The position numbers were made by a program, and so were the translations under genes. From assembly GCA_021802105.1 (NCBI GenBank), contig JAKAAW010000004.1, forward strand, positions 1 to 42,020: a DNA stretch of 42,020 bases, in the 5' to 3' direction. The DNA comes from Nanobdellota archaeon. GTDB taxonomy: Archaea; Nanobdellota; Nanobdellia; Parvarchaeales; Parvarchaeaceae. A model generated the notes under the pieces. That model saw only the letters and a list, made by a program, of their open reading frames with translations, made no database searches and was not told the DNA's origin. Below are positions 1 through 42,020 of the stretch, in pieces (position 1 is the stretch's first letter; each line of letters begins with the position of its first letter).

Positions 1-21
1 ATCGAAGCGTACACCGATATT

Positions 22-543
22 ATGACAGATTTGGCAGAAACTATTTATTCATTTTTATCAGGAGATATCCCAAAGGGACTTCCAGAAGTTATAGCTTCAG
101 CAGGCACTATATATAGTTTGGATAGGAAGCAAGGATACGAAGGGGCATTCTGTGGCGAGTTCAATTATTTCATAACCAGATTGATACAAATAGTGCCTAA
201 AAAACTTGTCGAGGATAATGCATGGAAAAGCGAATTTAGGTACTGGGTATACGCTTTCACAGTTAGCGCATTGATGCTATCCAAGGAAAGGATGCAGAGT
301 TTGTTTAATAAAGAGAAAGGAAGCAAATTTGCGTGGGTCTATGGCTCTTTCGTCGGGGTGTTTGAGGATATAAAGGACGAATATAAAAGAAGAGTCAACA
401 CAGCATATGAAGCCTCCCAGATAAGCAGATCTGGAGACTGTTATGACACTCCCTTTCATACCGAACTAATCAGTGTGAAGGACAGAGACGGTTCGGTTAT
501 AGGATGGCAGGAAATAATGAAGGGCTTTGACTACGACAAATGA
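22..543 (+). CDS. Hypothetical protein (173 aa)
   Basis: Longest ORF in the interval; no recognisable motif. Confidence 0.6.
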   Translation: MTDLAETIYSFLSGDIPKGLPEVIASAGTIYSLDRKQGYEGAFCGEFNYFITRLIQIVPKKLVEDNAWKSEFRYWVYAFTVSALMLSKERMQSLFNKEKGSKFAWVYGSFVGVFEDIKDEYKRRVNTAYEASQISRSGDCYDTPFHTELISVKDRDGSVIGWQEIMKGFDYDK

Positions 544-587
544 CCAAATAGACAAAAGTATAAACAAATATTCCGTTTACCGTATAG

Positions 588-603
588 ACTAAGGTTTATA
601 AAG
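588..603 (+). promoter_or_regulatory. Putative BRE/TATA promoter of the rpl7ae operon (SD AGGAGGT at 636-642)
   Basis: AAGGTTTATAAA upstream of rpl7ae; a similar AAGGTTTATTTATA precedes tRNA-Tyr. Confidence 0.5.
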
Positions 604-652
604 GTATGTCATCAATACTTATAATAAAAAATATCAGGAGGTATTAGCAGAT

Positions 653-1006
653 ATGGTAGATGAAGCTGAGAGAAAAGATTTGGACAGTCAAGTATATTCG
701 GTTCTCGAAAGAATTCACGCAAAGTCAGGAAACATAAGGAAAGGAGTGAATGAAGCCACAAAAGCAATAGAGAGGTCCCAGGCAAAACTAGTGGTGTACG
801 CTGCGGACGTTTCACCTAAGGAGATAGTCATGCACTTACCGCTCCTATCAAAGGATAGGGGAGTACCATGCGTTGAAGTAAAGAGCAGAGCTGAGCTCGG
901 TAGGGCTGTAGGCATAGTGGTACCCACGTCTGCAGTAGCGGTTGTAGACGCTAGTGAAGAGGCCCACGCGTTAGAGGAGCTTGTAAGTAAGATAAAGAAC
1001 TTATGA
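653..1006 (+). CDS. rpl7ae: 50S ribosomal protein L7Ae
   Basis: [14 protein letters not shown]...[22 protein letters not shown]...ELGRAVG signature; strong SD. Confidence 0.97.
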
Positions 1007-1275
1007 AAAAGACCGATCAAAAGAAAAAGGCAGGACCAGCTGCCGCTCAGAAAGTACCTGCAGAGATGAACGCCGGTTTCACAGGTTTCCCTTCGGAAGT
1101 CGTAGAGATAGTTGGAAGACATGGGGTTGCCGGAGAGGTTACTCAGGTGAAATGCAAGGTCTTGACGGGTCCTGATAAGGACAAGATAATAAGAAGGAAC
1201 GTGCGAGGGCCTGTTATTAAAGGAGACATACTCGTATTAAAAGAGACAGAGATGGAGGCTCTACCAATACGTTAA
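1003..1275 (+). CDS. rps28e: 30S ribosomal protein S28e
   Basis: [22 protein letters not shown]...[22 protein letters not shown]; canonical position after rpl7ae. Confidence 0.96.
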
Positions 1276-1278
1276 GTT

Positions 1279-1458
1279 ATGAAGTGCAATTTTTGCGGCA
1301 GCGATATAAAGAAAGGAACAGGGATCATGTACGTTAAAGTAGACGGAACAGTCCAGAATTTCTGCAGGAGGCGCTGTATGAAGTACTCTATAATCGGAAA
1401 GGACGTCCGAAAGATAAAATGGGTCTCAAAATCAATAAATAGTAGCGAGACTAAATAA
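1279..1458 (+). CDS. rpl24e: 50S ribosomal protein L24e (59 aa, not in ORF track)
   Basis: Manual translation MKCNFCGSDIKKGTGIMYVKVDGTVQNFCRRRCMK...RKIKWV; CxxC/FCxxxC TRASH zinc motif; canonical L7Ae-S28e-L24e order. Confidence 0.95.
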   Translation: MKCNFCGSDIKKGTGIMYVKVDGTVQNFCRRRCMKYSIIGKDVRKIKWVSKSINSSETK

Positions 1459-1462
1459 TCTG

Positions 1463-2269
1463 ATGAGCAATAAGAAAGGCATAAACGCTTTCCTAGAATT
1501 CATAATAGCTATAATCATTATTATCCCAGTCGTTTTCGTAGTTCTTGTGATATTCGTTTACGGTACAGGCAGCATCAAGTCCATAGTCCAATCCCCTCAG
1601 GCATATGTCAGTGATACTGCCGCAGCTCTCACAAGCGGCGAATCGGTTGTTGTGGGCTCCTTGGCCCCTTCTCTCAACAGCAATCAGTTCATGGCGCAGT
1701 TCTATGGCAGCACTTCATGTATCTCTATGCTCGACCAGCTGTCTAGAACAGGGGCGCTCACGGCACCGAGCAATCCAGCTACACTTTCGAATGGTTATTT
1801 CATATGTATGGGATCTTACAAAACCAACGATCTAGTGTCTCCAGGTTGGAGTTACCTGCCTGCGGCATCTTTCAATTCATCTTTTCCGGACTGGTTCTCG
1901 GCTGCGGCATATCTGAACGCAAGATCTAGCATTAACTCATCTGGAATAAACGGTTCCCATGGAACTCTGAGTTTTTTTGAAAACGTTCTGCCGAGCCAAG
2001 CTTTAGCCTCTTCGTGTAAATCTTTCCTTAATGCAACTACGACTATAGGGAAGAGTGAACCTTCTGCTTATATCTCTGCTCTAGACTGCGTGCCTATCCC
2101 TACAAAAAGTGGAACACCCATATTCCTCAGTGTTAACACAGGTTCGTGTACCAATGGATGTATAAATAATCCTGTAGCATTTCTGCACGGGTCGCCAGGG
2201 TCTATATCTCTTCAGAGTTGTACATACACAGGAGGAAGTTCATTAATATGTCAGTTTGATATAAGCTAA
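1463..2269 (+). CDS. Cys-rich surface protein with class III (prepilin-like) signal peptide
   Basis: MSNKKG|INAFLEF followed by a long hydrophobic helix; Ser/Thr/Asn/Cys-rich ectodomain. Confidence 0.75.
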   Translation: MSNKKGINAFLEFIIAIIIIIPVVFVVLVIFVYGTGSIKSIVQSPQAYVSDTAAALTSGESVVVGSLAPSLNSNQFMAQFYGSTSCISMLDQLSRTGALTAPSNPATLSNGYFICMGSYKTNDLVSPGWSYLPAASFNSSFPDWFSAAAYLNARSSINSSGINGSHGTLSFFENVLPSQALASSCKSFLNATTTIGKSEPSAYISALDCVPIPTKSGTPIFLSVNTGSCTNGCINNPVAFLHGSPGSISLQSCTYTGGSSLICQFDIS

Positions 2270-2270
2270 T

Positions 2271-3440
2271 ATGGAGATAACCTGGGAGGGAATATTAATG
2301 TTTCTTCTTATGGCAGTTATACTGGTCTTTGTGGTGCTGTCACTCTCAAATTTCTTCAAATCTCAGAGCTCTATCAACAGCTATAAACAGTTTGTATCGC
2401 TCGCAGGGGGTGCATGCACTTCCCCTCAATCTGCAACGAATCTGCAGTTCAACTCCCCTAATGCGATAGTATTCCAGATGTATGATAATTCGACTTGTGA
2501 CCCGATTCTGGCTGCCAACAAAAATACCATATTCTCTCAAAGTTATCCTTATTCAAGCTCTCTTAAGAATAATTTTGACCTTTGCTACGTTCTTCCGGGG
2601 CAGGCCATCAGCGGCAACAATATAGTTTCCTCCGGCCGTCAATACTATTTGAATTCCAGCCTTAGCATCATTAATGAATACTATCTAAAACCTATAGCGT
2701 CTACCTACAACAGCAAGAATGTAGTTTTCCTACCATACTCAGATCAGCTTGGCATGCCTGCACTACAGGTCACCGCCAACGGCGCCGACATAAAAGATAC
2801 GTCTATAGTATATTATGCGCTTAACGCTTCCAAGACAGCGACGTTTTCTCCAAACACTTATTCATTTGACTTTTACATCTATTCCAATATATCCGGCAGT
2901 GTGTATCTCGATTTCATAAACGCAGGCAACACATGCCAGAACATCCAGGAGACTTTATCCGCTGGTTACCCCCAGCATTTCACAATATCCCCTGCTTGCA
3001 ATACTGCGTTCCAGAACGTAAGTGTTGTGTTTGACACAGCAGGCAAGGCAATCCAGTACCAGATAAACATAAGCGCAACTCATTACTCTGGATACGCCAG
3101 CGGTTCAGATATAAGTGCCCTATCCCTTCAGTGTATGAACCTAGAGCCTGCGTTTATAGGCGGCCTACTTAAAAACCAGACTCTAGTGTGCCAACCACTA
3201 ACGTGCGGATCAACAACTTTCCAGCTTACTAACGCTGTCAACAGGCCGTTTCTAGGGCTAGTATCGGGAACTTATTCATTCTTTGAGATACAATCTGGTT
3301 TGTCATCCCTTCAGATAATAAACAACAACAATGAGTACATAACGAAAAACACTCTTATGGATCTCCTCTTCGCTAACGCTAAGCAGGTGCCTGGTTATCA
3401 TAATACATACATGTGCGCACGGTTCGGAATAGACTGCTGA
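2271..3440 (+). CDS. Cys-rich membrane-anchored surface protein, probable paralog of the upstream gene
   Basis: N-terminal TM helix; many N-x-S/T sequons; Cys-centred blocks resemble 1463..2269. Confidence 0.75.
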   Translation: MEITWEGILMFLLMAVILVFVVLSLSNFFKSQSSINSYKQFVSLAGGACTSPQSATNLQFNSPNAIVFQMYDNSTCDPILAANKNTIFSQSYPYSSSLKNNFDLCYVLPGQAISGNNIVSSGRQYYLNSSLSIINEYYLKPIASTYNSKNVVFLPYSDQLGMPALQVTANGADIKDTSIVYYALNASKTATFSPNTYSFDFYIYSNISGSVYLDFINAGNTCQNIQETLSAGYPQHFTISPACNTAFQNVSVVFDTAGKAIQYQINISATHYSGYASGSDISALSLQCMNLEPAFIGGLLKNQTLVCQPLTCGSTTFQLTNAVNRPFLGLVSGTYSFFEIQSGLSSLQIINNNNEYITKNTLMDLLFANAKQVPGYHNTYMCARFGIDC

Positions 3441-3548
3441 CTGCGAGCGCCGATGATCAAAAAATATTAAATACACACAATGAGTCCATAATATTATAAA
3501 ATAAGCGTCCGGCATAGCGCGATCTTATTATTATGCTGTTGGTGAATT

Positions 3549-3827
3549 ATGGCAAAAGTTACAGTTACAATATGTGACATGTGTAAGCAGAGAATAGCTA
3601 CCAAGACTTGTCCGGTATGCGGCAAAGATCTGTGTGAAGCTGATACTAAATCGTTCTCTGTTGACGTTGGATTACGGTTTGGTCCAAGGGTAGAAGTTTA
3701 CCACGGTTACATGTGCGATGGGGATTACAAGAAGCTGGAAACAAATCTGGGAAAGACCCTCGGAAAAATAGGAGAAAAGATAAAACAAGAGATAGATGGG
3801 GTAATCTCCGAGAGCGTAGCGCAGTAA
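3549..3827 (+). CDS. Small zinc-finger protein (B-box-like)
   Basis: CDMC-x7-CPVC-x4-C...H-x3-C pattern. Confidence 0.7.
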   Translation: MAKVTVTICDMCKQRIATKTCPVCGKDLCEADTKSFSVDVGLRFGPRVEVYHGYMCDGDYKKLETNLGKTLGKIGEKIKQEIDGVISESVAQ

Positions 3828-3876
3828 ATCACCATAGAAAGGTTTATTTATAGGTTCGCAGCTTATGATATTTTAT

Positions 3877-3990
3877 CCACCTGTAGCCCAATGGTAGAGC
3901 GACCGGCTGTAGATATAACTAAGTGCTATTTTATTAGTGCGATGAGGAGCGGCGACCGGTAGGTTGGGGGTTCAAATCCGCCCAGGTGGA
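3877..3990 (+). tRNA. tRNA-Tyr (GTA) with 42-nt intron at canonical 37/38 (intron 3913-3954)
   Basis: Acceptor CCACCTG/CAGGTGG+A (C1-G72, A73 archaeal Tyr identity); anticodon stem ACCGG/CCGGT, GTA at 3909-3911; T loop TTCAAAT; BHB-like junction; CCA not encoded. Confidence 0.95.
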
Positions 3991-4059
3991 TATTCTTATT
4001 TCTAATACCTCTGCAAGTATACCACTTAATTATATAAGTAGTACACAACAATAATTAAA

Positions 4060-4656
4060 ATGGTTATGCAGAGTGTTCTGATATGCGTGCATGGGTATAC
4101 TAGGGCGCCGAAAGTCCTGCATAGACCTTGGGAAGATGTGATGCTGGACAGGCTAACTGCCGCATACAAACTTTCTGAGTTCCTTCACAGTGCGAACGTG
4201 ACAAGCTACCTTATACTTTCAGGGGGAGTCGTCTCAAATGGCGAGGTGGAAGCAGATAAGATATATGAGTTCGCGAAAAGAAAACTCCCAGGGCTGTTCG
4301 AACTTGTAACAGATGTCATACTTGAGAGAGAATCCAAGAACACCCAGGAAAACGTTGATGAGATAATAAAATGGGCAAAGAAGAAGAACGCTGCTATCAT
4401 CGCTGTCAGCAGCAAAGATCACGCTCCGAGAATAGCAAAGGACTGGGCTTATGATAAGAACAGGAAGGGGCATCTGATAATGATAGCCCCTTCAGAGGAA
4501 TCCTATAGTGAGTCTGGCTCTATGGATTCGCCGATAATAATAGAACCTCCTTTTTGGGCGTATGAGAGTCTTAAAGACATATTTAACGTCCCTGCTAATA
4601 AGGTAGAAGAGGTGAAAAGGAAAATAGCTGAGATAATAGGCACAGCGATGGAGTAG
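4060..4656 (+). CDS. YdcF/ElyC/SanA (DUF218) family protein
   Basis: LILSGG...EAD...LERESKNTQEN...VSSKDHAPR motifs. Confidence 0.8.
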   Translation: MVMQSVLICVHGYTRAPKVLHRPWEDVMLDRLTAAYKLSEFLHSANVTSYLILSGGVVSNGEVEADKIYEFAKRKLPGLFELVTDVILERESKNTQENVDEIIKWAKKKNAAIIAVSSKDHAPRIAKDWAYDKNRKGHLIMIAPSEESYSESGSMDSPIIIEPPFWAYESLKDIFNVPANKVEEVKRKIAEIIGTAME

Positions 4657-4657
4657 T

Positions 4658-5677
4658 ATGGATACAGACAGTAAGTTTAATTTGATAAAAAGAAACACGT
4701 CAGAGATAATAACCGAAGACGATCTTAAAAAACTATTATCTGAGAAGAAAGAAATCTCCGCTTATGCGGGCAGGGCACCCACTGGAGCTCTGCATGTAGG
4801 ACACCTTGTCACTTTTGGCAAGCTGCTTGATTTCCAAAAAGCTGGCGTGAAGGTCAAGATACTCATAGCCGATATACACGCTGCTCTGGATGATTTGAAA
4901 TCAAAATGGGAAGACCTCGATAAGAGAGTAGAATATACACAGAAGTGCATGGAGCTGTCCTTTGACTGGAAAGAGAAGCCTGAGTTCATAAGGGGTTCAA
5001 GTTTTGAATTTGGCAGGAACTATATGAATGATGTACTGAAGATATCGACCATAGCTACAGTGGATAGGGCGACTAGAGCGGCATCAGAGGTAACAAGAAT
5101 GAAGAACCCGAAAGTGAGCGAACTTGTCTACCCAATAATGCAGGCAGTTGATGAGCAGTATCTAGACATTGACATCCAGCTCGGTTCGATGGATCAAAGG
5201 CATATATTTGTATTCGCAAGGGAATATCTCCCGCAGATAGGTTACAGGAAAAGAGTAGAGGTGATGGTTCCTTTCATTACATCGCTTCTCGGTCCAGGAT
5301 CGAAGATGAGCTCATCCATACCGGAGAGTCACATAAAAGTTTACGATTCAGAGGATGTTATAAGGAGAAAAATAAGCAAGGCTTATTGCCCTGCAGGTAT
5401 AACCAAAGACAATTTTGTAATAGATATAGTCAAATACGTGATTTTACCATCCGACGACAAATTCAAGCTGGAACGGGATAATAAGTTCGGTGGGGATTTA
5501 GAGATAACTTCCGCTGAAGAACTTGAGAGGCAGTACACTGATAAAAAGATACATCCTGAAGATCTGAAGAAATCAGTCGCCATATACCTTGTCAAGAGGC
5601 TGGAGCGCGTTAGGAGCTACTTCGAAGGAAGGCAGGACTTTCTGAATGAACTTGGAGAAGAGTTCCTCTCTAAATAA
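4658..5677 (+). CDS. tyrS: Tyrosyl-tRNA synthetase (archaeal type)
   Basis: AYAGRAPTGALHVGH (HIGH), YPIMQAVD, GSMDQR, KMSSS. Confidence 0.96.
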   Translation: MDTDSKFNLIKRNTSEIITEDDLKKLLSEKKEISAYAGRAPTGALHVGHLVTFGKLLDFQKAGVKVKILIADIHAALDDLKSKWEDLDKRVEYTQKCMELSFDWKEKPEFIRGSSFEFGRNYMNDVLKISTIATVDRATRAASEVTRMKNPKVSELVYPIMQAVDEQYLDIDIQLGSMDQRHIFVFAREYLPQIGYRKRVEVMVPFITSLLGPGSKMSSSIPESHIKVYDSEDVIRRKISKAYCPAGITKDNFVIDIVKYVILPSDDKFKLERDNKFGGDLEITSAEELERQYTDKKIHPEDLKKSVAIYLVKRLERVRSYFEGRQDFLNELGEEFLSK

Positions 5678-5742
5678 ATACTCAAAAAGCCGCTAGAGAA
5701 AAAACATACATATTTAAACTAAATTACTTCTATAATACAAAT

Positions 5743-6153
5743 ATGAAAATACGGGCTATAAAACAAAAACAGAAGGCTCTGCAAAAAGAGATACAGAGGC
5801 CGATGGTGGGAACTCACGTTTTTGGGAATCTTTATGGGGTGGATTCAGCTTTATTAAAAGATCTTGCAGCAACAAAAGAAATAATAAAGAAGGCTTCTGA
5901 GCTGGGCAACCTCCATATAATAGACATAATGGAGAGGCAGTTCAACGTAATCAATTCCCCCGATTTAGGAGGAGTATCGGTAATAGCCCTGCTAGTCGAG
6001 AGTCACATAGCGGTGCACACATGGCCTGAGAGCAACTACGTCACTGTCGATATATACTCATGCGGGGAGGAAAGTAGACCGGAAACGACATTTGATTACA
6101 TCGTGTCAAAATTCAATCCAGCTGATGTTGAAAAGTTCGAGACTAAACGATAA
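5743..6153 (+). CDS. speD: Pyruvoyl-dependent S-adenosylmethionine decarboxylase family proenzyme (class 1B; could be an arginine decarboxylase)
   Basis: GGVSVIALLVE|SHIAVHTWPE...VDIYSCG self-cleavage signature. Confidence 0.85.
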   Translation: MKIRAIKQKQKALQKEIQRPMVGTHVFGNLYGVDSALLKDLAATKEIIKKASELGNLHIIDIMERQFNVINSPDLGGVSVIALLVESHIAVHTWPESNYVTVDIYSCGEESRPETTFDYIVSKFNPADVEKFETKR

Positions 6154-6154
6154 A

Positions 6155-7840
6155 TTATCTACTGATGTATACAAAAGTCTCAGTGTCTTTATTGTCTAAT
6201 ATACAGAAACCAAACCTCTCGAATTGTATCGTTTCTCCTTCTTTGAGGGTGGTTATCCCTCCCTCTGCTATTCCGCTTACGGTCATGAGACTGTTTTCAT
6301 TAAAAGATCCGTCCTCATTTAGAAGATTTCCAACAACAAGAATCTTTACCGGAAGGTTATCTTTGGTGACCCACTGTACTATTCTCTCTCCACCAATCAT
6401 CTTATCGGACACGAAATCCGCGCGTATCCCTTCCTTACCAGGGTCGTTTATCCTGACTGTATAAAGATCTTTTAGCCTTAACAGGTCCCCTTTCTTTAGC
6501 ACAGCAGCGTCTTTGCCGTCGATTATAAAATTACCGTCCGTTCTTACGACTCTGAAGCCTAGGTCAACTGATGGGTGGGAAGGTATCTTCGCTTCTTTCT
6601 CCCCCGCGCCATTAACAGTAAGACTCTGCGGATTCGAAACGAAAAAGAAGCGCTTCGACTTGTCATCTATTATCCTTCTGTTAGGGGTGAGCAGTGTGTC
6701 CCATTCATACTCGTGTTTGGACTCGGAATAACCCACTGTCAGCGCAAATTGCTTTATAGCTTCAGGTGTTATGCCCCTCCTTCTGATTGATGAGACTGTC
6801 GGTAATCTTATATCATCCCATCCGCTTATTTGCCCCTTTTCTATAAGCTCCCTTAATTTCCTCTTTGAGAAGGGAGTGCCCGTGAAATTGAATCTTGAGA
6901 ACTGCACTATATTCAATTTTTTGAGTCCTAGAACATCACGGAGCTTGTCCTGGAACGATACTTTGAATTCGTTGCTACGCAGGACGTGTGTTATCCCGCA
7001 CATGTCATCCTCGACAACGCTGGCAAAATCATATATCGGCCATAGACTATACGATTTGTAGTCAGTTTTTATGATTCTAAATAGATTGGGGTCTCTTAAG
7101 GAAAAATCCTTGTCTTTCATGTTCCCTTTGAATCTTATGACAGCTTCCCCTGGCTTCATTTCACCGTTTATCACGAAATTCCACATATGCCTGTTTTCTT
7201 CGACAGTATGTCCTCTGTGTTCGCATTCTTCTCCATTGAGACGCCCACTCTTTATTTTCTCCAGTGAGCAGGTACATACATAGGCAAGATTTTCATTTAT
7301 CATTTTCTCACCGATCTCGTACATCCTAGTCATGTCCGAGCTTATGAATTTTTCCTCATCCCAAGTTATACCCAACCATTTGTAACCTTCTCTGAACGAA
7401 TCTGCAAATCTTTTCTCTACTTTATTCGGGTTAGTATCCTCAAACCTTAACCACAGTTTCCCGCCATATTTTTCCTTGTACAGGTAGTTTATCATACCCG
7501 CGATTGCGTGCCCAAGGTGCATGAATCCAGAAGGTTCTGGTGGGAGTCTTAGGACTACTTCTCCTTTGACGTTTGGTAAATCCTTAAGCCCAGCCTCTTT
7601 TACAAATTTCTTCTTTTCAGTATCAAGACCCAACAGTGTAGCCTCTGCTTGCTGTCTTTCTATGCTCAGTGCATTAACTTCAGAAACTATCCTTGATATC
7701 GTCTTTTTCGACTCTTTTACATCTGAAAGGATAGATTTGTCCGTACCGGCAAGTCTTGAGAAGACAGCAGAGTCACTAGCTTTTCCCTCATGCTCTATTG
7801 CGTTCTTCAGGGCGGCTTTTCTTACGTTAGCATCCTCCAT
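6155..7840 (-). CDS. gltX: Glutamyl-tRNA synthetase (archaeal)
   Basis: RLPPEPSGFMHLGHA, RFEDTNP, THVLRSNEF, FSKRK, WDDIRLPT, QFERFGF. Confidence 0.96.
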   Translation of the reverse strand: MEDANVRKAALKNAIEHEGKASDSAVFSRLAGTDKSILSDVKESKKTISRIVSEVNALSIERQQAEATLLGLDTEKKKFVKEAGLKDLPNVKGEVVLRLPPEPSGFMHLGHAIAGMINYLYKEKYGGKLWLRFEDTNPNKVEKRFADSFREGYKWLGITWDEEKFISSDMTRMYEIGEKMINENLAYVCTCSLEKIKSGRLNGEECEHRGHTVEENRHMWNFVINGEMKPGEAVIRFKGNMKDKDFSLRDPNLFRIIKTDYKSYSLWPIYDFASVVEDDMCGITHVLRSNEFKVSFQDKLRDVLGLKKLNIVQFSRFNFTGTPFSKRKLRELIEKGQISGWDDIRLPTVSSIRRRGITPEAIKQFALTVGYSESKHEYEWDTLLTPNRRIIDDKSKRFFFVSNPQSLTVNGAGEKEAKIPSHPSVDLGFRVVRTDGNFIIDGKDAAVLKKGDLLRLKDLYTVRINDPGKEGIRADFVSDKMIGGERIVQWVTKDNLPVKILVVGNLLNEDGSFNENSLMTVSGIAEGGITTLKEGETIQFERFGFCILDNKDTETFVYISR

Positions 7841-7968
7841 ACTTATTCTATAAGGTTTTTATTTATATGCTAAAAAAGACACCCAAAATGCCGCTGGAAC
7901 GGTTATAGACACGTTTTTAAATAGCGGACTGTTAAATCATATATATAAAAAGTAAGAGGTGGTACCAA

Positions 7969-8148
7969 ATGGCAGACTTCATAAGGAAGAGCTTAGTAAA
8001 AGCAGAAGTCAAGAAGGTCGGAAAGGGAATGAGATGCCCTGATGACTCTGTTGAGGGTCTTGATAAACACGTCAAGATGATCATCGAGAAGGCAGTCGCA
8101 AGAGCGAAGGCTGACGGAAGAAAGACCGTTAAAGCTCACGACTTCTGA
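7969..8148 (+). CDS. Short archaeal histone-fold protein lacking helix alpha3 (59 aa, not in ORF track)
   Basis: MADFIRKSLVKAEVKKVGKGMRCPDDSVEGLDKHVKMIIEKAVARAKADGRKTVKAHDF; RKTVxxxD L2 motif; SD GAGGTGG at 7956-7962; oligo-T tail. Confidence 0.9.
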   Translation: MADFIRKSLVKAEVKKVGKGMRCPDDSVEGLDKHVKMIIEKAVARAKADGRKTVKAHDF

Positions 8149-8157
8149 AAAATAGCA

Positions 8158-8182
8158 TTTTTTATTTTTTTATTTTTATTTT
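8158..8182 (+). terminator. Oligo-T terminator after the histone gene
   Basis: Successive T runs immediately after the stop codon. Confidence 0.6.
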
Positions 8183-8228
8183 AAATTGATAATAGTAAGT
8201 TTTTATTCTCAGTATTCATTATACCTAT

Positions 8229-8687
8229 ATGGTTAATATAGCCCTGATATCCGGAATCATAATAATAGCTATAGCACTTATAACATTGGTGCGTGTGATA
8301 AAACCGTTGCTCGAAGCGCTTATAATCATAGCAGTAGTGATGGCAGGAACGGTATTAGTATTCCATTCGGTACCTATCATCGGATTACCAAACTTCAATA
8401 TACCAATAAGTATCGGACCAAATATAATGGGGGCGAATCCGGGATACGACAACACCACAGACATAGCAGTCTTCAATGCGTATACATTTAACCTTGGCGG
8501 ATTCACGGCCACACTAAATGGAAAACCCGTTGCTATACTAAATAATGCTACATCCATCTCCGCGATAAAATTCGGTGTCCTCGTACTTAATTCATCTGCT
8601 AGTGGGACAATAAAGATAAGCGGCTCTACACAGCTTTTCGGATTTAACCTTGGAAGCATGACTGCGGCTTACAATTACACAGGGTAA
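8229..8687 (+). CDS. Membrane protein, two N-terminal TM helices and a small extracellular beta-rich domain
   Basis: Hydrophobic N-terminus; N-x-T sequons. Confidence 0.65.
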   Translation: MVNIALISGIIIIAIALITLVRVIKPLLEALIIIAVVMAGTVLVFHSVPIIGLPNFNIPISIGPNIMGANPGYDNTTDIAVFNAYTFNLGGFTATLNGKPVAILNNATSISAIKFGVLVLNSSASGTIKISGSTQLFGFNLGSMTAAYNYTG

Positions 8688-8708
8688 CTGCCTATAAAGA
8701 TATGGTGC

Positions 8709-9866
8709 TTATACGCCGAGATTCCTCTTTAGCATGTATATCTTATCTAGAGTTTCAGTGTCTCTTTCTATATCAATGCAGCTCTCGACAGTAGCATCTA
8801 TCGCCGTTCTTAAAGCACGCAGCGCGCCCTTAGACCCGGCGTGTGAACGAAAAGAATCAGAATGGCCTGGCACGGTTTTCGGTGCTATCTTCATATCCAA
8901 GTGTCCAGTCGGTACGACTACGCTGACATTCGCCTCGTCCGTTGCACCCATCTGGTGCTGGTTACCTATATGCAACTTATTTGGCTTTATACCGTGCTTC
9001 GCCAGATTTTTGAATAATACTTCATCTATCTCTCTGGCATTGTGGTATACCTTATAGACAGGTGTAAGTTCTTTTAACGAACTCTTCACGCCATATCTTC
9101 TGCCAGCAGATTTAGTTAATTTTTTTATCTTGTTATACGCGGACTTGAAAATAGAGTCATCAAAGCTCCTTAAGTCTACCTCCATTCTAGCCGCTTCTGG
9201 GACTATGTTTGACGCTTCGCCTCCCTCTTTTATGAACATACCTGCCATAACGCCACTGTATCTTTTTGATGATTCTAATTTTCTTATACCATTGTAGACA
9301 TAGACTAGTGCGTCCAGCGCATTTCTGCCGAGTTGAACGTTCTCCATATCAGAAGCTTTTCCTTTGAACACCAGATCAAATGTTATGTCATTCGGCGACT
9401 GACAACCTACATTCCATTCTGAATCTGGATGGAATCCTAATACAAAATCGATATCTTTAAAGGCCCCTCTCCTCACCATGCGCTCCTTACTGCCAGAATA
9501 CTCTCCGATACCTTCCTCAGAAGGTGTACCTATAACCACTATCTTTCCATTATAACCACTCTCCTTTAATTTTATGGCAGAGCCAACAGCCCACGCAGCT
9601 ATGAGATTATGTCCACACGAATGTCCGTTTGGAAGTGCATCCTCTTCACATAAGAAACAAACCGTTGGTTTACCAGTCCCGTACTCTGCTCTGAAGGAAG
9701 TTTTCATATCGCAGTACGGGAACGTTGTACTAAAGCCTTTTCCTTTAAGAAAGGAGTTAAGAAAAGAGGACGTTCTGAACTCTTTGCTCCCCAGTTCTGC
9801 TAATCCAAATACCTTATTAGACACTTCGACTATCTCATCAAAAGAAGTGCGTCCAACGATTCTCAT
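8709..9866 (-). CDS. M20 family amidohydrolase (AbgB/PM20D2-like); probable start MRIVGR at 9866
   Basis: ELGSKEFRTS, CEEDALPNGHSCGHNLI, GTPSEEG, FHP, GATDEANVS. Confidence 0.88.
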   Translation of the reverse strand: MRIVGRTSFDEIVEVSNKVFGLAELGSKEFRTSSFLNSFLKGKGFSTTFPYCDMKTSFRAEYGTGKPTVCFLCEEDALPNGHSCGHNLIAAWAVGSAIKLKESGYNGKIVVIGTPSEEGIGEYSGSKERMVRRGAFKDIDFVLGFHPDSEWNVGCQSPNDITFDLVFKGKASDMENVQLGRNALDALVYVYNGIRKLESSKRYSGVMAGMFIKEGGEASNIVPEAARMEVDLRSFDDSIFKSAYNKIKKLTKSAGRRYGVKSSLKELTPVYKVYHNAREIDEVLFKNLAKHGIKPNKLHIGNQHQMGATDEANVSVVVPTGHLDMKIAPKTVPGHSDSFRSHAGSKGALRALRTAIDATVESCIDIERDTETLDKIYMLKRNLGV

Positions 9867-9960
9867 GCATAATTTATGCTCCGATAGCATAAGTAAATAT
9901 CTGTTATGCCTTCTTTCCACCGTTTTAACCTATTTATTATAAGGCAATCAAGATTATACT

Positions 9961-10226
9961 TGACAGGCTAGCTGGGGAGTTAGTCCCTCCCTCAAACGCA
10001 AACGGACTTTAGGCGTGGCGAAAGCGCGGTCGAGGAGTAGTGATTCCGCACATGCTAGCAAAGCTATCTGAGAATCACAGCCTTGCGGGATGCTTTCGTT
10101 CGAAAAATCGGCCAGGCCCGGAAGGGAGCAACCGTAATTGAATGGGTGCGTGCTTGCAGGTAAACTGTGAGGAGAAAATGTTGCTATCCTCTGTACGGAT
10201 AGCTGTTTCGAAGCCGTGGCCTGTCA
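9961..10226 (+). ncRNA. ffs: Signal recognition particle (7S) RNA
   Basis: Helix 8 consensus GCCAGGCCCGGAAGGGAGCAACC at 10111-10133; ends TGACAGGC/GCCTGTCA pair; Alu helices GGGAG/CTCCC and ACGC/GCGT with complementary loops AGTCC/GGACT. Confidence 0.92.
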
Positions 10227-10234
10227 TTGAAGAT

Positions 10235-10317
10235 GTCGGGGTACTCAAGCGGTTACGAGGCACGCCTGCTAAGCGTGTTGGCGAAAGCCTGCGTGGGTTC
10301 GATCCCCACCCCCGACG
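10235..10317 (+). tRNA. tRNA-Ser (GCT)
   Basis: Acceptor GTCGGGG/CCCCGAC+G; anticodon stem CACGC/GCGTG with GCT at 10268-10270; variable arm GGC-GAAA-GCC; T7 run follows; no encoded CCA. Confidence 0.96.
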
Positions 10318-10382
10318 TTTTTTTAAATATTTATACGGGAATTGTCCATACTCTCCATAAAAAAACAGTAGAGGTATTAGAA

Positions 10383-10826
10383 ATGGCATATCAGTATCTT
10401 AAACCTAAGGACGATTACAGAAGGGATATATTCCTTATCTGCTCTGTAAGAAATGCATCAGAAGAGCACAGAACATTTCAGTGTAATTATACAGATGGCT
10501 TAGAGAAGAAAGGGCATAGAGTATTCTGGCCGCCAAGAGACAATCCATTTGAGAGTGTCGACCGTATAGGACTGGATATTATAAGGACAAACCTTGAAGC
10601 CATACTGGCATCAGACGAGGTGCATATAATATTCGATCCTAATAGTCAGGGAAGCATAGCAGACATAGAAGCCGCAATGGCAGTGAAAAAACCGATATAC
10701 TTAGTCAACCCTGAGCTGTTGAAGGCTACAGTGAGAAAGAGCTACACAAACGCCGTGCTGAACATGCACGCAATGTACGAACCTTCTATGGTGTATTCAA
10801 GGAGATACGGTTTCGCTGGTGTGTGA
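10383..10826 (+). CDS. Nucleoside 2-deoxyribosyltransferase-like (NDT/Rcl fold) protein; true start after the tRNA
   Basis: IFLICSVR...VFWPPRD...NLEAILASDEVHII...SQGSIADIEAAMAVKKPIYLVN; SD-like GAGGT upstream of ATG 10383. Confidence 0.7.
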   Translation: MAYQYLKPKDDYRRDIFLICSVRNASEEHRTFQCNYTDGLEKKGHRVFWPPRDNPFESVDRIGLDIIRTNLEAILASDEVHIIFDPNSQGSIADIEAAMAVKKPIYLVNPELLKATVRKSYTNAVLNMHAMYEPSMVYSRRYGFAGV

Positions 10827-10877
10827 TGACGCGATTTTAAGGCAAAAGTATTTAAATATCTGCCTGCAAAATGCAGT

Positions 10878-11906
10878 ATGAATTCGCTTTCAATAGGTAT
10901 TATAGGTCCTTATAAGACGGGAAAGAGCACGCTCGTGAATAAACTACAGCAGAGGAAGGGATTTGAAGGGGACGTATCGTTTTATTCATTCAAGTATGGC
11001 GGTAAGAGCATAACACTGATAGATACCCCTGGTGACATGGACGCGCCGACGATGATAGCATCTGTTCTTAGCATATCTGATGCCATTGTGTTTTGCGTCT
11101 CCCCTGACATAGGAGTAAACGCACAGGTCGGAGAGCTACTCGTTTTAGCAGACACTATAGGGATCACGCAGGGTCTGATATGCATAACAAAGGCAGATAT
11201 ATCCACCGAGTCTGACATAAAAAGTCTGAAGACCAGACTGTCCAACTTCATAAAAGGTACTCACCTAGAAAAATTTGAGATGGTAGTTATAGACATCAAC
11301 AGCGATCAGAACATAGCAGATATACGCGCGAAGCTGTCTAACCTTAATTACGATGCAAGCAGGATACAAAAACCGTTCAAACTGTTTATAGACCACGCTT
11401 TTGAATCAAAGGGAACGTCCATAGCTGTCGGCAATCTTTCCACAGGGTCGATAGCTATACATACGGACGGAGTTCTCTGCCCGGCGCCTTTCTCTAAGGA
11501 CCTATCAGTAAATTCTATACAAATAAATCAAGAGGAAGTACAGAAAGCAGAGGCCGGCGACAGACCTGGTGTCGGTATCAAAGGAGTTTGGCCTTGGGAC
11601 CTACCAAGAGGCACCGAGCTCAGACAGAAAGGCAGCTTCAAGGACGTAAAGTCCGGAAAGATGAAGGTTTATGTCAACGGACTTTACAAACAGGAGATAA
11701 AGGATGGCAGCAGGCTGACTCTGATATGCAACTGGCAGACACCTCTTGTTACCCTTAAAAACGTTTCTAGGAGCGGCAATGAACTGACGGCCGATTTTGA
11801 GGCTGACAAGAATTTCTGTTTTGACAACGGAGATCACCTGCTTCTCATAAACAAGGACCTGCCAATAAGGATCCTTAGAGTGGTTGGAAAGGTTGAGATA
11901 TTATGA
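10878..11906 (+). CDS. SelB-like translational GTPase (aSelBL-type)
   Basis: GPYKTGKS, DTPG, TKAD; EF-Tu domain II (FIDHAFESKG...AEAGDRPGVGIKG); no domain IV. Confidence 0.8.
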   Translation: MNSLSIGIIGPYKTGKSTLVNKLQQRKGFEGDVSFYSFKYGGKSITLIDTPGDMDAPTMIASVLSISDAIVFCVSPDIGVNAQVGELLVLADTIGITQGLICITKADISTESDIKSLKTRLSNFIKGTHLEKFEMVVIDINSDQNIADIRAKLSNLNYDASRIQKPFKLFIDHAFESKGTSIAVGNLSTGSIAIHTDGVLCPAPFSKDLSVNSIQINQEEVQKAEAGDRPGVGIKGVWPWDLPRGTELRQKGSFKDVKSGKMKVYVNGLYKQEIKDGSRLTLICNWQTPLVTLKNVSRSGNELTADFEADKNFCFDNGDHLLLINKDLPIRILRVVGKVEIL

Positions 11907-12445
11907 TGGAGAAAACTCTGGTAATGCTTAAGCCGGATGCAATCGAGAGACAACTCGCGGGTAAAATAATAGCCAGATTCGAGGAGGCAGGTTTCACGAT
12001 ATCGATGATGAGGAAAGGCAGGATGTCAATGGAACTAGCCGAAAAACAGTACAGAAGCACAGAGACCCAGCTTACTGGCATGGGAAACAAGACCATTGAA
12101 TCAATGACCAGCTCCGGTCATGAGGCGGAGATAGACAAGCTATTCGGGACTAGGGATCCCTACAAGATAGGGGAGCAACTGATGGACTGGAACAGAAAAT
12201 TTATGACGTCATCCGATATAATCGCTATGGTGCTAGAAAGAGAAGACGCGGTAGCAAAGGGAAGGGAGCTTATAGGCAAGACAGACCCTTCCGCGGCACC
12301 CAAAGGCACTATACGGGGAGATTTTGCAGAAGATTCTATACTCCAGGCCAATCTTGAAGGAAGGGCCACAAGAAATCTAGTGCACGCATCAGATAAGGAC
12401 GGCGCACAGATAGAGACGAATCTATTTGAGAAAGAGTTCTTCTGA
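11903..12445 (+). CDS. ndk: Nucleoside diphosphate kinase (long-insert form)
   Basis: EKTLVMLKPDA, GKTDPSAAPKGTIRGDF, NLVHASD. Confidence 0.95.
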   Translation: MMEKTLVMLKPDAIERQLAGKIIARFEEAGFTISMMRKGRMSMELAEKQYRSTETQLTGMGNKTIESMTSSGHEAEIDKLFGTRDPYKIGEQLMDWNRKFMTSSDIIAMVLEREDAVAKGRELIGKTDPSAAPKGTIRGDFAEDSILQANLEGRATRNLVHASDKDGAQIETNLFEKEFF

Positions 12446-12447
12446 TT

Positions 12448-12894
12448 TTAAGTCTGGCGCCTTATTTTGTACTTAGAAGCAGTTTTCTTTATCGCCTCTT
12501 TATTATTGTCCCATTTGACCATTGATACTGCAGTATTCTCCTCAACCCAATCCCATTTGTCGTGTTCTTTATACACGTTGTTCTTATCAGTAACTACAAC
12601 GTCAGGTCTTACTTCAACTTCAAAGACGCTCTCGTTTTTCTTTGTTCCGTCGCTTTCGAAAGAGAACTCCATTATTTTCTCGTACTTGATTATGTCTTCA
12701 GGTCTGATACCAGTCTCCTCAAATACCTCTCTTTTAAGCGTTTCATCCAGCGTCTCCCCACTTTCTACACCACCGGTGACGCTCTGCCATACATCGTTGT
12801 TCATTCCGCCAATCCTACGCATTATGAGAAACTTTGGTCCATCTTTCTCCATTCTAAAAATTACTGCTTGTATCTTATTGTTTGTTCTCACCAT
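12448..12894 (-). CDS. Nudix hydrolase (NudB-like)
   Basis: WQSVTGGVESGETLDETLKREVFEETGI Nudix box; EHDKWDW. Confidence 0.9.
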   Translation of the reverse strand: MVRTNNKIQAVIFRMEKDGPKFLIMRRIGGMNNDVWQSVTGGVESGETLDETLKREVFEETGIRPEDIIKYEKIMEFSFESDGTKKNESVFEVEVRPDVVVTDKNNVYKEHDKWDWVEENTAVSMVKWDNNKEAIKKTASKYKIRRQT

Positions 12895-13016
12895 AACTAA
12901 TAATAGACTGCAATGTATTTACATCTTTCATATGCCGAGACGCGCAGAGTCCTCCCATAAAACCTTATAACCTAAGCGCTCTTCATTACTCTATAAAAGT
13001 AAGAGGAGCCTTTTTT

Positions 13017-14732
13017 ATGAGATCACCAATATGCGCCTTCTTGGGGCACGTCGATGCTGGAAAAACAAGCATAATGGACGCTATAAGGAATACGTTCTTT
13101 GCTTATCGCGAGAGCGGCGGTCTTACCCAAAATATAGGCATAACGGAGGTGCCGACGGACAGGATAAAGGAGATAACATCAGATCTCCTAAAAAAATTTA
13201 AAGTCGATGTAAACATATCTAACATAATATTCATAGACTCGCCTGGTCACGAGGCTTTCGTTACTCTTAGAGAGAGAGGTGCCTCTATAGCAGATCTCGC
13301 GATACTGACCGTGGATGTTACGGAAGGGCTACAGAAACAAACAATAGAGTCCATAGAAATACTTAAATCATACAAGACACCTTTTCTAGTCGCACTCACA
13401 AAAATAGACGCCATTCAGGGGTATCTACCCGCCAAGGATATTTCATTCATAGATCTGTTGAGAGGAGAGGGGTCTACCTATACTGAAAACGTGGACAAGG
13501 AGGTCTATTCCCTCGTAGCTGAGCTATCTAATTATGGTTTCCAGGCGGAGCGCTATGATAGAGTGACAGATTTTACTAAACAGCTGACCATAATACCTGT
13601 CTCAGCAGTGAACAATGTAGGGATAAAAGATTTAATAGTTATGATAATAGGGTTGAGCCAGAGGTATATAACTGCGCAGAGATCCGAAGGTAATCAAGCT
13701 GCTATACTTGAGGAGAAACTAGTCAAAGGAATAGGAAAAGTGTACGATTCCATAATCTATTCTGGAGAGCTAAACGTCGGTGATAAGGTGCTTATACAGA
13801 CAAAGGAAGGCCCTGTTGAGACTAAAGTTAAGGCCATAATGAAACTTATGCCTCTTGAAGAGAGCAGAGAGAACTTCGGTAAGTATGAAAGTGTAAAATC
13901 CGCTTCAGCAACGACTCCTATAAGACTCGTCTTACAGGATCCTGAAGCAATGATAGGGACATCACTAGCGGTGTTCAAGACCGAAGATGAGAAGCAGACA
14001 CTTCTCTCAGAGATAGCAGGATCAAGAGAAGGTTACAACGATGATTCTGCAAAAGGAATAGTCGTGTGCGCAGATTCACTCGGCAGCATAGACGCTATAC
14101 GGAAAATAGGCGAGTCAAAATTAATAGATATAGGGAAGACTAGGATAGGAGAACCTTCCAAGAATGATATCTCCACTGCAAAGCTAAACAACGGCGTCAT
14201 ACTCGCTTTCAACGTACCTGTGCAAAAGCAGACTGAAGCTATGTCAAAGACGGAGGGAGTGACGATAATAAACACGAACTCTATATACGCCTTGTTCGAG
14301 AGATATGGCGAATTCATTAGAGACTTAAACGCAAGGAAATTCAAGTCTATCACCGCTGGTCTTAAGCTTCCTGCAAAGATAGTGTTCTTGAAGGGTAACA
14401 TATTCAGAAGATCCGGTCCATGCATATTTGGTGTCGAGGTGTTGGAAGGAGAGATAAGACCGGGTTATCCTCTGATAAATGGGAGAGGAGAAAGGATAGG
14501 AAGGATAGTTAACATACAGGACGATAATAAGGCACTTGATAGGGCCATAAAAGGAGACAAGGTGGCAATAAGTGTTGACGACGCGGTGTACAGTAGGAAT
14601 CTAAGGGACGAGGACTTGCTATATACTGATATAGAAATATATGATGTAGTAAAGTTTGAAGACGTAAGAGACTCGTTGTCAAAGGATTATTCGGATGTAA
14701 TGCTGGAGATACAAAAGATAAAGAAGATTTAA
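13017..14732 (+). CDS. infB: Translation initiation factor aIF5B (IF-2)
   Basis: RSPICAFLGHVDAGKT, ESGGLTQNIG, DSPGHEAF, LRERG, IFRRSGPCIFGVEV. Confidence 0.97.
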   Translation: MRSPICAFLGHVDAGKTSIMDAIRNTFFAYRESGGLTQNIGITEVPTDRIKEITSDLLKKFKVDVNISNIIFIDSPGHEAFVTLRERGASIADLAILTVDVTEGLQKQTIESIEILKSYKTPFLVALTKIDAIQGYLPAKDISFIDLLRGEGSTYTENVDKEVYSLVAELSNYGFQAERYDRVTDFTKQLTIIPVSAVNNVGIKDLIVMIIGLSQRYITAQRSEGNQAAILEEKLVKGIGKVYDSIIYSGELNVGDKVLIQTKEGPVETKVKAIMKLMPLEESRENFGKYESVKSASATTPIRLVLQDPEAMIGTSLAVFKTEDEKQTLLSEIAGSREGYNDDSAKGIVVCADSLGSIDAIRKIGESKLIDIGKTRIGEPSKNDISTAKLNNGVILAFNVPVQKQTEAMSKTEGVTIINTNSIYALFERYGEFIRDLNARKFKSITAGLKLPAKIVFLKGNIFRRSGPCIFGVEVLEGEIRPGYPLINGRGERIGRIVNIQDDNKALDRAIKGDKVAISVDDAVYSRNLRDEDLLYTDIEIYDVVKFEDVRDSLSKDYSDVMLEIQKIKKI

Positions 14733-15430
14733 GACCACTCCTTCGCAGCTTTTTCGTAAAGCTCAGGTGTGTCGCACGCCATCCACTTGCCGGAGTAGAC
14801 GAAACCGTTTATCATGTTATCTCTTACAAGGTGCTCGAACTCATAAGCGATGTTTGACACACCTTCTGGAAGCATACTTATCAGTGACGGATCTATCATG
14901 TATATTCCAGTATCGATAAGATGAGATGGCGGGTCGTTTTTCGGTTTCTCTACGAATTCTGTTATCCGGTCTCCATCCATCTTAGCCACTCCAAACTGTG
15001 ATACATCTTCAACAGTCGTAAGACCTATTGTTGCGAGGGGATGTTTCTCTTTATGGAAATGATATATTTTCGAAAGTTCAAAATCGAAGAGATTGTCCCC
15101 GTTCAGCATTATAAAATCCCCTTTTATATTGTTTCCATAAGCTTTTATGGCTCCTCCCGTGCCGAGAGGGGTTTCCTCAATTGCGTATTTTATTCTTACT
15201 CCGAAAGCGTCACCGTCGCCGAAATAATCCATTACATTTTCTTTAAGGTGGCTTACCGCAAGAATTATGTCTAGGAAACCGGCTTCCTTGAGACGATTTA
15301 TTGTGTGTTCCAGTATAGGTTTACCCCTTATTAGAGCCATGGATTTAGGTATGGACTGTGTCATCGGCAGGAGTCTTGTCCCGTACCCTCCTGCTAGAAT
15401 GAAAGCCTGGACATGCAAATCATTTGCCAT
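14729..15430 (-). CDS. Sugar-1-phosphate nucleotidyltransferase (GDP-mannose pyrophosphorylase-like)
   Basis: ILAGGYGTRLLPMTQSIPK, PLGTGGA, LNGD, FVEKP. Confidence 0.92.
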   Translation of the reverse strand: MANDLHVQAFILAGGYGTRLLPMTQSIPKSMALIRGKPILEHTINRLKEAGFLDIILAVSHLKENVMDYFGDGDAFGVRIKYAIEETPLGTGGAIKAYGNNIKGDFIMLNGDNLFDFELSKIYHFHKEKHPLATIGLTTVEDVSQFGVAKMDGDRITEFVEKPKNDPPSHLIDTGIYMIDPSLISMLPEGVSNIAYEFEHLVRDNMINGFVYSGKWMACDTPELYEKAAKEWS

Positions 15431-16583
15431 TCTTGTTTTTTGTCCTCCCTCTCCTTATGATATTGTCTATGGCAGTATCTAAATTTTTAATCATTAGCCT
15501 CTCGTCATAAACTGGTGAATTTAGAGCTCCTTTCCTGAGGTTTTCGTAATAGCGTTTATCTAATATTTTGTTAAGGGCACCTGCTAGATCCGCCTCATTT
15601 GCTTCTACTAATATACCATTTACTCCGTTCTTTATGAACTCTCTTGGGCCGCCCTCGTTTGCTGAAACCACTGGTTTTCCATAAGCCAGCGATTCGAGAG
15701 GTACTAAGCCCGTGTCCTCATTTATCGCCAAGAAAAGTGTAGCGTAGCATTTCGAGTAGAGCTCCCTAAGCCGCTTTTCACTTATGTCTCTCTCTATTAT
15801 TATATCACTTCTACCCGCTGACAGCTCTTTCAGGGTTTTAAAATAACTCTCACTCTCGACGAATCCACCTATCACTAGCTTGAAGCCTAGGGAGGGGAGT
15901 TTTGATTTTATAAAGGCTTTCACGGCAAGATCCTGTCTTTTGTAAGGAATAAACCTGCTTGGATAAAATATTACCTTGTCTACCCTTCCCTTACTGTGTT
16001 TTCCGAAGTCTGCGTTTGGGCCTATCTTGAATATCCTGTTACTATCAATTAGTTTGTAACCTACAAGTCTACTCCTAACCTCATCGCTGAGCACTATTGC
16101 ATAAGATATGTGCTTCCAGGCGTTTCTCTCTAGTATCCTGTATATAGGAACCAATATAGGCAGTGACATCCTGAATTTCAAGGAGCTGGTTCTGTAATAA
16201 TTATACATGGAATGTGCCACTCTTAAGGGGGTGTGTGTCAAGGCTATAGTAAGAGAGTGCCTGTTTCTGAACACCGCTAGCTCTGCTATTCCTGCGGTCG
16301 ATATCATAAAAATGTCGTACTTGTCTAGATTTTTTATCTTTTTCGTCAGCAAACCAAAGAACAGACCAGCTCCTTTTCTTAGGAACCCGTTGGTATTTGC
16401 ACTGCCAATCTGGCGTACTTTGAACTCTTTGAAATCCGAGAATGTCTTTTCCTTATCATAGCCAAGAGTGTACAAGTCTATACAGTATCTTTTGTCTTTA
16501 AGGATGGAGAGTACGATCCGTTCCACTCCTCCTTTGCTTTTTAACCACGGTACAAACAACGCAATCTTTATTTTCTTTTCCAT
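15420..16583 (-). CDS. Glycosyltransferase family 4 (Alg2-like)
   Basis: GGVER, SRFIPYKRQDL, EDTGLVPLESLAYGKPVV. Confidence 0.92.
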   Translation of the reverse strand: MEKKIKIALFVPWLKSKGGVERIVLSILKDKRYCIDLYTLGYDKEKTFSDFKEFKVRQIGSANTNGFLRKGAGLFFGLLTKKIKNLDKYDIFMISTAGIAELAVFRNRHSLTIALTHTPLRVAHSMYNYYRTSSLKFRMSLPILVPIYRILERNAWKHISYAIVLSDEVRSRLVGYKLIDSNRIFKIGPNADFGKHSKGRVDKVIFYPSRFIPYKRQDLAVKAFIKSKLPSLGFKLVIGGFVESESYFKTLKELSAGRSDIIIERDISEKRLRELYSKCYATLFLAINEDTGLVPLESLAYGKPVVSANEGGPREFIKNGVNGILVEANEADLAGALNKILDKRYYENLRKGALNSPVYDERLMIKNLDTAIDNIIRRGRTKNKNGK

Positions 16584-16588
16584 GCAAA

Positions 16589-17305
16589 TTATGTCTGCAA
16601 ACAGGAAGGTGCTACCACGTTAGTACCTAGGGCGAATATGTACACTAAGAGAGTTGCCGGAACTTGGTTCAGGTGGATTGAAGACGATGCGACTCCGTCT
16701 GCGTTGGTAACGCTCCTAGTGCTGTTTATGTACTGCCCCCCATACGTAAAAACGCTGATGTTATAGGCAGTCAAAGCTGTTGGCGTATGCTTACTGCCGA
16801 AAAATTCTATGTTGTAGTTCAGAGTGTTGCCGCTGATGGAATAAGAATAATTGATGTAGGTTATGTCCGCCTCGAAGCCTATCTGAACTCTGTCACTGTT
16901 GTTATACATTGCATACATAATGTAGTTTCCTGGCGTCATCGGGAGTATCCCAACAATATTCAATTTGGCATTCTGGATGTACGAATACGTGCCGGAGGAT
17001 ACCTTTACAAAGTTTCCGCAGAAAAATGATCCTAGCAGAGTCAACTGTGGTACGGTTAGCGAGAACGAGATCTTAGAACCAAGCCCTTCGTTTGTTACGT
17101 AGTTTGCTTCTTTAACGAGGCTCGTAGCTGTAGTAGAAACCTTTGAAGCTACGGAAGCATTGTAATAGCTAGAATAGTACACGAACACGTAAATCAGGAA
17201 AAAGCCTATTATTAACAGGGCTATCGAAACTATTATTAGATATTCAGTCGTGAACTGGCCTTTTCTACCCGCCCGTGATTTTTCCCGCATACAGTGTATT
17301 ATCAT
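16589..17305 (-). CDS. Class III signal peptide (pilin-like) protein
   Basis: RKG|QFTTEYLIIV with E at +5 and a hydrophobic helix. Confidence 0.85.
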   Translation of the reverse strand: MIIHCMREKSRAGRKGQFTTEYLIIVSIALLIIGFFLIYVFVYYSSYYNASVASKVSTTATSLVKEANYVTNEGLGSKISFSLTVPQLTLLGSFFCGNFVKVSSGTYSYIQNAKLNIVGILPMTPGNYIMYAMYNNSDRVQIGFEADITYINYSYSISGNTLNYNIEFFGSKHTPTALTAYNISVFTYGGQYINSTRSVTNADGVASSSIHLNQVPATLLVYIFALGTNVVAPSCLQT

Positions 17306-17410
17306 CTATCAATATATAATTTGAAACTTTCTGCACTATCTATTTTTTGTTTTGCGGTTCATCGGTGCCGTGAATAAACTTGTAATTTTTACAATTTATT
17401 TGCACATTAA

Positions 17411-17428
17411 GAAAGCTTTATATATAAG
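17411..17428 (+). promoter_or_regulatory. BRE/TATA promoter of tfb (probably a near-leaderless mRNA)
   Basis: GAAAGCTTTATATATAAG about 28 nt upstream of ATG 17456. Confidence 0.6.
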
Positions 17429-17455
17429 TTGCGCTCCTACTATATAAATATTATT

Positions 17456-18379
17456 ATGAGAGTGATAACAAACAAGGAGAGCAAGAAGTGCCCGTCTTGC
17501 GGGGCAGATGCAGTCGTCTACGATAAGACTACCGGGGAATCGATTTGCCAGAAATGCGGATACGTCCTGGAGAGCGACATGATAGACTATGGTAGGGAAT
17601 GGCGATCTTTTGAGGATGAAAGGTCCGAGAGTAAAGGGAGGATGGGGTCTCCTCTCAGCTACGCAAAGTACGATAAAGGGACTAGTACAGTTATAGGAAA
17701 AGCTAGCGAATCGATAAAACTATCAAATGCAAACAGAAGAACGTTTTACAAGCTTAGAAAGTGGCAGCCAAGAATATCTACCGCTTTCGAACGCAATCTT
17801 AAATTTGCCCTCACAGAGCTAAGACATGCCAGCAACAGGCTGCACGTATCGGACGTTATACAGGAAGAGGCAGCGAAAATGTACAGGGAAGCCATAAGCA
17901 GGCGCCTCGTAAGGGGAAGGTCCATGGAGAGTGTCATAGCAGGTGCTCTGTACGCTTCTGCAAGGAAATATAATAGGCCGATAACTTTGGATGAGATCTC
18001 TGACACATTCAGCGTAGAGCGAAAGGAAGTCGGAAAAGCTTACAGGCTTCTATGCAGAGAGCTTGGTATAAAGATACTGCCTACATCACCTAGTGATTAC
18101 ATATACAAGTTTGCTGTCGAACTTAAAGTCTCTAACAAGACAGTTGCTGATGCGGTCAAACTCCTAAAAGAGGCTGAGGAAAAAGGGCTCACTAGTGGTA
18201 AGGGTCCAATGGGAATAGCAGCAGCGGTTCTCTATGTGGCAACGCTGATAAACAAGGAAAAGAAGACTCAGAGAGACGCAGCCAAGGCGGCAGGTATAAC
18301 AGAAGTAACGATAAGAAACAGGTATAAAGAACTTTACCAGGCCCTTAATCTTAGAGATAGGTACAAGATAGAAGAATAA
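17456..18379 (+). CDS. tfb: Transcription initiation factor IIB (probable start MRVITNK)
   Basis: CPSC...CQKC zinc ribbon, EWRSF B-reader, RGRS, GKGPMG, TEVTIRNRYKEL. Confidence 0.97.
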   Translation: MRVITNKESKKCPSCGADAVVYDKTTGESICQKCGYVLESDMIDYGREWRSFEDERSESKGRMGSPLSYAKYDKGTSTVIGKASESIKLSNANRRTFYKLRKWQPRISTAFERNLKFALTELRHASNRLHVSDVIQEEAAKMYREAISRRLVRGRSMESVIAGALYASARKYNRPITLDEISDTFSVERKEVGKAYRLLCRELGIKILPTSPSDYIYKFAVELKVSNKTVADAVKLLKEAEEKGLTSGKGPMGIAAAVLYVATLINKEKKTQRDAAKAAGITEVTIRNRYKELYQALNLRDRYKIEE

Positions 18380-18391
18380 GCGGCTCTTCCT

Positions 18392-19432
18392 ATGGATACT
18401 TTCAAGGAGGGGAGAATATCTTTTTTCGCGAAAGACGAACAGACTAGGGACGCCAAAGTTTTCTTCAACCCCGCAAGACAATTCGACAGGAACCTTAATG
18501 TTTTACTTTTTCGATCACTCGGCATGAAAGATCTCTGTGGAGCAGATCTTTTCTCTGCGAGTGGTATAAGGGGGTTAAGGCTTTCCGCAGAAACAGACGC
18601 ATTCAAAAGCATTCTGCTCAATGATATCCATACATCCAGTATAATAAAAAAGAATGTGAAGGCAAACGAAAAAAGGCTTAACTCTGATATCATCACAGAA
18701 TCCTTCAACGTTACTGAGATTGATAGGTCAAAGGGGCTTTTTGATTACATAGATATAGATCCGTTCGGATCACCGGCGTTCTACGCTGTCCACGCTATGA
18801 ACAATATGAAAGTCGGAGGGATAATGGCTCTTACAGCTACTGATACATCCGCGCTGTACGGAAGCGCCAATAAAGCGTGTGCGATAAGATACAGGGCGGT
18901 CTCAGCGAAAACGTCCTACTATAATGAGATGGGTCTAAGGATACTTCTGAAACGAATAGATGACATAGCAGGTGTGTATAGGAGAGAGATAGAGTCGCTG
19001 TTTTTTGACGTAAGAAAACACTACATTAGGGTTTATGTGCGCATAAAGAGAATAAGACAGTCTGACGACATAAATCATATCTACCAGTGCGGAAGATGCC
19101 CGAACAGGACTCTTATAGAAGGGGGAAAATGTGCCAACTGCGGCTCGGCAATGATCAAGCTTGGGCCCATATGGTCAGGAAAGCTTTTCGACAGAGCACT
19201 TGTGCAGAGGATGTATGAAAAATCAGAGGATGCAGATGAAAAGGACTACCTTGGAATCCTCAGGAGTGAAGGCGATTCGATTACTTACTACACTACTACA
19301 GAGATGGCTTCTTACCTTAAACAGCATGAAAAAAAGAACGGAGCGATCGGTACAAGAACTGTACTGAATAACAAAGGCTTCAGGATAGATTACTGCTTTA
19401 AAGAACTGCTTGAAAATTACAGAAACTTATAA
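18392..19432 (+). CDS. trm1: tRNA (guanine26-N2)-dimethyltransferase
   Basis: VFFNP...DRNL, SASGIRGLR, DIDPFGSP, TATD, zinc finger, GPIWSG. Confidence 0.94.
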   Translation: MDTFKEGRISFFAKDEQTRDAKVFFNPARQFDRNLNVLLFRSLGMKDLCGADLFSASGIRGLRLSAETDAFKSILLNDIHTSSIIKKNVKANEKRLNSDIITESFNVTEIDRSKGLFDYIDIDPFGSPAFYAVHAMNNMKVGGIMALTATDTSALYGSANKACAIRYRAVSAKTSYYNEMGLRILLKRIDDIAGVYRREIESLFFDVRKHYIRVYVRIKRIRQSDDINHIYQCGRCPNRTLIEGGKCANCGSAMIKLGPIWSGKLFDRALVQRMYEKSEDADEKDYLGILRSEGDSITYYTTTEMASYLKQHEKKNGAIGTRTVLNNKGFRIDYCFKELLENYRNL

Positions 19433-19681
19433 CTCCTTTACTTGCTTGAGCAGCGCCTGACCTGGCAGTCCTCTCCTAAATCTAGCAACGACTCTTCCAT
19501 TGTCGCCGTGGACTCTGGTTATAACCCCTCTTATGAAGTTCTTTGAGAACGTAACCTCGACCTTTTTACCTATGTACTTGCCGGCATCCGTTCTCGTGCT
19601 TACACCATCAATCTTTAAAATTGCCTGCAGAACGTTCTGCGTTTTTCTTCCTCTCCTAAAAGATACTATCTTCATTACCAT
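19427..19681 (-). CDS. rpl35ae: 50S ribosomal protein L35Ae
   Basis: SFRRGRKTQ...YIGKKV...GVITRVHGDNGRVVARFRRGLPGQAL. Confidence 0.95.
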   Translation of the reverse strand: MVMKIVSFRRGRKTQNVLQAILKIDGVSTRTDAGKYIGKKVEVTFSKNFIRGVITRVHGDNGRVVARFRRGLPGQALLKQVKEL

Positions 19682-19682
19682 A

Positions 19683-20804
19683 TCATTTTTGTCCTTCGTT
19701 GTATTTGTCGCCCTTTTTCTCCATCTCTTTTGATAGCTCCTTATCTATAGCCGGTTTAGGTATACCTTTCTCTTCTCTAATGCTACTTATTATCTTGAGT
19801 GTCTTGTCGACCACTTCCTTTGTGATCTTGTGTTTTTTGCTATACTCCTCACCACTAACTTCCTTGAGCTCACCGTGATCTATCTTCTTGAACCACGTAA
19901 CGACCTCCTCGACCTTCTCAACGTCTTCTTTTGTCAGGACCTTTTCCTTCTCGACTGCTATTGCCATGAGGTTCTTTGCGACCTCCTTTGGTACAGGAGG
20001 CAGATAACCGTACTCCATAAGCAGAGCCTGTCCTGCGGCAACTACAGAATTATAAAGGTCAAGACTTAACTTGGTGCTCAGCACGCTGTCGGCCAGCATT
20101 ATAAGACCCTCTGCATTCTCGATATTCGCGTCTATGGATTCCTTTGTTGGTATTATGTTGCCAGTTTTGTAAAGCATCTGTATAGGCACGAAGAAACCTG
20201 TGTCATAAACGGCCACTCCGTCCCTAAGGAGAGTGAGTATAACCGGGTTTGGCTTTATAATAGATGCCCAGAACTCTGACAGAGGATATGCCTGAGCGTG
20301 TATTTTATCCGAAAAATCCCTTGCAATCTCTGCCATCTTCGTGAAAAGACGGTCCTTAAGCTGTTCGAGCGTGAATCTCTGTATATCAGTGTCGTCTACT
20401 ATGAACGCGACGTCTATGTCTGAAGTGCTACTTACACCTGACTTTGTCTTTGAACTACCGAATATTATTATGGATTTTATGTATCTCCTAAAAAGGCTGA
20501 GTACTCTAAGGAAATAAGCCCTTACATTATTGGCATCCTTTGCAGGAAGAAGTTTTCCCAAAACATCAAATGACAGACCAGCTAGCTGTCCAGGTGGTTC
20601 TATGTGCTCCTCTTTGCCATCTTCGCCGATATCCATGCCCACAAACGATCCTATATAATCTACTCTCTCATTCATTTCGTCTATCTTTGCTGAAAGAGCA
20701 TCTATAGTAGAGAAGAGCTTATTAAGTGCCCCTTCTATAGGATTTACATTCTCAGTCTGATGCATAGTATAACCTCCACTTTTCAATAAATTTATATTAC
20801 ACAC
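19683..20804 (-). CDS. Pol-beta-type nucleotidyltransferase fused to a HEPN-like helical domain (paralog 1; start may be MHQTE at 20765)
   Basis: IIIFGS...SDIDVAFIVDD; C-terminal LYNSVVAAGQALL...FKKIDHGE; N-terminal coiled coil. Confidence 0.8.
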   Translation of the reverse strand: MCNINLLKSGGYTMHQTENVNPIEGALNKLFSTIDALSAKIDEMNERVDYIGSFVGMDIGEDGKEEHIEPPGQLAGLSFDVLGKLLPAKDANNVRAYFLRVLSLFRRYIKSIIIFGSSKTKSGVSSTSDIDVAFIVDDTDIQRFTLEQLKDRLFTKMAEIARDFSDKIHAQAYPLSEFWASIIKPNPVILTLLRDGVAVYDTGFFVPIQMLYKTGNIIPTKESIDANIENAEGLIMLADSVLSTKLSLDLYNSVVAAGQALLMEYGYLPPVPKEVAKNLMAIAVEKEKVLTKEDVEKVEEVVTWFKKIDHGELKEVSGEEYSKKHKITKEVVDKTLKIISSIREEKGIPKPAIDKELSKEMEKKGDKYNEGQK

Positions 20805-20913
20805 TCTTCTCCTTTATAAGTCTTTATAGCGAATTAAATGTTGTTTTGGCGCCAGAAACTTTCAATGGCTGATATCCATAGTATATATAAATTATTGACA
20901 CCAAAGTAATGAT

Positions 20914-22656
20914 ATGAACCTCCAAGCAGTTGCCAGATACGAAAAAATGATAATGTCCCCTGCTACTTCGGTAAAAGACGTAGACAACTGGATAAATGAG
21001 CTTAAGGCCCGCGCGTCCAGCATAGAGGGTCACTATTCTGGAAAGCTAGAAGAGTTCCGCTTCGCTGGCAAGTTTGAAAGGCCTGCAAGTGGACTTCTTG
21101 GTGGGGAAAAGGGCTCTCTGGTATCCCTTGATATAGAAAAGGGTTACCAGTTCCAAACCGAATACAACATGCTCATGCAGGAGCTAGGCGGATTGGGATA
21201 CACGGAAAAACTGAAAACCGCGGAATCAATTGATCCTGCAGCAATCTCAAATATAATGACAATGGTGTTCGAGAAGAGGAAAGCTTTTGAAGATAGGGCC
21301 ATGACTTTGCTCGGCAGTGTGAACGCAGTGCTTAAATCCATAATATCTATAACATACGAACTGAGGGAGCTTGATAGGAACCTGCAGTTCTATAATCTCT
21401 TAGAATCAACAGACAAGGAGAAGAAAGCTGCGGCAGAACTGGCTCTCAAGAGGATATTCGTGGACCAGGTCGACGCGAGGAAGAGAGGTGCAAGTCTTTC
21501 GGCGCTGTCGAACGGATACACTCAAGGGCAAGGGGGCGCAGGTTTTATAGACTTAGTCGCATCCTTCTACAAAGTTACAAGCTTAAAGGACATAGCGAAC
21601 ATGCAGAGAAATACCGAGTACAAAGACATCCTGAAGAACAGGTATATAGAATATGAGGAATGGAGGAAATTAAGTGGGTCTGATCTCAAACAGAGGAGGT
21701 CTATGCTTCTACAGTATCTGAAGAGTCAGGTATCCTCCTATAAGATGTACTCCGAGTGGGCTGCGGAATCGCTTACTATACTTAAAAGAATAAATCTCAC
21801 TGGTACAAAAAGTGCAGGGGAGTACCTTGGAAAAATAAAACAGCCTGACATCTTCGAAACAGCGAAGTTTAGCGTATCTATAATAAATGGGAAGCCCATC
21901 TACATGAACGATTACGCAGTCGAGAGTGCGAAAGTGTTCGGAAATAGGGGCATACAGATTCCAGTTAAGGTATCCATAAAAAGTCCAGCTTCTGCACCTA
22001 TAACGCAGGGACCCAAGGAGAGCAGCAGGGCATTCACTTACAAGAGAATCACGAAATACGGGCCAAAAGTTGTGGCGGCCATAGAGGCAGAGATTTCATT
22101 CACAGAGAAACAGATGTTCATCAAGGGCGTTCCGCAGGAGAGGCCACAGTACTATGGTACTTTTGATATGAAGCTCGTACCATATTGCTTCACGCTGGAT
22201 GAGTGGTATCTATTCAAAAAAGCACAGGAGGCTAAGATAAACAAGACGGTTTTCTCCGGTCTCGATAGCGTTGCCGTTTCCTCTCTAGGATCAATACAGA
22301 AAGAACTTGACAAATACATGGTGGAAGCGGAGAAGGAGTCAGTAAAAAAGACCGCCAAGAAAAGCGATAGCTACGCTTTCATCGACATATACAGGTCATT
22401 TAAAGATGATATATTCGGGATTAATAAGGCTATGTCACTGTTCACGCCGACCATGGATAGGAAATCAAGTATTTTCAAAGCCGACACTTACGAGATAGCG
22501 GTCAGCCACAGGAAGTTTGGCGCAGCCAGGGTGAAATCCGCTATCTCTGCAGGCATGTTTGTGGCGATGGATGACCTATCACTGATATATGAAGAGTTCA
22601 AGCGCAGAAAGAAACTTCTCACGCCGTTGTCAAAGTTTGACAACCCTCTGTTTTGA
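20914..22656 (+). CDS. Large helical hypothetical protein (580 aa)
   Basis: Long ORF, helical/coiled-coil composition, no recognisable catalytic motif. Confidence 0.8.
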   Translation: MNLQAVARYEKMIMSPATSVKDVDNWINELKARASSIEGHYSGKLEEFRFAGKFERPASGLLGGEKGSLVSLDIEKGYQFQTEYNMLMQELGGLGYTEKLKTAESIDPAAISNIMTMVFEKRKAFEDRAMTLLGSVNAVLKSIISITYELRELDRNLQFYNLLESTDKEKKAAAELALKRIFVDQVDARKRGASLSALSNGYTQGQGGAGFIDLVASFYKVTSLKDIANMQRNTEYKDILKNRYIEYEEWRKLSGSDLKQRRSMLLQYLKSQVSSYKMYSEWAAESLTILKRINLTGTKSAGEYLGKIKQPDIFETAKFSVSIINGKPIYMNDYAVESAKVFGNRGIQIPVKVSIKSPASAPITQGPKESSRAFTYKRITKYGPKVVAAIEAEISFTEKQMFIKGVPQERPQYYGTFDMKLVPYCFTLDEWYLFKKAQEAKINKTVFSGLDSVAVSSLGSIQKELDKYMVEAEKESVKKTAKKSDSYAFIDIYRSFKDDIFGINKAMSLFTPTMDRKSSIFKADTYEIAVSHRKFGAARVKSAISAGMFVAMDDLSLIYEEFKRRKKLLTPLSKFDNPLF

Positions 22657-22660
22657 TAGT

Positions 22661-22837
22661 ATGTTAAACAAAAAGGGAGAGATGCCTATAACTGAGATAG
22701 TCGCCATAGTCATCGCCCTTATCTTGGCTGGGATAGGAGTCGTAATAGCGGCTACCTTCCTTTTGGGAGGAGGAACCAGTATAGCCAACGATATACTTAA
22801 AGCAATATCGTTCAGCTGGTTGTTTGGTAATGGATAA
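22661..22837 (+). CDS. Mini pilin-like protein 1 (58 aa)
   Basis: MLNKKG|EMPITEIVAIVIALILAGIGVVIAATFLLGG. Confidence 0.85.
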   Translation: MLNKKGEMPITEIVAIVIALILAGIGVVIAATFLLGGGTSIANDILKAISFSWLFGNG

Positions 22838-23003
22838 GAAAGGGTCTGTGCAGGGAACGGTTCTTCTGTATGTAGTACTAATGATAGTCCTTATTATAAT
22901 AGTGATAATAGTACTGGAGCTGTTCACGCCATACAAATTCTCCAATCTGATAGATTCTTTTATATCCGCGGCCAGCCACAGCGGTGGAGGACAGTATGCA
23001 TAA
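22830..23003 (+). CDS. Mini pilin-like protein 2 (57 aa, not in ORF track)
   Basis: MDKKG|SVQGTVLLYVVLMIVLIIIVIIVLELF; 8-nt overlap with the previous gene. Confidence 0.85.
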   Translation: MDKKGSVQGTVLLYVVLMIVLIIIVIIVLELFTPYKFSNLIDSFISAASHSGGGQYA

Positions 23004-23142
23004 GAAAGGGGTCACAGACTACGTGCTCCTCATGATAATAATCATAGTAATCTCCCTTGTCATAGTGATATTCTATCTGGTAATCTTCTCCCCCGGAGCC
23101 CTGGGCAAGTTAATACCTCCTCTCCCAAATCCTTTCGGGTGA
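22996..23142 (+). CDS. Mini pilin-like protein 3 (48 aa, not in ORF track)
   Basis: MHKKG|VTDYVLLMIIIIVISLVIVIFYLVIFSPGALGKLIPPLPNPFG; 8-nt overlap. Confidence 0.85.
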   Translation: MHKKGVTDYVLLMIIIIVISLVIVIFYLVIFSPGALGKLIPPLPNPFG

Positions 23143-23148
23143 CATGAT

Positions 23149-23325
23149 ATGAACGGCAAAGGCATAACGGAGACGACTATATATTATATAATAGCGCTAG
23201 TGCTTGCCATAATCTTGATAATAATCTATATACTACTCGCCGGGCCCAACGTAATCTCCAATGCAATATCTAGCGTGCTCTCCGGCTTCAAATCTTCGAT
23301 AACTTCAGGTCTAGGCAGTATATAA
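23149..23325 (+). CDS. Mini pilin-like protein 4 (58 aa, not in ORF track)
   Basis: MNGKG|ITETTIYIIIALVLAIILIIIYILLAGP. Confidence 0.85.
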   Translation: MNGKGITETTIYYIIALVLAIILIIIYILLAGPNVISNAISSVLSGFKSSITSGLGSI

Positions 23326-23373
23326 GACTTTCCCATCAAAAACGTTTAAAAGTATGGGACGCTAGGTATTCTG

Positions 23374-23649
23374 ATGGAAAATTGGTACAAGCATTCCGAG
23401 GGAAAGGCAGTCAAATCCTTGAAATTCGGAGAGTTCGAAGTAAAGTACGTGAAGAAGGAGAAGAGTGAAGACTTCCAGCCGCGCAACGACAAGGCTCCCA
23501 TAAACATAAGCAAAGAACAGCTTAAAGTGACTAAAAACGGAGCTAAGCTTAAAGTCAGAAAAGCAAAGAAACTGGCTATAATCGAAGCTCTAAGGAACGA
23601 TGAGCTGGACAGGGTAGACGAGATAGTCAAGACCCTAGAAGCACAGTAA
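23374..23649 (+). CDS. Lys-rich hypothetical protein (91 aa)
   Basis: Codon usage looks typical; T-rich tract follows. Confidence 0.6.
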   Translation: MENWYKHSEGKAVKSLKFGEFEVKYVKKEKSEDFQPRNDKAPINISKEQLKVTKNGAKLKVRKAKKLAIIEALRNDELDRVDEIVKTLEAQ

Positions 23650-23700
23650 GAACCGATTTTTACTTTTTTTATGTTTCTTCAGGCGCGGATGTATTATCTC

Positions 23701-24075
23701 TTAATCTTTTAGCACGGCTGCTATCTCATCTGCCGATCTTTTTGTGTACATCTTAATGAGACCATAGTTTGCATTGGGATCCGTCATCACAGTTAATATA
23801 GCGTTTTCACCGGCTTTTATAGCGACTACCCGTATGTCCTTCGATTCAGCGAATATCGTGTCAAATATGTTTTTTGACCCAAGATATTTTAGAGCCTCTT
23901 CAGCTGCACCAACCATAGAAGCCATCATGGCGGCGAAGTTATTCGGGTCTATGTCCTGTGGTATCCTGTGTACTATAGGCAGCCCGTCCGCAGATATGAC
24001 GGCTGATGCTTTTATCCCGCCGACCTCTCCGAGTTTCTCTAAGATCATGCTCATTGATTCGGATTTTGTGGCCAT
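23701..24075 (-). CDS. Roadblock/LC7 (MglB-like) protein
   Basis: GIKASAVISADGLPI...FAAMMASMVGAAE...AILTVM...NYGLI. Confidence 0.92.
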   Translation of the reverse strand: MATKSESMSMILEKLGEVGGIKASAVISADGLPIVHRIPQDIDPNNFAAMMASMVGAAEEALKYLGSKNIFDTIFAESKDIRVVAIKAGENAILTVMTDPNANYGLIKMYTKRSADEIAAVLKD

Positions 24076-24112
24076 ATAACTAATTATAACTCATACTTAA
24101 TTTAAGCATTTA

Positions 24113-25321
24113 CTAAGTCAGCTCCTCAAAAAGCGCAGAGAGGGCTGCTTCTATCCCCTCTTTCTTAAGTTTTGCCGGTTTGTTAGGGTCTATATTCTCC
24201 ACGTTCTCAGCAACAGTCTGTATCAGTGGTGCTTCTTTCTCAAGGTGTAGTTTATCTCTTACCTCATCAATGCCGAGCGCACCCGGCATATTAGCCTTAT
24301 TTGCTACAACGACTATAGGCAGACCGTATGTCTCGGTCTTCCTAAGCATCTCTATCGCTCTTGGAAACTGCGTTGGTTTTGTAGAATCTATTATGAGTAT
24401 AACTCCTACTGCTTCACCGCCCAGCAGCTTAAGGAGTGGATCGAACCTTTCCTGTCCAGGAGTGCCGAAAAGATCCGCCTTATAACCCTTAAAATCAACG
24501 TTACCATGATCAAGGGCTATAGTACCGCCTAATCTGTCAACACTTATTGCGTCCTTAGAAGCTGAGTGAATGAAAGAGGTCTTGCCGGCATCCGTTGGAC
24601 CGGTGACCAGTATCTTGGGGAAATATATTTTTATTCCCCCTGGTTTTACTGATTTGAAAAGCACAGAGGTGAATTTTTTGCCTATCACCCAGTCACACTT
24701 TATGACAGCGAAGTACTGCCCGAATATGACGCGTTTCTCTATCCCTTTGATGTCGACTCTAGCGTTTACTTTTGATATAAGTTTATCCACGTTGTCTTCG
24801 CCGTAATTCCAATCAGTGAAAAGGAAAACCGCAGAACTGTCAGAGTTCTTTATCTTGTTGTTGATTAGGTCTACTATAGAAAGTGCAAAATCAAAGTCGA
24901 AGAAATCGGCTATGAGCGAGAGTGAATCTATGACTATTAAATCGTAATCCTTTTCAAGTTCATCTGTAATAGCTTTTTTTATCTCTTCTTTGTCATATGG
25001 GTTTTTTATCATCCTGCCTATGCTGCCATCGGACGAATTTATACCCGTTATACCGCTGTAGGAATCTATCATGGATAGGTTATCGTTGGTAATAAAGTCA
25101 TACTCCTTCATATCAGCCAGATACGCTTTCGGAGACGCACGGTTTAGGTACAAGAGCACCTTATTGTTGTGGATGAGGTTGTTTTGTATCAGCTGGTAGC
25201 CGAAAACTTCGTTTCCGACAGCAGGAGAGGCAAAGAAGAGGACTCCTTTCCTAGCAGGTATACCGCTAAGCTCTTCGTCAAGCCTACCTATCCCGAATAT
25301 TGGGTCTTTTCCTTTAGCCAT
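24113..25321 (-). CDS. Degenerate KaiC/RAD55-like domain fused to an MglA-like small GTPase
   Basis: N-half GIGRLDEELSGIP, broken Walker A ASPAVGNE, IVIDSLS; C-half GPTDAGKT, TIALDHG, FGTPGQERF, NKAN. Confidence 0.88.
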   Translation of the reverse strand: MAKGKDPIFGIGRLDEELSGIPARKGVLFFASPAVGNEVFGYQLIQNNLIHNNKVLLYLNRASPKAYLADMKEYDFITNDNLSMIDSYSGITGINSSDGSIGRMIKNPYDKEEIKKAITDELEKDYDLIVIDSLSLIADFFDFDFALSIVDLINNKIKNSDSSAVFLFTDWNYGEDNVDKLISKVNARVDIKGIEKRVIFGQYFAVIKCDWVIGKKFTSVLFKSVKPGGIKIYFPKILVTGPTDAGKTSFIHSASKDAISVDRLGGTIALDHGNVDFKGYKADLFGTPGQERFDPLLKLLGGEAVGVILIIDSTKPTQFPRAIEMLRKTETYGLPIVVVANKANMPGALGIDEVRDKLHLEKEAPLIQTVAENVENIDPNKPAKLKKEGIEAALSALFEELT

Positions 25322-25363
25322 ACAGAGAGTTGTCAGACATGGAATATAACCCTTTCAGGCAGT

Positions 25364-26023
25364 TCAGATGTCTTTCCAGTCAAGCACCTCTTTAGCGTTG
25401 CCGGAGACCTTAAAGGTTCTCTTCCCCCCTTCCATCTTAAGTGATATAACCGCGTCCATAAGTGATTTTATAGTTTCGTTTACGTCCGGGGCGTGCATCT
25501 CATTGTCTATTAAAAAGACGCTTGATATCCCAGCCATTTTGGCGCGCCCACACACGAACTGAAGAAATCGGTACATCGTTGTCGGATTGTTGTACAGAAG
25601 AAGAACTGAAAGGGAATCTATAATGTTAAGCACCGGGATGCCTTCTTTAGACATGTCCGCGTTCATAGCGGACAGAGCCACCGATAATCCTGTCAGGTCT
25701 AAAGGCCCGTTAAGCATCTTTGTGTAATTATTATCTCCCGCCTGAGGGGTTATACTCCTGCTGTACACATCTATAAGCTTGAGAGATGTGCCTAGATACT
25801 GCGCTATGTTAAGGTGTTTTGACGAGAATTCTGATAGGACGTCGCTTACTGGTTTCCCGGTGGTAACATACACGACCGCTACTTTGCTCTGCAGTGCAGA
25901 CGTTACGGCTCGGTAGATAAAATCCTCCTTGTTGCTCTCTTTATTCCCGCTTAGAAGATATGTTTTGCGCAGATCTATCCCTCCGACAGAATCGTCGAAA
26001 GAACTTATTCCTGTCTTTATCAT
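25364..26023 (-). CDS. KaiC/RAD55-like protein with degenerate Walker A
   Basis: IKTGISSFD...LLSGNKESNKE...VVYVTT...IIDSLSVLLLYN...LMDAVI. Confidence 0.85.
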   Translation of the reverse strand: MIKTGISSFDDSVGGIDLRKTYLLSGNKESNKEDFIYRAVTSALQSKVAVVYVTTGKPVSDVLSEFSSKHLNIAQYLGTSLKLIDVYSRSITPQAGDNNYTKMLNGPLDLTGLSVALSAMNADMSKEGIPVLNIIDSLSVLLLYNNPTTMYRFLQFVCGRAKMAGISSVFLIDNEMHAPDVNETIKSLMDAVISLKMEGGKRTFKVSGNAKEVLDWKDI

Positions 26024-26637
26024 ACCTTAAGCAATTTAACGCGCTTAGATTTTGTGCCTATGGATGTGCCATCAACAGTTATAGAAACGTCCACTGTAAG
26101 CTCATCATCTTTCTGATCGAACGTTATCTCCTCCTTAGCCGATTTCTCAACAGATACGTTTATGAAGGGGAAAAGGTAGTTTATGAGACTCCTGAAAAGG
26201 GCCTTCTGGTCCCCTCTTTTAATTATCATAGAGACTGTATCATTAAGATCCTGCGTATTGACTATCTTGAAATAGTCAGTCTCTATTATGAGGTCCGTTA
26301 TTTTCTCGTGTGGAAGCTCAAGCAGGTCGTTTATGGTGTCCCTTATATTTTCGTCAGCACCAAATCGCTTGGATACGCTTCTTGGTTTGCCTCCTGCGAT
26401 AAAATCAATCGTGAGTTCCGTAGAGTTGACTAGATAGAGCCTTAAGAGAATCTTGTATATCCCGTCCGCGTACAACCTAAGCGGGTGCGTTACCTTAAGC
26501 TTCACAGCCCCTTCAAGGTATTCCAGGTTAATATCTAGCCTTTTCGCAGGTATTATACTGTTAAGAGTTGATGCCGACCCTGCACCATCAAAGAATTTCC
26601 TGAGTTCATTTATAGCCTCAAAAGCGTTCATCTCCAT
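26020..26637 (-). CDS. Hypothetical protein, first gene of the KaiC/GTPase/Roadblock operon
   Basis: ATGA overlap with the next gene. Confidence 0.7.
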   Translation of the reverse strand: MEMNAFEAINELRKFFDGAGSASTLNSIIPAKRLDINLEYLEGAVKLKVTHPLRLYADGIYKILLRLYLVNSTELTIDFIAGGKPRSVSKRFGADENIRDTINDLLELPHEKITDLIIETDYFKIVNTQDLNDTVSMIIKRGDQKALFRSLINYLFPFINVSVEKSAKEEITFDQKDDELTVDVSITVDGTSIGTKSKRVKLLKV

Positions 26638-26673
26638 ATCAGATTATGTTCTTCAATAAATATAAAATAGATT

Positions 26674-27252
26674 TTATGCACAAACACCTGTTGAAGAGGA
26701 CGCTGGAGCATATAGAGCGGTCTCGTTCGGATAGAGCGCGAAAGCAGAATGCGAAGTAGATATTATTACAGCCACGTATCCTGCGCATCCCGCACTATCA
26801 TTGAACCATCCAGAGATGCTGTTCCCTCCCAATTCGAACACGTTGGCTGTATTAACGCCGTTTGAATTGACCCAGTTTACATACTGCTGGTTTGTCATCA
26901 CCATAAATCTAGTGTTGGTTGTGGCATTGTACTGCATATGCACCCTGAAAGTATCCGGTATTGAAAGGAATATATATGAGCCAGCCGGCTCTGATATCTT
27001 CTGGTTCCATATGTACAATAAAGGACTGTTATTGATGAATCTAAAGCTGAGAGGTATAATGTTGCCTTCAGATATTGCTATAGAAGAATTTTGTGTCAGG
27101 CAGAAACCGGACCCATTTTTGAACACAAGAGTAGTATTCTCACTGCAGCTGTTTATTAGCAAGAGGTGGTTGGAGAAAGCGTAAAAGAACCCCACTGCTA
27201 TGAGCACTATAAAAAGAAGACTTAAAATTTGTCCAGCATCAGAAGATTTCAT
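26674..27252 (-). CDS. Membrane-anchored secreted protein (possible atypical class III signal, DAG|QIL)
   Basis: N-terminal TM helix, Cys pairs, N-x-S/T sequons. Confidence 0.7.
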   Translation of the reverse strand: MKSSDAGQILSLLFIVLIAVGFFYAFSNHLLLINSCSENTTLVFKNGSGFCLTQNSSIAISEGNIIPLSFRFINNSPLLYIWNQKISEPAGSYIFLSIPDTFRVHMQYNATTNTRFMVMTNQQYVNWVNSNGVNTANVFELGGNSISGWFNDSAGCAGYVAVIISTSHSAFALYPNETALYAPASSSTGVCA

Positions 27253-27291
27253 AGTATGATTAGCACATTCGTCGATTTAACATCTGCCAAA

Positions 27292-27666
27292 TCAGGATCT
27301 ATAGCTGCCGCAATTAGGTATCGTTCCAGTTATAGACCAGGCAACCGTTGTCCCGTTGTTTAGGACGCAGCTGCTCGTTCCGCCAGGGACAGTCCCACAG
27401 GACCATGTCGTTCCACTTATAGTATCATTTGGATATGTGCACCACTGCGCAGGGTTGTTTACGGCAGAGGATTCAGAGCAAGCGGTCTGGCAGTTTGCCG
27501 CGAAAGCCTGTTCGGCCTGGGTGTTAGGGTTCGTGGCGCCTCCTATACCTTTGAATCCACCGAGAACGAAGGTTATAAAAAGAACCAGAATGAGAAGGCC
27601 TATAGCTATGAGGATTATTGTATTTATCGGTAACCCTTGTCCTTTTGAGCTTAAAACCATTATCAT
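27292..27666 (-). CDS. Type IV pilin-like protein with Cys-rich head
   Basis: SSKG|QGLPINTIILIAIGLLILVLFITFVLGG; six Cys in a small head domain. Confidence 0.85.
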   Translation of the reverse strand: MIMVLSSKGQGLPINTIILIAIGLLILVLFITFVLGGFKGIGGATNPNTQAEQAFAANCQTACSESSAVNNPAQWCTYPNDTISGTTWSCGTVPGGTSSCVLNNGTTVAWSITGTIPNCGSYRS

Positions 27667-27826
27667 AAATGTCTTTTTTAGTATTTAAATATTGCATTAC
27701 TATGAGACAGTCTGCAACTGAATCATGCAATGTGGTCCTTATTATTGGAGTCCAGGCGATGATTTTTTGCAATGAATCCTATTTTTTCTGGATTAATCAT
27801 TTTTAACATGGCACTTAGCGATGAGC

Positions 27827-27894
27827 TTGTAGTTTAATTACTAATAAAACTACAAACGAGGTGATTAAACTACAGAAAATGAATCAAACTACAA
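27827..27894. repeat. Four AAACTACA(A) boxes (one inverted, three direct) at about 20-bp period
   Basis: TTGTAGTTT at 27827, AAACTACAA at 27847, AAACTACAG at 27867, AAACTACAA at 27886. Confidence 0.7.
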
Positions 27895-27965
27895 CGCCCT
27901 TAGCGATATAACCTATTAATACTATTAAAATATTTATACGAAGAACCCCTGATAATCAATACATT

Positions 27966-28232
27966 ATGCAGCTTAATAGGTTAGTTATAGACGCGGTAAA
28001 ACCAGTCGGCGAATACAGTATAATAGACCTTGCCACTGATCTATCAAAGCACGTGAAAGGAGGGGCCGTTTCTATAAAGGTTGAAGAGGTAGACATAAGG
28101 ACAGAGGGCCTTAAGGTAACAATAGAAGGCTCGAGAATAAACTTTAACGGCATACAGAAAGCCCTTAAGGACAGAGGAGCCGTTATAAATAGCCTGGACG
28201 AGGCTACTGTCTTATCAAATGGAAAGAGGTAG
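27966..28232 (+). CDS. DUF211 family protein
   Basis: RLVIDAVKP...SIIDLA...EVDIRTEGLKVTIEG...GAVINSLDE. Confidence 0.85.
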   Translation: MQLNRLVIDAVKPVGEYSIIDLATDLSKHVKGGAVSIKVEEVDIRTEGLKVTIEGSRINFNGIQKALKDRGAVINSLDEATVLSNGKR

Positions 28233-28770
28233 AGCAAAATATTTCGTCCTCAGTATAAGCGACGGTCTTTTCCTCGGCCTAGGTCTATCCTTAGGAGTCT
28301 CTTTCTTCAATGAGTATAGTTTTACTTTCACTTCTATACTTCTAGTAGGCATAACCGGTGCCCTATCCAACATGTTCGCGATATATAACGCGGAGAGCTT
28401 CACCTCTGGTATGCAGCTGCTTGAGTACAAGACATTTTTGTTTGCTAGAGATTATGACCCCGTCAAGCTAGCTAGGAGCAAACATAAGAAGAGCCTGAAA
28501 TACGCCACGGAAAGCTTCTTGTCCACAATGCTTGGCAGCATGATAGTTATCGCGCCGTACCTAGTTTTCTATTCGCTCAGCGGTAATGGAGTAAGGCTCG
28601 CGAGCGTCGCTTCTCTGGCAATAAGCCTGGTCGTTCTGGCTATGATAGGTTCATATCATCATAGTGGGCTAAAGTCAAAAATCAAAGGCGCCCTAAAGAC
28701 TACGGGGATAGGTGTTGCAATAGCTGCGCTAAGTGCCCTGGTAGGATTCCTTCTGAGCACGTTTATCTAA
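28219..28770 (+). CDS. VIT1/CCC1-like (TIGR00267-type) membrane protein
   Basis: YFVLSISDGL...YNAE; about five TM helices; paired with DUF211. Confidence 0.75.
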   Translation: MERGRAKYFVLSISDGLFLGLGLSLGVSFFNEYSFTFTSILLVGITGALSNMFAIYNAESFTSGMQLLEYKTFLFARDYDPVKLARSKHKKSLKYATESFLSTMLGSMIVIAPYLVFYSLSGNGVRLASVASLAISLVVLAMIGSYHHSGLKSKIKGALKTTGIGVAIAALSALVGFLLSTFI

Positions 28771-29552
28771 TCTTTCTCTATCAGTCTATTCATCTTATCG
28801 TTGAAGTGCATGCCTGCGTTTATTACTTTGTCAGCATCTTCACCGGTAATCTCAAGTCTCTCCCCATGTAGCAATTTTTTGCCAAGGCTGAATATCTGCG
28901 TGAAAGTCGAAACGTCTTCGGATGTGACCAGATGCATCCTTTCAAGCGACTCAAGCATCCCACTTATCGTCTCTGGAGAAGGCGGAACCTCACCGTGCTT
29001 CATTATAATGGCTTGTGCAGAGTTTATTATCGACCAGTACATGTCGGTAATGGACCCGGCCAGTCTAACCTTTGAGGATTCTGCATAGAGCTGGCTCCTT
29101 GACAGCGCCGCGTATATTGATTCCTCTGTTGGTTTTATCTCCCCTCTCTCAAGAAGCACCTGAAGCGGTTCGAAGTATCCTGTGTCTATCAAAGGCACTC
29201 CATATTTCAAAACGTTTATCGACACAGGGTCAGCTGCTAAAACGCCTTTCCAGAAAGCTGTCAGAGTTACGAAGTTGATGTGAAGCTTTACTGATTTCTC
29301 CTCTTTTAGTAGTTTGTCTACATCGGCGTAGAAAGGAGCCAGTATATTCTCGTCTATCTTATTAAGGACGTCATCCATTATTATCATTATATCCACGTCG
29401 CTCTGCTCCGTTTCTTTGCCTTTGCTGTAAGATCCAAAGAGCGTGATTGTCTTTATCAGCTTTGGATATCTTTCGAACGCATTTTTAGCGAATCTGTACG
29501 CAGCGTCATATCCTTTTAATCTTAATTTTCCTTCCTCATTTTTTTCATCCAT
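28767..29552 (-). CDS. Nucleotidyltransferase-HEPN-like fusion (paralog 2; probable start MDEKNEE at 29552)
   Basis: ITLFGS...SDVDIMIIMDD; MYWSIINSAQAII...GKKLLHGE; aligns by eye with 19683..20804. Confidence 0.82.
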   Translation of the reverse strand: MDEKNEEGKLRLKGYDAAYRFAKNAFERYPKLIKTITLFGSYSKGKETEQSDVDIMIIMDDVLNKIDENILAPFYADVDKLLKEEKSVKLHINFVTLTAFWKGVLAADPVSINVLKYGVPLIDTGYFEPLQVLLERGEIKPTEESIYAALSRSQLYAESSKVRLAGSITDMYWSIINSAQAIIMKHGEVPPSPETISGMLESLERMHLVTSEDVSTFTQIFSLGKKLLHGERLEITGEDADKVINAGMHFNDKMNRLIEKD

Positions 29553-29553
29553 A

Positions 29554-31236
29554 TCAAACCATCGGTGCTCCAGAGAAGTCGCCTCCTCCTTTGTTGTCCA
29601 TATAACCTGCTCCAAAAGTAGGGGCTATCCCGCTGAAACCGCCGTACTGGAACAGGTCGTTTCTAAGACCAAGATTTAGGTAAGATGAGTAGTCACCGAC
29701 TATCGAAGAATAAGGATTTCCGGCGTAAGCCGTCAGGCTGGCGTAAGGGGTTTTATCAAACAATGGAGCGCTCATGTACTGGAACGAAGGTCCCATGCCA
29801 GCGGTTATGCCTCCCACGCCTCCGAAAACTTCCATGATCGCAGGCGCATCGACGCCGGCGTTCTTGAGGGTCTCATATATCTCCTTTATCGGAGCAGTGC
29901 CTTCGCCTAAAGGCAGGTGTGCATCTATATCTCCCATATTATCGTTAAGGTGGTATCTTTTCACGTAGTCTCCGAGCTTCTCCGCCATCTTGACTATATC
30001 TTTGTCCGAATATGGTTTTCCCGTGTCTGGATTAACGTAGGATTTGAATATATTAAGGTGACCGACGTCTAGATTGACACCTATAAGTTTGCGACTGAGG
30101 TCCTCAGCGCCAGATCTCGACAGGCGGAGCGTCTTGTCGTTCATCGCCGCCTCCACGAACAGCTCCCTCGCCTTGTCTATTGTCTCTCTTACATCGGTAG
30201 GATCACTAAGGGACATATCCGGCGTCATTGTGTTCTCAACGAGTATCATCGGTTTTGTCGAGGTTTTGGCGGACATTATTGCCGCGTCCTTTATACCCTC
30301 AGCGGCAAGCACTGGCGCCTCTTCCTCAAAACGTGTGAATCTTTTGTCTATGTTAGCTAGCTGTTTCTCTTTCAAAAATCTCCTGTTCTGTATACCTTGC
30401 TCCTCCTTATCAAGAAGCTCTTTCATCTTGATTAGATTAAGCTCTTTTTGGGTTCCGCGTATGGAATAATCTACAAGCGAGTCTGCTATCTGCTTTTTTT
30501 GGAGTTCTATATTGTGCTGGCTTATGTCAAGACTTGCCAGTTCTTGGCTGTAACCCATTGCTTCCTGATCCTTAAGAAAAGCGAACGTAGCTTTTGGCGA
30601 TAGGGTTATACCTCCTTCCCCTTGGATTATGAATTTTTTCCTCTCTTTTTCATCCTCAAGTTTGTCATAGGCCTTCTTTATCTCGGTATATCTATCCAGA
30701 AATTCCCTCTCAGTCACATTCGGAATTTTGTATGGACCTACAGTGAACGCTTTGTCCTGCTCTTTATCGTACACAGAAAAACGCATATTTGGGTCGGGGC
30801 TTCCAAAGTTATCCGAAGCCGCGTGGAATATTATGGGCATGTTACGCCTGCCCATCGGTTTGCTTACGTCATCAGTGAAATTTATAGCGGCGGCAATCTC
30901 CTTCTTCATCAGGTCCATGTACTCAGCGTTCCTCTCACCTGTTTTTGGATTTATGCCTGAAAAATTTATGGACCAAGGTGCGTGCACGCTTAGGTCGGAG
31001 TCGGTCGTCCTTGCTAGGTTGCCTATCGCCTCCCTTTCCTTCTTAGTTATCCTGGCTGCGGGAGTTCCCTGTCCAGTAAACCCATATAGGCTTGCTAGGT
31101 CAAGCTCAACCATTTGTGCCCCACTTCTCAGTATCTTTGCGAATTCCGCCAGCTGGTTGTTCTCGCCTATCGATACACCAAGTGAAGCCTGTTTAAACGC
31201 ATCATTAAACTTGTTGTCAAGTCTATACTCTGTCAT
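29554..31236 (-). CDS. Endonuclease IV/xylose-isomerase-like TIM barrel with coiled-coil insertion (probable start MTEY)
   Basis: SVHAP, IFHA, LVEN, NLDVGH, YHLNDN...DAHLPLGEG, IME metal-ligand series. Confidence 0.85.
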   Translation of the reverse strand: MTEYRLDNKFNDAFKQASLGVSIGENNQLAEFAKILRSGAQMVELDLASLYGFTGQGTPAARITKKEREAIGNLARTTDSDLSVHAPWSINFSGINPKTGERNAEYMDLMKKEIAAAINFTDDVSKPMGRRNMPIIFHAASDNFGSPDPNMRFSVYDKEQDKAFTVGPYKIPNVTEREFLDRYTEIKKAYDKLEDEKERKKFIIQGEGGITLSPKATFAFLKDQEAMGYSQELASLDISQHNIELQKKQIADSLVDYSIRGTQKELNLIKMKELLDKEEQGIQNRRFLKEKQLANIDKRFTRFEEEAPVLAAEGIKDAAIMSAKTSTKPMILVENTMTPDMSLSDPTDVRETIDKARELFVEAAMNDKTLRLSRSGAEDLSRKLIGVNLDVGHLNIFKSYVNPDTGKPYSDKDIVKMAEKLGDYVKRYHLNDNMGDIDAHLPLGEGTAPIKEIYETLKNAGVDAPAIMEVFGGVGGITAGMGPSFQYMSAPLFDKTPYASLTAYAGNPYSSIVGDYSSYLNLGLRNDLFQYGGFSGIAPTFGAGYMDNKGGGDFSGAPMV

Positions 31237-31282
31237 ATATTCTCTATGATTCAAACAGATATATTAGTTTATCGCACTCTTT

Positions 31283-31702
31283 TTAGGAGCCAAAAAGCCT
31301 ATAATGCTCCTTCATCATGCATCTGTTGAAAACAACAGTCACACCCTCCTTCTCTGCCATCTCTCTTGCGCCGTCGTTTTTTATTCCTTCCTGCATCCAA
31401 ATGACCTTAGGTGGTTTCTTAAGGACATCTTCCACTATGCCAAGAACTTCTTCTGACGGCCTGAATATATCTAAGATATCGAAATCTGTGTCGACATCCT
31501 CTATATTTCTAAACGCTTTCAAGCCAAGAACAGTATCATGGTTCGGATTTATGGGTATTATAGTATATCCTTTTTCCAGCAGATATTTTGGTATCTCGTG
31601 TGCCGCTTTTCCTGGAGTATCCGACACTCCGACTACGCACACTCTCTTATAATCTAAAAGAATTTTTTTGATGTCTCCGTCTGTGTGAGAGTCCTTTTCC
31701 AT
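31283..31702 (-). CDS. CoA-binding protein (YccU-like; probable start MEKDSH)
   Basis: VVGVSD.PGKAA...YL...GY.IIPINP...DIFRP...WMQEG...NRCMMKEH. Confidence 0.92.
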   Translation of the reverse strand: MEKDSHTDGDIKKILLDYKRVCVVGVSDTPGKAAHEIPKYLLEKGYTIIPINPNHDTVLGLKAFRNIEDVDTDFDILDIFRPSEEVLGIVEDVLKKPPKVIWMQEGIKNDGAREMAEKEGVTVVFNRCMMKEHYRLFGS

Positions 31703-31815
31703 TTGAATATTAAGGCATGTCACTAATAATACTTATAGGAAACCGCACACATGACTATAACGGAGATTATCCATGCAGACCAATGTTTAAATAACACGAG
31801 ATGCTTTTTTAGGAT

Positions 31816-32985
31816 ATGAAGATTAAAAACGCGAAAGCTTTCAAGATACTCAACTCAAACTCAAATTTCACCGTACAGGTGAACATAACATCAGACGCTG
31901 GCGTCTTCAAGGGATCTTCTCCGGCAGGGGAGAGCGTAAGCGCGTTCGAAGTCACTCCATTCAAGGAGGGATTAGATCAGGAGATATCAGCTTTCAACGA
32001 TTTTCTTAAAAAAATTGAGAACAGACAGTTATCTGGTCTAGATGATATATACGCGCTAGAAAAAGAGATACCAAAGGAATTCGTAGGCGGTCCATCACTG
32101 TCATTATCTTACGCTATGGTTTACGCATTGAGCCATGAGCTCAACAAAGAACCATACTCTTTGTTCGGCTCAAAGAACACTGTACTTCCCATCTCTAAGA
32201 TGCTTGGAGGAGGTATGCACGCGTCAAATCTTGGGATGGACATACAGGAAATACTTGCCGTAACCCTTGGCGATGATATAAAAGAAAGCGTCGATGGAAC
32301 TCTCAGCGTATACAAGCAGTTAAAAGAGCTCCTTAAAAACAGTACCTATAGCTTCGTCGGCGGCGTAGATCCTGAAGGAGGGTTTGTAACCGGTCTGGAT
32401 AACTACGAATCCCTAAAAATGGTTAAAAAAGCTATAGAGAAGGTGGTCGAGAAAACAGGTAAGGATATACGCTTAGGAATAGATATGGCGGCTTCCACCT
32501 TTTTCAAGGATGGGGTGTATGTGTATAAGAGGCCTATATACGGGAAGAAAGAGGTATCCTCAGGTGAGCAGATAGACCTTATAAAGAAGCTTATAGACGA
32601 GTTCGATTTGTATTTTATAGAAGACCCTGTTGATGAATCCCTTCTTGAGGATTATGGCAAGATACTCTCTTTGACTGACAATCTTGTCGTAGGGGACGAT
32701 GCTACAGCTACTGTCACAGAGAGACTGGAAAAGGCGAAAGGAAAGATAAACGCTGCTTTAATAAAACCAAACCAAGTGGGGCTGCTGTATAAAGTGAAAG
32801 AATTCTCCGACAAAGCCGACAAGATGGGGATAATAAAGGTTGCGTCGCACAGGTCGGAAGAAACCCGTACAACTCTGCTGTCTGACCTGGCAGTAGGTCT
32901 CGGCGCAAAGTATTTAAAAGTAGGAATTAATAGAGGTGAGAGAGTAGACAAGATTAATAGACTGCTCGAGATATGTCAAGTATGA
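31816..32985 (+). CDS. eno: Enolase (divergent)
   Basis: GGGMH...DIQE, EGG, GIDMAAS, IEDP, VGDD, LIKPNQVG, SHRSEET, ER..KINRLLEI; adjacent to rps2. Confidence 0.9.
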   Translation: MKIKNAKAFKILNSNSNFTVQVNITSDAGVFKGSSPAGESVSAFEVTPFKEGLDQEISAFNDFLKKIENRQLSGLDDIYALEKEIPKEFVGGPSLSLSYAMVYALSHELNKEPYSLFGSKNTVLPISKMLGGGMHASNLGMDIQEILAVTLGDDIKESVDGTLSVYKQLKELLKNSTYSFVGGVDPEGGFVTGLDNYESLKMVKKAIEKVVEKTGKDIRLGIDMAASTFFKDGVYVYKRPIYGKKEVSSGEQIDLIKKLIDEFDLYFIEDPVDESLLEDYGKILSLTDNLVVGDDATATVTERLEKAKGKINAALIKPNQVGLLYKVKEFSDKADKMGIIKVASHRSEETRTTLLSDLAVGLGAKYLKVGINRGERVDKINRLLEICQV

Positions 32986-33581
32986 TGTTAAAGAAAACAG
33001 AGAAATTGGAAGCGTACAAGAAGTACGGTACACGCATAGGTACAAAATCCGTTAACGCGGCCATAGACAAGTTTGTATTCAAGAAGATAGCCAACAAGTT
33101 CACCATACTCAACATAAAGCTAATAGACGAGCGTATAAAGCTTGCTTCCAAGATGCTGGGCAAGTACAACAGAAAAGATGTACTTCTTATATGTACCCTT
33201 GACAGCGCTTATTACTCTATATACAACTTCGCGAAGCTAATGAAAATAAGCGTTAACTTCGGCAGGTATTTAGCTGGTTCGCTGACAAATATCAATTACA
33301 AGAATTTCTTCGAGCCGAGAATATTGCTAGTTACAGACCCGAGCGTCAACAGGAGAGCTATAAACGACGCAAAGAGGATAAACATCCCGATAGTTGGGAT
33401 CTGCGACACCGACAACAGCGCGAGTTTTATAGACATCATAATACCGGGAAACAACAAGAGTGGAAATAGTATAGGTCTTATACTATACCTTCTTGCCTAT
33501 GAGATGGGCACAAAAGAGGAGAGGGAGAAACTGGAAAGCGTTACGATAGACGATTTTATTTCCAAAGAATTAGATTTCTAG
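32973..33581 (+). CDS. rps2: 30S ribosomal protein S2
   Basis: GRYLAGSLTN...FFEPRILLVTDP...IPIVGICDTDN...IPGNNKS. Confidence 0.95.
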   Translation: MSSMMLKKTEKLEAYKKYGTRIGTKSVNAAIDKFVFKKIANKFTILNIKLIDERIKLASKMLGKYNRKDVLLICTLDSAYYSIYNFAKLMKISVNFGRYLAGSLTNINYKNFFEPRILLVTDPSVNRRAINDAKRINIPIVGICDTDNSASFIDIIIPGNNKSGNSIGLILYLLAYEMGTKEEREKLESVTIDDFISKELDF

Positions 33582-33585
33582 ATTT

Positions 33586-33954
33586 ATGGATTTTTGTGAC
33601 GTTTATTTGGGCGGCAAGCCCATCGCAAAAGGGGTGAGATACTGCGGCAGCTTCAGGCTGAAGCTTCTAGGTCTTATGTTCGTGAAGAGACCGGGTGCTG
33701 GTGCTTTTCTTCCAGACGTCAGAGACATACACATGAACTTTGTAAACTTTGAGCTTAGGGTAATCTGGTTAGATAACAAGTTCAGGGTTGTTGATGATAA
33801 GATTGCAAAGAGATGGAAATTATATAATGGGCCAAGAGATGCATCGCACGTACTTGAACTCCCCATATCCAATCGAACCAAACTTAAGACCGGCGATACT
33901 CTTAAGATAATAGTATATGAAGAGAATAACAAAACAAAAAAGAAAAGACGCTGA
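33586..33954 (+). CDS. DUF192 family protein
   Basis: GLMF...IHMNFVNFELRVIWLD...VLELP. Confidence 0.85.
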   Translation: MDFCDVYLGGKPIAKGVRYCGSFRLKLLGLMFVKRPGAGAFLPDVRDIHMNFVNFELRVIWLDNKFRVVDDKIAKRWKLYNGPRDASHVLELPISNRTKLKTGDTLKIIVYEENNKTKKKRR

Positions 33955-34867
33955 AAAAAAGCGTGAGATTAAAACGGACGTTTTCAACACTTCTTGCAAG
34001 TCGGTGAAGCTGTTTGACTTTGAGATGATCCTACCAGGAAACTCTGTGGTTAGAGTGGGGGAAAAACTGGATATATTGACAGGCGGATTAAGTCCTAAAA
34101 GTATGAGCGGTGGTATCCTTTCAATCCTAAGGAGTGCTGTGGCTGACTGCGGCGTTTTCGACGGCGTTCTGGTATCTGGAGGCATAGATTCTTCTGTTAT
34201 AGCGGCTATAGCGGAAGAAAAAATAGGGAGTATACGCCTTTTCGTAGCTGGTTTCCCAAGCAGTGATGACGTTGCTTTCTCTGAGATACTCGGCAGTAGT
34301 CTAGGTGTAAAAGTCGACAGTATTATTCTAGACGAAAAGAAGATTGAAAAGATAATAAAAAAGTTAAAGGCTTTTGGCCTCGATACATACAGTGTCATAA
34401 TAGGCATAGTCGAATACGCTGCCATCGAATACGCAGCGTCGCACGGCTGCAGACGTCTCTTGAGCGGAGTAGGAAGCGATGAGCTTTTCCTAGGTTTTAG
34501 CAAACACAGAGAAGAAAAGTCTGTAGCGAAGCTCAAGAAGATGCGCGAGTCAAGGCTGTCTTACATAAACGTTACTGACTTGTACCGCATTAAAACCATA
34601 GCTGATAAGCTAGGTGTGGAAGTCTTATTACCTTATTTAAACGAGAAAGTCGTTAATTTTGCATTGAATATGCATATAAAAAGCACACAGTATATTTATC
34701 GCAAGACGCTTTTGAGGTCAGCTGGAAAACAGCTCGGCCTCGACGAGCGCATTGTGGAAAGAAACAAGAAAGCCATGCAGTACGGCAGCGGTGTTATGAA
34801 ACATCTTGAAAGAATTGCAAGAGAGCATGGCGTAAAAAACGTAGGTGAATACATAAAAAGAATATGA
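33917..34867 (+). CDS. Asparagine synthase-like PP-loop domain protein lacking the glutaminase domain
   Basis: SGGIDSS, SGVGSDELFLGF, PYL, K.LLR, KKAMQYGSG; no N-terminal Cys Ntn domain. Confidence 0.82.
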   Translation: MKRITKQKRKDAEKKREIKTDVFNTSCKSVKLFDFEMILPGNSVVRVGEKLDILTGGLSPKSMSGGILSILRSAVADCGVFDGVLVSGGIDSSVIAAIAEEKIGSIRLFVAGFPSSDDVAFSEILGSSLGVKVDSIILDEKKIEKIIKKLKAFGLDTYSVIIGIVEYAAIEYAASHGCRRLLSGVGSDELFLGFSKHREEKSVAKLKKMRESRLSYINVTDLYRIKTIADKLGVEVLLPYLNEKVVNFALNMHIKSTQYIYRKTLLRSAGKQLGLDERIVERNKKAMQYGSGVMKHLERIAREHGVKNVGEYIKRI

Positions 34868-36195
34868 TAAAAATACAAGCATTTGGAGGATACAGTAAGA
34901 TAGGAAAGAGTATGACGGCTATCGATGTCGACGGCGAGATAATCTTAACGGATATGGGTGCTGATATAGAGAAACTCGTAGATTTTGAGGATGACAAGAG
35001 CATAATATCCGTTCATGATACGCCTGCTCTTATAGATAATGGAGTCATACCAAATGATGTTAAATTCTTCGAGGAAAACGGTAAGAAAGTTAAGGCGATA
35101 GTCCTGACCCACGGTCACCTAGACCACGTTTGGGGGGTGCCTTTCTTGGCGGCAAAGTACAAGTGCCCCGTGATAGCTACGCCATTCACGATAAAGGTTC
35201 TGGACAACCTTATGAAGAACTTTAGACAGAAAGGAATCAACACGGTCAGACTGAATACAGGCACGGAGTATAAGCTTTCAGAAAGCATAAGCGTAGAGCT
35301 TGTCAACATAACGCACTCGATACCGAACTCTGCGATGACAGTGATACATACAAAGTACGGCGCGATTGTTTATGCAAATGACTGGAAACTAGATGACACG
35401 CCCACTCTGGGACAAAAGCCGAACTACGCGAGGATGCAGGAGCTTGGAGACAAAGGGGTGCACACCCTTATCTTGGATTCGACCAACGTAGATCATGATG
35501 GATACACGTTCTCAGAGAGCGTCGTGAGAACGATGCTGGAAGACGTCATAAAGAAATCACTTAGCAACAAGACGATTTTTATAACCACCTTCTCATCCCA
35601 TATAGCTAGGATAAAGAACATAGTAGAGATAAGTAGGAAGTCGGACAGGCAGGTCCTGATATTTGGAAGGAGCATGGCGATGTATATCGGTGCGGCTATT
35701 GAAGCTAATATAATAGAGAAATCAAAATTGCCTGAAGTCATAACTGGTCGGACAAAAATAAATGATATACTTAGGTACGTCAGAGGTAAGCCGGGGAAGT
35801 ACGTGATATTATGTACAGGGCATCAAGGGGAGAAAGGCGCTTTTCTTGACAAGCTCGCTACGGGACAGTACGAATATAGGCTCGGAAGCGACGATGCAGT
35901 AATTTTTTCGTCAAGAGTAATCCCTACCACCCTTAATATAGCGAACAGAAGCATCCTTCAAACTGCTCTTGAAAAGTTAAATGTAAACATAGCCGACAAC
36001 GTGCACGTATCTGGACACGGTTCCAAGAACGATTATAAGCTAATGATAAAGATGTTAAGGCCTAAGCACCTTATACCATCACACGGTGGCATGGACAAGA
36101 TAAGCGTTGCCATAGATGTTGCAAGGGATTTGGGGTACGAACTCAACAAGACATCGCACATCCTGCTAGACGGTCAGGAACTGTCGCTAGAGTGA
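34864..36195 (+). CDS. rnj: Ribonuclease J (beta-CASP)
   Basis: GGYSKIGKSMT, THGHLDH, THSIP, DWKLD, DSTN, TFSSHIAR, HVSGH, PSHG. Confidence 0.93.
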   Translation: MIKIQAFGGYSKIGKSMTAIDVDGEIILTDMGADIEKLVDFEDDKSIISVHDTPALIDNGVIPNDVKFFEENGKKVKAIVLTHGHLDHVWGVPFLAAKYKCPVIATPFTIKVLDNLMKNFRQKGINTVRLNTGTEYKLSESISVELVNITHSIPNSAMTVIHTKYGAIVYANDWKLDDTPTLGQKPNYARMQELGDKGVHTLILDSTNVDHDGYTFSESVVRTMLEDVIKKSLSNKTIFITTFSSHIARIKNIVEISRKSDRQVLIFGRSMAMYIGAAIEANIIEKSKLPEVITGRTKINDILRYVRGKPGKYVILCTGHQGEKGAFLDKLATGQYEYRLGSDDAVIFSSRVIPTTLNIANRSILQTALEKLNVNIADNVHVSGHGSKNDYKLMIKMLRPKHLIPSHGGMDKISVAIDVARDLGYELNKTSHILLDGQELSLE

Positions 36196-36231
36196 ATTGC
36201 GGAAATATTTAATATAGGAGGAACCTACTCT

Positions 36232-38589
36232 TTGATTATGGATGATAGTACGGATGGTTTTTTGGCCCAGTCAAAAATCTGGAACAGGGACATCGAGAAG
36301 AAGACCATAGAAGTGATGGGAAAGAGGGCATATGGCTTTGATAAGTCGTCTGATCTTAATACTTTCTCCATGGACACCCCTCCCCCGTATGCATCCGGAA
36401 GACCATGGCACCTGGGCGCAGTTGCCCAGTATTCTCAGATAGACGCGATAGCTAGGTCCTCTAGAATGTTTGGAAACCAGGTTCTTTTTCCTGTCGGTAT
36501 AGACAGGAACGGGATACCGGTCGAGCGTTATACCGAAAAAAAGTACAATATAAGCATGAGAAGTACAGACCGAGAGAAATTCTTAGGCATGTGCAGAACG
36601 GCTTTGGACGACCTCGAGAAGGAAATGCTCGCCCTTCTGGACACCATAGGCTATTCCGCCGATTTTAGCAGACTCTACAGGACGGATAGCGACGACTACA
36701 GGGCATTCACGCAGGCCACATTCATACAGCAGTGGAACGCAAAGAACATATACAAAGGTACAAGACCTAGCAATTATTGCGTGGGTTGCGGTACGACGAT
36801 AGCCGATGCCGAGATAGAATATTCAGATCTATCTTCAAAATTAACTTACATAAGATTCAAACTGAAAGGGTCCGACAAGACAATAACCATAGCAACAACC
36901 AGACCAGAACTTTTGGGTGCGTGTGCTGCGATAATGGTTAATCCCAACGACGATAGGCATAAAGAGATGATAGGCAAGAAAGCCATAGTTCCCATCTATG
37001 ATCTGGAGGTAGAAATAATCCCACACGAATCAGCGAAACCGGAATTCGGAAGCGGTGCTGTGATGATATGTTCCTATGGTGACTATAACGATGTTCTACT
37101 TTTTAGAGATCTTAGCTTAAAAGAGAGGATACTTGTAGACACTTTCGGGAAAATGAACGAAAATGCTGGTAATGAGATCCTTGGACTTAAAGTAAAAGAT
37201 GCCCGCTCAAAGATAGTTTCAATGCTCGAAGAGAGCGGCCTTGTAGAAAAATCTGAAGATGTAAGTCATAGAACTCCTATATGTGAGAGGAGCAAAACGC
37301 CCATAGAGATCATACCAATGGAAGAGTATTTCCTGAAAACCGTCGATGATAAGGAGCGCCTTATGGAAATAGCAAAGAATATAGAGTTCATACCATATCA
37401 GCACAGACAGATACTTATAAACTGGATAAATGTGGCTTCGGACTGGCCTATATCAAGGAGGAGATTCTATGGCACGGAGATACCTATATGGTACTGTGAT
37501 AAGTGCAGTGAGCCGTATGTCCCCCCGCCGGGAAAATATTACAAACCTTGGAAGGAAGCCCCGCCTAGCTCGGCGACTTGCTCATCCTGTGGAGGGAAAA
37601 GCTTCAGGGGAGATGATAGGACATTTGATACGTGGATGGATTCGAGCGTAAGTGCTTTATACGTCAGCGGTTACGGCAGAGACGAAGAGCTGTTCAAAAA
37701 GACTTATCCAATTACAGTAAGGACGCAGGGTGTCGACATAATCAGGACATGGATGTACTACAGCATAGTGAGATGCTCGCAGCTGTCCGGAAATGCCCCT
37801 TGGAAAAAAGCATGGGTAGGGGGTATGGGCCTGGACGAGCATGGGGTCAAAATGAGCAAGAGCAAGGGCAATGTTGTAGATCCTTCCCCTCTTATGGACA
37901 GGTATGGTGTCGATGCGTTCAGGTTCTGGGCAGCATCTGAGGCCTCGATAGGCAGTAATTTCTCCTACTCTGAGAGCAAACTTGCCGGCTCACAGAAATT
38001 CCTCACCAAACTACTAAACTTGTCAAAGCTGATACACGCGCTTGGCAAGCCCGTACATGACATTGGGTATGACGACTTGATGCCTGCAGATAAATGGATA
38101 ATGGGAGAGTTCTCTGCTCTCGTTAAGGACGCTGTGTCTGGTTACAAGGAGCTTAACTTCTTCATCCCATCTAACAGGATACGCAACTTCGTTTGGTCGG
38201 TTTTCGCACCTCATTACGCTGAAATGGTCAAGGCCAGGGCGTACGGTAATGGTTTTTCTGATAAACAGAAAAATGCTGCAGTCTACACGCTTAACCACGT
38301 TTTGGATGGAGTCCTTTTGCTGACTGCACCTATATGTCCTTTTATAACGGAGGCATTGTGGTCGGAATCGCACGGGACCGGTGAATCCGTACACTCCAAG
38401 ACCTTCCCCGCACTTGGCAGATCAGAGGAAAGATACATGCTGGGAGACGCACTAGTAAAATTCAACAGCATGGTATGGGCGGAGAAAAAAGATAAAGGAA
38501 TGTCTCTCAGAGACAGCATATCTATAGCTATACCTGATGAGCTAAAGGAAATGTCTGACGACCTTAGAGCTATGCACAACATAAAGTGA
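36232..38589 (+). CDS. valS: Valyl-tRNA synthetase
   Basis: DTPPPYASG..HLGA, IATTRPE, DWPISRRR, DTWMDSS, KMSKSKGN. Confidence 0.93.
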   Translation: MIMDDSTDGFLAQSKIWNRDIEKKTIEVMGKRAYGFDKSSDLNTFSMDTPPPYASGRPWHLGAVAQYSQIDAIARSSRMFGNQVLFPVGIDRNGIPVERYTEKKYNISMRSTDREKFLGMCRTALDDLEKEMLALLDTIGYSADFSRLYRTDSDDYRAFTQATFIQQWNAKNIYKGTRPSNYCVGCGTTIADAEIEYSDLSSKLTYIRFKLKGSDKTITIATTRPELLGACAAIMVNPNDDRHKEMIGKKAIVPIYDLEVEIIPHESAKPEFGSGAVMICSYGDYNDVLLFRDLSLKERILVDTFGKMNENAGNEILGLKVKDARSKIVSMLEESGLVEKSEDVSHRTPICERSKTPIEIIPMEEYFLKTVDDKERLMEIAKNIEFIPYQHRQILINWINVASDWPISRRRFYGTEIPIWYCDKCSEPYVPPPGKYYKPWKEAPPSSATCSSCGGKSFRGDDRTFDTWMDSSVSALYVSGYGRDEELFKKTYPITVRTQGVDIIRTWMYYSIVRCSQLSGNAPWKKAWVGGMGLDEHGVKMSKSKGNVVDPSPLMDRYGVDAFRFWAASEASIGSNFSYSESKLAGSQKFLTKLLNLSKLIHALGKPVHDIGYDDLMPADKWIMGEFSALVKDAVSGYKELNFFIPSNRIRNFVWSVFAPHYAEMVKARAYGNGFSDKQKNAAVYTLNHVLDGVLLLTAPICPFITEALWSESHGTGESVHSKTFPALGRSEERYMLGDALVKFNSMVWAEKKDKGMSLRDSISIAIPDELKEMSDDLRAMHNIK

Positions 38590-38590
38590 T

Positions 38591-38797
38591 ATGGTAAAAA
38601 TAACCGTAAAGAACATAAACTTCGGGGAAAAGGAGATAGAGCTGGAGAGCAGTAAAGTGAGCGAACTCATAAACAAGTTAGGCACTAATGATGATGCTTC
38701 TATTTTTGTAGGAGACGACGGCGAGATATACACCAAGGACATTAAACTGCGTGACGGGTCTATAGTAAACATGATAGAAGTCTTCTCTGGAGGGTAA
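38591..38797 (+). CDS. Ubiquitin-like sulfur carrier (SAMP/ThiS/MoaD family)
   Basis: 68 aa ending VFSGG; directly upstream of NcsA/TtuA. Confidence 0.88.
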   Translation: MVKITVKNINFGEKEIELESSKVSELINKLGTNDDASIFVGDDGEIYTKDIKLRDGSIVNMIEVFSGG

Positions 38798-38799
38798 CC

Positions 38800-39711
38800 A
38801 TGGAGTGTCAGGTGTGCGAGAAAACAGCGGTCATAAGCACGTCCAACGGAACATTCTGTTCTGAGCATTTTAAGGACAATTTTGAGAGGACCACTCTGGA
38901 TACTATAAAAAAATATAATCTTATCAGAGAAGGAGAAGTCATAGGGGTGGCCAATTCCGGCGGAAAGGACTCCCTCTCCTTGCTTTACATAATCTCGAAA
39001 CATTTCTCGAAGACAAATCGTATAATCTCCATAACTATAGACGAGGGGATAAAAGGTTACAGGGACAAGACCATAGAGACGATGAAGAAATACTGCAGTG
39101 AATGGGGAGTCAAGTATAAGATATACAGCTACAAAGACTTTGCAGGGCTTGGTATGGATAGCATAGTCAAGGTTCAGAAAGGCATCCCGTGTGCTGCGTG
39201 CGGCGTACTCAGAAGGCATCTTCTAAATGCAGGTGCGCTCGAATCCGGCGTTAACAAGTTATGCACTGCCCATAATATGGATGATGAGGCGGAGAGCGTT
39301 TTGATGAACGTTTTCCAGAATGATTTCGAAAAATTAGTGCGCTCGGGACCAGTATCCGGTATCTCGTCAAATGATGGGTTTATACCCAGGGTTAAGCCGT
39401 TCATATTTATTAGTGAAAAGGAAACGATGCTTTTCTCTATTTTGAACGGTATAGAAGCGTTGCACACTGCTTGTCCATATTCAGGTTTTGGTTTTAGAGG
39501 GATTATGGCACGAAGAGTAAAGCAGCTAGAAACGAAAATACCGGGTTCTAAAAAGAGACTGGTCAAAGCCGCTATAAGGATAAGAGTGCTTGGATCAGGA
39601 TCAACAGCGGGAAGGCTCGTCAAGTGCTTGATGTGCGGCTCTCCAACTCCAGAAGATGTGTGCGAGGCGTGCAGGATAAAAGAAAGGCTATCAGGAGTTA
39701 TAGAAACGTGA
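38800..39711 (+). CDS. ncsA: tRNA 2-thiolation protein NcsA/TtuA (TIGR00269 family)
   Basis: CxxC...CxxH, SGGKDS, IDEGIKGYR, CAACGVLRR, TAHNMDD, CPY, C-terminal CxxC..CxxC. Confidence 0.9.
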   Translation: MECQVCEKTAVISTSNGTFCSEHFKDNFERTTLDTIKKYNLIREGEVIGVANSGGKDSLSLLYIISKHFSKTNRIISITIDEGIKGYRDKTIETMKKYCSEWGVKYKIYSYKDFAGLGMDSIVKVQKGIPCAACGVLRRHLLNAGALESGVNKLCTAHNMDDEAESVLMNVFQNDFEKLVRSGPVSGISSNDGFIPRVKPFIFISEKETMLFSILNGIEALHTACPYSGFGFRGIMARRVKQLETKIPGSKKRLVKAAIRIRVLGSGSTAGRLVKCLMCGSPTPEDVCEACRIKERLSGVIET

Positions 39712-39767
39712 TACCATCTCACTAATAACAAATCTTTAAATATCAAAAACTGCATCAATAAAACATT

Positions 39768-41030
39768 ATGCAGAACTCTGAGTCCAATGTAGAGGTCTCT
39801 CAAGATTATGGTGCGTATTCAAAAAATATAAGCGATTTTAACAAGAGACTCAACGATACGCTTAACGATATATACAGGCGAATAAACGCACTTGCGGAGA
39901 GTATATCAGACATAGACGCGTCTAGACGGGACAACATAGATCCAGTTTACATCAGAAAGATAGATTCTAAGGTAGAGAAACTATCATCTGATCTTAACGA
40001 CGTAATATCTAATTTCAACTCTGCAGTCGATAAGATGAACGATAACTACAAGGACGCTTCGTCGAAAATAAATAAAATAAGCTCGTCAATGGACCAGCTA
40101 TCTGTAAATTCAAGATCGCTCTTGTCTGACATGAACAAGAGCATAAGTAGCTTCAACATGACTTCAGAAAAGATAAATAGGGATATTGACATAAACGCAA
40201 AGAAGATAGAGGATATAAGGGGAAGCATAGATAAATTCTCAGAAACCACCAAATCGGAGATAAACGAACTGAGTTCCGCTGACAATGAACTTACCAGTAA
40301 GCTTAACAAGCTGTCGGAGACTCTTTACTCTGGCATACCAAATATAAACCGGCTCATAGATGATCTGAATCAGTTGAAAAAATCCACCTCAAATATAAAT
40401 TCCCGTTTCGAGACCATTACAAACAGCACGAACTCATTGTCAGTAGAGACGAATAGCCTTAATCTCAAGCTTGATACGCTGAGCAAGGAGTTCCAGAACA
40501 TACAATCTAGTGTATCAGACACGCAGAAGCACGTTATGGATTTCATAAACATAGCTAGATCATCCATAGCAAATGTGAGTACATATAACCCGGAGACTCT
40601 CAATGTAGAAATAAGCAAGACAAGAGATAAGACCGATTCGTTAGAAAACCAGATGTCTGACACCGCATCGCGCATAGAAAAACTGCAGTCATCGTTGTCT
40701 TCGGTAAACGGGAAGATATCCGAGTTGTCTGTGGTAAAGAACGCATCAAAACTGTTCGAGAATGTACAGAAGCTGTCGGACACCATAGAAGACGTGGAGA
40801 ACAGGATAAACGCAAAAGCATCCAAGATAGAAGTCATATTCAATGAGATGAACAGCCAAATGAACCGCTTTGTTGATATTTCGGACCGATTGAATGAACT
40901 GTCAAAAAGATTCAATGAGACCGACTCTGAGATAGGAAAGGTTAAGGGCAATATGCCTATGTTCGCCACAAAAGACGACATACTCGATATACACCGTAAA
41001 CTCGATCAGATTTCTAAACCTCAGAACTGA
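39768..41030 (+). CDS. Long soluble coiled-coil protein (420 aa)
   Basis: Continuous heptad-like pattern, Ser/Asn/Ile/Lys rich, no TM helix or ATPase motif. Confidence 0.8.
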   Translation: MQNSESNVEVSQDYGAYSKNISDFNKRLNDTLNDIYRRINALAESISDIDASRRDNIDPVYIRKIDSKVEKLSSDLNDVISNFNSAVDKMNDNYKDASSKINKISSSMDQLSVNSRSLLSDMNKSISSFNMTSEKINRDIDINAKKIEDIRGSIDKFSETTKSEINELSSADNELTSKLNKLSETLYSGIPNINRLIDDLNQLKKSTSNINSRFETITNSTNSLSVETNSLNLKLDTLSKEFQNIQSSVSDTQKHVMDFINIARSSIANVSTYNPETLNVEISKTRDKTDSLENQMSDTASRIEKLQSSLSSVNGKISELSVVKNASKLFENVQKLSDTIEDVENRINAKASKIEVIFNEMNSQMNRFVDISDRLNELSKRFNETDSEIGKVKGNMPMFATKDDILDIHRKLDQISKPQN

Positions 41031-41037
41031 AACCTTT

Positions 41038-41508
41038 ATGGAAGAAAACGGCGGGAAAATAAGGAAAAGGTTGTATAAAGATATACCGCTGGCTGGCATA
41101 AGCCTTAGCGAGTTTGAGAGGCCTGGCAACGATTATTTCACAAACCTTAGAAGGTTCTGCATATCTATAGGAGTAATAAGTCCCGGCGAGAGTAGGGTCG
41201 GCATAGTGCACATATTAGACGTATTGCTCAAGGCAAGGAAGGGCCACCCACACGGTCTAGACAGCTATTCTATCGTAAAGGAACTCTACAAAACCGACGT
41301 CAAGATAGTTTACGCAAATATATTAAGGGATGTTAGGAAGCTGATTGAAGTAGGCTTGGTCGAGAAACGCGACAGTAAGTATAGGATAAAGGAGAACCTG
41401 AATCTTAACGAGATACTGAACTCATTTATAAAACCATACATAGTGGACAGGATATTGAAGCGCGTTTCGGAATACGCGATAAAATTGGATGATCAGATAA
41501 ACAAGTAG
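41038..41508 (+). CDS. Winged-helix-like protein of unknown function
   Basis: C-terminal YANILRDVRKLIEVGLVEKRDSKYRI wHTH pattern. Confidence 0.7.
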   Translation: MEENGGKIRKRLYKDIPLAGISLSEFERPGNDYFTNLRRFCISIGVISPGESRVGIVHILDVLLKARKGHPHGLDSYSIVKELYKTDVKIVYANILRDVRKLIEVGLVEKRDSKYRIKENLNLNEILNSFIKPYIVDRILKRVSEYAIKLDDQINK

Positions 41509-41511
41509 TAA

Positions 41512-41787
41512 TCAGATCTCTGACACTAATTTATATATCCTCTTACCGTTTGTTGTCAGCTTTAGTAGTTTCTTGTGCGATGTCCCGTTAGAGGTTATTA
41601 TGCCAAGTTCTATCATTTTCTTGATAAGTTTTATTATGTATGCGTAGCTGCAGTCTATTCTCTTGGCAGCCATCGCAGAGTACATATTGCCATCATTTGA
41701 GGCTATCATCTTCAGAAGGATAAATGGTTTTTCATGTAGGAACAATCTTCTTATCGCCTTATTTGGATTGACCTCCCTGTTATGCAT
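41512..41787 (-). CDS. Small winged-helix transcriptional regulator (MarR/ArsR-like)
   Basis: YSAMAAKRIDCSYAYIIKLIKKMIELGII...KLLKLTTNGKRI. Confidence 0.8.
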   Translation of the reverse strand: MHNREVNPNKAIRRLFLHEKPFILLKMIASNDGNMYSAMAAKRIDCSYAYIIKLIKKMIELGIITSNGTSHKKLLKLTTNGKRIYKLVSEI

Positions 41788-42020
41788 ACACTCAGTAATG
41801 TTATATCCTATTTATAACTTTAACAATCGTCTGCGCAGTTGTTTTTTATCTAAATAGGCACGCAACACAATCTGCATATATTAGGAATGTAATGATTTTA
41901 TCTCAAATAAATTGGACTGTTTATTGAAGTTTTTATAGAAGCTTATAAATTTGTGTTACACACCCCTTAAGATTTTATCTTTTATCGCCTAGAATGGTAT
42001 AGTATGCATTATCCTTATCT

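Follow-up and report, generated by a model that had tools for sequence, protein, structure and literature searches.

A conserved array of four head-less mini-proteins with class III leaders, candidate type IV pilin-like subunits, in Parvarchaeales

The locus considered here poses the question of whether a tight run of four very short open reading frames encodes proteins and, if so, whether these could be subunits of a surface filament. It lies in a window of 42,020 nucleotides, the whole stretch of DNA that was analysed, from a Nanobdellota archaeon of the Parvarchaeaceae. An earlier note had described the run as tandem mini-pilins lacking globular heads, situated directly behind a gene of 580 codons. 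The features are as follows.

20914-22656, + strand: gene for the 580-aa neighbour, 4 nt from ORF1, with homologs in 39/41 relatives
22661-22837, + strand: ORF1, 58 aa, with leader MLNKKG, a hydrophobic helix and a tail ending in SFSWLFGNG
22830-23003, + strand: ORF2, 57 aa, with leader MDKKG, a helix, a conserved FTPYK motif and a short tail
22996-23142, + strand: ORF3, 48 aa, with leader MHKKG, a helix ending in FYL and a Pro-rich tail
23149-23325, + strand: ORF4, 58 aa, with leader MNGKG, a helix and a Gly/Ser-rich tail

Translation bears out the described ORFs of 58, 57, 48 and 58 aa on the plus strand, each with a basic leader of 5-6 aa ending in KKG or GKG, 20-25 hydrophobic residues and a tail of 15-25 residues. 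Immediately behind the presumed cleavage position, all four and all orthologs have a hydrophobic helix some 20 residues long, and the products consist, as claimed, of a helix and a short tail with no globular head. The coordinates agree with the tight junctions reported: 4 nt separate the stop of the 580-aa gene from the ORF1 start, 8 nt are shared at both the ORF1/ORF2 and the ORF2/ORF3 junction, and a 6-nt gap lies between ORF3 and ORF4. The observation that three ORFs are absent from the ORF track is what a track with a floor of 60 aa would produce, since under a first-start rule ORF2, ORF3 and ORF4 measure 59, 52 and 58 aa. By the same rule the ORF1 frame runs for 82 aa from position 22589. 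This longer form is not conserved: each of the 11 orthologs listed has a stop 1-11 codons upstream of its ATG. A fifth paralog, encoded on contig C2 and 53 aa long, shows weak matches at ORF3 positions.

Our analysis of related genomes showed that the array is an inherited unit. Twenty genus loci were fetched, one of which (L006) stops at a contig end and was left out of the array count; the array is complete and in the same order in 19/19 loci with downstream DNA. All four frames are open and ordered in 27/27 loci examined from three genera, a profile of ORF1 finds matches in 39/40 genomes of the order (3/3 genera), and in nearly all loci neighbouring frames of the array either overlap by 8 or 4 nt or lie 1-7 nt apart. 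Median dN/dS values (Nei-Gojobori) are 0.20, 0.19, 0.22 and 0.22 for ORF1 to ORF4, taken from 85, 57, 80 and 56 usable pairs, respectively, each out of 171; with every pair included, the medians are 0.29-0.36 for pN and 0.72-0.77 for pS. Orthologous arrays in relatives and dN/dS were both checks that the earlier note had named, and both speak for real genes. ORF1-4 are therefore real genes, conserved as a unit and under purifying selection, to a degree far beyond chance.

This pattern bears directly on the proposal that the four ORFs are untranslated chance frames in an AT-rich spacer rich in hydrophobic codons. Every one of them is shorter than 60 aa, and Shine-Dalgarno-like motifs are weak: random positions carry one in 9% of cases, and among 19 loci the count ahead of ORF1 to ORF4 is 7, 0, 7 and 4, respectively. 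Against chance stand the ordered open frames in three genera, the low dN/dS with its excess of pS over pN, and public annotations in which ORF1 orthologs are already called as genes, labelled 'hypothetical protein'. The conservation pattern effectively refutes the chance-frame proposal, to which we assign a vanishingly small probability. The same study includes three metatranscriptome runs, in which the sampled words are almost entirely missing; none of their contigs could be placed on 20900-23700 at 85% likeness, a result that weighs neither for nor against expression.

What kind of protein the genes encode was approached through profile comparison. ORF1-4 match no family in Pfam or NCBIfam; sub-threshold noise consisted of DUF350 at 22.8 bits (ORF2) and of ComGG, PsbH and similar models at E>0.1. 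The class III signal model PF04021 (Class_IIIsignal, DUF361, motif QXSXEXXXL) leaves all four unmatched in hmmscan at E<=0.01, and its sole match in a six-frame search of the genome is a 238-aa protein at 16589-17305 of the window, which scores 16.5 bits, below the cut-off. Neither PF04964 (Flp_Fap) nor PF07790 (Pilin_N) matches anywhere in the six-frame genome at E<=1, and in the ESM Atlas the matches, at 0.87-0.90, were all to unnamed 'hypothetical protein' clusters.

The four families are, as judged from profile-to-profile comparison, related to one another as paralogs. HHalign joins the ORF2 family to the ORF3 family at 97.1% and the ORF4 family to those of ORF3 (95.9%) and ORF1 (94.0%); the ORF1 and ORF2 profiles reach 16.5%, in an alignment over the leader only. 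The mini-proteins match one another at 20-33 bits, and unrelated membrane proteins of the genome all score below 20 bits. Beyond the array, the leader and helix of ORF1 align with a Cys-rich pilin-like family of 116-124 aa (HHalign 94%, E 1.3e-7, 29 columns). A full HMM scan with ORF1 gave 20 matches at E<=1e-3, including proteins of 50-60 aa from outside the order, and a broad profile finds relatives of about 55 aa in 266/301 genomes of the class and 154/177 genera. When all ORFs are reversed the best scores are 8.9-15.5 bits, against 28 forward matches of at least 20 bits for the broad profile, although, despite this clean control, composition inflates HHalign and HMM scores among helix-rich mini-proteins. 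The narrow profile of ORF3 stays essentially within the order, matching 10/10 Parvarchaeales genomes searched and 6/91 others at E<=1e-4. Class-wide spread, and the link to filament loci described below, are shown for the ORF1 family only.

The earlier note had recognized in the K/R-G ending and the helix behind it the signature of class III signal peptides, and the orthologs conserve it as one would expect of such a signature. Key positions for archaeal SPase III are -2 (positive), -1 and +1, as given in the available text of PMC3387779. Among leader-bearing copies from 27 genomes and four families, position -1 is Gly or Ala in 96/96 and position -2 is Lys or Arg in 87/96, while leader length ranges from 3 to 12 aa; without a processing site, an invariant -1 position in leaders that vary in both length and sequence would be difficult to account for. 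Conservation is not uniform across families. ORF3 orthologs have G/A at -1 in 27/27 and K/R at -2 in 26/27; ORF2 orthologs have G/A in 27/27 and K/R in 21/27, so that 6/27 are without K/R; ORF4 orthologs are leaderless in 12/27 genomes, beginning with ME..W[FY]Y at the residue aligned with +2 of the presumed mature form. From this alignment it follows that the leader is dispensable for the mature protein, and in the species concerned the leaderless ORF4 proteins and the ORF2 proteins without K/R would fall outside the present understanding of peptidase substrates. The [KR][GA] motif alone is not rare in this genome: an in-house pattern scan finds it near the helix in 30/120 ORFs with an N-terminal helix. 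Many of these 30 ORFs are likely class III proteins themselves.

Machinery genes are encoded away from the array. The window, on contig C1, has no ATPase, platform or peptidase gene, and the motors lie on contigs C8 and C11. Contig C8 carries a T2SSE ATPase gene (506 aa) followed by two T2SSF genes, and C11 a second T2SSE ATPase gene (749 aa) followed by a 703-aa platform-like gene with no mini-protein gene after it. A Peptidase_A24 gene is also on C11 (PF01478, 49.4 bits at C11:15307-15645), in an ORF of 280 aa that matches Pfam Peptidase_A24 and Arc_PepC_II. The presence of Peptidase_A24, T2SSE and T2SSF genes in the genome is in keeping with the class III reading of the earlier note.

The pilin-like gene cluster of this genome is on a different contig from the array. 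In most genomes of the order the two are close. In seven genomes (genera g18 and g19, plus genome G048) the array begins 14-59 nt after the gene for a protein of 143-147 aa, which bears Glu at +5 behind a class III leader and is preceded by genes for N-terminal-helix proteins of about 495 and 302 aa; in 28 further genomes the 143-147 aa gene is 2.6-2.8 kb away on the same contig. Overall the array is adjacent to, or within 2.8 kb of, the pilin-like cluster in 35/40 genomes of the order. An AF2 model of a 145-aa member (pLDDT 84.9) has an N-terminal helix and an Ig-like sandwich, for which fold search returned generic Ig/FN3 matches only (Z up to 8.0) and named no family. More distantly, an ORF1-like mini-protein is present in 12/12 loci fetched, all picked from the best-scoring rows; in 7/12 it lies within a run of ORFs with class III leaders behind a T2SSE ATPase gene and a platform gene, and one of these seven loci ends with a Peptidase_A24 gene. 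The platform protein of these loci, of about 720 aa, is a homolog of the platform-like protein of this genome (BLASTP 2e-110).

The 580-aa gene is adjacent to the array on the same strand in 19/19 genus loci and is probably co-transcribed with it here. The protein matches no family in Pfam or NCBIfam; its AF2 model (pLDDT 70.7) shows a coiled-coil hairpin and beta domains, and a fold search against the PDB gave generic coiled-coil matches only, with Z up to 10.5, which is below chance level for helical models. It is distributed class-wide, and no small membrane ORFs come after its homologs in 14 distant genomes; in g18, g19 and G048 the array is found apart from it. A functional operon of the 580-aa gene and the array was rejected, as the two are uncoupled in the 14 distant genomes and in g18/g19. 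The link implied by the earlier note thus finds no support, distant homologs being without mini-proteins and the array standing behind pilin-like genes in two genera; gene order across these genomes indicates that the 580-aa gene is a neighbour only, and no functional partner.

The explanation that we favour, and consider probable on the evidence of sequence comparison, is that ORF1-4 are paralogous, head-less, type IV pilin-like subunits resembling those of Epd and Flp pili. Each mini-protein would be made with a class III (prepilin-type) leader of 5-6 residues and inserted into the membrane with the leader on the cytoplasmic side. The class III signal peptidase of the genome could then cut after the conserved Gly, leaving a subunit of 43-53 residues that comprises a single hydrophobic helix and a short tail. 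One of the two genome motors, each an ATPase with its platform, may handle these subunits, as with methanogen Epd and Tad Flp, and they could serve as building blocks or priming pieces of a thin surface filament. Since each of the four paralogs is single-copy across the order, each probably plays its own part in a single assembly. The pilin-like reading in the earlier note gains support from the presence of the ORF1 family in type IV filament loci of distant DPANN; the tip complex and the membrane-penetrating structure that it also proposed are speculation. Complex prediction for the four mature forms with ORF4 as partner, run without controls, scored 0.01 against a mark of 0.32, which weighs neither for nor against binding.

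It is also possible, if unlikely, that the mini-proteins are linked to a filament without being its subunits, acting as membrane-resident accessory or priming pieces of the platform, for example as helices packing against the platform protein. Mini-proteins of 31-43 aa are encoded directly after the platform gene in 4/9 distant loci with a readable next gene, the leaderless ORF4 copies (12/27) and the ORF2 copies without K/R at -2 (6/27) would be tolerable for a membrane-resident helix, and four single-copy paralogs suggest a fixed stoichiometry and not one bulk subunit. However, G/A is kept at -1 in every one of 96 otherwise variable leaders, a pilin-like family that does have a head matches ORF1 over leader and helix, and filament pilins without a head are known at such a size (PMC13705601). 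More improbable is a role outside pili, in which the array would encode single-pass membrane proteins, partners of the 580-aa protein such as anchors, and the basic N-terminus would set topology by the positive-inside rule. The constant adjacency of the 580-aa gene in the 19 genus loci is in keeping with this idea, as are the unmatched pilin family models and the occurrence of [KR][GA] ahead of the helix in 30 of 120 N-terminal-helix ORFs. It is opposed by the 14 distant 580-aa homologs with no small membrane ORFs behind them, by the seven genomes of the same order in which the array follows pilin-like genes apart from the 580-aa gene, by the ORF1 relatives in ATPase/platform loci (7/12 distant loci), and by a 580-aa model with no recognisable membrane-binding feature.

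A far-reaching extension of the subunit reading holds that the five paralogous mini-proteins, obligately hetero-oligomeric, build a head-less filament or a helical conduit spanning the membrane, with which Parvarchaeales would attach to, or bridge into, wall-less Thermoplasmatales hosts, that ORF4 is a natural leaderless type IV pilin, and that the ORF1-like proteins of about 55 aa are the missing major pilin of the type IV filament in DPANN. We regard this as a long shot. A holin-, toxin- or bacteriocin-like function was considered and dropped, the four paralogs being conserved across the order and found beside pilin-like genes.

Subunits of the kind that we favour have a precedent in archaea. 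The Epd major pilin (arCOG06620; EpdE/MMP1685 of Methanococcus maripaludis), which belongs to type IV filament 'system 1', is established as head-less (PMC13705601), so a head-less pilin is not new in kind; archaeal major pilins measure about 70 aa (PMC4858521, in the text available). Like the mini-proteins, the Epd pilin has a short class III leader ending in K/R-G and one hydrophobic helix with no globular domain, and its genes, like the array, lie apart from the motor and often comprise several paralogs (PMC13705601; PMC4858521, in the part available). In this genome one ATPase gene stands ahead of two T2SSF platform genes, a system-1-like arrangement; both ARMAN-4 and ARMAN-5 are filed under system 1 in the accessible part of the PMC13705601 supplement, where arCOG06620 does not figure among the arCOGs listed for them. 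ORF1 orthologs mostly have Gln at +1, as do EppA substrates in the available text of PMC2910488. In contrast to Epd, Glu is at +6 in ORF1 and not at +5 as in the QXSXE motif, PF04021 is unmatched, the mature mini-proteins of 43-53 aa are smaller than the Epd preproteins of about 70 aa, and they are four fixed paralogs in one operon. According to PMC13705601, the Tad pilus of bacteria descends from the Epd pilus of archaea.

Flp pilins of bacterial Tad pili are likewise small, with a mature form of about 45-60 aa made up of a helix and a short tail, and the Tad system, like this genome, is equipped with a dedicated prepilin peptidase and with a motor that has two platform proteins. Often several flp genes stand in tandem, and the Flp motif is Glu-Tyr at +5/+6. 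The mini-proteins lack this motif as such, ORF3 having Asp/Glu and Tyr at +2 to +4, and they differ further in their archaeal host, their K/R-G type leader and the genome-wide lack of a PF04964 match. Another parallel is with the four-minor-pilin sets FimU-PilVWX and GspHIJK, which prime type IV pili in bacteria as well as the pseudopili of type II secretion. As in the array, four different single-copy pilin-like proteins are encoded together, and the large N-terminal-helix proteins encoded beside the array in other genera add to the likeness. Minor pilins, however, have globular heads at the tip and the mini-proteins have none, so a tip complex of the same style would be impossible for them.

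The type IV filament loci of DPANN have been described as scattered (PMC13705601). This genome conforms, with ATPase and platform genes adjacent and pilins elsewhere; in contrast, 7/12 distant loci are ordered as ATPase, platform and a class III run that includes mini-proteins. The models of that census, the latest for archaeal type IV filaments, may miss pilins (PMC13705601). The ORF1 ortholog of ARMAN-5, EFD92929.1, does not appear in the accessible part of its supplementary tables, and searching the literature for the locus tag of ARMAN-5 turned up no paper that mentions it.

Pili-like structures have been observed to connect cells of ARMAN/Parvarchaeales with Thermoplasmatales hosts, according to the available text of PMC5864196 and PMC10134863. 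The array and the class-wide ORF1-like family provide concrete, testable candidate subunits for these structures. They also mark out a group of very short genes that annotation has either missed or left as 'hypothetical', and of which the ORF1 family accompanies pilus-assembly genes in many of the tiny archaea that live as symbionts (DPANN). That some ORF4 orthologs have naturally lost the leader amounts to a small ready-made experiment on the role of the prepilin leader.

The four-gene array is a real finding, and the core idea of the earlier note, that it encodes pilin-like proteins with no globular head, is the best hypothesis for it. The ORFs, leaders and junctions that the note claimed are all present in the sequence:

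22661-22837, plus strand, ORF1 (58 aa)
22830-23003, plus strand, ORF2 (57 aa)
22996-23142, plus strand, ORF3 (48 aa)
23149-23325, plus strand, ORF4 (58 aa)

In each product a leader of 5-6 residues ending in KKG or GKG precedes a long hydrophobic segment, and the tail is short. Only 4 nt separate the 580-aa gene from the start of ORF1; within the array, neighbours overlap by 8 nt at two junctions and are 6 nt apart at the third. The orthologous arrays proposed as a check exist: a search with the 580-aa protein returned 20 loci, one of which stops at a contig end, and in all 19 that retain downstream DNA the gene is followed by exactly four small hydrophobic ORFs in the same order. The dN/dS comparison suggested in the same place gave medians of 0.19-0.22 for the four families, in the purifying range (pairwise Nei-Gojobori, based on 56-85 usable pairs of the 171 in each family, the remainder being saturated at synonymous sites); across all pairs, pN was 0.29-0.36 and pS 0.72-0.77. 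Junctions in nearly all loci are 8- or 4-nt overlaps or gaps of 1-7 nt, and Shine-Dalgarno-like motifs occur at ORF1 to ORF4 in 7, 0, 7 and 4 of 19 loci, respectively (random sites, 9%). Tight junctions combined with infrequent motifs suggest that translation across the array is probably coupled. The ORF1 profile matches in every one of the three genera of the order and in 39 of its 40 genomes, the sole miss being a genome whose contig ends there; public annotation of its orthologs, for example in ARMAN-5, is 'hypothetical protein'.

Reading K/R-G plus a helix as a class III signal holds up in per-family alignments of 27 genomes (19 from the genus, plus 8 drawn from three genera), where the pattern is kept. 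All 96 leader-bearing copies of the four families have G or A at -1. K or R occupies -2 in 27/27 ORF1, 21/27 ORF2, 26/27 ORF3 and 13/15 ORF4 copies, the ORF2 exceptions being N, S, Q, H or L in six genomes; leader length ranges from 3 (MKG) to 12 residues. Such a -1/-2 pattern is described in PMC3387779 as decisive for substrates of the archaeal class III signal peptidase. As a genomic baseline, [KR][GA] lies near the helix in 30 of 120 ORFs with an N-terminal helix, and many of these 30 are larger pilin-like proteins. In 12 of the 27 genomes ORF4 lacks a leader altogether and starts ME..W[FY]Y, with no usable upstream start. Since this start aligns with position +2 of leader-bearing orthologs, the leaderless protein would have an N-terminus almost identical to that of the presumed processed form, providing a natural test of the role of the prepilin leader.

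Profile-profile comparison scored ORF1/ORF4 at 94.0%, ORF2/ORF3 at 97.1%, ORF3/ORF4 at 95.9% and ORF1/ORF2 at only 16.5%. A local HMM search covered the genome's 3,577 ORFs together with 12 distant loci: each family's profile matched the other minis at 20-33 bits, no unrelated membrane protein reached 20 bits, and the best scores in a reversed-ORF control were 8.9-15.5 bits. A fifth mini (53 aa) is encoded on another contig of the genome, C2; 37 of the order's 40 genomes have it, and its matches at ORF3 positions are weak. The most economical reading is that the array may represent an old tandem expansion from one small gene.

When 1.84 billion representative proteins were scanned in full with an HMM of ORF1 (E<=1e-3), 20 matched, among them 50-60 aa proteins with a K/R-G leader, an acidic +1 residue, a helix, a G-K-G turn and an [SR]-F-G end; one of these is from Candidatus Jingweiarchaeum, of the sister order. 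A profile broadened with the scan proteins matched 266 of 301 sampled genomes of the class (154 of 177 genera), and most of the matches listed for genomes beyond the order cover nearly the full length of open frames of ~50-75 aa. Twelve distant loci, picked among the best or multiple matches and therefore no random sample, all contain an ORF1-like mini. In seven it lies within a run of class III-leader ORFs directly behind a T2SSE ATPase gene and a gene for a ~720-aa protein, one of these loci closing with a Peptidase_A24 gene; in four more it is found among class III ORFs next to a platform-like gene or one for a large 'MAE.GG' protein, and in one it is solitary. By contrast with this breadth, a narrow ORF3 profile matches 10/10 Parvarchaeales genomes versus 6/91 others (E<=1e-4), so class-wide membership can be assigned to ORF1 only, and ORF2 to ORF4 appear order-specific as these profiles see them. 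A Cys-rich pilin-like family of the order (116-124 aa) can likewise be aligned to the ORF1 leader and helix (94%, E 1.3e-7); one of its members lies in the window at 27292-27666.

The genome carries filament machinery on two further contigs. C8 encodes a 506-aa T2SSE ATPase followed by two T2SSF platform genes, the layout of 'system 1', Epd type (PMC13705601 section 11), to which ARMAN-4 and ARMAN-5 are assigned in that paper's supplement. C11 carries a Peptidase_A24 gene and a second ATPase gene (749 aa) followed by a 703-aa platform-like protein, of which the distant ~720-aa protein is a full-length homolog (BLASTP 2e-110).

The genes, their signature, the machinery and the association of ORF1-like minis with filament loci are demonstrated here; processing, export and polymerisation we infer, and we consider it reasonably probable that ORF1 to ORF4 are head-less type IV pilin-like proteins that are cleaved and used as subunits of a thin filament. 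The minis would be inserted with the leader on the cytoplasmic side, the C11 peptidase would cut after the conserved Gly, and the cut proteins would be handed to one of the two motors for assembly. The main rival, to which we give perhaps one chance in five, is that they remain membrane-resident and serve as small components of the assembly platform. It draws on the genomes in which ORF4 has no leader and on the distant loci in which minis directly follow platform genes: in L131, L132, L136 and L138, a 31-43 aa mini with a KKG-type leader stands directly after the platform-like gene of the filament locus, perhaps as a small conserved partner of the platform.

It is improbable that the minis act with the 580-aa protein, a proposal that comparative data contradict. 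That protein occurs throughout the class (39 of 41 relatives), and small membrane ORFs follow its homolog in 0/14 more distant genomes, where other genes are found; judged by gene order, the adjacency is a trait of one genus. The protein matched no Pfam or NCBIfam family, and its AF2 model (pLDDT 70.7), a long coiled-coil hairpin (residues 112-296) with beta domains, gave no convincing match in structure comparison. In the two other genera and one divergent genome of the genus, the array stands directly behind three helix-first genes:

upstream of the array in other genera, 302-aa protein with an N-terminal hydrophobic helix
upstream of the array in other genera, Cys-rich ~495-aa protein with an N-terminal hydrophobic helix
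upstream of the array in other genera, protein of 143-147 aa, evident class III leader, Glu at +5

The 143-147 aa gene ends 14-59 nt before ORF1 in 7 genomes. In 28 more it shares the contig with the array, which it faces from 2.6-2.8 kb away, and in 3, the present genome included, it is on a separate contig (2 genomes fell outside the scoring). Its counterpart in the present genome is part of one locus:

C2:17659-22164, minus strand, pilin-like cluster of the present genome (three-gene cluster 17659-21189)

Its products are of 145 aa (MRRG then QATLE), 173 aa, 53 aa (the fifth mini), 302 aa, 491 aa (Cys-rich, beginning MAETAGE) and 143 aa (leader MNRKG), several with N-terminal helices preceded by an acidic leader or none. 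A MinD/ParA-like ATPase is encoded near the cluster. For the 143-aa protein, AF2 predicts (pLDDT 84.9) an N-terminal helix of 33 residues joined to an Ig-like sandwich, the overall architecture of archaeal pilins; fold searches with the model returned generic Ig matches only. Downstream of the array, a 190-aa GINS51-like gene follows directly in 18/18 other loci of the genus (L007-L024). In the present genome this gene is on C2 beside the pilin-like cluster and a 91-aa ORF of no family (23374-23649) follows the array instead, which places a rearrangement breakpoint just after ORF4. The flanks have undergone repeated rearrangement, with the four genes kept together.

As thin-filament subunits, the minis would introduce no new principle, head-less pilins being already established. 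The Epd major pilin arCOG06620 has no globular domain, as is the case for bacterial Flp/Tad pilins (PMC13705601 section 11), and according to Makarova and colleagues (PMC4858521) some major pilins of ~70 aa stand alone and have several paralogs. On present evidence, the minis would resemble Epd and Flp/Tad pilins in how they work. Membership in a named family failed wherever tested: PF04021, PF04964 and PF07790 did not match the four minis. The ARMAN-5 ORF1 ortholog, EFD92929.1, was not found in the accessible part of the PMC13705601 supplementary tables. We regard the minis as candidate pilus subunits of ARMAN-type symbionts.

By the names on public homologs of the 580-aa protein (Candidatus Parvarchaeota, Parvarchaeum or Acidifodinimicrobium), the organism is a DPANN archaeon of the ARMAN-4/5 group; the window is contig C1 of its 669-kb genome (89% complete). 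Archaeal housekeeping genes surround the array (aIF5B-like GTPase, TFIIB, Trm1, KaiC-like ATPases, a Roadblock protein). Two further proteins with class III-type leaders, recognized by leader pattern, and an apparent minus-strand operon (23701-27666) that includes a class III pilin-like gene are also encoded in the window:

1463-2269, plus strand, 268-aa protein, leader MSNKKG then INAF
16589-17305, minus strand, 238-aa protein, RKG then QFTTEY; the sole Pfam Class_IIIsignal match genome-wide, sub-threshold
27292-27666, minus strand, 124-aa class III pilin-like protein, leader then QGLPIN, in the operon
within 23701-27666, minus strand, 192-aa and 205-aa proteins of no family
within 23701-27666, minus strand, KaiC-like 219-aa protein (DUF7504)
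within 23701-27666, minus strand, 402-aa fusion of a KaiC-like part and an Arf/Ras-like small GTPase
within 23701-27666, minus strand, Roadblock/LC7 protein

The pairing of a GTPase with a Roadblock protein beside a pilin gene recalls, by analogy, polarity modules of the MglA/MglB type.
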